A stretch of DNA of 64,000 nt from Tubulanus polymorphus (Eukaryota > Animalia > Nemertea): NCBI RefSeq assembly GCF_964204645.1, contig NC_134027.1, positions 7,162,485 through 7,226,484 on the forward strand, given 5' to 3'. The notes beneath the pieces were generated by a model. The model was not told the origin of the DNA. It did no database searches and worked only from the letters and a program-made list of their open reading frames with translations. This document shows positions 1-64,000 of the stretch, one piece after another. How positions within the stretch are numbered: position 1 is the first letter of the stretch; the number at the start of each line of letters is the position of its first letter. Made by a program: the position numbers and the translations under genes.

Positions 1-2374
1 TAATTGATTAACTCTAATTAGCCCTCGAAAATTATTATTGACCCTCATAAATAGTAATTATCGCGTAGTAGTAGTTATTATCATGACTCATCGGACTGCG
101 ATATCATACCTGGGCTACACATATGGGAAATGAGTTTTTTCAGGGCTGGTTTAGGAAAAGACACGCCGTTTGTTCATTGCATTGCAAATTTGATAGAGTT
201 TATGATTTGATGTGAGTTAGCACAAACCTAAGCTGAATCAACCTCTTTACCAACGTTCAATATTTTTTCCAAATACGTTACCATAGTAATCGCAGTGAGT
301 ACAATATGCGCACGCAGTAGTTACCTGTAAATAGGATCAGGTAGCAAATTTCCGCCATTAGAAAATACCTTATTTGTTCAACGTAACCGAGCTTTGACAT
401 AAAAGGTACCCTGATTTCTACTGATTACAAGAAGCAGCTATGATGAATGCCATCAAAATGATGAAGGTTGATCATAAAGTCTGACATAAGAGCTTGAGAA
501 AATGGTTGAATTATTGGGAGATAAGGGAAAATAAAATATGAAACACATCAAACCGTTCCAAAACATATATATTTTACTTACAGAATTGTAGTGATCAGAA
601 TAAACATGCTTCATATATGATGCGATTCTTAAATCTTCTCCGAAAACCATATCACTGACTGCTTGGCAGGACCTTTTATATTGGAATAAGCCCTTTCCAC
701 TAAGATGTGAAGGCAATTGAAACCATTGCCTGAATGGAGCTTTTACTATGACAGAAGGTAATTACATGGCCGAAGAATGAGTTTTTCTGACCAAGTCCTA
801 TCATGCAATATATCAGAAACATAATTAATTTCACACTCTACAGATGCATTGTGACGTAGGAAACTAATTGAGTAAAATGAATACCTTTTGTCCATATTTG
901 GACTAGCTAATAAAGTGATGGAGGTACCTCACTCAATGATGTGGAAAACCATTTTAGGATTAATGAGCAAATATTTGCTGTCTGATTCTATTCGAGATTT
1001 TGGAGGAAATGTTTTCGTCTGATTCATTCAGGAATCGGTGCATTCTATAACGTCGCTGATGCCAGACTGCGCGGGATTATGTTGCTTCATTAAACGCGCA
1101 ATAAGCTCTGGAACAATGCGATAACTGTGAGACAATACCAGCCGATGATGGCTGTCAAGTGGCGTAGCTTCCCTGCCATTCAAAGCTGGAATGTGTACAG
1201 CCAATAACTGTTAATCGGTCCTACTCTCTCTCGTAATAACAATGCTCATCAGCGGGAAAAAACACAACATTAAACCACTCTCGTCATTGAGAATCGATTT
1301 TTTTTCATTGAATAATTCATAAAATGAGTCAAACTCTTCCCGATTGTGATATAGTAATGAACGAGATTGAATGAAAAAACATCCATCGAAATTATGACTG
1401 TAAATGTTGATCTTGGATAAATCATCAATCGCGCTCTAGTAGTCATTGGTGAGACACGTAAAGTGCTGCTATTGTCGATGATGATTTTTTCATGAAAAAT
1501 GCCTTTTCTAGCGCATTGCGGCTGAAGCGAAACATTTACTCGCCATTATACTTCAGTCCATCAAGAATCCTTTTCACAATTATGCACCGGTTAATGTGGT
1601 CAGAAAGTCAGCCTGGCCAACCTCAAAACCTTATAATCACGCTACAAGGGGTATATATAATGGGGAAACCTATACTCAGCATCCTATGACTTTCATGCAG
1701 CTCATTAAGAAATCTGAGTTGAGACATGACACGTCGCTGTTGTCGTCACAAAACAACAAGGACCACCTTCCATGTTTTTATGTTAGCTATCGTGGATGCC
1801 TTTGAAAAGAAAATGACACATTGTGGCCACCTGTTGACTCTTGACATATCAGAGCTCATCATGACAATAGAGGGAATATAAAGCAAAGTTATATTCTACA
1901 TGTTCTAGGAACCAAGAGATACTTATCAGTGTCAAGTTGCCTGTTCTAGTGTTAGGTTTTTAGTCACTGATGAAATAAATATATGACTGACATCTTTTTT
2001 ATGTCGAAACCCATATCAGAAATTTGACTTACTAACCAGCAAATGAACTACTGACTCCGATATATGGCATAAGAGTTAAACTCTTCATTTGACAGAGATG
2101 CAAAATGAAAATAGAAACAAACAAGTCTTTGTCTCGCAGGGCACTAGGTTGGTTCACCATCCTATTAACTAACCGCATAAGATACCATCGAAACCAGTTT
2201 CCTGATAAATCAAGTAAAGCAGTTTTACCTGTAATCATTATCACCAATAAACACTGTATGAAACTGGGAGCCATTTAACCTAAACATTGAGCAGATACTG
2301 CGCTATTAAATTGGCTGATAGTGAGTAGGAGTAAATCTTAATAGGAACCTGATTTCCAATTTCAAATACTTCAA

Positions 2375-2659
2375 CAGGGTCTTCACTAGGATTTTCAAAA
2401 GGGGGTCAAAATTAATACAAGTGGAACTCTAAGCCATACTTCGCTCCGTGTCTGAGCGCTGAAGGAAAAAAAGTAACCTTGAATCTTTGAAATTGCTTGA
2501 ATTTCTTAAATACTCTTAATTTTGAAAATACAAAGCTTGAGAAGGGCATTTTCTGAACCTTTTCAGGAAAAATTAAAAAAATTAAAATTTGGAACTAAAA
2601 AATGGGGAATTTGGATTTTGAAAGGGGGTCATCCACACAACCTCTGGAGACATCCATGT
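2375..2659. mobile_element. Degenerate MITE-like element
   Basis: CAGGG...AGGATTTTCAAAAGGGGGTC start, G-runs near both ends, weak terminal inverted similarity, no clear TSD. Confidence 0.3.
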
Positions 2660-2712
2660 TCGATTCATTCCAATTTCGTCAAATAAAACAAAATAATTCA
2701 AAGCATTCTCAC

Positions 2713-2964
2713 CTCGTTATTGATATTACGCGTAGCGGAATCGAGACTGTTTCTGTGACCCTCGCTGCCAGCGTCGTACATCCCTGATATCATTTTCAGC
2801 CGATTACCGGGAACAAGACCTTGCCTTCCACGCAAAGAGCAAAGCCACCATCCATCGATTCCATTATAATCACGTTGTACGACCGTCAAAACTTCACCGC
2901 GACGAAACTCCAGTTCTTCCGGCGTCTCAGCGACATTGTCGTACAGCGCTTTAGCCAAACACGT
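2713..2964 (-). CDS. BCAR1: SH3-domain exon of a Cas-family adaptor (BCAR1/p130Cas/NEDD9-like); the gene continues toward or past the window start
   Basis: Translation TCLAKALYDNVAETPEELEFRRGEVLTVVQRDYNGIDGWWLCSLRGRQGLVPGNRLK is the Cas-type N-terminal SH3. Acceptor ttgtag| at 2965, donor GAG|gtgaga at 2712. Exon is 252 nt, phase 0/0. Confidence 0.9.
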
Positions 2965-4512
2965 CTACAACGATAAGAAGAAATTCGACATCATATAATG
3001 GCGGAAACTAGACAGTTAATCCGCTGGATTAGGGAGGATTTATCGGATTAGTGACCCCTGTAATCAGTGCACAGCGCCGTATCTCAACAATGCACAGATG
3101 AATCAATAATATTGACTATCTCGCAGACTATCAATAATGTTTAGGAAATTGCAGAAGATGAAAAAGATGAGACCGACAAAACTTGCGTCCGGCAGCTGAT
3201 TTCACTATGATCAATGGTCCTATCACGTTTAAAATATGAATGGCCTGCTCATTTGTCTTTCACCCTGGCACCTGAGTTTAGTAAATAAATTCACACTTCG
3301 CATAAGGTTAAAATGAAATGATACCTTGTTTTGTTTTACCTCTTTTGTAAATTGCGGTAGCCTAAAAATTGTTATCAGTTCATTTCGGCAAAGTTGCCTG
3401 GTTCTATTGTTAGCTTGGTCATGATTTTGAAAAAAGTTATGTACAGGGTAGATGGGCGGCTGGCCGGGTCAACTTTTAAGCCCAGCAGAAATGAGAAACA
3501 AGTAATCAATTTTTTTAGCCTAAATTTGAACATGGTTTAGACACGTGTTCTAAACAGAGAGTAATTGATATATTGGAAGACACTTCGAATTGGCATCAAT
3601 TGGCTCATAAAACCTTGATCTCAATTGCCGTCTACAGTCAATATCATCACCATTTTACATCATATGAGTGTAACATTATCAACCTAATTAGTCCAATTAT
3701 CATATTTTATGGCACACGCCACTTTACCCGAGTCATTCAGAGTCATTCAGAATTCAGAGCTTCAACGAGTGAAAGAGTTAATTTTGATGAGTTGATATCC
3801 ATTGATAGTTCATGTTGGCAACCATTCCGATAAGAAACTAGCAACAGAATGTCTGTCCTACAATCAGTTTTTTTTTAGATCTTTATAGATTGAATCGTTG
3901 AATCTTATCAAGAATAGGCTGCTTCCAATCTTGGAATAAATAATGAGATGAGTTGTACTATATAGGTTAACTATTCATTTGACTCACAAGCTTTCGCTAA
4001 TAATGTATAGTAGCTTCATCGGGCTCCAATCTTGGAGTAATAATTTCGGAGTAATATGGTTAGTCCAAGTTCCAATGTTGTCTGTAGGCAACAATGTTTA
4101 ATTCCTCAAAAAAGTACTGGTAGCAGCGGAGATCCCACGATTCATTCACTGATTTTGCAATACGTCATAACTCGCGCTTGGTACAAAATGCGGGTGGCAA
4201 TTTGTCATAGCTCAATTAAATTCACCTACTGTATACATACAATATGTTTTATCCATTAGCACGTACCATTCTCTAGCTACCTTGATAACCCACCTGAGCA
4301 AAGAATAAACTACATATCATCATCATCGATGTCTATTCATGCTTATTCCATACAACATGCTACATGTACGTATGAATTATTCAAGTCAAACATAACTTAA
4401 TACAAGGTACGTCACACCAGCTATTACAATCTAAATTACTGTCTGTCGATGGGTGTCTTGATAAAAACATGTGGACAATCCACAATTCTCTTCTCAATCA
4501 GCTCAAACTTAC

Positions 4513-4521
4513 CGGTACCAT
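4513..4521 (-). CDS. Candidate alternative first coding exon of the Cas gene (MVP)
   Basis: ATG GTA CCG|gtaagt. Phase 0, in frame with the SH3 exon. Confidence 0.6.
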
Positions 4522-5005
4522 CGTAATGAACAAATATCTAAGAGCCAGCACTGTACCCCGACGGGTAGTACCATAGGAGTGCTCAGTCCACTCCAACTAT
4601 ACTCTATCGAGTGTCTGTAGCAAATATATATATATATATATGAAATAGCTACCCAAGTCATATATTATACTCTATGGCCAGTATAAATACTACAGTGCAA
4701 ATATTTCCCCAGCGGTGGAATGTGTTGGATGTTTTTGTAAAACCAAGCGAATACCACACTCCCCGTTGAATAAATAACCAAAAACTGTTAGGAAAACATC
4801 ATCCAGACCACAAAAACAAAATTGTTACATAATTCGCTGAGTTACACGGCAGTATATTGGACCGTCCATTAAGATGGGACACCAAGTGGTTGACCTCGCT
4901 AAACATAGACGGAAGTAACGGACTACACGAAAATTAGCTCATCCAAACTTGGAACTAGATTATCTCATAGAAAAACAAGAGCCAAGTTAGAGAAATTTTA
5001 CTTAC

Positions 5006-5017
5006 ATAAATCAACAT
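5006..5017 (-). CDS. Candidate alternative first coding exon of the Cas gene (MLIY)
   Basis: ATG TTG ATT TAT|gtaagt, phase 0. Confidence 0.45.
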
Positions 5018-5328
5018 CTCGAAATTCAAAAAACCATTACAGCTAGCTACGTTCCTTTTCTAGTACAAATGAATATTGAATGAAAACATTTTACACTGTT
5101 TCTGTCATCGTAATGGAATGGTATTTCTGAGTGCTTCACAGAAGCCAAAGTTCAAAATCACTGTTTCCTAGAAAAGTTATCTCAGCAGAGGATTTCCCCG
5201 TGTTATATCATGGACGTTTATAGAACCATGGTTATATGAATCACAGCATCGCAAATTTAGGCCACGTGATCTGTGTATAATCTAGGAGTAAATATCTCGA
5301 TCAATCGGTAATCTTTGAAAAAACATAC

Positions 5329-5343
5329 CTGCTGAATGACCAT
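5329..5343 (-). CDS. Candidate alternative first coding exon of the Cas gene (MVIQQ)
   Basis: ATG GTC ATT CAG CAG|gtatgt, phase 0. Confidence 0.5.
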
Positions 5344-6120
5344 CACGACGAAAACTCTTAACTGGGCACCAAAAGTGAATGAAATAATTCTCAGGATCTG
5401 TTGAAATCAATAGAAAGTGGCCTTAACTGTGTCGGCAATTTACACTCCACTATTCTCATTCACTGTTTGACATCATTGTTTCATTGTTCGCAGCTCGAAA
5501 TTTGACCAAAGGTGAATTTACTATTCATCGAAACTATGGAAACCTTTTCAAGAAAAAACCTCCTGAAGCAGCGCGGCCGTTAACGAAACCATTGACAAAA
5601 CCTGCGAGCGAAGTAAAATGTGACCCTAAAAGACTCCCTCTGATTCATCAACAAGAAAAAGGAAACTAATGGTATCATATTTAAGCTTGCAAATTAATGA
5701 AGACAAATGTATTATCGACATTGATGCTTTTATTCAAGTGAACAATGGGTGCTTATGTCTTCTGGTTCGGCACTGTTGCAAACATCAGCAAACTGTTTAA
5801 TGACAGTTACAATAAATAGCGATTAGTGTCACTAATTATTGGAAACAATGGGGTCAACTGGTGAACACAACTGCGAACTAGATCAGAATAGCTGCAAAAA
5901 TTAGTCATCAGAATGCAGAAATTGATAGCATTTACCAATGTCCTGGCTTTATCCTGTGTCACATTCAACAAAAATAGGTGAAAGCACCAGTATTTGACTC
6001 AAATTGGCAATCGGTATACTAGAATTCTATGAGGTATACGAGAATATCAAACTTATGCTAGGAACGAGCACAAGATTCAAGAACTTAAAGAAATTTTTCA
6101 AACCAGTCTAAAACACGTAC

Positions 6121-6222
6121 CCCTAGTGGTGAGTAAAGTCGACAATTTCTGACCGGGTATGAATGGTGCTTCCTGCGAGCCTTCAACGCAGCAAAAAACT
6201 TGTTTGTATAAAGCGGCATCAT
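6121..6222 (-). CDS. Candidate alternative first coding exon of the Cas gene (MMPLYTNKFFAALKARRKHHSYPVRNCRLYSPLG)
   Basis: 34 open codons from ATG to GGG|gtacgt, phase 0. Confidence 0.45.
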
Positions 6223-9115
6223 TGAGTTGAATTAACAGAAACACCTGAGACTTAGTCCTTATTTCAATGCAATATCCAAACACTCAACGTAATGTTGAAA
6301 TCTCTCCATCTGTAGATTTAGTCTTTCAGACTATGAGTCCTGAAATCGACTAAAATCCGCAGCCAACTCCTGCAATACAATGACGAACAGAATCCCGTGT
6401 AGTTCATTCACAGATCCATGCCCAAACCACAATTTCAAACACAGATGGTTAGAAAATGTCAACAAGTGCAAAACCTCTAGCGGAAATAGTCACATTTCTA
6501 ACTCCCATTTTCCCATCAGCTCTTCCTGTGTATAACACAATCCAGCTAGATTTGCTACAGTGATTTCTCCATTTACTCCATTCGATCAGTTCCAAATTAG
6601 CAACACTGCACAAATACGGTATTTTGTCTGTATTTGCTCACAATTGCATCAGCCGATGACATCCGCCGTTTCGCAACGATAAAAACCTAAATGAGAGTTC
6701 ACATTAGATACAGAAATCGCATCATCAGATTAAACGCGGACGGTCGGCTGGGCCCTGTCAGTTGTAATCACATGTATGTGTGTCGAAAGTAATTATAGTC
6801 ATCACGCATTCTTAATACGTCAACAAACACCACCGATAAACAATCAAACCTTCACAATCATAAGGAGTCACCTAGTTTCTCCAAGAACGCTAACTTCGAT
6901 GTCAACCATTGGATAGTTTGTGTACATTTCCTCCTCCACTATTATTTTTTTCTTTCTAAAGAAATACTTCCTACCATTGTCCACAAGCTTAACAGAACAG
7001 CTCCATTTTACAACTGCAGTTCATTCAACATATATATCATACATAGCTGATTACAACAGGTGTTGAATGTATATGATAATTATATGAATTCTTAATTAAC
7101 ACTTTCCTGTAGTGACCTACTATGCCCCAATATACCAGTACTGCAGTTATGAATATCTAAGTTATTGATCACAAATTTTTTCAACGTTCATTTACTCGAG
7201 CACACTTGAAATTGTTCGATAATTCACAACAAAAAATTTCAAATTCAAAATGAAATTTCCTAAATAGTGTGAGCAAAGCTAACTGAAACAAAAATTGTCA
7301 TAATTTTGGAGCTTCAAAGCAAATTGTTTTTCATACAGAAAGTTTGGCCTTTACCATGAAAATACTAGGCCTCTTTGTATCCATTATAGCCTTGAGACAA
7401 TCAAAAGACTTTTTAAAAAACGCATTCATAGCCATAACAAATCAACATTCTTGGCCTAGATGAAAACAATAAATGAAGAATTTTTTTCAGGGGCATAAAA
7501 AAACTTTGAATTTAAGTGTGCGCATACGAATATACATGTGTCCAAAATATGTATATATCAACTTGGAAAATACTTGTATGACATTGGACAAGAAAATGCA
7601 TAGTTTCCCATAGAGTGTGATATATGACAAAAACCCATTTATTACATGATAAAGATTTAGTAATTAAATGTAATAATCCGAATAATCTTAGATTGACAAT
7701 TAATTGTATTTTTCCCCGAGATTTTAAATAAGATATCATCTCGGGACTTTGAACTGTAGGATAAGTGCAAGGATCGAAATATTAGCTCTAATACTCTAAG
7801 ACCTTCATCTAACAGTCAAGCATAATATCACCACATGATGTCAACTATGTTTATCATTGTCATCAATACCTGATCAATTTAAGTTGATATATGACAATAA
7901 TGAATGGCGTATGTGGACAGACCACCTCCCGGTTTATACAACAATAATATTTAAACTAATATCATTATTATACATGTACCCACATACATTAATACGAAGT
8001 ATGTGTCCACCCGCGGGTCGCCAAAGGTCAAGAGATGTCCTTATTAAGTGCAGAATTTACGGAATTATGTACGGTAATATTGCAATGTTCATCTTATTAG
8101 TGACCAGATTAGTGACCTTTTCAAATCGGTAACAGGTAAAAATCCCCCATAGGTAAAAAAAAACCCAAATTTGATTTCACAGCAATCCAGACGACGAGAC
8201 AATATCAGCAATCATCTTCTTGACATCATCTTCAGCAGCTCCAATTTTATGGAATATTTTATTTTTAAAGATTAGATTCTGTACTGTTTGATTTAAAAAC
8301 TGAGTTAAAAACATTCCTATTTAGGCAATATCTTAATGGACTGTTTTAAATTTGTTCATTTGTTAACGGCTGAAATGTATTTGGAGCGCAGTGCATGAGA
8401 AATATATATTATCATCATTATACAGAACAGAAATCACCAGAAATGCTTGGAAACTGCTGGTCTTACATCAGAGGAAGTGCAATGAATGGGCCACCAGTAC
8501 ATAAATTCTGACAAAGAAATCTTAATCCATGAATCCGGTAGCGATAGTTTTTCTTCGAAAACCGATTGACACGATCTACCGGTATACCAGTCAGTTGAAT
8601 GAACAGCAGTTTTTAATGGGTCTTTTCTGATCTGAATGTGTATCGGTACGAAAACATTATATTTCGCATCACCATACACAGAATCAATACGAAGCTATGA
8701 CAGCGAAACAACAAACATGTCGAAACCCTTTGGGAGGAATTATATAATTGATATCATACACGCATGATGCGCACGCGTGTGTATGTATATAGGACTAGAA
8801 TGTATAGAGATAAATCTATAGATTATCGATAAAATCCTAACACGAATAGATATTGAATTAAAATTACAACCATTAATCTATAACTCACAAATTTGTGAAT
8901 ACATGATGGTTTATAGATTAAGTACCAACCCTTAAATCCAGATCAGTTTGATCCAAATTTTCATCTAATCTGGATATATGAAAACGTTTCTTACGAACTT
9001 AGCAGTGCATAAACTAAACAGTGGATTCTACTAAAAAATCTCTTTTCTCGTTAAGAATCGAAAACGTACAGGCTACTTGAAAAAAGCAGTTCCACCAGTA
9101 AGGTATATATCTTAC

Positions 9116-9127
9116 CTGCATCCACAT
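9116..9127 (-). CDS. Candidate alternative first coding exon of the Cas gene (MWMQ)
   Basis: ATG TGG ATG CAG|gtaaga. Strong donor, phase 0. Resembles the short 4-residue starts of vertebrate Cas proteins. Confidence 0.65.
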
Positions 9128-10337
9128 GATGACCAATTGATTGTTATTTCATGAGAAGCAACATATACTCGAACAAATGACGAAACCAATATCGTCGTAT
9201 TTTATCTTCAATCGTGCATGTTTATATGCTTATTTCCCAGTGGTCTGTCATGTAGATGCGAAATGTTAACATTCGAAGTGAAGTTTCGTTTCGAAAACGC
9301 ATTCAAATGGCATCACAAATCCACATAAGTCTCGTAGCACGAAGTTTATTATAGGTCCAGCGAAATGAAGTCGATTCAGGCTTACAACGTACAACATGCA
9401 TCTTCTACAACAATGCTACCACAGTGACGGCTGGTTTTTGGAAAAAGAAAACGTAACATTCTCGCCGAAGATAACGCCACGCGTTACGACTGGGAGAACG
9501 TGGAGAAGAGAATGTTAGTTTCCACGCAACAACATCAATATTATTCTAACACCTGATTAGACAATTCTGTCTACAGAGAGAGAGGTATTCTGGTCTTAAA
9601 AACAAAAAATCATTCCACCTCTTAGTAAAACAATATAAAGCTATCCACTCTGGTTTAAACCTATCCACTCTGGTCGTATATTCCAAAAACCAATTGATAG
9701 TATTCCAAATATCCACTCAGCATCATAAGTGACAAGAAGTCACCATCATCCTAAATATCCCTTCGTAAATATGTCTATAAAAATCCATCAGAGCAGTATG
9801 AAATATTGAAATAAATATTCAGAACATCGAATATATTATATATAAGATTCAAGTTCAGACTTATAGTAGTTGAACTTAAATAGTACAATGAAATTCAATT
9901 GATTTAACCATAACTCCTACATTGTCATTTTTAGAAACAATTCACGTAGAGTCGTAAAGTTTCACCATATAACCCCGTGTGAGGTCAACCGTAACATTTC
10001 CAAAAATACGCATACGGATTTCTGAAATTCTTTAATTCATAGATTCTATACTTGACTGGCTCAGATTCGAACTATCAGAGCAAGCACGCGCCTAAGCGCT
10101 TATATATATATATATATATGCTGTTATGGTTGTTTAGACAAATTTATTACACCTGCCAAGAATGGTTCGAATGGCGGTTCTGATAAAATGCGTGTAACTG
10201 CAATAACAATTTTATCAGGTGGTGCTGTGCAAGATCAAGATTATTTTTTGAACATGATATGATTCCTTTCAATTAAAATCTAACTATTACATAAATAACA
10301 GCGATAGGTACACTGCTCCTTAAACCTGTGTACTTAC

Positions 10338-10394
10338 CCGATAAAAGTTGCCAGGATATGTCACATTCAAATCCATTCTAATATCCAGAGTCAT
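10338..10394 (-). CDS. Candidate alternative first coding exon of the Cas gene (MTLDIRMDLNVTYPGNFYR)
   Basis: 19 codons ending CGG|gtaagt, phase 0. Possible acceptor tttgcag| at 10461. Confidence 0.55.
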
Positions 10395-11110
10395 CGAGGT
10401 GAAAATTTCATTCGAAAATTTCAATCCATCCTAAAAGTCGATTCATACATGATTTATCACCTGCAAATATATGAATGCATTGATATATTCAAAGATGAAT
10501 TAATTGAAACCTTTTTCAAAATTTCATAGTAATCCCAATGTATTCCCAATTCATCAAAATCTAATCTAGATTTTGAACAGTGTTATTGAAGCTAGATAGC
10601 AAAATACATACACGTATTATATGGACGTATACAAACTTAAAGCAATGTCGAAACTCTGAGATAAAAATAAAAAACCTCAGGCTGAAATACCGGTTAACAA
10701 AAATACGATTCATATTTGAATTAGGTACTTTGCTATTTTAGTATCGAGTAAATTCATTGTGTGACACTTAAGTGCGTCATAGAACACAACATACCAAAAG
10801 TTTGCCATATCATTAGCTGCCAGTACACTTCCAAACAAATTCTTACATAAAATTTTTTTGATTGCTTTGTACATTTTGCATTCAAAAGAGGATATGAAAA
10901 ATTACATCCATCTGTGAACCTCAACGAATATCTTAAGAAGTTCCCTACAGAAACAACCTTAGATTTTCATTTCATGCATGAGTGTAGATTTTCACTAATC
11001 TACAACATTTGTGTAAAGTTTTAAATTCTCAGTAAAATTTTTGAATGATTTTCATCAGCTAGAACCTTGAATGGAATTCAATAATCCAACAAAATCAATA
11101 TGACACTTAC

Positions 11111-11158
11111 CAGTATAGGCCTAGATGTAATGTAACCTATTAGTTTGGAAGAAGCCAT
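11111..11158 (-). CDS. Candidate alternative first coding exon of the Cas gene (MASSKLIGYITSRPIL)
   Basis: acATGG context, 16 codons ending CTG|gtaagt, phase 0. Confidence 0.55.
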
Positions 11159-11937
11159 GTCCAATAGGCCTACACGCATTAGTCCTAAATAAGATACTTA
11201 TTGCCAATAGAATTGCAATGCCAAACTTACAGTCAGAGAATACAAAAAAGACAACACATTCCATTTTATCTTTTAACACATTTCTTACAAATCTATCTCA
11301 TGCACACATGCCGCAAGCCATTGTTATTATCTAATGCTGACTCACGTTGCGACACTTTTTCCATCAAGATCTCTATTTCGAGACCAACGCACGGTGCGTG
11401 CATGTCATCAGACTGGATTTATTGTACAAAACGGGTGCCTTTATAGTGGGACAGTTGAATTGGATACCAGTAATGAGTGGAAGATTAAAAATTTCAATTC
11501 ATGCGCACACAATTCTGCACAAACTGATAAAAAGCTTCATTTTAAAGTAAATCGATGTTGGGTAATCTATTGTAAGAATTGTAAAGGCACACCCTTTTCG
11601 GGCCATTCAGTGATTTCGATTTGCCTCAAGGCAGGCAAAGGACACATATCCACTTCCTTTTTTGAAGAGAAGTAGACATAGTAGTAGTGAAGATAAAAAT
11701 CTTAATCAGCAAAGAGGTGTAAGAATAGAACCTAGGGCTAGGCCTCGGTCAATTTTAATTCTAGTTCTTTTAATTTACACTCGGATTTCTTTGGGTAATG
11801 GCATTTGTCGGGTGTTCTCATAATCACTGAATCACTGATGCTGGTGCCATAGTGTGGTTGGTGGTGCATGCCACACACAGACAGAGCCAGCAGCAGGCAC
11901 AAGTGAGTTATACTGCCTGGTCAGCCTGTGCCATGGC

Positions 11938-11961
11938 TGTGTGTGTGTGTGTGTGTGTGTG
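11938..11961. repeat. (TG)n microsatellite inside a GC-richer segment (~11830-12080)
   Basis: Directly visible dinucleotide run. Confidence 0.95.
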
Positions 11962-12202
11962 CTGGGCCGGGTGGGTGAGCCAGGACAGGTTAAGCACTTC
12001 TTCATTTATCACATCAGATTTGTGTCGTGGGCCTACTGCAGCAGTTTACAGCCTCAGAACGGAGTACTGTGATCTTGTTTTGGCAAATACAGACAGTAGA
12101 TGTAGATGTATGTCACCGAGTTTCATAAAGAAATTACCTGTCCATATTTGCCGCGCAACGACCTTCAGCAATTATTTTTGGGTTAGTGTCATACGCTGCT
12201 AG

Positions 12203-12214
12203 TAGGCGGCAGCA
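12203..12214 (+). promoter_or_regulatory. CTCF-like motif TAGGCGGCAGCA ~90 bp upstream of the SETD9 ATG
   Basis: The same 12-mer with C/T at one position recurs at 29986 and 39230, each next to a gene 5' end. Confidence 0.5.
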
Positions 12215-12301
12215 CTTTCCGGGCTGTTGCTCATTCAAGGTTGCGGAGCTTCTATCTGTCAAAAGGGTGACAGTCTGTTCTCGGTATGGTATGGGACTGT
12301 A

Positions 12302-13705
12302 ATGCTTAAGCGTATGTTGAAGAGATGGGCAAGTTACAAATACAGATTTGTACCTTGGTTAGCATTGAATCTAAAGGATAGGTAACAGAGTTCACTACTG
12401 CTAATCAATTGATCTGCTAATTAATTGATTTTAGGCGTAGATGACATGTTTATTGTTTGTTATGACTGACATGTTGATTGTTTAAAAAAATGTCATCTTT
12501 TTCAGACAAATAAGAAATGTACCGAAAGGATCATGCGATAAAGTAATTACCGATGAAGCTGCCCAACAGTGTATGTACAAGCTATTTACAGCATTTGAAA
12601 CTGCCAAGTCCAGATATAGTAGTAATGACCCTGCAATACAATACCAAACGGTACTTAACTTTACTGATTGAAGCTCTTGATACTGTCAGACATGGCCCTA
12701 TGAAATGTTGGAAATCTTATTTCAGAATATGAGAGTGATGAAAGAAAGCCTTGGATTTTGTATTGAGAGGGCAGAAAGTGTTGTGAAAGGTGGTGGGACA
12801 GGTGTTAGAGTTACAGATGGCACAATTCCTGCTTTTACAGTCACCTCACTATACCCAGGTTAACCTTCAGATTCTTCATATTTTAGAAAAGTTACACCTT
12901 GTCTCCAAATAGTTCATTGTATTGACTTTGTTTTAGGGACCGTTTATCATCCATATGAACCAATATTCTTCCAATCCATCAGCAATCCATTTGTATTTCG
13001 ATGCATCGATAGGATGCTTATAGATGGTAATAATAAGGGTTTATCGAAGACCGTTTACAAGTAAGTAACAGCCAAAGCTCATTAAGTCTTACTCTAGCAA
13101 TTTGGACATATTTTCATAATTACAATGGTTTTTCAGGTCTTGCAGCAATAGGGATAGAATCGGTCCATACATGATCAGTGATACCTCCTGGCTTACTAAA
13201 TACCCTCTCAATCCTATGGCTGTAGGGCAATATGTGAATAACCACACAAGAGGTACTACATCACCTTGCTATCTGACCGATTCAAATTTTCCACTTCTAT
13301 AGACATTTTCATAAAGTTCAATATTTCCATGATGATGCAGGATCTTATATTAGAAATGAAGGATAGACACTAAGCTTCTAATTGTGTCATCCGAAGAATC
13401 ATTGCACTCCATCCGTTCTCAATATTTCAGCATATGCGGCTAATGTGGCATACCAAGAGCTGGATATTGATGAAAGCTTTTACTTCAAATTGTGGAAATA
13501 TCTTCCTAATGTATGTTATGGCGTCAATCTCGATCAACCAAGGTCAGTGAGTCTATTCGAGCTCGATAAGTTTTGTAGATCCGCGGTATACTGAAGGTAT
13601 GAAATATTATTTTCTAGGCAGCTGAGAGTGGTGGTTCTGGTATCTCTGAGGGACATCCACAAAGGTGAAGAATTATTCTCGTCCTATTATACATTAGTAA
13701 GGTGA
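12302..13705 (+). CDS. SETD9: SET domain-containing protein 9; 7 coding exons (~12302-12381, 12506-12650, 12726-12858, 12937-13060, 13137-13252, 13430-13541, 13618-13705)
   Basis: Spliced translation: MLKRMLKRWASYKYRFVPWLALN...PYEPIFFQSISNPFVFRCID...NPMAVGQYVNN...AANVAYQELD...LRVVVLVSLRDIHKGEELFSSYYTLVR*. These are SETD9 motifs. Largely missed by the ORF track. Confidence 0.92.
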
Positions 13706-15109
13706 CCGCCTGCGTCTTTATTGTTACATAATCTTACGTCTTATTTTTAGTTTTATACTTTGCATAATAAAATGCATATTTCATAATCAGTGACTTAGAT
13801 TCTCTTGTTTGTAATTACTTAGTTCCTTTGTTGGTTGACAATAAAAAGGCGGTTACTCCATTCATAAGAAATTCTCCAAACCAAACATGATCCACCAGAG
13901 ATTAAAGGACGACAGCCTTGACTTGCTAAGTACGAAAGCAACAAATAGTTCATAATAATGCAAAGCTCTGCTCAAATAAAACAAGCATCAAAAATAGGTT
14001 TCTTTAATACAAATGTATTTTGTAGAAAAATTACTTTACAGTAAGTACACCGTGTGACATGACTGACAAAGGGTGAATACCAACCGACCAATAAAGATCG
14101 GAGACAGTCTAAAAATCACACGCAATCAGTGTCAAATATATACTCATCAAAAAACATATGCACAAATTTACAGCGACTATGGTTGCAACGGAAGTCCCGT
14201 CATCCAAGGAATAAGAACTCAATGACTGGTTCTATGCGAAATGGAAAGATATGACTTATTCTGAAATGCGATAAGAGTTTCAAGTCTTTACAGTGTGAGG
14301 ATGGACAAAAATCAATCTCCAAAGGAATTTGACAAAAACTTCAGTTGCAACCGTTTGTGTACAGATAAGTGCGGTTTACCAATGATAATAGCTATGTATA
14401 CAAAGGACCGTAAAAATGTTGTTTTCGTAACACGCATGTTGTGTACCAGCATCATTGGGAATGTACAGCGTAAAAACCTACCATCGAATAAATAGTAAAA
14501 CAATACATTTTCAGTTCACAAACGTATGACATACAAGTACATATGGTATGCGCAAGAAACATATCTTTCACCACTAGTCGGTCCGAGCACACAACAAATC
14601 TGTGACGTGTGAACTATGAAATCGACCAAAATGTACATAATCAACGAAACTACACTTATGTTATTTTGTATCGACATTAATCAAAATGTCAAAATGCATT
14701 TCCAGCAGGGTTCATTTATTTGATAATTTACAATGCGTTGATCAGAGAATCCGGACTATGATCGCACCATTTCTCTCAATATTTGAATTCTGTTGAAAAC
14801 AGACAAAATTTTGACGAAAACGATCACAAATTTACCACCACAATCAGCAGATGAAATGAATGACGTGCAACCTCTTTTTAAATAACGATGATTTCCGATG
14901 AAATTCTAAAAATATGCTTTCGTTTGAATAACATGCGCAAAATGAATGACGATGGGAAAATATCCATAAATGATTTGTTCAATTAATAAATTTCACATAT
15001 GCACAGCGAATTCTTTCGTTTGTCTATGCTGGTATAAATTTCTGGAACAATCTGTGAAATCTTCCATTCGCTGATATTATTGACCTGTCGGGATGTTTGT
15101 CGGTGAACC

Positions 15110-17325
15110 TTATTCCTTATCACCATCGGCAGCTTCATCTACTTCTTCTGGAAAATTAAAACACTTATATTGAACAATTGCTGGGAAGGACTGCTATTAA
15201 TGTTAACAAGAAAAATAAAACCTGAAACAAATCTTTGCAATATTTCTGTATTAGCATTCAGGAATTTCATTATGTATTGTCTTACGCCTCAGAAAATTGC
15301 AGGGAAAATCCACATTTATCACGATATAAAAATCATCAATTATAACAAACATATCATCCGGCTGGCTGTAACAAGGTTCAACTGTAATATGTAGGGTAGT
15401 ATATACAGGCAGCTTGAATGCTAATAGGTTAATAACTTCTCCGGAAGCAGTTTGTTAAAAATCTATAAATTAGTTTTTTATAATACATGAATGATAATTA
15501 CCCGGTTCATCATCATCATCTTCATCTTCTCCCTCTAACACCTCATCTTCATCAACTAAAATACAACAACACCAGTACATCCCCATTAGCTGAGTTGACG
15601 AAATCGCTTTAAGAAATGGAAATTATCTCTAAAGAATGCAGAGGCACAATCAACTCAAAAACTTACCATCTTCATCATCATCGTCATCTTCATCATCTTC
15701 ACCTACAACAACTACCGATTCATCGACATCGTCATCTTCATCATCGCTACAACAATCATATTCGCTATTAGCAAACATCAACAATGATGCCAATTGAACC
15801 AATTATTCCAATGATATATTTCCATGTAAATTCTTCTTTTGAGTTATTTGCTCTCAGATGCCACCTCACACTTTTGGTTAGGATGGAAATAAATATCCAA
15901 GTCAGATTTCTATAAATATATATGCCAGCTGCTTACCTATCTACTCCATTTTCTTCTACCTCGATATCTGGAGCTAGGAAGTACTGTAAAGGGTTAGGCC
16001 ACATGTCATCTTTAATCACCTGTAAAGAAAACATAAGCAATACTGATGAATTATGTCAGTCAAAAAGACCCAAACCAAGCAGGTGCTACTACTGAACTTA
16101 CTTCAGCAATATCATCAACAGATGGATCCGAGTTGTCTAAATACCACACGAAGAATGACCGACTTGAACCATATTTTCGTTTTCGACCAGCGGCATCATT
16201 CACTGCTTTCTTCGTCAAGTCCATGCCCTGTTTCCATTTAATAGGAGATGACTGCGATGCTGGATCTCCTAAACACAAAAATTCAATAGATATCAATTTA
16301 AAAGTATTTCTAACTTTAGGCAACTATGCATGATCGCTTAAATGCTATTAGAATTCAAAAGGTAAAAATAGCTATTGAAAATACTGATTTCAAATCTTTA
16401 CCTGACGTGGCCAGATGGAATTCTTTGCACAACACCTCATTTTCGAAGAACAGATTCTGAGCGAAGTGAAATTTTATCCTATATCCTGACTTTATATCTT
16501 CAAATTCTTCTACTTCTACCTGAAATGAGAAACATTCGGTTGATTATATGCAAGGTATGCCTTCAAAAGATTAAGCAAAATATCCCCAAAATATATCCCA
16601 GAAAAAAATACTTTGGTTTAGTTGTAATACTAATACAGACCTTATTTAAGTAATGGAGACATTCTTCCTCTTCCTCATCTAAGATTGCTGAAATCTGTGG
16701 ATGGTTTACAAACTGAAAACTACTGTTAAAGCGAATTACTTCTCTACGTGAAAAATTTATTTCAATTATAATGTCAAATTCATATTTGATAGGGCTTATT
16801 TCATGTTATGCCGTTATTGGATTTTCAATCTAAGTTTCTAAAGTCTTATAATAAAACAGAATAGACTAAGACTAAGAGGGATATTGTAAGTTCAAAGACG
16901 CTACTTTTCAACTTCTTTCTAATATCAAGTGTGTGAATTTATTAATTGGTAATATTTAGATAGCAATTGATAGATGTTCTAAAAGCAAGCAAGTTTTTAT
17001 GCTTTTTCAGGAAAATCTGCCAAATCAATTCAATTAAAATTTCGTACTTATAAAAGGATACAGCAGTGACCCAAAAATTCGGTATCTTTTGTATGAGTTC
17101 GTTGCGTTTGTCAAAATGCGGTTTTCTCAGTTTGTTATATTTCTGCTCGACGGTCAATATTTCTTCACTGGCTTTCTCGTTCAGAGCGTCGATTTCGTTC
17201 TGACACGAGTCGATATCTTCGAGGGCTTTCTGAGTTTCGGCGTCGTAATCTCGGCTGTCGTCGAGATCTTCTGCCTTTCGCATCTTTTTCGTCGGCGTTC
17301 CCGCAGAGTCTGTTGTTGTGGCCAT
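15110..17325 (-). CDS. SET: SET/TAF-I (NAP-family histone chaperone, I2PP2A); 8 coding exons with acidic tail
   Basis: [34 protein letters not shown]...IPNFWVTA|FVNHPQIS...[15 protein letters not shown]...[15 protein letters not shown], then D/E-rich exons ending [12 protein letters not shown]. Confidence 0.96.
16713..17061 (-). other. U12-type (minor spliceosome) GT-AG intron, SET intron 1
   Basis: Donor GTATCCTTTT. Branch-like TTCGCTTTAAC ends ~12 nt before the acceptor ttttcag, with no long pyrimidine tract. Confidence 0.85.
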
Positions 17326-17952
17326 TTTTATATTGTCGATGCCGTCAATAAAAAAGAGATACTTGCCTTAAAATGTTCGTTAGCTGGCTGCTACTTATCA
17401 AAAATGAACAAATCACCCGGGGATATCGTGAACAAGATGGTGAGCGCGAAAGAAAGCGATCAGCATCCAAAGCCGGCCTACTCGATGTAACGAATTTTCT
17501 CATTGGTCGATTCCACTTTCGCCAAGCTAGCGACTATATAACGGGTCATCTGATTGGACGATTATGAACATGTGTTTTTATTTTTATCTCAATCATTCAT
17601 TGTGAATTTGATTTTTTTTCTGATCATACTATTCATGTCTGTATTCTATCGTTGTATCATGTACTTAATTAGGAAATATCCAGTTGGTTGAACAAAATAA
17701 TCAATAAACACTGACTTTACGTTGAATTGCTTTTTGAAAGGAAAAATTAAATTAAAGAAAATTTTATTGGTCACAAAGTTAAATGTGAGGCACCAAATAT
17801 TAAATTGAATATCAGTTAGATTGCAACATTAAAGCTTTATTTGGAAAATAGATAAGTATTGTCAGCGACATTGACAAAAACAGCTAATAATAAAACGCCC
17901 AATCAGAATCGGCGTTACATCGGTGAAAATTCAACATCCGGGAGATTTAACA
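17326..17952. promoter_or_regulatory. Bidirectional promoter region SET/RSBN1
   Basis: Head-to-head ATGs. CCAAT/ATTGG at 17502, 17553, 17766 and 17899. YY1-like AAGATGG/AAAATGGC near the SET start. Confidence 0.65.
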
Positions 17953-20900
17953 ATGATGGCTGACTCAAACGCGGAAACGTCGTGTTCTACACGAGAAATC
18001 AGCGAAAATAACCACGATTCACTTTCGAAACAACCGGAAAATGACGCGGAAACAAATGTCAAAGATGCGGTTATCGACAGCGCGACAAATTCGGTTGCTG
18101 TCACATCGGTGAATCCGAAGCGGGATCTAAACAGTTTTCGAAATTTACCAGGTTTGCAAGCGCGACTCGCTCGACAGAATCGCCACAGTGTCAATAATCA
18201 ATCAACGGCGCTAGACGACGACGACGATGACGTCGTTTCGAAGGGTGATGATGGATTAGTCCCGCTTACGATGCCATCTGAGCATACGTTAGATCCGAGT
18301 ATCAGTCCGGAGTCGGCCGGTAAACGACGCCGAATTTTACACGATTATCGTCGACTGTCAAGTTCGGGTTATTTGGACGACTACGAAGCCAGTCACTGCG
18401 AACGCTTCAGCAGCAGTACTAACAATGAATCTGACGTGAAACACGCACTTGGTGGTGTAACTATTACATCTACATCGACAACAACAGTTTCAGCAACGGT
18501 TGTTGTTGCTGCGACAACACCAACTCAACAACACCAAAGTTCTATCAATAACAACAATAATCCATCACTGTCGAAAATGAATCCTGTGAAAATTAAGTTA
18601 CCGATGAAAGAAAATGAGCCTGATACTGCTAATGGCGAACCACCAAAGAAAGTTATTAAATGTAAGTAGCCTTTTTCAATTGTCCTGTACGTTTGTATTA
18701 TAACTTTCATTTAGGCCCTACATGAGTGAAAAATCCCACAATAATTCAGCCAAAGATGCCAATAGTAAAGGAGTATCCAAGAGTTCCAATAGTAAAAGAG
18801 TATAATTAAGCAACTTGTCGGCTATTAGCCATCATCAAAAACGTTGCTTAAATATACTCTTTTACTATTGAACTTTGTATCTTAGGCTGAATTATTGTGG
18901 GATTCCTCTTGTATTCATCTTATACGGATATCATTTTGATTTATGACCCTCGTGTTTTCATTACAGTGAATGCAGTTAAACCTACAGAAACAAGACATAA
19001 GGAGAATGGAAATAAAGATCACAAATCTCATAAACATAAACATCACCATCATCACAAAGACAAAGAGAAGCCAAAACCAAAAATCAAAGATGATACATCT
19101 AGTGGTAATAGTGCGAAGAAGTCATCAACTACACATAAATCGAGTAGTGTTAGCCAATCAGTTACTGCAAGTTCGAAAAAGATCTCTCCAGTAGTCCCTA
19201 ACTTAAAGAAAGAACTTAAGCCAAAGGAGAGTACCAGTAATGCGGGTAAAGCTACGAATTCGACATCGGAAAAATGCAAAAGTGAACCGTCCACGCAGGA
19301 AAAACATTCAGTTTCGTCGAAAGTTGCATCGGATTCGAAAAAACTTCCTGGATCTAGTGAGAAATCGCATAAAACTAATTTGAAAAGTACTCCACCAGGT
19401 TCTAGTACTAAATCGTCAAGTTCGAAGACAAAAACCGTCGCTCATCACCACCATCACCATCATAGTGATGCGCAAAAACTTGTGAAATCAGACTCTCACA
19501 GTGTTTGTAAAGATAAAGGCAATGAAAAAACTAATAGGGATAAATCATTAGAACATAGTCAGACACCGTATAAAAAGTCGAGTAGTGCGACAAGCAGTAA
19601 AACTACGCCTTCACAATCGAGCAGTAAGAATTCCTCAGAGCACAGAAGCAGCTCCTCTTCATCATCAGCATCGAAAGACAATAAGCATAGGTCACACCGA
19701 AGTAGTTCTCACCATTCGGATAAAATATCATCGAGTGTGAAAAAAGATGGCAGCAGTAGTAGTAGTAGCAGCAGGGATAAAGATAGATCTCGTTCGTCTA
19801 GTAGTAAAAAGAGACGCAATATGGGCACACAAACCGATAGTACACGTCTAAGATCTCCTGCGGTCGCTGAACGTGTAAGCGTTTTTGAAAAGTTCCGTAT
19901 CGGTAGTTCATCGACCAATGGCACTTTTGCCGACGGAAAAAATGCTGTACGCAAGTTAGAATTCTCCCCGAATGTGAAATCGGAGGAAGGCGCTAACGAG
20001 TGTGCAAGTGCGTCTGCAAAAAATCTTGTATCACCGAAGAATCTTGAAATATCACCAAAGAAATGCTATCAGTTTGATAATATCGAAGCGTTTAATGTAT
20101 CACTGATAAATGGTGTATTGCCGAAAGAACTCAGTATATCAAGTAACCGAAAATACAAGGATCTCATGCACGTTGAGTTCAGCATTAATGGAGGCGCTTC
20201 TTTGGTTCATTCGTATCAACATGAACTGGTCAAGTTGAGTCCTTCTGAAATGGATGAATTTGTTGTTGAATATTTCGATGAAGTTTACGGTGAGATTTCT
20301 CCCGGCGTTACGAAACACGTTATGGGTATCGTTCACGGAGCAGCCTCTTACCTGCCTGATCTTGTTGACTATTTTTCTGAAAATCATCCGAATATGATCG
20401 TTAAAGCCGGAATTCTCGGCAAGTCGGATATAGAAACAATGACGATGTTGAAATATCGTGAGAACATGGTGAAATCGTTTGATTACGGGACATTCCGATT
20501 TGGCCCATTGCTTCAGATAAGTATCGTTGGAACCGTTCATGAAGAAGTTGGTGACTATTTCCCCGAATTTTTAATGGAATTGGAGCGAAATCCATTTTTG
20601 AAAGCGTCGCTACCCTGGGGTTACTTATCAAAATTGTCGGGTATGGCGCCGGATGAAAGCAATGATGGCCCAATTCTGTGGACACGACCCGGTGAGCAAA
20701 TGGTTCCGACTGCTGACATGCCAAAATCTCCTTTCAAACGAAAAAGGTATGTTTTTTCATTGTGTTTGAATAAAACACTTCATAAACAATTTGAGATTTA
20801 AAATATTCAAACTATGAAGTCTCAAGGATCATAATGAAATTATCAAAGTGAAATAGCATTGATAAGGTTTTTTTATATAATGAATAATGCGTGTGAAACT

Positions 20901-22201
20901 CATTAATAATGCCTATGTTTTCATCTTCGATATCGCAGAGGTGTGAATGAGTTACGAAATCTGCACTACCTGCCGAGAGCTTCGGGACCGAGAGAGACTC
21001 TTGTAGAAGATCGAACTAGAGCGCATGCTGATCATGTTGGCCAAGGGTTTGATCGACATACAACTGCCGCAGTTGGATTGCTCAAAGCGATCCATGCAGG
21101 AGCTCCGTACGTATTATTTGTAAATTCTAATAAAATGATAACACTTTATTTCATGAGATTTAGACAAAGCTTTAACCTAAATCTCACAATGAAGGCTATT
21201 TACGTTATAGGCATTTCCCTGGACGAATTGTCAAAGATGTCGTAGCATTTAACGCAGCTGATTTTCTCAAAGTGGTTGATAAGTTACAACTTGATCTCCA
21301 CGAGCCACCGGTCTCTCAGGTATAGTTCAACTGCGTTGCTATTGCTATAAATGCTTGTATGAAGTGAATCGATTGTTGATCAGAATTTTACGTTTTGTAG
21401 TGTATAGCCTGGTTGGATGACGCAAAATTGAATCAACTCAGACGCGAAGGCATACGTTACGCTCGGATTAAACTATACGATGATGATATTTATTTCATAC
21501 CGAGGAATATCGTTCACCAGTTCAAAACCGTCTCTGCTGTCAGTAGTGTCGCTTGGCATATACGCCTGAAAAACTATTACGATCACGATTTAGTAGTGTC
21601 TAACTCTGTGGAATCGATGCACAAGCCGTCGTCTGTAAGCGAAGAAAGACATTCGGCTGAAGACAAAATTCACACAGCGGTTTCCTCTCCTGGAAAGGCT
21701 GAAAACTCAGAAAAGAAGCCGAAAAAGGCAGCACCTGAAAATAGCGGCATTAAAGTCACTGTGAAATCGAAACATGACTCAAAAGATTCTGATTCGAGTC
21801 GGACTTTACACGGGAAAGAGTACGGAAATAAAATTGAGAAAAGTATTTCCGCGGAAAAATGTTCTTCGAGTAAAGACGATAAAACGTCGATAAAATTACA
21901 GATTAAAGACTCGAAAACTGTTGGCGTACAACATTCTCACTCGAAACCACCGTACAAAGCAGTTACTGTCACATCAAACCTGCCGGTGAAACCCCTAGCG
22001 CAAATTCCGATTAGAATATCGCCGATAAAAATCGAACCACAGCCCGTCGTGGGGAAATCGGAACTTACAAAGCCACCTGTAATAGTTACTGAAAAATCAA
22101 CAGCTGTTCTGTCATCAAATGTGAAACCCGATCCTGACAGTAAAACTCAGGAGGACATGACAGTCGATATTTGGGAGGATAGTAGCCGTAATATACAATA
22201 A
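17953..22201 (+). CDS. RSBN1: Round spermatid basic protein 1-like (RSBN1/RSBN1L, DPY-21-related histone demethylase); exons ~17953-18661, 18967-20746, 20939-21106, 21211-21319, 21401-22201
   Basis: Basic Ser/Lys/His-rich N-terminal half, then [102 protein letters not shown]. Confidence 0.93.
18731..18921. mobile_element. Degenerate palindromic repeat, same family as 38204-38455 (Penelope-like terminal repeat derivative), in RSBN1 intron 1
   Basis: Inverted arms aatcccacaataattcagcc...caatagtaaaagagtat / atactcttttactattg...ggctgaattattgtgggatt. Shares ctattagccatcatca and aaacgttgc with the 38.3-kb copy. Confidence 0.7.
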
Positions 22202-24737
22202 CCGATTTTCGTCGCTGTTAAAACTAACTTCGGTGAGTTTTGAAAGCTTCGATTATATAGATCTGCATACGGTTGAGATAAACTTTGCATGATCAAAATG
22301 AAAGTCATATGTTGGAAACCGTTGTTAAAAATGTACATATTATTAAGTTGAAAGATTAGCCATTCTTTCTTTCTGAATGGATTTGTTGTGCTATATTTAT
22401 TATTGTCTTATTTAAGCATTTTTTCGAAGACTTGATGTGTTTATATTTGTAATATAGATATCTGTATATATAGAATCTATTTTCAAAAGCAATTATTACA
22501 TTTGATGTTAACATTTCCATTTGTCCGGGAAAAAATCCAATCCAATCAATAATTTGTTAATGTTTTGGTTATGATTATAAGAAAGTGTGTGAAATATCAA
22601 TTATACGTGAATACTTTTTTCAGGGACATTCAACTTTGAATTACTGCTACCGTTAGTAAAATTAAGCCATATACATCTGGGCACGGTTTCATATACTGAG
22701 TATCAAAGTTATCCCTAGGGGTAACTCCTTAATCTGCGTAACAATAAGAAACCATCGTTATAATTGACAAATTTCAAGATGTTCCCTCAGGGACTATTTT
22801 GCTTCCACATCTATGAAACCCAGCCCTGGTAGACAAACCAAAATCTGACAACTGACTTATATACTGGGAGTGACGGCCAGAAAAAAAACTATTGAATTTT
22901 ATTACACATTGGTTGAAATATTTAGAGAATGATAGTGTTTTTTCCTTGTAATAGTAGAATTGTTGGCTTTTTCTAGAAGGGGCTCAAAAAACTGAATAGA
23001 GATGCTGCTAGTTTCTACTATGTGTGTATATGGCTTAAAAAAGAAATGTTAGATTTGTTGTTGTTAGTGTAAGCTACAAGCTTGTAGATAAATTTCCTCG
23101 TATTAGAATTACCTTTTAAATTCAGTACCGTGTTATTGTCAACTATGCATCTTCTAACTAGATCGCCGTATCATTGAATTTTTAAGTAGATTGTCTGACA
23201 GAATCAAGTGAATCATAGGTCATTTTATCAGAGAACCTATTTCAACTTAGAAAGGCGGTTTGAAAGTACAAATTTTACTGAAGAATTGAATATCATTGGT
23301 CTCTGCAATTTTAGTTTGATTGTATATGTACTTTTATTTCTATTTATTATAAGCATTTGTGTACTAATTGAATATGGCGTAACGACTCAGGCCAGTTTTG
23401 AAATTTAGTCAAATTAGACTGGAATCTCCTTAAGTGTACAAATTGTTGTGTTACTGTATTTCATCCTTATTATACAAGCCACGAAAAGTAACTGCTGTTG
23501 TGTTGTTTATCATTTTGGTCCCTAAAAAGTACATTTATTTTGAAACTCGTAAGTGTAACTTGGCTTCTTGCACTTGTCAAGGCTGTAACACCAATATAAT
23601 TTTTTACGGTATTTTCATCACCAAAATTTCGTTTGGTATTTGAATATTCTTTGAATACATCATAATTGGATTTAGTTGCCTGCATCATTCAAAGATGTTA
23701 TATTAATAGTTCAGTAAATGTGTAACCCATATCATTGATGACATTAGAAGTTCTACGTACGTCCTAAATGATTTTGTACTTCCAGCTATTTCCCTTGTCC
23801 TTGACCAGTGTGTTGATGTTACATATGCTTGGGCTCAGTAGACGTTATTCATCAAATATATCGTTAATGCTCATTTATTCAAATAAATGTTATATTTACA
23901 ACAAAATAGTACACGCCTATATATAGTTACTGATTATGTCTAACACTAAAGTGTATACATACCGGTATATGTATGGAAACTTAAAAGATTTACAATAAAA
24001 TTATCTTGCAGTAAACTTTTAGGTTGTTGATTATTTTTCTTCAATGGAGTGATGCAGTTGAACCTAATGCTGGATAGTGATAATACAGCTGAATGCCACG
24101 CTGGACCCAATTCTACAAGTTAAAAGAATCCTACAGATCAAATTTCAATAGAGTTACAACAGTGAAACTGGGATCTTATGTATTCTAACCTTGGACATTG
24201 ATTGGAAAAGAATGAGTGACGAAAAGATTCTTTCTAGTATAGGTACAAATCAGTTTATTCTATACTACATATGTAACAACAGAATATGATATACATAAAA
24301 AAGCATAGTTCGTGTAACACATATCTTGTTAACATTACCATGTATTTATCAATTGCATTTCAAAAATATATATTCTGTTAGGAGAAGTAATAACATATCA
24401 CTTAAAAAACTTAATAATAGAACTGAAATGGATAGATTCACCATTCATAAAATGTATCACAGTAAACATTACATATTGTTTGCAATAAATTTCACAAAAA
24501 TGTATTCAAAGAATCACAAAAACCTAAAAATAAGTAGATGAGAATGATAATGTGTTTAGAAATTAATTTGGCAAGAATAGATTATCACAGAAGAATGGGA
24601 CAGACACATACTACAATATTCCGGTACAAAAAATGATAAAATGCTGTTTACTAATGAACGTAACTAATATTGATTTTGATTCATTGAAGTCTAGAGACGT
24701 TTGATTATGAGTGAATACTGGTTGGTATGATGCCAAA

Positions 24738-27700
24738 TTAAAGTTTGACAGCTTTCTTCGTAGCAGTTCCCAACTCAACTGTTCTCGCACGTTGACCAAA
24801 ATTCAAGCTACATAAAGTTTCATTGACGTTCTTTTCAACCGGGGCAATTTGAACGATCATCAGAGTTTTACTTTCTCCCCCTAGAAGGTATAATCAAATC
24901 AAAATTGGTGTATGATATTATTTCCCATTGTTCCATAAAGTAAATCTTACAATAGATTTACCCCGCTGAAAGAGAAGACTTTACCTAATGAATCCTGTAG
25001 AAGGTACGTCAGTTTTGAGTTTCTATAAGGAATGTGAGATTGTTTATTCTTCAGGGCATGGATCACATCGCCGAGACTGGAGAGACTTTTATTGATATTT
25101 TGGGCTTCTTTTAGACGGGCACCATCTGCTCCCGACTTCGATACTCTTTCACTACCAGCTAAATCGACCAAATTCAGTTTCCCTAAAAACAAAACAGCAA
25201 TGTGCAATGAAACTCATCCTTTCCTTACAAGTATTATTTGGATAAAAAATACCAGTATACAATTTACCTAATGTCCGGACACCAGTGGTTTTGTTAGTAC
25301 CAAGAACGTTTATAGTTAACAATGCATGAGACCTCGATGAATGTTCATTCATGTTTGTACTGGCTGTAACTCTATTCATACGACCAACAGTAAATGTCTG
25401 AATTGAATAGAATTCTCGGTGTTATCACAAAAATATTTTACCAATAGAAAACCGGCAAGACCTGTGACTGAGCTTTTTCCAGAGTTGAACAATCGTATTA
25501 GGAAGAAACGTACCTTGTTCACTTCAGAAACATTGCTAACTTCTATACTTGTTAATCCTGGTACGTACAATGAGCTATCCTGGTTCATTTTTACATCCAG
25601 TTTACGAAGGGGGTCATTACTAAGCAAATCTCTGTAAACATGATATGAGAATATGCTCCTAATACAGGCACTTATCTTTGTGGATAAAATAGTCATATTT
25701 GAAGAGGGTATGTTTCTCCAGATTCTATAAATTACCTGATCATTTCATTATAGATTTCCATAACACTGACATTGATGCTGTAAACCCAGTCAGTTGATCG
25801 TTCTTCCATTTCATTGAACAACTCAATCAATGCCCTCTGGTTTATGCCAGGATCATCATTTGGACCCTGTTTGATTAAAACATATAGTATTTTGAAAAAG
25901 ATGATAGCTACAGTTGCAGAGGAATACATGAGAATTGATTTGGTTTTTTGAACATACCTCCATGGTATAGGTCTTGCCCGATCCAGTTTGTCCATAAGCA
26001 AATATACAAACATTGTAACCATCAATTGCGCTAATCACTAGAGGTTTCACTTCTTCAAATACCTAGGTGCATAGAAAATGTGGTATGAAAATATATCACA
26101 TGACCATATAATTTGTCAGTCAAGTCAAGTGGTCAGTCTTTGTAGTGTCCCATACCTCTGGTTGCGAACTCTTATCGGTGAACACTCTGTCCATTTCAAA
26201 CACCTGCCTTCGTCCTTTGAACTGAACGTTTAACAGAGCATTATCATCTTCGTCATAGCTCAAACAATTCGTCGCCATGATACCTCCACCATCTTCTCTT
26301 ATTTTGGGACGGACTCGCGTAAAAACTCTGATATTTCCTTCAGATAAAATATTTACAATCAATACAAGTACTGAAGTGTACATGTGCATGAGAAACTCAG
26401 CATATCTAGCTAAATACCTTTTAATTCGACGAGTTGGTTATGGTACTTCTTGCGAAGTGCCATCTCCTTACGATATTTTTGAACCAATTCTTTATTTTTG
26501 TCATCAACTCCTGATATAAGACGGGTGATCTATGTATGAATATATGAGAAAGAAAAATATACAATCAACATAAACTTAACCACATCAAACTCTGACCATC
26601 GAATAAAACCAACTATGGGCTAAAAACATACATGTTGACTGGTGTTCTTCACTGCTGCTGAGACAAATTTCGGTAGAGCTTGACAATCATCTTTTAATTT
26701 CTTCTGTTCCATGAGAATTTCTCTTATAATTGGGTAAAGACAGGTAACTTTTTCTCTCATGACCGCTAGGTTATTGTAAGCAAAAATCAACTTCTTTTCT
26801 GCTTGTTGCTTGATAGCTTGAACAGTTGCCTGCTTTTGAGCTTCAACTTTGTGGAATTGGCGCTGCAACTGGGCTTCAGCAGATATACATTGTTCTTCAG
26901 CCTCTGTAACCTATAGGAAATATCAACAATTACTACATATCTACCATACCTAAACGAACATGAATGTGCAGATCTTAGATTAACCTTTTACCTTCAACTC
27001 TAGCTCTTTACATCTATTGACAGCATTCACTAGCTGTGATTTACTGGATACACACGCTTCTTGCATGTTTCTCAAACGTTTATTCATTTCAATGATTTCT
27101 TTTCTCGCTTCTGACAGTGCTTGTTTATCTGCAGTAGATTCAACTTCCACTCTCTCGATCTTTGTTATCACCTATATGCAATACGTGCAAGTAAGAATGA
27201 CTGCGAAAAATTGACGATATTTCGAATGCTGATTCTGAAATGATTGAATAACACTAACCTCAGGTTTTCTAGATTGTAAAGTGGTTAATTCAGTCATCAT
27301 GCTGTTCAGATTCATAGCGATTGCTTTGTTCTCTTCCTGCAATTTCTGAACCTTGAATTGATGTTCAGACTCCAGGTGAGATATCTTCTTTGATTTCACT
27401 TGCAGTTCTTCATCAAGTTGATCAACACGCGATTTCAGATCTTCTTTTACATCCAGGAGATGCTGACAAACGAAAAATAGATAATTATTACTCGCACATA
27501 TTTTCAGGATAAGTCAAGCCTATTATGTTCATGATTTACAAATTATGTAGATCTTGTTTCATAGACTGAGTAGGGAGCATGAATGATTCCATCACCTAAT
27601 TCTAAATCTATATTAGGATACAATAAGAATAACATGCCATGAAATGTTCCCAATATCATCTAGTCTGAAACCAGGCCTACTACAATGTACCCTGTGGTAC

Positions 27701-29875
27701 TTACCATGAACTGTTAAACCTTTAGGCTGCACACACTAAGGGTTAGTTGAAAGCCAATATTTTTAGAAATACAAGTAGTTCAAGTAAGATAGTTAGCCTA
27801 TACAAAGAGTAAGCATATACATGTAACAGTTAACAGGAGGGTCTTTGTACATTAGTAGGATGGCCAGTGAGTTTTCATAGAATGAACATTGCTCTAGTTA
27901 TGAGAATTATTTACAATAGGACTTGGTAGTATATTTGAAAATGCACACCATTCATGTATGTGTTAATACTAGTTTACTAGGGTAATTTCTACCTGGTGTT
28001 CATCAGACTTGATTGACTCTTGACAAATTTTTTGCAATCTATAATTCTCCATTTCAAGTCGATCATTTTCTTCTTCGAGTTTTTTCAGAGCCTTCTCCGT
28101 ATCAGTATTTGCAATTCCCTAATGCCGGTTGAAATCAAAAATATTCAACGATTCCTTATGAAAAGAAATTATCAAATACATGTAGTTATGAACTACCTAC
28201 CTGGACATTGCGCAAACTTATTATTTCTTCTTGCAGGTCGTTTTTCACTTTCTCCAATAGAGTGATTGATTCCCTCAATTTGACAATCTCATTGTTGTAT
28301 TCATTGCGTATGTACTCCGTCTGTGCTTGAGATGCCATCAGTTTACCAGTCATGTCAGCTTTCTCTTGTTGCAGTCTTTTGAGTTGCTGCAGTAACTGTG
28401 TGTGACCACTTGGTGTACGCACTATTGGACACTCTCTACCTGTAAACAACAGGTTGATAATTACCTATATGACCTGGGTTATGTAAGCTCTGAAGAAAAT
28501 TTCTCATCAACTGTTACCTGATTTTGATGACTGAGTTAGTTGTTTTTCTAGCTCCCCAATTTTTGTTTCTTGCTCTTCTAACAACTCCTCTAGATGGGCA
28601 ATCATGCCTTGTTTTTCTTCCAAATTCACCTCATGAGATTTCCTCATTATCTTGATCTGTTGTTTTTTGGTGAACTCCTCGCGAGTTAATTTTTGTTTGT
28701 ACTGCTTGCATTTATCTGTTAACGTCTAGAAAATGATCAAACACAGGTTGAGGGAGTGGTTTTTAGGTATGATCACACTTATGATTGGCTGCACATAAAA
28801 ACGATTGGCCTACCTTAATTCTGAAAAGGAGATCATCTCTTTGAGCATTTCTTTCAATTAGTTCTCTCTGTATAGCATGATATTCTATCATCGTCAATTC
28901 ATCTAAAAACATTGAAGACATTGAGCTACAGGCCAATGTTAATTTCAACTCGTATCTTCAAAACTGTCATTAAACTTAGGCCTACCTATCTTCTGAGGTT
29001 CTTCAGCTAGATCTTCTTTAGAACCATTTACATCTTCAATCAGTTCATCAGCTACAGATGATATAGACATGTAATATCAGCTGGGGTTCAGGGTTTAAAC
29101 ACGGACTTGACACAAAAGGATTTTGACCCCAGTATCCTAGGTACTATATATAAAAAGACTTTTTTAAATATAGTACCTAGGATACTGGGGTCAAAATCTT
29201 TTTGTGTCAAGTCCCTGTGGGTTTTAAGGTGATGAACCTGAATTAGTGTGAAAGCTTTATATCAAAGCCCAAATAAGATTTATTATAGGACAAACAATAG
29301 GCCTGGCCTAATTTCTTACCATCAAGACCCAGTTGTTCACGCCATATTTCAGCACGCGATGGTGAAGGTTTCGCACCTTCCCTCGGCGTAAAAACCATCG
29401 GAGTCTTAAATACAGCTTTGACCTATAATGAAAAATATTAGCTAGGTGTATTACTTTTTCATTCATTCATTTAAATACTCCAGCACACTCGCATTCGCGA
29501 GTATTTTTTGGAGCGTGCGCGTCTGTGTTAGAAGAGAAAGGAAAAGAGTGTGTTATGGAAAATTCGATTAATAATAATAATTTCGATTAATAATAATAAT
29601 TTCGATTAATAATAATAACTTTTCTTTCACTATCATCCAGTTCATTTCAATCAAAGTTTCTTATATCAATCCCATAAAAGAAGGCCTTTTTGGCGGGAGT
29701 CGCATCAACATCTTTCGGGATAGCAGGGCAAGTCTTCACCAAGAACCTTTTAGTGTCTGATGTAGCCCTACCACAGACAGAGATAAATTTGGGGAAAATG
29801 CTTAAATTATTTTAAGGCTTATTGCAATTTATGAAAAAAAGAGTGAATGCTAAAAGTAAGCAGTACCTTAGCCAT
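24738..29875 (-). CDS. KIFC3: Kinesin-14 (C-terminal motor), KIFC3-like; multi-exon, N-terminal coiled coil
   Basis: [88 protein letters not shown]. Putative start ATG GCT AAG|gtactg at 29875; the 5' end is less certain. Confidence 0.9.
29100..29219. mobile_element. Palindromic MITE, family A, copy 1
   Basis: Arms gacttgacacaaaag.attttgaccccagtatcctaggtacta and its reverse complement. Flanks ggtttaaa / ggttttaa (8-bp TSD, one mismatch). Second copy at 59327. Confidence 0.85.
29563..29618. repeat. Tandem repeat, 3 x 19 bp (ttcgattaataataataat)
   Basis: Directly visible. Confidence 0.9.
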
Positions 29876-30010
29876 TCCTATTTAGTATATCAAATAGAAC
29901 CCCGGTGCTTCTAGGCCTATGTGATAAACTTTTAGAGGCACTTTCTCAAAGAAAAGCTTTTTTGACAGGTCTTGACATGTTTACATAGGTGGCAGCATCG
30001 TCGTAAAAAC
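29876..30010. promoter_or_regulatory. Very short bidirectional promoter KIFC3/THUMPD3 with a CTCF-like TAGGTGGCAGCA (29986-29997)
   Basis: Divergent ATGs separated by 135 bp. YY1-like AACATGGCGGC overlaps the THUMPD3 start. Confidence 0.55.
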
Positions 30011-32299
30011 ATGGCGGCGCCCATAGAGAACGAGGAAGTGAAAAATTATCCCAGTATTTGTGAAATAGAAGCCTCCGTTGCGACTGGTTTCGAACGCGTC
30101 GCTAAAGAAGAGATAGAAGAAAAGTTAAAAGTTCCTGTGAAACCATTTAGAGGCAATGTCGTGTTTACAATTCCATTTGAACACGTGAAAAGGGTACGCA
30201 CTCGGTGCTAGCTTAGACCAAAAGTTGTACTAAGTAGCAAAATATACCACCAGAATGACTCCACAACTGACTTCTATATTTCAATGTATTTTCAACTTCT
30301 GTTATTTCATAGGTATATGAATTGCACGCTGTTGATAATGTGTATATCGTCTTGAACAGATTCAAAGATTTTCCATTTTCAAATGATCTGGTAAACTATT
30401 TCCCTCAATAAAAGATCTAAATAGATTTAGAAATCATTTACGCCATGGTGCTTATAATGGATTATTCTGTAATATTTCAGGAAGAAGCATTAACTCAGGT
30501 TGAGAAATTTGTTTCGAAAATCAACTGGAAGTTGGGACTTGATGTCTGGGGTCAGTTTTTCGAGTTTGCTCACCCAATTTCCCATTTACCTGCTGACGAA
30601 ACGCTGTGGAAAGCTGAAGAATACCAGGAACCTCCTGTCAAAATATCTAAAGTAGATGATGTTGTTCACTCTGATAATGAGACAGCAGAACAAGTTTCCC
30701 CATCTGCGAAACAAGAATCTAAAGCAACTGATCACAAAACACAAAGTGAACCCTGCGAACGTATTGAAAATGTTATGGATGCTGTCATTCATGCAGATGT
30801 AGTTGTGAAAACCAGCGAAAATGGAGCTGCAGGGGATGCCCCTGTCAGAAAAAGTACAATTCCTTATAATCCATCGTTGCCGGGTTTCCGAGCGACCTGT
30901 TATCGAACCGGTAAGAATCACGTGTTTCAATCGATGCAGGCAGCTGCACGGTTTGGTGGTTTAATTCAGGACTATTTCGGATGGAACGTGAATCTAAAGA
31001 ATTTCGATATCGAGGTCGTATTGAACATCAATGATAACGATGTATCGGTTATGATTCCCCTCACTAGAAAAAGCCTACATAGACGAAACATGAGCAACCT
31101 TGGCCCTACTACTCTGAGAGCTACAATTGCTTATAACATGCTCAGGTAAGTTTTCCTCTCATAACAGTATCCAAAGTAGGCCTACATATCACAGTCTTCT
31201 GATAATTTCATTTAATGTTATGTTTATTGGACTACGGTCCTGATGTTGTTCCACAGTGCTTCTAATATTTTCAATTCATTTTGTAGATTGTGTAAGATAA
31301 AGGCTGGGGATGTTGTTTGTGATCCAATGTGTGGCAGTGGAGGAATTCCTATTGAAGTAAGTACATCTACCACTGACAAGACAATGTGTGTCGATTTTTA
31401 TGACCTCACTGCTCAGACATAGGTCAAAAAATAGACTTATCTGGTAAGATCTTGCTTATTTTGAGAATGATTGTTTTATTGTTGTACTGTAGGCTGCAGT
31501 ATGTTGGCCTTCTAGTGTTCATTTAGCTGGTGATATTCATGAAATTGGATGTAATCGAACTGTTCAAAATGTGTGCGATTTGAATGTGCATCGCAAAAAT
31601 CTCAAGAAGTAAGTCAACTGTTGAGTTCCATAGCACTGTTGGCATTTGATTTATAAAAGATATCATAAATTTCAGTATACATTTATTTGCTCTTTAGGAG
31701 TCAAATAAAAGTTGATGTGATGCAATGGGATGTCACTGACCTTCCACTGAAAGATGATGCAGTTGACATATATGTGACAGACTTGGTAGGTAATAAATAG
31801 ATAATTCAGTGGCAGTGCCTGGATTATTGCTACTAGTTGCAAGAGTAGGAACAGACAAATAGAAAGACTTTCTCACTCATCTTTTTCAGCCATTTGGTAA
31901 AAGGCTCGGATCTAAATATGACAACCGTAAATTATACCCAAAAACGTTGAAAGAAATGGCAAGAACATGTAAACGTGAAACTGGAAGGGCTTGTTTCTTA
32001 ACCCAGGATTCTCGAAATTTAATGAAGGTATGGCAACTGAATCTGTAATAGGAATCATTCATTTATTACATACGCTTAAAATTTGAAATTTTCATGGCCT
32101 TATATAACTCTCTTATTGTGTTTAACAAAACAATATGTACATCTAATGAATATCGCATTCCTCTCTTCAGAGTCTTGGTGCTCTAGGACATTTATGGAGA
32201 CGTGTATTTATGACCGGCATCAATATTGGAGGACTAAGTGCAACTGTCACCGTTTTACAGCGGACTAAAAACTATTTCACAGCAACGGATAAAGACTAA
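30011..32299 (+). CDS. THUMPD3: THUMP domain-containing tRNA m2G methyltransferase; multi-exon
   Basis: ASVATGFE..AKEEI; FRATCYRTGKNHVFQS; FDIEVVLNI; SLHRRNMSNLGPTTLRATIAYNMLR; VCDPMCGSGGIPIE; LPLKDDAVDIYVTDL|PFGKRLG. Stop TAA at 32297-32299. Confidence 0.93.
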
Positions 32300-34116
32300 T
32301 CATAGTTGCATTAATGTGTAAAGTGAAATCATATGAATAGTGTAAGAATTTTGTATTAAAAGATTATAAACAATCTTTATGATAAAGAAACAATAGATGC
32401 CTTGTTATGCTTGGATTGGATATACATGTATCGATCATGAGGATAAGACATCCCTTCCATTATCCATAGATAAGTGATCATTATGCTATCATTATTCTCT
32501 TTGAAACAAAGACAAGAAAAGACGAGGTGTTATGGTGACAACCTGCAATAAATTTATTTACTTGCATCGAAGTGGAATGATATGACTACAAGTAGAAGGA
32601 ACAAGTCGTATAATATTAAATATAAATATTAGTATACAAATTTCAAAAAGATAACTTGTGCTGGAATGTGTTTTTAAGAATGATATCACGACATGTTGTA
32701 AACCTCAGCAGATGCGTAGCTGCGAATCTTATAAATAGCTAACTGGTACATTTGGTTAAATCGGTGCTTTAATTCTAAAAAGCAAGCTACTGATTAAACC
32801 AGTTTAATCCAAGAATTTCATCTGTAGACCTGTTTGGTTATAATTCTGATACCACTTCTAGTAAAAACTGTTTACAGCCTGAATTAATCTAAATTAAAAA
32901 GCTGATGAGAAAAGATTGTCATAACTTACGACTTTTTGCACCACACTTGACCAGTACTGTTTAATTCTTAAGAAATATAAGGCCCCTAAAGTCTTTCACT
33001 TAAGTTTGGTTATCCATGGAGGCTTTCCACTAATAGCGAGAATGATATTATTGTTTAATTTGCAAGATATATCATAAGTGAACTATTCATGAGCAGAGAT
33101 CAATTTAAATGAAAACATATCTACAAATTATTTTGGAATTATAGATAAAATAGGCCTCTACTTGTAAGGGAATGTTGTACCACCACATGCATACACGTAA
33201 ATGAATGTATATAATACTATGCTAAAAATCTGCACAATCAATTTGTAAAATCATGTATAATATTGATTACCAAACTACCGAAAAACCCATGAATACACAC
33301 GAATACAAAATAGAGACTACGCTGAAAAAATATTTACATCAGACAGGAGACATTACTGAATAAATATCAATTAAAAATATAAACATATACATAATCTGAT
33401 GAAAAGAAACGTAACTTATTCGTTATTCAAATCTTGAAAAATTAATTCATACAAACATCGGTACATTCACCTGCATACTTTGTCAATACTTTGGATTTGG
33501 ATCATTTAACTAGGAAAAGCCTTTTCCCATATTTATAATCTAACATCACTTTTATTTTTTCATATTCACACAATGAATTAATGTAACTAACATGAAAGAC
33601 ACACATTGCCTATAGGTAAATCATTATATCTTAGTACATGTAATAAAATTTAACAAATTCATTTGGTTGTAATTTTGATAAATAAAACACCCTGTCTACC
33701 ATCTTATCAAACGGACATGCCATGCGATGTCCATTTTGAATATAGCACGACTATTCTTCATTAAGAATTGTGGTGGGATTTACATAATTTTTGGCACAAC
33801 AACAAAATTAGGATGGATGCGTACAGTATATAAAAGTTATTTAGAACGAAAACATGCATTGTGTATAATTTTGGTTGGTGTAGATATATATAAGGATAAA
33901 TAGATGCACCATTATGTGGACGTATATATCAATGAATACTCATCATTCAGGCTAAACAATGCCTGAAGATCTTCATTAGTTTTTACAGTACAAGAATGAA
34001 TTAAGTATTTAAGTATTAAAGAACTCAAGCACTTTGATAACAATTACTTTCCTAAGTCTGACAATACTAGGTTTTTAAATACCGGTACTACTAATTACTA
34101 GAAACCTGATATTTCT

Positions 34117-37100
34117 CTAAACAATACTATTCAGAAGTCGGAGACAGTAGTTCCGATCATTAATCCAACTATCTCGTTTCATGGACAGTTCATCATAGTG
34201 ATCAGAATCTGCCTGTATACAAGCACCAATGTACGCCGCGTGATAACGGTTTGGCATCGCGTGAACTTCCACTACGCACGACTCTGGCGTCATCTTCTCT
34301 ATTTCATACTGAATACGATCAGCTAATCCCGGCAACATGCTTCCACCTCCACTCAGATAAATACTTCTGTAAACACAAAAACGACACTAAACAAATTGCC
34401 TTATCATCCAGTTGCATAAATATAATTAAACGTTCATTTTACCTGCACAGTTCTCGCCTTGTGTCCATAGGACATTCCTGTATGGCTTTATAAATCACTT
34501 TGTGCAAATATGGTAGATCTAGACCCCAAAGTTCAGTTTCAAATAGACCCTCCGTAGCAGTGAATCGACCAACATCAAGGGAAACATCACTAGTGTAGTA
34601 AAATTGACAAAGTTAAGGCATAAAGGATTCTGAAGTTTAGCTACTCGAATCAAGTCAACATACCTCCAAGTTTTATACGGAAGATCATATTCCGATAGAT
34701 CAACACTTCTTTCATATTGATCTTGATTTTTGCAACCATTTGACAATTCTTCCGCAAAGTTCTTGGACACAAAACATGTCTAGGTAAAATCAAAATATTA
34801 ATTACGGAACAAAAAGCATTTCTTCATCTAAAAAGTGACAAATAATCGCGCTGACCTTCTCCATCACAAGTCTGCTGAGCAACTGTTCAACTGGCACCAA
34901 AAATCTATATTTATTTTCAGCTAGGTTTTGGTTTAGAGACTCCATTATTTTTGCTCCTCCAATCGGTTGCCTTGTTAATCCACCAGCCATTAAGTATCCT
35001 GTAAGTAAGACATGAAGAACTAGTGTCATATAAAATATTTCTTTGTACTGCTCTTAGAAGCAGCAAGGGTAAATATATACATAAACCAAATATCAAGACC
35101 ATACACTACATGTGTATCGAAAACTTCCCAAGAAAACTAATTCTGTCAACAGATGGTTGGATGGACGTCGGACAAAAAGTGAACATAAAGGTCTACTGGG
35201 ACTGAAGTCCCAAGTTGGCAAAAGCAAAACGTTTTTCATAACCTACCATCAATTACAGGTAGGACATCATATCTATCACCGATGTCTACGACAATACCAG
35301 ATTTTGCTCTGTATGCATGTAGAGCCAGGACTGCTTGATGTGCAATTTGAACACTTTGAATATGGAACTTGTTGAATAGTGTGTCCATCATTATCTCAAG
35401 TGCTTTGGCATTCATCTGATGCGGAATACTTAGCATGACCTGAAATTCAAATTGTGAGTACCGATATCACAAAGAGAAAGGAAAAATACATTGCACATTA
35501 AATTGCAATTACAACAATTTCTCATTCTTACTTTATACTGAGAGGTTTCAATGTCCAATTGTTCAAACAGTAGATCAACAAATCCAGGTATAGTTTTAGC
35601 AGTGAGCTAAAATCACAAAAAATCTATGTTTACATGATATGACAATAAGAATTCTACCAGTACCCTATGTCATATGACATTTCAGTTGATATACCAGGTA
35701 ATGCAAAACTAAACAAATCTACCTCATTGAATTTCAATGATGGCCTTAGAGGATAAACCACATCAGCAAAACGCCTCGAATTTGGTTTAAATGCATCAAA
35801 TCCATACACGATACTGTTCGATTTTTTACTGATTGCCGCTACAGTTGGGAAGAACAAAGTTGGAAGAGAAGCTAAAAGAAAAATTGGAGGAATTGTAAAA
35901 ATTCATTCTTAAATTTCCATGGAGATATTTCATTAAGAAAGAGCTATTTTAACGTTTTTTGATTATCTCACGTACGTTGATCACCCAGCACACCAGCCCT
36001 TATTGACGCACTACCAATGTCAATAATGACAATCTTCTGAAACAATTAAAAGCTACAGCTTTCAGACTCTGGATTCAAACAGAGAGAGAAACATAAGCGG
36101 AACATATACTAACCTTACGTCCGTGAGACTTAGGATTTAATACTGGTCGTACGAACCTCATCTTCGCATTATCAACAGTTTGTGAATTCAGCGCGGTCAT
36201 CCATTGTTCTTGATCCTTTTCGGAGGCACATCTGACAACTAAGTAATGACCTCTCTGGAATAGAAAAAGATTTGGTGATATCCCAATAGCAAGGGTTCAG
36301 CTTTAGAGCCAAATCTAGCTAATAACTTTGAAACTGGCTTCAGATGAAAATAACCTAGATGAATGCAATATTGAAACCTGATACACCCAAGTGATGCTTG
36401 CTTACTAACCCGGTCGTCGATTCCGATAAGTTGATAACCATTATCTTCAATTACTCCACCCATAAGTTGTATATGTCCAACTTCAATATTACAATTACTA
36501 GACTAGAGTTTATACAAAATAATGTACACAGTGTTAGAACCAACTTGGACACAATAGAATTCATTAAGAACAATTAATAAACAAAATTGCTTACTTCAAA
36601 GAAATATAAGAAACCATCTTTCGCTCGGAAAAATTGCTTTCGCCATGTTTTCAAAAGTGTGGCCTTTTTTTTGTTCGCTGGAAGCCTCTCAAGTACGCCT
36701 TCTATATTTATATAATGCTTTGACACATCCACAATATTCTACAGAAAACAACAAATTAGTGGTCTCCTGTATATACCGGTAAATCATATAAATCTATTGA
36801 CTACAAAACCCTTACTATGAACATACCTCTTCAAAATGCTTTACTTCATACAGTTCCTTTAAAAGCTTAATCTAAAATACATCAATATGTTTCAATGATA
36901 AACTTTATGTATATCTGAAAATTGCAATGAATACTGTATCTGACAGGTGTAATGGTGTGGTGACTATAAACCAGAAATGGACCCCATCATTTAAAAGTGG
37001 AAATGGCATGCTTACTGGATCCCAGTTGATAACTGATGGTCTGTCTTCAACCTTTTCATCTTCATATTCATCGGTAGACAGAGTATCGACGGTAATTTCA

Positions 37101-38889
37101 GTGACATTCCTATCATCTGTATTGCTTTCACCAATTGGGGGATCTTTCAAGATATGATTCACTTCGAAATGTGAAGAGTTATCTACAACATCATCACCAA
37201 CTACAGCATTCATGACAGAACTATTTCCTGAATTGTCCACAACTGAAAATGGAAAATAGGAAAAGTGAATCAACTAAGATGAGTACGCTATTTATTAAAC
37301 TTCCAGATGTACACAGTTTGATACTCACTGCTAAGAGAGTTTAACTGTATTTCAACTTTGCATTGTGAATGAGAATCTGTGTCCTTTTTTTTCGAAGAGA
37401 CATCATTTCCCTCATCCACACCCTCTATATTCTTATTGGTTAAAGACTTATCCTCCTCCGATAATGACACATCACAGCTGGTTTTCGGTTGCGGAGTTTT
37501 CCTCAGATTTATCGTGAAGGTATTATCATCTTGAAATGTCAATTCCCTCGAAGATGGTTTCGTTGTTGCCCGCGGCGATGAAGCAGTTGCTGAATTGTTA
37601 ATACTATTGGATGACGCTTGAAAGACCACGTTTGGCGAATTTGAATTTGGTGTATCCGATTTTCTTCGCATTATCCCCCACGGTGTTTGGAATCCATTTT
37701 GATCAGACAGGTTGTTATCAGAGACATTTTTTGGGGTGAGCGACGTCACGGAAGAATTCAGTTTTGGCGTCAGGGAACTCTTACTAGTATTTTGCGTTTG
37801 AGATTGCGAAGGTAAGGAGGCCGTTGATGAACTTTTCTTAATCGATCCAGCTGAGGCATAACTCACCAAATTGTTATGGCTCTGAGTGCCTTTCAACGAA
37901 GCTTGTTGACTGCATTCAGCGTTTCTAACGATCCATGAATCAGAATTTTTCTTTCGAGTACCAGCTATACCAGCATTTCTATTTTCAAAATCACTTCGCT
38001 GAAGCAAGAATGTATAATAATAATAGTTTAAACCGGTAATATGTATAGAACCAACTACATAGAAAATTTATAACGAATTTATTTGACAAAAATTAAAATC
38101 AAAAGACATTTAGAACTCTCACTAGAGATCATCACTCAAGAGATCATTGTATTTAAGCAAACTCAAATGATGGCAAAAAACTATTAGCCTATTCTAACCA
38201 GGTGAGACGAGAAAATACACAATATCCATGTAAGATGATAATGAGAGAAATCCTACAATAGATACAGCCAAAACGAGAAACTTGAATAGAAGAGTATATA
38301 TATTTTCGCATCATTTCGGCTAAAGACTATTAGCCATCATCAGTATGCCTGATGATGGCTAATAGTCTTTAGCCGAAACGTTGCGCAAATATATATACTC
38401 ATCTATTCAAGCTTTTTGTTTTGGCTGAATTTACTGTGGGATTTCTCCTTTCGTTTTCTAACCAGGTCTATTCACATGAAATGTCAGCCTACCCGATTGA
38501 AACAAATTTGAGTTTTCTCCAGAAGATCCTTAATCTTGTCATGTAATTCTCCGATGGAATGATATTCGGGTGAATTCTCATCAGTTATTTGGTCATTCAT
38601 GCGCGCAAATTCCTCCTGATCTTTCGTGATTTCATCTTCCAACGTGGATATTATTGCAATCAGATCCTAAAAAAATGAAGGTCAATGGCTCTCAAATCAG
38701 TCTTGGCAACGATACTTCCATCGAAAAGTTTCAGTAATATCCATGTATATGCAAGCATAAAGCTGGAGTTCCTATACTTTCGATACCCCAATCAGGGTTC
38801 ATTTCACAGATTACCTGCATAGCCATATACTTGACCGACTTGGTGAAATCAGACAGATTGCATGTCAACAGTTCAGGTGGACAAGTCAT
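34117..38889 (-). CDS. Uncharacterised multidomain protein: N-terminal helical segment + Ser/Thr-rich linker + PH domain + divergent actin-like domain (~16 coding exons)
   Basis: PH (~36114-36738): IEGVLERLP...KTWRKQFFRAKDGFLYFFE...YLVVRCASEKDQEQWMTALN. Actin fold (34117-36036): IVIIDIGSASIRAG, QAVLALHAY..SGIVVDIGD, YLSGGGSMLPGLADRIQYEI, AAYIGACIQA. The junctions checked, from the start through the PH-actin join, are phase-compatible. Confidence 0.82.
38204..38455. mobile_element. Palindromic insertion (arms 38245-38343 / 38349-38447), probable Penelope-like element terminal-repeat inversion
   Basis: ~100-bp inverted arms flanked by the 12-bp direct repeat ttctaaccaggt (38192-38203, 38456-38467). 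Contains CTGATGA...GAAACGTT. Confidence 0.7.
38346..38385 (+). ncRNA. Minimal type I hammerhead ribozyme-like motif
   Basis: UGC-CUGAUGA-U-GGCUAA(UAGUCU)UUAGCC-GAAA-CGUU-GCG: conserved core boxes, 6-bp stem II, palindromic AACGUU in place of stem III, 3-bp stem I. Confidence 0.55.
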
Positions 38890-39101
38890 CTGAAACCAAG
38901 ATAGATTTATTCTCTATCATATAGTGGCATACATGAAATGATTGATTGTTGAACGAAATTCATATGACAAAAAAAAAATTTTTTTGTAAGATCAACTCAA
39001 GAAAAAGTTTTTTGTGACTGTCCTTTTTGAAACATTTTTATAAATTTGTCCTGATGAAGAGTTGTTAGGAACACACACGTCAATTTTCAATACCAAAGTA
39101 C

Positions 39102-39241
39102 CTTAATGTAATATCGGCTATGCCCTTCGTTCGATTGATTATTGATTCTGTATCAATACATGGGTCGATATTTCAACCAATTCGATCATTTTGATCGTCC
39201 GCCATTTTGACCGAGTATGTCATGTGACATAGGTGGCAGCA
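39102..39241 (-). promoter_or_regulatory. Probable non-coding first exon/promoter of the PH-actin gene, with uORFs, YY1-like AAAATGGCGG, E-box GTCATGTGAC and a CTCF-like site (39230-39241)
   Basis: Donor AAG|gtactt at 39101. All ATGs in this exon end in stop codons. The main ATG directly follows the next acceptor. Confidence 0.5.
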
Positions 39242-39882
39242 GCGGATGGACTTGAATTTGCGGACCGGGAAACGGACAGGTGAGCTTGAATGATTCGCTC
39301 CTTCGGTATCGCAACTTCGTAACGCCGGCCGCGACTCGTTGCACAATGCGGAGTTGAATGATTAAATATACATTTGATTTTTTTATAGAAAGTTAACCCC
39401 GGATCACATGAACGATATTTTCCTTAGATAGAAGTGGTTACATGCGCCCAATAATTCATAGAACAATTCCACCAACCGCGCGGAATTAGTGAATTCCAAT
39501 CCTCCGGGCCCGCACGTGTTCAATGTGTAGCAGATAATCATTTTCCATGTTAATTGAATAAAGACTAAATAACTGGATACACAAAACCACATACATGTAT
39601 ATATTTTCATAAATTTCATAATCAAAATTCAAAACATACAAAAATAGTGTAATTCTCTTAACCGAATAAATTGGGCCGTACATAATTTTGTCTTTTAAGA
39701 GAAATTTAAGAGGATTAAATATGTACATCACAAGTATTGTATATCAAAGCAATCAAACAATTGATTTTTCCTGGTGATGAAATCCCTTTCATCACAGTCG
39801 ATATTATCAATAACCGTAACAAGATATGTGATGAATTAGTCTCACACGGTGAGAATGTAATAACATGTCTTTGTAGTTATAG

Positions 39883-42800
39883 TTACAAAGCATTCACATA
39901 CGGTGATATTAAATCAGGATCTAATAATGAGTCTTGCAATGGAACATCTATATTAAAATCGTGTGCTTGTTGTATCTGCCGCAGTTTCTTACTTCTCTGT
40001 GGTATTGGTAATTCAGAATGATGTGCAGGCAGTGGTTCCGTAAAAAAGTAGGGGTGAAGCAGCGCCTGACAAAATAAATTCATTTCATTCAATTAGATTC
40101 AGATTTTCGATAGGAAAATCATCTATTCATATATAGAAAGCAGTTCTTCACTCAATGATGGACTCTGAAACAAAGTCCATGATTTAATGTTTTAATCGGC
40201 ACATCGCCTTTACTCCAAGGTTGGATTAAGAATTCAAATAATGTCCGCATAGATTTATGCATTTCTCAGATCTAAAACGAATTCTATCCTAATTAGCCGT
40301 GCCAAATCTATGATTTTATGATATTCCTTGCTTATAATATAAAAACAGCTTTACACCTATTGTTATTCATTGTCATAAACAGTAAACAGCCATAAACAGC
40401 CTTAGTGAAGTCCAGGTTATGAGATATTATGAATAGTAGCAGTCATTCATTCCTAACCCAATTTTGAGCCAAGAGAGTGTTCAAATGGACCTTATATCAA
40501 GCTTGTGAAGTACTGAAAAGGTAGGTAGGAAACTTGGAATATCCGATAGTGAACATGTGAATGTTTGAAAGTTCTTCTGCGCATTAGTAACCACAATTCA
40601 TAATCTTATTACCATAACAAGTTAGATTTTGATCTGTGAACACCAGATAATATAATGTATTCTACCTAATATACGTAGCAGGCAGTACTATGGTACTTTA
40701 TTAATTATATACACAATCAGAAAACACTGCAGGAACAATTTTCAATAATTTTCAGCCACATTCGAGACACACGCCAAGTCTCCATGGAAACTCATTAAGT
40801 GTAAATCAGATATATAATATACACGGGGGTCATTCATTTATAACGTATGCACTAGGGGAGAGGGAAGGGTCAGTGCAATTGTGTACTGTTATGCTTAATG
40901 TATATGAAAAAATTACCGATTTTGCGTACAGAGGGGGAGGGGGGTTGAAAAATTCAAATTTTATGCATCCGTAATAAATGAATGATCTCACACAGCTATA
41001 CACTGATTCATTATTTTTCATTGTTCATTGAACTAACATCGATGTCATATACCAAATACAAAGTAGATTTATGGTGAATATAGTGCCAGGAAGTTAAATG
41101 TTTCAATGCTTTGCTTTGAACAGTTTATCTTTGGTGAATGATTCAGATGCACCATTTTAGACGTCTATGCTTGACATCGATATCGCTGGGGAGCATATTG
41201 ATCTTACCTCGTTAGCAGAAATTCTCTGTTTGGAAGGATACACTAGAAATCGTTTTAGTAAGTCTAATGCAACTGGTGACGCGTCCGGGACAACCTCCTC
41301 AAATGGTATCGGTGGTTTCTCTGTGTAACCTATCTTATGATAGTCTGGTAGTTCTGACAATCCCTAGAAAATGAAGTCTGAATGTAGGGTCTAGGTTTAT
41401 AAATCTGTACTTGGGATTGATTCTGAGAACATTTCCTAAGGACAGCTTTTTTGCTAAAGGTTATCGTTATCTGCAGTATGATGATTTAAAGATATGATTC
41501 CGATATCATCCGGTGTGGGTAGTGATCTAATACTGTTAACATGTCAAGATGTACATCATGCATATCTAATTAAGTTCACACAAACAATAACTGTACGCTG
41601 TTATAATAAATAAACGACTGGTGAAACTAATGAATATTTGAAATACTTGATGTATTTCACATTGTGCAAACACTACTTCATACATTATTCATACAAATCA
41701 CTGATGAGAAATCATTGTTCAAACAGTCAATCCCTAAAGATTATATAATATTAGTTAAAGGGTAAAACAACAGAGAAAGTGGCTGAAAACATACCAATGA
41801 AATTGAAAGTTCTTACATGTATTACGAATTTTTCAAATTTTAGATAGGCTCTGATGTTTGCAGCATCGTATCATTCATCATTCAATTTTTTCAATAATAT
41901 TTCCACTCCAGATACTCACTGGCCATATTTTTTCATTTGGAGTGCCCAATACCCGTAATACACAACCAAGCTGATCAATATCTGTTTCACCCTGAAAAGG
42001 AAAAGATCCTGTACATAGATTCACATCAGTCAACCTGACGACAGATGACAGTACTTTGTAGGTTCACTTGAATTTATTAATAATAATAATACCAGGCATC
42101 GGGTAAAGCTGGTTTAGTTACTATACAGTAGTATTAACAAAAGCTCATATTTTAATAAAATTTGGTATATATCTGTCTTTATATTTACTGAGTTGATATC
42201 AGGTTAATGTGGCTCCTCCATGACTGTTCACACCAGTTCACCTAATATTATACTGGATACTCGATCTAGATCTGTATACTACTGTTACCATGATCGGCAC
42301 CAGGAATCGAGTACGTAATATTTAACTAAAATTGCCGAAGGGCGGAGCCTGCTCGGGTGTGGAACGCATAAAAATTGCTGGCCGAGGCTGGATTGTGACT
42401 GCTGACGACACATTGACGTACCCCCCTCTGGTGTCGCCCATGGTTACTTGTATATTACAGGTCAACAATGATCATAGAACCACCCCTTCATCTAAAACCG
42501 TTTTTTTGTTGTCATATCATGTCAAACTACACTAGAACTGATGTCCACTTGGTTTTATACAAAATAATGCTAGGATTTCCATACACCATTTCCTTGAGCT
42601 TTCTTGTTATAGCTAGAAAACACCAGAACACACCAGCGGTGAAAAACTATCTGCGTTTTAACTCTTATCAGAGAAAGGAGTAAGGTTTTTCAAGTTTGAG
42701 CCGTGGAAAACTGCTTATCTCAAAGATACTCTTTATCTGGTGTAACGAGATAGTTTTTTACATCATTGTAGTATTTGTAGCAGAAAACTCCTCGAACAAC

Positions 42801-45800
42801 AGTATCGACAGATTTACATCTTTCAAAAGAGGAGCTATGGTTCAAGTCTGTAAAACTGCGTAGAAATTTACAATCGTTGTTAAGCTCTTCTATACCACAA
42901 GGAACATATACCCGGTAATCGGAGATTCTCTAAACTGAACAAAAGCGCGAAGCAATGAATCCTCAGTGAGCCTCAGACAGAGCATTGCTCCAATCGCCTG
43001 AATCTGATAAAGGGAATTGTCCTCAATGAAGTCTACATGTGAAGAAGAAAAGGACAAATTCTAATTTCTTGGACTAATAAATCCAGTCATGTTTTCTGTA
43101 CATTTATGGAATATGATTGAAAATAGAAGTAAGATTTAAGCATATTTCTCCATATACTTTATTGACATTCAAACTAGTGAGTTTGTGTTAATCTGTGTTA
43201 TTCAATTTTTACGTGACTTAATAGCCAAATAGTTCAGATAGTCTTAGCCTAGGCATGTACTTGTGAACAATTTGTTTTGGTTACAAGGATTTTTGAAATC
43301 ATATCTTATAACTAAAGCATTTCGTGTTTGAGTTGGAGACATATATAGTGATAAAACTTACCGGAAAAAGGGGTGAATTGTTCAACAGTTCCCCAAATAT
43401 GCATCCGACTGCCCTAGAAATATTAGAAAAATAGAAAAATGTCATAAAAATCTTCATAAGTTGTTCAAATAATCGTAAAGATGAAGTGGAACATTTATTC
43501 ATGTGTATTTTTTTTATGTTACTTAAATGTTAACTCATTCCTGAAGTGATATAACATTTGTACCGTCTACAAAATGAAAGTACCTGGGGGTGATTTGTAC
43601 AAAATCTGAGAACAAAACCATATTGTTCTAAACAGGTTTAGGAATGACCTAGTTACTTATACAAATTGAATGAACTATTTATAGCTAAGAATTTATGTCT
43701 TGTCCATAATGCCATTATAAATGTGAATGGTGATCGGTGTAGTTTTCTGACTTGTAGACCGACGACACTAGTTCAACTCGAATCCGTATGAAGGCAGTGC
43801 CTCTGAGTGTCGCACTGAGATAATGTATTCCTGCTGCTGATGTTGTGCTGCAGTTGCTGAGGTAACGGTGCGAGATGCATCATATTTACACACCATCATC
43901 AAACATGACAACATTTTTGTTCAATGGATTCACTATACACTCAGATATGCACAGCGGATCTATAACCATGGACTCAATCAGTCGGAATAATTATTCCAAA
44001 ATTCACTCACCAGCTTAAATTCTGGGTAAGCTATGGCAGCAGTTTTTGTGTTGAATAATCTAAGACAAGACTAAGACTGCTTAAGAAAATCATTTGAAAC
44101 TTGATTAATTGTGTGTTTGAAGAATCAATGAACAATATGCAATAGAACTTGGCATTGAATTATTTTCATATTTACAAATAGTATTATGATCCCATGTAAT
44201 AATGTCTCGCGGTTAACTTATTTGGATGCAAATCATCTTCAAGTTCACATGTTCTACATACATGAATAGTGCAGAACTCAACTTATATATACCGATAGAC
44301 TATCAAATCAATAATTTCATTATCATACTTAAGTCTAATCAACTTTTTTTGGGGATTTAGATAATTAACTGCAGCAAGGCCTGTCAATTCGGCCTGAAAT
44401 GAAAAACTATCCAGTATTATTGTCAGCCCATCAGCAGAACTTCAAGAATATCTAAAATTGTCATGTTGTACCGGTTGCATGCTGAGGGGAGAGGGTAGGC
44501 GGATGATATTATCATTCAGCGTCCCCTGGTGAACAGTAAGCAATGACATTGAAACTCTGAACCCCCTAAATACAGGCCTGGGCCTACTGATCAGGGGAAT
44601 CAGGGATCTGGATATGGCGTGTTCAAAAATTACATAATGCATCAGGGGGTGAGGGGTCGTGTCTTACACATTTTGTTACAGCTTGTTACAGGGGGAGGGG
44701 GGTGTCAGTACATCTGTTACATAACAAAACACATGGAAATCTCAGAAGGATGAAATTCTTCATAATACCCTTTGAACTATAGAATATGCTTGAAACAATA
44801 GCTGAACTATATATTGAACTTAAACCTTCTGACAATAACTTACTTATTTACAACAACACTAAGAGTCCTGACCACTGACGGCAACATGAACTTTAAACAT
44901 TTATTTAAACGACCAGAAACTAATCCTCATCTTCCCATTGAGGTAATCCATCATTAATCATTAATCGCGTACAGGGCCTCCTGCTTCAACTCGTAATGGC
45001 TGGGGCTCCTATGGGAGGGGGGGGGGGGTATTTGATTTTGTTACATAATATTTAGGGGGGTGACGGGGGTGTCTAAATTTCCCCAAAAATGTGTTACGTA
45101 ATTTTTGAACAGCCCCTAATAAATAGACCTAAATCATTTTTACCAGCTTGAAAAAGATAAAGATTTCTGACTCTTTTCTTGGAACTTTTTGGTGCCCTTC
45201 TTGATGTTCTTGTTATTCATGAGTGACTGATAAGTAAGGCTTTGATACACAAACACGTAACAGATATTGGTAAGAAACCTGTTTGTACGTGATAATCTTT
45301 CTGTCCCTACGATCCTTTTACAAACAAGTGCTTTGTATGCAGCCAGTGAAAATGACCCTTTTTAAAATATCTAAGTCTTTCTTCTCAAAAGTAAAACTTA
45401 TTCTACAATTTCTGCTGCGTAGATCATATCTAATATTCAAACCTTTTTCTGCAATTTCTGGAATACAGATTCGCCCTTAATCGTAAGTGCCCCCTGGCTC
45501 CTGAATCAGGCTATTTATTAGTGCAATAGGTTTTCGCATAAAATTGTTCTCCTAGATCAATAATAAATATGAAATATTTTACCTAAAATCAATAAAATTT
45601 ATCAATTAGTGCCAATGATCACAATAGGTTGTGTCTACCATGCAGTAATCTCTAATTAATTGCTCCTCTGACAGTGTCTACCATCTGTAGTTTCTTATCT
45701 GAATATTAACCTATAAGGGCTTGTCTTACTCTTATCATCTTATCCAGAGAAAAAGAAGATTGTGTTAGGTATGGAAATCAAATCATCTTTTATCCTCTAT

Positions 45801-48800
45801 GTAAGCTGATTATCCAGTACTGTATATCATAAGAAGGCCTCGCAAAAAGCTGATTTCTTTTTCCATTTAGTCTATTGTATTCACTTATATCATTGATTGA
45901 TAATATCAAAATTCTATGGGCGTAAGCATGTAAGGGTGTGGTCAGACAGCAGAAGATTAAAGCATTCAAAGAGATTCAGCATTCATAGTTTTTTGCACTC
46001 ACACAACAGGGTTTGACAAAGATTACCTTTCAATATCATAAGCTCTAGAGTAGAGTATTACTGGCAGCTCTTATTGCGGTTTTAATCCACTAAGGTTGCC
46101 TTGCCGCAAACAGATGGCTATTGCGGTTTGTTTGTGCGAAGTAGTTGTTACCACCCGGATTATCTAGTTTTACAGTAGACATTTACAAAAATCAAAGCCT
46201 AACCATCTCAGGTAGGTGATATGGTTGCTCTTAAAATCATGTGTCAAATAATTTGTTTTCTTAATATTAAGTTAGAATGAATAACCATTTACCAAACATT
46301 GCTAAAATCGAGGCTTCAACTTGATAACTCAATAAATTTTTTTATTGTGGGTTTGATTCGTGACCAAAACATGAATGAAATGTCATAAATACACTATTAG
46401 GTATCGATCATTTATTACGTACGCATAAAATTTGAATTTTTCAACCCCCCTCCCCCTCTGTACGTTAAATCGGCAATTTTTTCATATACACTAAGCATAA
46501 CAGTGCGCAATTGCACTGACAACTCCCTCCTCCCCTAATGGGTACGTAAATAAATGAATGACCCCTTATGCAAAATTATCAACTCTCATGATCTTACATG
46601 ATTAGAGCATATCTTACTCAAATGCATCACTTGTCAACTGATCCATGAGAATCTAAATGATACTGTACATGTGTGGCTATCAGACAATTTTCTTGCAAAA
46701 ACTTTTTTTTTGATTGAAAGGAATACTGGCCAGGCCTGTGCTGAGCTCTTTTGAGGGGCAGTTCTATTTCAAGAAAAATGGCACTTTTTACCACGAAAAG
46801 GGGCACTCCAGTTGAAAAAGGACAGAGAGAAGGGGCGGGTAACTGAATAAATCATTTGAGAATGGATAATTTTCAATTTCCATTTAAAAAACATGGGAAT
46901 TGTATCTAAATTCTGAAAAAAATCTTCACCCAAATTTGTGGACACTGACTTTTTGACAGGCCTTTTAGGGGGTTTGTTCACTACCCCCGAACCCCCCCCC
47001 CTCGGCACGGGCCTGCAGGCATACAGTGTTAGTATTTTTCTACTGTTTGAATTTTCAGAAATCATACGTGAAATTATTACATCAATAGTACACGTTATAT
47101 TTCAATATATACATATCAATATGATACGTGAAACTTCACCTACAACAACGCACAGCTGGAAATGCAGGTGCTTTTATTAAAAGCACTGACACATATGTTT
47201 CATTTCAAATCTCATTAAACCTACAAGTTTTCTATCATAAATATACAAGCTTAACAGTAAATCCCAGCATGTATGAAATATTTTATTTTCTTATTTTTGA
47301 ATCAGCGGCTTCACATGTAAGTTTGTCAAGTGCGGAAATTAAACGGAAGTTTATATTTTCACTTTTGAAATTTATAAATTCCTCATTGGGGCGAGATAAG
47401 CTGCTAAATTTGGTAGAATATGGCGGCTCTCTGGGAAATTTGATTAATTCAGATTTCAAAGGAGGATCAAGTTAGTGATGTAGGTACATGCTACGAGCAA
47501 TCATCTCAATTGCTCGTAGGTACATGCAAATATCATTCTCTTGTATGTTAATTTGGCACTTGGACACAGTAGTTCCCTGAATTCTACTCGAATTTAACAG
47601 GAAAAAACATTCAATCTCACTGATTTTTTACTTGGTTCATCCGACGAAATATTTACAGCCACACCATTACCAAATAAGGCAGAGTATACTTAATACTAAT
47701 CAGAGACAGAGCGAATGAAATGAATGTATAATGACACGCCCAAACTCAGAAAACAAAGCATTTTTGATTGTATCACCATTTCAGATTAAATGGTTTTACT
47801 AAAATCGTCACTGTGGAACTGCTTCGAGCTCTTCATCAAATCAGTAATGAATTATACTTTTTTTTTCCAGGATGAGGACGATTTGTGGCACGATGTTGTC
47901 CTGTTTGACGAGGAAGCTGAAGTCACGTTACAAAACGTTGATCGGGTTGATCACGATGTTGCTGATCACCTGGGTCACCCTGTCATCGCTGATCATGGTA
48001 AACCAACAGGTCGTCGTCAACCAAAGGTCTCCATTCGGCATGGATGATATCGTGCAAAAGCAAATCATACAACAGAGGAGACGGTCGTCGAAGTTTCAGT
48101 TGAAAGACGAGCCGCAGCGAGTGCGTTTAAAATTGAATGTGGCAGAGGATAAAAATGATAATACAGTGCATCTTATATTTAACGACGATAATGAACTCGC
48201 CGAATTGTCTTTACCGAAAGATGTTATCTCACGTATGAGTTTGAATTTAACCCTCGAGTTTTCCGTCCACCACAATTTGCCGCGAGGAATAACCATCGAC
48301 GCGATAGTTCCTGAATTCGCCGTGTGGAAGATGCGTAACAACACGTTTTGTCGAAACAAGTTGGTCGCATTCGCCAACGAATTCGCGTTTTTGGAAAACG
48401 TAGTCGTTGACCGGACGAGAGCGCATGGTCGGCGAGGCGGTGAGGAATTACAGTCAGTCATCAATCAACCGGAAAAAAAAGAATACTTCAAATTCGATAA
48501 AGGGTTTTTCCGTTTACCGTGCAAAGCTGACCCTTCGTACAAGTTTGCGAATAAAAATCACCTCAATCAATGGATATCTGTCGTCGACGGCAACGACGAT
48601 TACTACAATAAATCGAAGATTGCAGAAACGAAAAAGAAATTTACGCTTGCCATCACACGCTACGAGTTCGCCAATCTTTACCACACGATGACTGATTTCT
48701 ACAATGCATTTCTCATGATAAGGTTCTTCAATAAAAAGCCAGATGATACGACCATTCTGTTCGTTGACGGTCACCCGAAAGGATCATTAGATAGCATTTG

Positions 48801-51800
48801 GTCTAAATTATTTAATGAGGTGCAACGTTTAGGACACATGTCTAACTTAACTAAGTATAGCGAGTTAGTCTGGGCGGCACAAGGTTATAATAGTCCGATG
48901 AATCATCATAAATTAAAAAGCATACCCCTCGTCGAGGACTTTCGTGAATTTTTTCTCGCCCGCCACAATGTCACGGCAAGAATTCGGCCATTGAACTGTT
49001 CAAATGTACAGCTGCTTTTCATATGGCGACATGATTATGTTGCACACCCACGAAACCCGTCCGGTTCAGTATCGAGAAAGATAAAAAATGAACAAGAACT
49101 TGTCAATTCTATCACAAACAAATATCACAACATCCGCATAAAGGCTATTCAGATTGATAAATTTGATATGGCTTCTCAGCTTAAAATGGTGAACGAGGCT
49201 GATATTCTTGTCGGCATGCATGGAGCTGGCTTGTCACATACTTTGTTTCTCCCGAAACATGCTGGAGTTATTGAGTTTTATCCCGCCTACTGGGCCTCAA
49301 GTAACATTCATTTCAAAGCGATGGCGCACTGGCGCAAACTACACTACGAGCGTTGGGTGAACCGAGACCGTCATAATGAAAGCCCAAATCATTATACCAG
49401 AATTCCACCCGGAGTCATGACGTCCCTTCTACAAAATATACTGAACAAACTCAAATGTCAAGCAATGTTTTGGTGATAAAACTGCTCGTCATGAGTCACC
49501 TTTTACAATAGACTGTTCTATCAAACGAGGAAGTGTAAAATAACAAATGATCTTCCTGTTTTGAAATTTGTATAAATCGATGGAAGATGATGAATGGAAG
49601 ATGGATTTTCTTCCTAGGTTCAACATATTTTGTTTGTTCGAACAAGCAACTGCAAGATACATATATCGGTAGCATAACCATAGCAACAGCCAATTGAAAT
49701 ACCACCATGATGTAATATGACATTTTCAATTATATAGTTTTTGCAGAAGCTTATTTTCGGGGTGGGAAATTATTGTTTGGCTTAAGTCGATATCCTGTTT
49801 AGTTTCATGATCAAGTATTTTCACCTTAACACCAATGATTAGGTAACTTTCTTACTAGGTTGGTTTAAATTTCATCAATCTTATACTGTATAGATTTGGT
49901 TTGCAAATTGTTATCATGTTATACGTTTTTTAACATTCTTGTCCTAGGTGGCTGTGTTATTCAAGACAATCCTAATTTCTTATGCTTGGTAATTGATCAT
50001 TGATTTGATAATGTTTCTACCGGAGATAATCTTAATCAATTCATGGGAAAAGTTACTTTGTGGTGCCACACTCACTTACATATGAAAACATAACCGGTAT
50101 TATACTAGCATTTATATTCTAGGGTTACTGAATTTGAATATCAGCAAACGTTACTTTATGAAGAAGCCCTTGAAGTTCATTTTCGCAATCAGAAAATCAA
50201 CCTTTATGTATTCACAAAAAAATTAATGTCCCCTGAATGAAGCTATTTGATGCAACTGGTAGATGTGAAGACCTTTGTAATTATGGTCTCTTCAAATTAG
50301 TTATCCCAGAATGTAAGAATGTAATCTATTTTCGGCCCGGGTTATACTAAGATTTTCAGAAAGTGGTATTGCTTATATTCAAAATCATATACATGTATCT
50401 CTATGCTGTAACAGACTAATTCTAATCAAGTAACGATACCTATTTTTTCTAAAGTGTTGGGGAAAGAGAATTTCTTAACCCTCTTGTTATATTCACTATT
50501 TGTGATATGTTATTCAATCTACAATAAATACACAGATACATGCTTTGACATCATTATCACTGATTGAATGGACTTTTTATTCCGTCTGAAATATCACTCA
50601 AAATGTGTGCACACTGTGTGCAAACTACTCTAAATTTCCATGTATGGTGGCTCGAATCATCAAGACAACACTTTCCCAGCCGAGATATAGAGTACCAATG
50701 AGTTTTTTTGTGAATAAAATTATGCTTATTCAGTCATTTTTGTTTACATGATGTTTGGGATGTGGTGGTGGTGGGGAATATTTGATTGCCATTTAATCGC
50801 ACCCTAAAGGAAGAGCTATACATCATAGTGCATGGCATCAGGGACTGCCAGATTAAGCGCAACATGCAGTGAAAATTAATCATGGGAAAGTAAACCTACT
50901 GATGACACGATAGTGGTGACATCTCTCTTTAACAAATGCACATTAAAAAGAGTTTTAAAGTAAGATATGGCATGTGAACATGTTTATGTCTATCAGGGTG
51001 ATCATTTTCTTACCACAAATCAACTCCTTCGTCATACTTTCTTGCACTGTACAATAGTTCAGGTGCGCGGTACCACCTAAAAGTGAATTATGTATATTTT
51101 GTCTAAAACAATGATTTTTTCTGATTTTTTTCTAAAGATGAAATAAATTCTTTTCAAGATTTTGCTCACCGCGTGGCCACTTGATGACTGTACAAACGAT
51201 TTCCTTCATTTTGGAATAATCTCGCTAATCCAAAATCTGCTATTTTCAAATGTCCGGTTGAACTAATCAGTAAATTGGCTGGTTTCAAATCCTAGAAAGG
51301 AGAATATTAGCTATATTTTTCATGTTCCTTATTGCCAAAAGATATGAAAACCGATACAGTTTACGAAGAATTTCCAATCTCACCCTATGCATTATATTAT
51401 TTTCATGGCAAAATGCTACTCCTTTCAGTAACATAAGCATGTAACTTTTGATCTGGGCTTCTGTCAACGGTTTTCCTGAATTGTGGACAACTTCGGATAG
51501 ATCCGTCAGCATGTACTCAAACACTAACACAAATCCAGGACCATGAGGAAAAACTTCACGTAATTTCACCACCTGAAACAGAAATGAGTGATCAGCCACA
51601 TCTTCTCAATAATAATCATACAATGTTTGTCACACAAAAATTTCTGTTGCATCAAACGATGTAAATTATAGAACTTAAAAATATCTTCTTACATATTGAT
51701 TGTCCTCAATTTCCTGCAGAGCTTTTATTTCTCTGTAAAATACAAGCATTAAAAACTAATTAATGTACAAATTATAAGCTTTATTACCTCCCATCACAGA

Positions 51801-54737
51801 AAAAGAAAAGAAAAATTTCCCAATTAGCAAATCTGGTTTCAGTTGTCCCGTAACAAAAATTAGAAATACGTAAATATTGCATTGAATAAACAATGTCTTG
51901 GGAGGGTGTTCATAAATGTAATTAATAAAACCAAAAATATTCTATACCATACATAATACATTGCTATTCAAGTTCATGATTGAGAAACATGAATACCTCA
52001 ATGCTGTGTTGGGAATGCCTTCGTCAAGTTTTCTTTGATCCAAAGGAACCTTTTTCAAAGCCACGACTTCGCCACTCTACAATATGTATGAATTAATACG
52101 TCATGCATGAATCATATTCTGTTTACTGAGAACCAAATAGTATATCAGTATACATATCCAAGGTAAGAACTTCTGTCAATAATTAACTGTACTTAAGAAT
52201 TAATCACCCTTTGACTGATAAAGTATAATTTTGTAATCTTCTCGATTTGATACTTTATTTCATCAAATTGTTGTTATTTAATTATGATTCTTCAGGTGCT
52301 ATATATTTGCTGATTATTTTTGTTGACGAACCTCTGATAATTCATCTTAAACTGTAATTTATGCTGTAGAATTCAATTCACAACACTATCATCCATACTG
52401 AATAGTGGCTTAGAAATAATTTTGTTTTAATTTCTCGGGAGCCCCGTTGACACAGGATACATTTGTGTTTTATATCATCTAATTAATACATTTAGATGTC
52501 TTAAGCTTGTAACGTCCATCCAACTGAGAAATCTAATATTATAGGCTATTTGCCTTGTTATTTAAATTGCCTTATGTATTATTTTCAGTCATGGTCATGC
52601 TTTGAATGCCATATATACGTATTTGGTCAGTGTAATACATTACTCAATATAACAGTCACAGGATACTCTCATAACAGATTTATCTAGCATAAGTTTTTTT
52701 TTTCTTTTTCACCCAATATCAGGGGAATCAGTGATTACCAGGAATAAACATGGATTCATAATATAAGAAATACTCAATCAGTAAATCTAGCAAATTGTTC
52801 AATATATGTTAAAACAATAAAATTTCATAAGCAAAGGGAAAACACCACACATTCAGAACCAGTTCCAGTCCAATTGTTTCTGAACTTGTATCGAGGATGT
52901 GATTTTAATACCATTTTTTTTCCAGATGAACAAAGTCGATGTAGAAAGGACAAAATCAACTAAAAAGATCGACACAACAGAAGAAAAGATGAAGAAGATA
53001 TTGTTTATAGCGGCAAGTTTGGAAGTCGCGTTCGCTGTGCTTGGTTTTGGGATTGAGGTTTTGTTGTATGCACTGGACCTAAATTTGTGTCATCAGATCA
53101 TAGTCCCTTTGCTATGTATCGCTTATTCGGGTATGATCATCGTCGGTGCTTACGTAGATAAAAGATGGCTATACATCGCCTATGGCTATGGAATATCCTT
53201 GATAGTGCTCAACTGTTTTCTGCTGATAATCTACACCACACAAATTACACTGTTTCACCAAACATTTACTGATCCCCAAAACTGGTTCACGAAACGCAAA
53301 ACCCCCGACATACTGAAACTTGTCAATCCAGTTCTGGGTATGGCTATTATGACAAGCGTAGCGCAAATCGTGCTAATGAGCGTTCAAGTCCATTTTGGCA
53401 GAGCATTTCACGGTCATCGATGAGATTTCGACTAAGATTCGTTAATAACGAGACAATGGATGAGCCAGGAAACTCACCTAAAAACAGTTTTGAGAAATCT
53501 GGGGCTGGTCTTGCTCAAAAGATGGTTAGAGTTAACTAGCGGATAGATGAAATAGTAACAATTAAGAGTTCATTGTAACTATGGTATTTATCCGCCGGTT
53601 ATCTTCAACCAACTTCTGAGCAACAAGCCCCTGGAAAATTTTCTCTGCCTGCCTTGTTCGTAAAATAAAATTTTGTTGTTTACGCTTAACGAAATCTTTA
53701 TGAGGACGTCTTTAAATCACCCTAGTCTTCTGTTAGAATGTTTTTCACAATTTATTGCCCTACCACATTTATGATGTCATTACTTACTGTGCACGTTATT
53801 TTTTGAATAAAAATGAACTTGTATGAAGCAAGCTTTTTTCTTTTGAATGTCGAGTACGGTATTACTAATGTCATCTTTATGAGTAATTACTGTGTGCTAT
53901 TTTTTGAAAAGTGATAGTGTTAAGGAGCGACTTCAATGGAAACTACCAATACAGTGATCATTGATCCCACAATGTTTCTTGCTAAAGCATCATATATAGC
54001 TCTATGAATGTTGAATGCGAACAACTACAGTCAACCTCGCATAAATCGCCTCGCTGCAACTAGGACACTAGTCCCAGTCGCACAAATTTCAAAATCCTGT
54101 TTTATTTCACGCACCAAATACCATAAAAATATGTCTATAAGTTGTACATCGTAAGTCATCTCAGAGCACGAAAATATGTGGTACCATTTCTCTATTTTAC
54201 TTCAAATTTAATAGTCTTAGTCGCAGCTCTAGAATGAATGTATCATACCGATTTTCTACAGCATGAATATAGATGACACGAAATGAACCTGAAAGTCGCG
54301 TAGTCTGTGTATTGATTTTTCATACGGCTCATTAACCTATATCGGATACGCAACAGTCGATGTCAATATTGAAGGATAATAACTTCTAAGTTGTACATTT
54401 CATTAAAATTTCTAGATATTCGACTTATTCACAAGTCGTACATCGTGTAAGTCGAATAAATCTGATTGGGCCCAACTTGTACGACTTATGCGAGGTTGAC
54501 TGTATTTACTGAACAGAGTTATCACAGTGAATTTAAATGTAGACATGTATATAAATTGAAAGTGTCACATGATAAAAAAGAAATTCATTGTTCCACTAAG
54601 TTCTGGATTTAAATAATATGAAGAACATTATCGGATTGGCCGAGTATGCATGAAAATCCTACCTCAACATGTTTAGCTTTAAACACGATTCCGTGAGCTC
54701 CTTCTCCAATATTGCCAAGAATAGTATATTGCTCCAT
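39883..54737 (-). CDS. CDK20: Cyclin-dependent kinase 20 (CCRK); 10 coding exons; long introns at 43414-51013 and ~52077-54662
   Basis: [25 protein letters not shown]|[18 protein letters not shown]|EIKALQEI; [11 protein letters not shown]; [18 protein letters not shown]|WYRAPELLY; [22 protein letters not shown]. Confidence 0.95.
40825..40989. mobile_element. PIF/Harbinger-like MITE, copy 1
   Basis: Termini GGGGTCATTCATTTATAACG...CGTAATAAATGAATGA. Near-identical inverted copy at 46400-46565. Confidence 0.8.
44615..45116. mobile_element. PIF/Harbinger-like MITE (~500 bp)
   Basis: TIR tgttcaaaaattacataa / ttacgtaatttttgaaca; G-rich subtermini; TAA on the right flank. Confidence 0.7.
46400..46565. 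mobile_element. PIF/Harbinger-like MITE, copy 2 (inverted relative to copy 1)
   Basis: TTA on both flanks; reverse complement of 40825-40989. Confidence 0.8.
46731..47015. mobile_element. MITE with CAGGCC termini
   Basis: TIR caggcctgtgctgag / ctcggcacgggcctg (13/15 match). Confidence 0.65.
47872..49476 (+). CDS. GT61-family glycosyltransferase, type II membrane protein, plant beta-1,2-xylosyltransferase-like; intronless CDS nested antisense in a CDK20 intron
   Basis: 534-aa ORF with an N-terminal TM segment. Motifs [56 protein letters not shown]. Acceptor ttttccag just before the ATG implies an upstream UTR exon. Confidence 0.88.
   Translation: MRTICGTMLSCLTRKLKSRYKTLIGLITMLLITWVTLSSLIMVNQQVVVNQRSPFGMDDIVQKQIIQQRRRSSKFQLKDEPQRVRLKLNVAEDKNDNTVHLIFNDDNELAELSLPKDVISRMSLNLTLEFSVHHNLPRGITIDAIVPEFAVWKMRNNTFCRNKLVAFANEFAFLENVVVDRTRAHGRRGGEELQSVINQPEKKEYFKFDKGFFRLPCKADPSYKFANKNHLNQWISVVDGNDDYYNKSKIAETKKKFTLAITRYEFANLYHTMTDFYNAFLMIRFFNKKPDDTTILFVDGHPKGSLDSIWSKLFNEVQRLGHMSNLTKYSELVWAAQGYNSPMNHHKLKSIPLVEDFREFFLARHNVTARIRPLNCSNVQLLFIWRHDYVAHPRNPSGSVSRKIKNEQELVNSITNKYHNIRIKAIQIDKFDMASQLKMVNEADILVGMHGAGLSHTLFLPKHAGVIEFYPAYWASSNIHFKAMAHWRKLHYERWVNRDRHNESPNHYTRIPPGVMTSLLQNILNKLKCQAMFW
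52926..53423 (+). CDS. 165-aa four-TM membrane protein (possibly MS4A/CD20-like), nested antisense in the first coding-region intron of CDK20
   Basis: Acceptor tttccag|ATG. Four hydrophobic segments. AATAAA at ~53664. Possible upstream donor AAG|gtaaga at 52162. Confidence 0.65.
   Translation: MNKVDVERTKSTKKIDTTEEKMKKILFIAASLEVAFAVLGFGIEVLLYALDLNLCHQIIVPLLCIAYSGMIIVGAYVDKRWLYIAYGYGISLIVLNCFLLIIYTTQITLFHQTFTDPQNWFTKRKTPDILKLVNPVLGMAIMTSVAQIVLMSVQVHFGRAFHGHR
53502..53630. mobile_element. Short palindromic MITE (Harbinger-like, CTG flanks)
   Basis: Imperfect arms gggct..ttgctcaaaagatggtt..gcggata / tatccgc..aaccaacttctgagcaacaagccc; CTG on both sides. Confidence 0.65.
54028..54502. mobile_element. 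Tc1/mariner-pogo-type MITE
   Basis: TA|CAGTCAACCTCGCATAAATCG ... CGACTTATGCGAGGTTGACTG|TA: 21-bp TIR with one mismatch, TA TSD. Confidence 0.9.
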
Positions 54738-56592
54738 TTATTACAGAAGTCTGCAAAAAATATATTCAAAAATCTATGAGAATAACTGTAGTGAGCCTTC
54801 ATGCTAAAGCACGGCTGCCAACCTCTGAAAATAACATGTTGCATCCTTTAATTGTGAAATTGTCCAAATCAATCCAAATGTCCAAATCAATCAGTAATCT
54901 ATGATAGGGCCCTCGCTAACATCTTTAACATCTTTAACATCAATCAAACAAATGAAATCAGTATTTCTTGGGACAAAGATAGTGACGAAGTACTGAAAAG
55001 GTGGTTGATCTAGCTAGATTGGGGTAGGCCTAGTAGAGGGTATAGGTTCCTTTTTAGGGCTAGGGTTTAGGTTTAGGGTTAGTGCTATACACTCTAAACA
55101 TTCTGGGATGCAATGAGTCTCCACCCAGGTTCGGATACTAAATCTTCTATGTTTCAAGTCACGCACGGCCTATAGACCACAATGTGAATAAGCCAAACAG
55201 AATGAAATGGGTTATCTAGCTAGTATAGTTCGTTGAATACAGCGGCGTAAACATAATTGGCCTAGTGTTTCTAAAAAATGTATGTTTACAACAACAGGCA
55301 CTTGAAAATGGGCTTTGATAACAGATAAATATTTTGTCACCAGTGATATGTTATTCCTATTTCGATCATCTGCCAGGTTTCATAATGAATTTTCCCATGA
55401 TACAACAGGCTTCCCTTGCTCGTCTATAGTTGCTCGTCTATTTAAGCATTAAAGAGATAATTTCACATCAACCAGTGTCTACATGCAGCTGTTCGGTGTG
55501 TATACACTATATCTGAATACGAGGCTGGAATAACAGGCTCACTTCATGTAGGTGAGCATTGCCTGATTTATCTGTAAAGTAAGCCTATAGATAAACGAAG
55601 GTCGCGCATTGATTGGCATTAGATCTGATGGGTGAAACAGTTGCATCATATGGATGATTCAGATGGCGAACAAGGTGGATTTCATATCGTAGATAACGGT
55701 AAATTTAATCATCTTCAACACACCAACAAGGACAAAGCCCATATTCAAGTGCCTGTGTTACGTCAACATACAAAAAAATAGTCAGTAACCTGACTGTGGT
55801 TTAGTTTCACGATCGGATATTTTGACAAACCACATGTTGGTAAGCCCATCCGATTATAAAACACTTACCACCAACGATTAGGTAACTAACTAACTAACAA
55901 AAAAAGTGAATGAGCGATCTATAAAAAACGCATGAATCACCACCACAAACACAGGCACAATAGTTTTCTTACCAAACGGTCAAAGCGGTATTGGGGTCAA
56001 AACCCAGCGGTATCACGTAACTTTGTAACTACGCGTAGCAGCAAAATAAGTGTTGATCAATATACAAGTGAAAAATGTAGGAAATGTCAGGCCAAAATGT
56101 AAATAATGTTTAATTTAACAAAATTGTTTAGTTGTCGCTATACTACTATGCAGTTAAGCTAAGTATCGATGTAATCCATTAAGAACCTTGCTGGCGGTGC
56201 GGCCGGAGAACGAAGCCGGGAGACTTGTTCATAAGAATTCTTGAAATTATCATTTCTTCTTTATGCAATTGGTTTTTTTCCCGAAAACAACTTGTGTTCG
56301 GATAAAATTTACTTCTCTGCTATTAACTAGTCTTTTTCTAACTGGTTGCGGGAATCTTTTCTGATAGATTTGTTACACAGGGAGTGCTGAATATCATAAG
56401 TAAAATAATCTTTTTAAAGTAACAATTTCCAGAGTACCATCCACCTTGTAAATGCAAAAACAACAACACTGAACACATTTTGCAAAAAATAGGGTCAATA
56501 TTTAATCATGGTTTAAAACTTCATAATCTTTGTAATAATATCACCGTCTATTGCACCATTTATAAACATGAAGACACAGTGAGGTGCCTTAG

Positions 56593-58829
56593 TTACTCAT
56601 TATATACGAAGAAGTTCCATATATTTGTCCAATAATTACTGTCTGAATAGATATAAGTCATCGATGAGAGTAGAGATGATTGCAAAGTTTCCTTTTCATT
56701 TTCAAACAACCACAAAACAATTCCCCAAACGAAGGCGGCAAACCATGGAAATACAGGACGTTCAGTTTGTGGAAAATAGCCGCGTTTCTGCATGACTTTA
56801 ACGCCTGCGTATAAGATCCGAGATAAAAGATAAAGATTTACCTGAAACGAAAAAATAGTAAAAAATCAGAGAGAGTTGATGAGTAGATTTTCATATTTCC
56901 TTATGTAGATAGGATGTCATGCTGATAGTAATACAGTAATCAAGAATCTGGTAATAATCTCAGTGTAGCAGCCAACAAAGGGAATCACTTACTTGTTCGT
57001 TTACTTTGTTATATTTACCAAACACAAGATATCCAGAAATTGACGCTGCTACTAATGTATGCACTTGTGTTTTCTCTGATTGTAACCATTCAAATATACC
57101 GCTCAGACCTTTATAGCTAGTTGTTAAAAGCGCCAAATTCTTAGCATGTGTCAACGTGGCTTCCAAGATGAATTTGAATTTTGAAGCTAGGCTGAATATA
57201 ATAATAAAAATATCAGAATCAATGAACTGAGAAAATTCGGCTGTTCTAGATTTTGAATTTCAGTTTGTTATATTACCTGCCATTTTTAAAGAGGAATGCC
57301 ATCACTAAAGCATGTGGGAATCTGATTTTACATCCATACCTTCAAAGAAAAATCATTTGAATATTAGATTTTTGAACAAGATTGAAAAAAAATTGGCTGA
57401 AAAGCCTTCAAAAGATCCGTCAATTGATGATATGATGATGATGATAATGGAAGCGGACTTAGGCTATCTCTCAGGGATCTGGTTGAGTGCATCTGTGTGG
57501 TACATTGCTGCATCCAAATGTGGCGATACACATGACAAGAGAGAGAGAGAGAGATAAATAAGTGAAGGGGGCTGGTCTGTGACTGTGTAGCACAGAGGGC
57601 GGCTCGGATTGAAATATTGAGTGATAAAACATTTCACTTTGCAGCCATTTGATTCTATCATCTTGACGACTTTGTTTAATGTTGAGTTGGGCAAAATGAA
57701 GTCAGTGTGGTTGATTTTCGATCACGAACGGATATTTTCACCACAGGGGCTCGTATCAGAGTTGTAGGTAATGTAAAAACGATAATCTGTTAATCCAATG
57801 TATATAGTTATTTCATATACACTATATACATTGGATTAACAGATTATCGTTTTTACATTACCTACAACTCTGATACGAGCCCCTGTGATTTTCACAGGAT
57901 GCATCCGATAATAAAACCTTTAATCTTACCACCCCCTGACACCAAACTTGTTACTTACAACTACTAATATATAAAATGTTCATTAACAGGGCCATACATT
58001 ATATCTTGCCCCTCCACTGAAATTTTGGGAAAGTACCCTTTTTGCAGCCGCTTTTTATTTGCTAATGTCTATTTATTAATGAATGAGACCTGTTTTTCTG
58101 GGATATTTTGCTTACTTTTTGGGGTACATACCTCATTTATGTCTTAACAGAATGCCAAAAATCGCGGACAACACCTGAATATCCGATATTATTCCAGTTC
58201 TGTACCGATAAGATGGATTGGCAAAAAGACTCCTTAAGTCCAGTTGAATGAGAGAGAAAATCCTCCATTTTGTGAAATTTCTTGGATTTGAACATTGTTA
58301 CCATGCCTACGCCACCCTGATTTAGTTGTTGAGACCCCTCAACAGAAATAACTTCATTTTGTAGGCATGGTAACAATGTAAAAATTCAAGAAATTTCACA
58401 AAATGGAGGATTTTCTCTCTCATTCAACTGGACTTAAGGAGTCTTTTTGCCAATCCATCTAATCGGTACAGAACTGGAAATATATCGGATATTCAGTTGT
58501 TGTCCGCGACTTTTGGCATTCTGTTAAGACATAAATGAGGTATTTATCCCAAAAAGTAAGCAAAATATCCCAGAAAAACAGGTCTCATCCATTAATAAAT
58601 AGACATTAGTCGAGTTCTGACTTTCTCCGCCCCCACCCAAAAAAAAATCCAAAATGGAATACGGCCCTGATTAAGTTAAGAGATTAAATTAAGTAGATAC
58701 AGGCATAACGAAAATAGATTTATGCATTCCTTACACTGCCCCATTTCGAAAACCCTTGATCATGGAAAGAATAACACGATATTTTCCGGATGCCAAAAGG
58801 TGGTTGATGTATTCCACGGGCGCCGCCAT
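56593..58829 (-). CDS. PXMP4: Peroxisomal membrane protein 4 (PMP24); 4 exons
   Basis: MAAP...IKGFRNGAV|YGCKIRFPHALVMAFLF|...ATLTHAKNLA...GYLVFG..NKVNEQ|VNLYLLSRI...FPWFAAFVWGIVLWLFE...LQSSLLSSMTYIYSDSN. Confidence 0.95.
57742..57887. mobile_element. Palindromic MITE, family B, copy 1
   Basis: Near-perfect ~66-bp arms starting CACAGGGGCTCGTATCAGAG; perfect 8-bp TSD attttcac. Confidence 0.92.
58062..58609. mobile_element. Foldback element with ~250-bp inverted arms in PXMP4 intron 1, apparently nested in a CAGGGCC-ended element (~57987-58668)
   Basis: 58062-58310 is the near reverse complement of 58362-58609, with a ~50-bp spacer. Confidence 0.9.
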
Positions 58830-59326
58830 TTTGTAACTGAAATTGGTCACATGATCAACAGCGCGCGGTTTGCGAATTCGATCATCGCTCGCACGTGTTG
58901 CGTTACGCATGGACAACGCGGGTTCGAATCCTTTATTCTCAGTGTGAGTAGCTCTATCGATAGATAACTTAGAAGGAAAACTGATGGATTCGATGCGATT
59001 ATTTAATTAAAATGACGTTTCACGTGTTGTATGGGAGGCTTGTGGCTAAATTTAGCACCCTGATAAATAAAGAGTAGTGTAACACACAGCGCACGTCCTC
59101 GTACACACAGCGCAATGCAACCAACCAGGGGCCAAATCTGCTGCAGTGTTTTGCATGTAGTGCGAACAAGCGTTGGGTAGAATTTCTTCTCATCACGCCG
59201 CTCTATTTACATTTGTAAGCTACTTCATCTTCATGTCCTGTCTTTTTCACGATGTGGAGTTCACGTGGTGGAGTTTAAGGGGAAAAGTTCCCTAGAGCGG
59301 ATCCAGCGGCATTTTTGAGTATAAAG

Positions 59327-59457
59327 CCCAGGGACCTGACAAAAAAAAATTTTGACCCCAGTATCCTAGGTAGGCCTACTATATATAAAAAAGTCTTTTT
59401 ATATCATGTAGTACCTGTAGATACTGGGGTCAAAAGTTATTTTGTAAGGTCCCTCTG
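59327..59457. mobile_element. Palindromic MITE, family A, copy 2
   Basis: Shares ttttgaccccagtatcctaggta...gatactggggtcaaaa with copy 1; perfect 8-bp TSD gtataaag. Confidence 0.88.
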
Positions 59458-59681
59458 GTATAAAGGTATACTTACTACGTTGTTCGCCTTATCACACCTG
59501 CAGAAGTCGGCAGAAAACTAACGTCAAAAAAGATGTTAACTTTTTGTCATTTGAGGGTTCTCCCCAAGGAAATTTTGGAAAAAATAGATTGATTCGAATC
59601 CTGGTCTGAGAGACATTTTTGTGTACGCCACGATATGATGTTGAGTACATGTACGAACTTGCATTTTGGTAGTGCTGGAAC

Positions 59682-59834
59682 CACGGGGGCCTGTATCAGA
59701 AGAGTTTTAGATTAATGTAAAAACGATAATCTGTTAATCCAATGTCAATAGTATTATATTTTATATACTATAGACATTGGATTAACAGATTATCGTTTTT
59801 ACATTAATCTACAACTCTGATACGAGCCCCTGTG
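59682..59834. mobile_element. Palindromic MITE, family B, copy 2
   Basis: Near-identical to 57742-57887; perfect 8-bp TSD gctggaac. Confidence 0.92.
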
Positions 59835-60046
59835 GCTGGAACGGAAGAAGGGTCAAAATTGTAACTCACAGAAAAACATACAGTACATTTTAGACAGTGT
59901 CTTCTTGGCTATTCTGGAATACAATGGATCGGGTGAAACTCACCTGTGGCCTGCATTTTGGCTACAAACTATTCTGATAATTTTTCAGATATTCTGCCCT
60001 GGCTCGCTGACCGTTGAAAAAAACTAACAGTAGTGAGAAGAATAGA

Positions 60047-63000
60047 ATGTTTCCAACTAAGTCACCAGCCAAGGCTGCTGGTGGTTGGCCCGCTGATGGT
60101 AGCTCCGCTTCTGCAAATATTGAGAGTCCTGGTCTTTCTCCAGGTTCATATCCATGGAATGATAAATCACCTGTGGCTAAGATTGAACAATTTTCACCTT
60201 CAAGTGGTTCTGCATTACGCAATCCCAGGCAACCGGCGAGACCCATTGGTATTTATCAACATCCAAATATGCCCAGTCGTAAGGGTTCTTCTTCATCGAA
60301 ACCTACTCAAAATGAATTAATTGCCATTTACAGGTGAGTAGATTCTTAGTAGTGTTGAGTTAATGATTGTGATTCAGTGATTCATCAAATATTATCATTT
60401 ATTAAGATGCCCAGACCCTATTCATCAAAGTACAGGATGCAGGGTTCTTGCGGATTTTGAAGAAATTTTCTTTCTGTTTTGAATTTAATTTTTATGCACC
60501 TAAATGTCTGTCTACACATTTGATATTTAGATTTTACGAAAATGCTGTCGGATGGAATTGATAATTGGCCCTATTAGAATGGGCCTATACATTGCCTGTT
60601 CTAGGTTAGCAATATGCAACTTTAGGGGTAATTTAAAATTTATAATCTAGGTATGGAAAAGTGATGGAAAATGAAATTGGGAAACCCGTAAAGAACCCTG
60701 GAAATGAGATATTTAAGGATATCTACAAGTATACTTATTTGGAATCAATAGATGCACCTCATAAATTGACTCAACAATGATAATGTGGCTTGCTTGTAAT
60801 CAATTTAAATTCTATTGTCTATGATTACGGGCTCTCACCAGTTAACTCTCTATCTTTTAAAGATTTATTATTATGCAAATCTATAATGCATTTTTTCCTG
60901 CTCATGTATATTGTAGGAAATTTGGGCGTGTATTGGAACAGGAAGGCTCGTTAGAAGTGACGAGTCGACCGATATTAGATGTGTTCATAAAACTCGAGGC
61001 TTCGCAAAGGAATTACATAATGAAGCAGAATGGCGGAATTGCTAATTTCCTATCAAAGTGTACATACATTGAACAGCGCTTTAACCGTGTCTCGTTAAAC
61101 CCTTCTCATCCTCCACTCGATATAGACAATGAATCAACTGAACTTGACTCGTAAGATGTTTCCCTAAATCATTGTTGTTACTGATTGCTGCATTTTACGA
61201 TTTTTAGGCTAAGAAATGATACCTTCTTACCACAATCAGTTGCAAAATTGTAGCACATTACATGTTCTATGATTGTGGTAAGTTTCAAGGTCATTGGTTT
61301 TAGTATAAGTTCACCAGGGGGCATTGAATATTGAAACTGAGCATTTCAAACCACTTCCCAATCAGTCCCTGGACCTAGTTTTTAGCCTAATGTCTGTTTG
61401 ATGTCTATTTTAGGAATCCAGATGAAGTTTTCCCAGGATACACTGGCGGTTATATATCCGGTTTAACGGACGCTGAGGATGACTCTGAGAGTAAGTTGCA
61501 CCTACCCACCATGATGTTTACAATTCACTAGTTGTTATTAGCTGTTCTTAGCTGTTATTCTACAAAAGATTAATTGGATAAAATTATCATACATATTTGC
61601 ACTACTAAAACTATCGCTGAAAAACACTATAATCAAATACCTTTGGGATACTGCGATACTGCCAAAATCGACCCCTGAACAATAACCCCTGTATAGTTAT
61701 AGTAATGCTTGTACATGTATTTTCAGAAGACATTGAGGAATTTGAGGATCGAGCTTTACAGCACGGTATTCGCGTTGAAAAACCATCAAGGCATAGCTCG
61801 GTCAGTAGCAACTCGAACTCGGATGTGTTGGAGAATTGGGATGATACTGGACCGAAGACATCATCCAACATCGTGAATCCACCATCAGAAGTCAATATCG
61901 GTAGCCATGATAGGAGTTTTGAGGAACGGGCAATGGAGCATGGCATTTTTATCGGTGTGGTCGGCCGCAAAGATGCAAAAGATTTAGAAAAGCAGCGACG
62001 AGAATTAACCTTTAGACGAGCAGCAAGTTTTCATGGTATTAGTGTTAAGCAACCACCAGGCGACTCCGGCGAAATTACGCAAACAATGAAAGTTCCTGGC
62101 AATACTAGTATCACCAGCAACAGTAACAAAATCATTGTTGAAATCGGTGGTGATAGTTCTCAGGATGAAGGAAGTGTGGCAGATGACGAAACGTCTTCAT
62201 ATTCTATAGAACAGTCAAATATGTCCGATATTTTTAGTGCAACAATTGATCCAAATAATAATGATAGTAGGTCAGAGCAAGTAAAAGCGACAATAATCGA
62301 TGAATGTGCTGATAATTCCCTTCGAAAAACATCTATGAACGGAGCTGAGTCGTCATCAGAAACATCTCGAATGAAAAGTGACTTCAATACCTCTGTGGCT
62401 TCGATAATCGATCTTCATTTGAACAAAGAAAATGTTGGTAGAATTCGCCAGCGGTCTTACTCTTTTCATGAAGAGAAATCTTCTGTCAGTGAATTGAAAC
62501 CCTTAAAACGTAGTAGTAGCATCAGCAAAATACTGATTACCGAAGATTTTGGTGGAAATTCAAACAACAATGCTTCATCATCTTGTTCAATTTCAACGCC
62601 TGCCACGACATTTAATTTCAACGTGAATTCACCTGAATTCCATTCTTACTCTATGACTGAATCTTCTAATATGTGTACACCAAATCGCACAATGGTTTTA
62701 AAGCAAATGCAGCATAGGTTCAGTGCTCCTGCACCTGGATTGAATTCCCTACTTCCATCATTCCCTCCTAAATCGGTTCCAACATTCAGTACACCAGCAC
62801 CTATTTTCGCTCATCATCAGGTTACGAAATTCACTTCCCAGTCAATGCCAATGTTTGCTCCTCAACAACACTCTCAGTTGATGTCGTCATTCCATCCACA
62901 GATGCATACAACATTAAGTCCACAAATGCCATCCGCGTTTAACTTCTCTTCTCATTCGGTACAGTCACCATTTACCATGCAAGCAAATACTTCATTTACG

Positions 63001-63915
63001 CCGCACTCAAATCTTGCATTTACTCCACAGGCCAACCATTCATTTGTACCACATTCAAATCCTACTCTCATTCCACAATCAAAAACCACATGTAATCCAC
63101 ATGAGAACTGTTTCTGTAGATTGAATCAACAGGTGAACCCAACATTTCCCCCACATCCAGCTCCAAAGTTTAATGCACAGACTCTACCTGTATTAAATCC
63201 ATCAGCGTTTAATTCATTACCAGTATCATCACATTTTCCCATTCTCCCTTCTACGCTTCCAAAGACAGCCACACCCATGCCAAATGTCACAGCTAATCGC
63301 CCGAATTCATTGACATCTGTGGCAGCAATCACACCTTACATTTCTACACGTCCTGCTTCTGCTTCCTCGGAGACCAGTTTTAATTTCCCAGCATCTGAAG
63401 CATTTGAATTTGGCAATCATCAAAACCAGTCGTATAAGGAAGTTGGTTCGAATGAAAAATTGAGAGATGAAAAGCGATGTAAGGATGGAACATCCTTTAC
63501 AACTACATTCACGTCTCCTAATGACGTATCTTCATTTGCGATAGGTCCGGGACTGATGAAGGTGTCTCGAGGGACTACAACAAATAATATTTCCTACGAT
63601 GATGCGTCGTGCAATACAATTAGTATACGAAAGAAAGATTTCTCTACACAAGTTTCGAATATCAAGCCATCAATGTCCACCGTTACTGTCAATACTGTGG
63701 AGAGTGTATTTGATGAAGAATCAGATTACTACTTGTTCACCACTGAGAAGTCGAAGACCGTCGAAACATGCGACATCGGCACAAATACTCGAATCATAAA
63801 AACAAAATCTCGTGCAGTAATGACTCGAGAAATGAAACGAGACCATCACAGATCCACTCAAACCAAACCGACGATGGATTATGATAAACTAGTGCAAAGA
63901 TCCATAAAAGCAGAG
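60047..63915 (+). CDS. 5' part of a large, mostly low-complexity protein, TTC3/DZIP3/RBM44-like; exons ~60047-60333, 60917-61150, 61414-61490, 61727-63915; continues past the window
   Basis: Exon 2 (FGRVLEQEGSLEV...IMKQNGGIANFLSKC) resembles the small helical domain of TTC3/DZIP3. The last exon ends LVQRSIKAE|gttagt, recalling the RA(I/V)KAE motif of RBM44. The family call is from memory only. Confidence 0.6.
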
Positions 63916-64000
63916 GTTAGTATCGTGTGAATGGTAGCTAATAAGCTTTGAGCAGTTTTGCTTTATTAATGTCAAATGTACATTTTATTTGTGTTATTAT

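Follow-up and report, generated by a model that had tools for sequence, protein, structure and literature searches.

The conserved actin-related proteins (Arps) are usually counted as Arp1-11, and others are treated as young and germline-specific. Arp4-Arp9 act as platforms in chromatin complexes, and C. elegans has a separate arp-11. In actin-fusion proteins such as Dictyostelium filactin, further folded domains precede the actin-like one. To our knowledge, Arp11 has no PH domain. In dynactin, Arp11 has lost its subdomain-2 loop (a deletion of 38-57 is reported) and keeps its barbed face better than its pointed face, an asymmetry from which Eckley et al. 1999 predicted that it binds only pointed ends (PMC2174220). 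A study on non-canonical Arps describes them as often young, fast-evolving and testis-enriched; one of them, Drosophila Arp53D, has a divergent actin fold whose targeting is directed by an added N-terminal segment (PMC8291977). The protein studied here, from the nemertean Tubulanus polymorphus, resembles Arp53D in this respect and belongs to a PH-actin family that shows the same loop loss and better-kept barbed face as Arp11. The family nevertheless differs from Arp11 in its shorter D-loop deletion (~7 residues), from Arp53D-type Arps in being older than animals and branching as the species do, and from filactin in its partner domains.

The window, a stretch of 64,000 nucleotides from Tubulanus polymorphus (NC_134027.1), contains the PH-actin gene on its minus strand, with 16 coding exons running from 38889 to 34117. 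Every intron is GT..AG, and the exons join into a 2703-nt frame of 900 aa with 0 internal stops, identical at every residue to database entry XP_074646886.1 (P0001; 'uncharacterized protein LOC141902860', Tubulanus polymorphus). Its parts are the following (X3 is a sequencing run described below).

38815..38889, minus strand: coding exon 1, aa 1-25; opens the N-terminal domain with two short helices; X3 joint 38665/38814
38493..38666, minus strand: exon 2, aa 26-83; antiparallel helical hairpin, kept in many animal members
37329..37998, minus strand: exon 3, aa 84-307; disordered Ser/Thr/Asn-rich linker
37016..37242, minus strand: exon 4, aa 307-382; acidic linker end and start of the WDP motif
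36827..36871, minus strand: exon 5, aa 383-397; WDP amphipathic helix
36595..36738, minus strand: exon 6, aa 398-445; PH strands 1-3, basic beta1-beta2 loop
36410..36502, minus strand: exon 7, aa 446-476; central PH part
36114..36254, minus strand: exon 8, aa 477-523; last PH strand and helix, short link to the actin fold
35976..36036, minus strand: exon 9, aa 524-544; phosphate-1 loop of the actin fold
35723..35871, minus strand: exon 10, aa 544-593; subdomain 2, without D-loop and His73
35532..35606, minus strand: exon 11, aa 594-618; actin fold
35247..35439, minus strand: exon 12, aa 619-683; Gln653 (actin Q137), remodelled phosphate-2 loop (Arg674 at actin G158)
34856..34998, minus strand: exon 13, aa 683-730; actin fold
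34664..34779, minus strand: exon 14, aa 731-769; subdomain 4, insertion relative to actin
34443..34589, minus strand: exon 15, aa 769-818; actin fold
34117..34366, minus strand: exon 16 as far as the stop codon, aa 818-900; adenosine motif, C-terminus
33500..34116, minus strand: 3' untranslated region, running past 33500; 966 more letters of the spliced contig fall outside the stretch compared

All 15 predicted introns are present as CT..AC joints (1 contig each, depth 110.5) in run X3, a single sample that is not on record as RNA and whose evidence consists of contigs, not reads. They include the PH-to-actin joint 36036/36114 (77 skipped), that is, the 36114->36036 junction for which the sequence-only reading had asked confirmation. 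Contig record 17 (4401 letters) explains these joints; it has 710 letters between its exon-12 and exon-4 pieces, against 708 summed over exons 5-11 (+2 register shift). Run X1 covers the stretch unspliced at ~41x and has none of the 15 joints, so that an intronless DNA copy is not indicated as their source. Separate PH and actin transcripts are ruled out by the spliced X3 contig together with the conserved PH-to-actin spacing (17-23 residues in 81/96 members). The PH domain and the actin fold thus sit in one spliced gene, as had been proposed, with all elements at the coordinates foreseen. A further 5' exon probably lies upstream of coding exon 1, because the exon-1 ATG comes immediately after an acceptor-like AG.

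The protein consists of a helical hairpin (1-92), a disordered linker, a WDP helix, a PH domain (409-501) and an actin fold (524-900). AlphaFold models residues 1-90, where a helical segment had been noticed earlier, as a confident helical domain (pLDDT ~95); residues 95-340 and 349-367 come out disordered, and the rest includes both the PH and the actin fold. The linker, first described as ~300 aa of Ser/Thr/acidic sequence, measures 276 aa (95-370) and is indeed Ser/Thr-rich (S+T 27%), but should be called Ser/Thr/Asn-rich (N 11%) rather than acidic (D+E 13%). The profile of HR1, a Rho-binding hairpin (PF02185), gave 20.8 bits (E 0.00039, below the cut-off of 33.1) with the N-terminus of sponge protein P0181 and E 0.2 with a coral protein, and no match in the Tubulanus protein. 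Structural matches to the hairpin were generic hairpins (best Z 10.2, rmsd 1.9, 86 aligned), with no HR1 entry among the 50 listed; neither was there an HR1 chain among the matches listed when solved structures were searched by sequence with the sponge fragment and exon 2. Foldseek with the N-terminal hairpin found no match at E <= 0.001, and an Atlas feature search gave no usable match for its HR1 identity. Prediction, without alignments, of a complex of the hairpin with the WDP-PH-actin module gave no usable answer (score 0.01, mark 0.34).

Pfam detects PH (PF00169) at 409-501 with 28.4 bits (cut-off 25.1) and Actin (PF00022) at 524-885 with 152.4 bits (cut-off 27), which agrees with the complete PH domain followed by an actin fold described by the sequence-only reading. 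In the AlphaFold model, the PH region 409-501 has seven strands and a C-terminal helix, and PH clusters are its nearest look-alikes. Phosphoinositide-binding PH domains have the signature K-Xn-(K/R)-X-R in beta1-beta2. The beta1-beta2 loop of the Tubulanus protein (413-436) is basic (8 K/R, 1 D/E), but the lipid binding deduced from it was overstated: R415 and R430 are present with Q432 at the key Arg, so that the signature is incomplete here, and only 53/97 family members have it in full. The key lipid-binding arginine is absent in all 4 nematode members checked. Before the PH domain lies a conserved WDP helix (380-390; W380 in 89/97 members, P382 in 90/97, L389 in 85/97, Y390 in 89/97). Two members have WDP 35 and 62 residues before the actin fold, too close for a PH domain to fit between, and may represent skipped-exon or mis-called forms.

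The actin fold contains the phosphate-1, phosphate-2 and adenosine motifs. Its best structural match is conventional actin (4pl7_A, 2oan_B; Z 42.4, rmsd 1.7, 342 aligned, 28% identity; Foldseek TM 0.91 by target); nuclear-Arp and dynactin chains reach 16-22% identity and Z 25.6-34.4 in this search, where Arp1 and Arp2 are not listed apart. Dynactin chain 5adx_J, which we take to be Arp11, stands well below actin (22% identity, Z 33.6). In sequence alignment, identity to conventional actin is 25% over 364 columns (family range 23-34%). The Tubulanus protein shares Q137, D154, G156 and G301 with conventional actin but lacks the D-loop, has Pro587 at His73 and Arg674 at Gly158, and bears a fused PH domain and N-terminal arm. 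NCBIfam profiles matched only bacterial actins, below cut-off, and a family fragment searched against solved structures had no match.

In an alignment of 101 family members to one conventional actin, 94-97 of the members have gaps at D-loop positions 40-46. Nucleotide-pocket positions are 52% identical to actin, with Q137 kept in 100, G156 and G301 in 101, E214 in 93 and D154 in 88; G15 is kept in 3, H73 in 10 and G158 in 0 (Arg 75, His 19). By residue set, identity reaches 41% for the cleft/W-loop set of the barbed face and 35% for its subdomain-3 set, compared with 28% overall, 19% at pointed-face 60-65, 17% at inter-strand contacts and 2% in the D-loop. Pointed-face contact residues are partly kept (R62 97/101, E205 as E/D 96/101, P243 64/101), as are those of the barbed-face cleft (Y143 82/101, T148 69/101, G168 95/101, Y/F169 84/101, L346 63/101, F352 87/101), where Tubulanus departs at several positions (H659, K664, Q869, S872). 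C-terminal C374/F375 are nearly gone (1 and 2 of 101), and subdomain 4 has an insertion (32-33 residues in 60/101 members versus 25 in actin). The loss of the D-loop, set against a retained barbed face and a mostly retained nucleotide pocket, makes for an Arp11-like asymmetry, with a modest barbed-face excess.

The PH-actin module forms a single clade (support 100/99) whose order follows the species tree and which includes choanoflagellates, sponges, corals, molluscs, arthropods, echinoderms and nematodes, with C. elegans F42C5.9; no vertebrate or fly member was seen among those gathered. In trees made of PH-actin rows, actins and one Arp3 row, 29 PH-actin rows lie on one side of the 100/99 branch and the Arp3 row and actins on the other. 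Arp3 matches score ~64 bits with the Tubulanus protein versus 225-576 for other family members; by branch and by score, the protein does not group with Arp3. With WDP helix, PH domain and actin fold in one chain and in the same clade, the Tubulanus protein is an F42C5.9-like family member and not the 'orphan' first supposed, if that means confined to one lineage. Members of the choanoflagellate clade carry added EH, PX or SAM domains, of which EH and PX are typical of membrane traffic. A metagenome scan with a sponge member yielded no locus. The PH and actin domain pair already figures in database annotations; our literature searches, in which subscription journals were mostly not covered, found no paper describing the family, consistent with the earlier statement that no characterised family has this architecture.

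Similarity with F42C5.9 (NP_501169.1, UniProt Q20329) is continuous over WDP helix, PH domain and actin fold (32% identity over 519 columns, E 4e-86). The worm protein has 552 aa and lacks the N-terminal hairpin and long linker present in Tubulanus, as well as the PH basic signature; a Pfam scan did not detect its PH domain at E up to 1. Its PH-plus-actin annotation stands in published tables of 2009 and 2013, as 'Actin-like PH domain' (PMC3651406 Table 7) and as InterPro actin and pleckstrin-like domains (PMC2694363 supplement 6). F42C5.9::GFP is reported in the muscle cell membrane and in filament-like and dense-body-like structures (PMC3096668). The gene is ~2.1-fold muscle-enriched, and myofilament disorganisation was scored on RNAi against it (PMC2694363, supplements 2 and 6); when pore-forming toxins attack, it goes up along with Arp2/3 and ERM-1 (PMC9704757). 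PMC3083401 bins it as nematode-specific and reports an interaction, taken from a database, with the NHL-repeat protein Q03601. The C-terminal GFP fusions used in the worm were over-expressed and the screen phenotypes mild; what was found on F42C5.9 comes from screens, with no account of a mechanism. The worm GFP signal at the muscle membrane favours the membrane targeting first proposed, but the lipid-binding argument for it is weaker than first put, given Gln432 and the nematodes without the key Arg.

Building on one gene with an established domain order, family and residue pattern, the explanation that we favour, at slightly less than even odds (about 0.45), is that the PH-actin protein is a membrane-held, non-polymerising actin mimic that would anchor, cap or seed filament pointed ends at the cortex. 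Because its D-loop is missing, it would not add to a normal filament at its own pointed face, and its conserved barbed face would take the terminal subunit of a filament pointed end, in the manner of Arp11 in dynactin. The PH domain would hold the protein at membranes, via phosphoinositides in full-signature members and via protein contacts or plain charge in Tubulanus and nematodes. Nucleotide would be bound but poorly hydrolysed, and the N-terminal hairpin on its long flexible linker may be a docking site for a regulator. Against capping or seeding, identity is only modestly higher at the barbed face, whose cleft residues may serve folding instead, the D-loop deletion is shorter than that of Arp11, and the single Arp3 row matches 8/17 and 4/12 positions of the barbed-face sets versus 6/17 and 3/12 in Tubulanus. 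Moreover, the retained R62, E205 and P243 fit a non-canonical polymer too, the PH domain is joined at the N-terminus, beside the barbed face, which it could block, Tubulanus has Gln432 and nematodes lack the basic signature, and worm F42C5.9 has no hairpin. A bolder version, an overlooked pre-animal Arp family apparently lost in vertebrates and flies and acting as a single-chain membrane-tethered pointed-end seed with a small-GTPase switch via the hairpin, seems unlikely.

The WDP helix raises a possible, if doubtful, alternative. It is conserved, and residues 381-390 reach pLDDT 98, so that by AlphaFold confidence it would pack on a folded domain. If it occupies the barbed-face cleft of the same chain in the way of an internal WH2 helix, both faces would be blocked. 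The result would be a sealed monomeric scaffold, its actin fold stabilised by nucleotide and acting as platform for a membrane-associated complex, comparable to Arp4-Arp9. Changes at G15, K18 and G158, similar to those of nuclear Arps, agree with this, as do the two members that keep WDP without PH, although these may be the skipped-exon or mis-called forms noted above. The database interaction with Q03601 (PMC3083401) would also suit a scaffold. Against it, a Pfam scan of 20 proteins gave no WH2 match at E up to 1.

Rather less probable is a short, non-canonical membrane-bound polymer of its own, similar to D-loop-less bacterial and archaeal actins. Residues that presumably make the longitudinal contacts of F-actin are kept (R62 97/101, D288 95/101, R290 98/101, E205 as E/D 96/101), but the D-loop is gone, inter-strand positions are 17% identical and subdomain 4 has its insertion. 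The filament-like location of the worm GFP fusion (PMC3096668) would fit such a polymer but may be decoration of ordinary actin. Very improbable, finally, is a decoy role, in which the protein would capture actin regulators of the barbed face (profilin, WH2 nucleators, gelsolin, cofilin/twinfilin) at membranes and adjust actin assembly there, leaving filaments untouched: Y143, T148, G168, Y/F169, L346 and F352, which we take to line the cleft used by these regulators, are kept in most members, but Tubulanus differs at H659, K664, Q869 and S872, and C374/F375, used by profilin, are lost.

The fusion of PH and actin domains has been kept since the common ancestor of choanoflagellates and animals, in a family that seems overlooked because vertebrates and flies appear to have no members. 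C. elegans, through F42C5.9, as well as sea urchin and choanoflagellates offer direct access to it. If its members do seed filaments, they would constitute a class of actin nucleators or anchors that is neither Arp2/3, formin nor tandem-WH2; capping or seeding at membranes would add a new type of link between actin and cortex.

Our analyses show that the uncharacterized Tubulanus polymorphus protein LOC141902860 (XP_074646886.1) joins a PH domain to an actin fold within a single spliced gene, as the sequence-only reading had claimed. The gene and the elements discussed around it are:

34117–38889, minus strand: the studied gene, 16 coding exons read from 38889, with GT..AG introns of 74–494 nt
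38245–38447, in intron 2: inverted repeat of 99 nt, 89% complementary, with a 5-nt loop
39102–39217, minus strand: putative further exon upstream, which has a donor at 39102 and short upstream ATG frames
about 39787–42930, minus strand like the studied gene: upstream neighbour
30421–31422, plus strand: convergent neighbour

The joined exons give 900 codons and a single terminal stop. Exon 16, used as a query, retrieved five proteins among 21 candidates, the best being the 900-aa ‘uncharacterized protein LOC141902860 [Tubulanus polymorphus]’, identical to our model at all 900 residues; a public model of the gene thus already exists, without a functional name. Splicing was checked by comparing four sequencing runs with positions 33500–40000. 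In run X3, a single sample available as contigs and not on record as RNA, all 15 predicted introns appear as CT..AC joints, in one contig each and at a depth of 110.5 among the joints listed, including the PH-to-actin joint 36036/36114. The listed piece positions of a spliced 4401-letter X3 contig agree with the summed exon lengths, so that this one contig holds the exons of the N-terminal hairpin, the PH domain and the actin fold; about 115 of its letters extend past exon 1. Run X1 covers the same region unspliced, with none of the 15 joints there. The intron 2 repeat has a very high summed contig depth in a DNA-like run, as would fit a miniature transposon-like element present in many copies. 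A separate X3 contig terminates at 39787. The upstream neighbour has exons that resemble a CDK20-type kinase; four fragments of it gave no Pfam match. The convergent neighbour, with a THUMP match under the cut-off (E 0.0016) and RMKL-like methyltransferase matches, is probably a THUMPD-type tRNA methyltransferase.

Pfam recognizes both domains of the joined protein, PH at 409–501 (28.4 bits, cut-off 25.1) and Actin at 524–885 (152.4 bits). AlphaFold, run with an 87-row alignment (mean pLDDT 75.6), predicts N-terminal helices at 6–9, 12–20, 24–51 and 58–91 (pLDDT about 95), disorder at 95–340 and 349–367, and a helix at 383–389 (pLDDT 98) followed by the PH domain and then the actin fold. Foldseek matched actin with a TM of 0.91 by target at 25% identity. 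The best of 48,161 representative chains was also an actin (Z 42.4, rmsd 1.7, 342 aligned, 28%), followed by a Leishmania doublet-microtubule chain (37.6), an Arp2/3 chain (36.4, 22%), a trypanosome axoneme chain (35.7) and, lower, Arp4, remodeller and dynactin chains (34.4 and below, 16–22%); the best 60 of 153 sequence matches to solved structures were all actins. The protein is a member of the actin superfamily. Its N-terminal hairpin, predicted with a pLDDT of 89 when modelled alone, is common to many members from spiralians, arthropods, crinoids and corals and occurs in Plectus too. Its fold matches are generic and the N-terminus of a sponge member has an HR1 match below the cut-off. GTPase docking is no more than a lead.

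Proteins of this architecture occur in animals from sponges to echinoderms and in choanoflagellates. Residues 395–900 retrieved 102 matches, 89 of them with PH plus actin on profiles from our own alignment, a partly circular count because 87 are rows of that alignment; the other 13, which lack PH, are Arp3 or Arp4a records. In independent Pfam scans PH was detected in 5/5 members, in 25/25 at E up to 0.01 and, at E up to 1, in 15 of 18 full-length proteins, those of Plectus, Watersipora and C. elegans being missed. With a nematode protein as query, 59 of 60 matches had PH on our own profile. When 1.84 billion representatives were searched exhaustively with a profile, at least 104 of the 150 matches listed had PH plus actin; the others were family members or fragments that lack PH, divergent actins in tandem and, starting near rank 126, chiefly conventional actin fusions. 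Named members come from choanoflagellates (Salpingoeca urceolata, Didymoeca costata, Hartaetosiga balthica), sponges (Halichondria, Geodia, Sycon), corals, Macrostomum, nemerteans, annelids, Lingula, a bryozoan, molluscs, a hemichordate, echinoderms, chelicerates, one myriapod, crustaceans, mayflies, damselflies and nematodes. None of those named (30 proteins looked up by cluster) belongs to chordates or holometabolous insects, where the family was likely lost, bearing in mind that 50% clusters may conceal species and many matches carry no species name. Choanoflagellate-clade members have extra EH, PX or SAM domains, some scoring below the cut-off. P0281 and P0282 lack a PH domain, through loss or exon skipping, so that their conserved WDP helix lies just before the actin fold, and six proteins (P0301, P0302, P0304, P0306, P0310, P0311) carry a tandem pair of divergent actin domains. 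In the demosponge clusters P0073, P0151 and P0090, metagenome gene calls on contigs of up to 446 kb, the whole WDP-PH-actin part lies in one frame, which suggests that it is intronless there, against 13 exons in T. polymorphus. Misleading public names (POTE-like, SETMAR, Arp8 and futsch-like, on P0013, P0016, P0115 and P0179) may be one reason that the family has gone unnoticed.

Trees whose outgroups were Arp3, actins and divergent actins, with long branches that call for caution, place the PH-actin proteins together on the same side of a branch (0.857 in FastTree with 136 actin domains; 100/99 in IQ-TREE with 46 hand-picked sequences under LG+G4 without mixture). The Tubulanus protein is neither a conventional actin nor an Arp3; orthology to the other canonical Arps, which lie outside these trees, is unsupported. 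The starred subgroups (choanoflagellate-type members, animals, bilaterians, protostomes, spiralians, the two nemerteans) follow species order, a pattern that fits vertical descent. Two PH-actin proteins have deep branches, P0295 the lowest and P0299 beside the choanoflagellates; the sister of the family is P0325, a protein that lacks PH.

Across 101 members compared at actin positions, the D-loop is absent in 94–97, Q137 is kept in 100, G13 in 99, G156 and G301 in 101, E214 in 93 and R210 in 95. G15 is kept in three, H73 in 10, K18 in six (Arg in 93), G158 in none (Arg in 75, His in 19) and H161 in two, the alignment there being offset by a one-residue gap. Because nucleotide-pocket residues are partly kept and partly lost, the family likely binds nucleotide, while actin-like hydrolysis appears doubtful. 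With residue sets that we take to represent the faces of actin and its inter-strand contacts, the barbed-face sets are 41% and 35% identical to actin, the pointed-face sets 2%, 19% and 29% and the inter-strand set 17%, against 28% overall. Eckley et al. used the same asymmetry in Arp11 to argue for binding to pointed ends only (PMC2174220).

The reading that we favour, at a probability of roughly 0.45, is that the Tubulanus protein would be held at the membrane, would not polymerize, and would cap or seed the pointed end of filaments. Against it, Arp3 matches the family on the barbed-face sets, the Tubulanus protein keeps fewer barbed-face residues than members do on average, and the retained positions include R62, E205, D288 and R290. 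A sealed scaffold comes behind it as a rather unlikely alternative, a non-canonical polymer appears improbable, and a decoy for actin regulators still more so. The membrane-targeted orphan proposed from sequence holds in part: the literature searched contains no description of the family, but Q432 breaks the PH basic signature of the Tubulanus protein, whose residues 413–436 include eight basic and one acidic. The signature is complete in 53 of 97 members and in none of the four nematode members checked.

The C. elegans member, F42C5.9 (32% identity over 519 columns), has appeared in several studies, the accessible portions of which describe neither the family nor a mechanism. A GFP fusion marked the muscle cell membrane as well as structures that resemble filaments and dense bodies, a result that the authors qualify on account of tags and over-expression (PMC3096668); the gene is 2.1-fold enriched in muscle, and its RNAi left myofilaments ‘disorganized’, the mildest class (PMC2694363). 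Labelled ‘Actin-like PH domain’, it showed a small AQR migration shift in a sensitised background (80% vs 92% posterior; PMC3651406). Its abundance rises after Cry5B (PMC9704757), it is among the matches of an antimicrobial-peptide screen, without functional class (PMC4850687), and it was binned as nematode-specific with a database interaction with NHL-1 (PMC3083401). The pairing of PH and actin domains is already known to databases; what is new here is the reach of the family to choanoflagellates, the asymmetry of its faces and its degenerate lipid signature.
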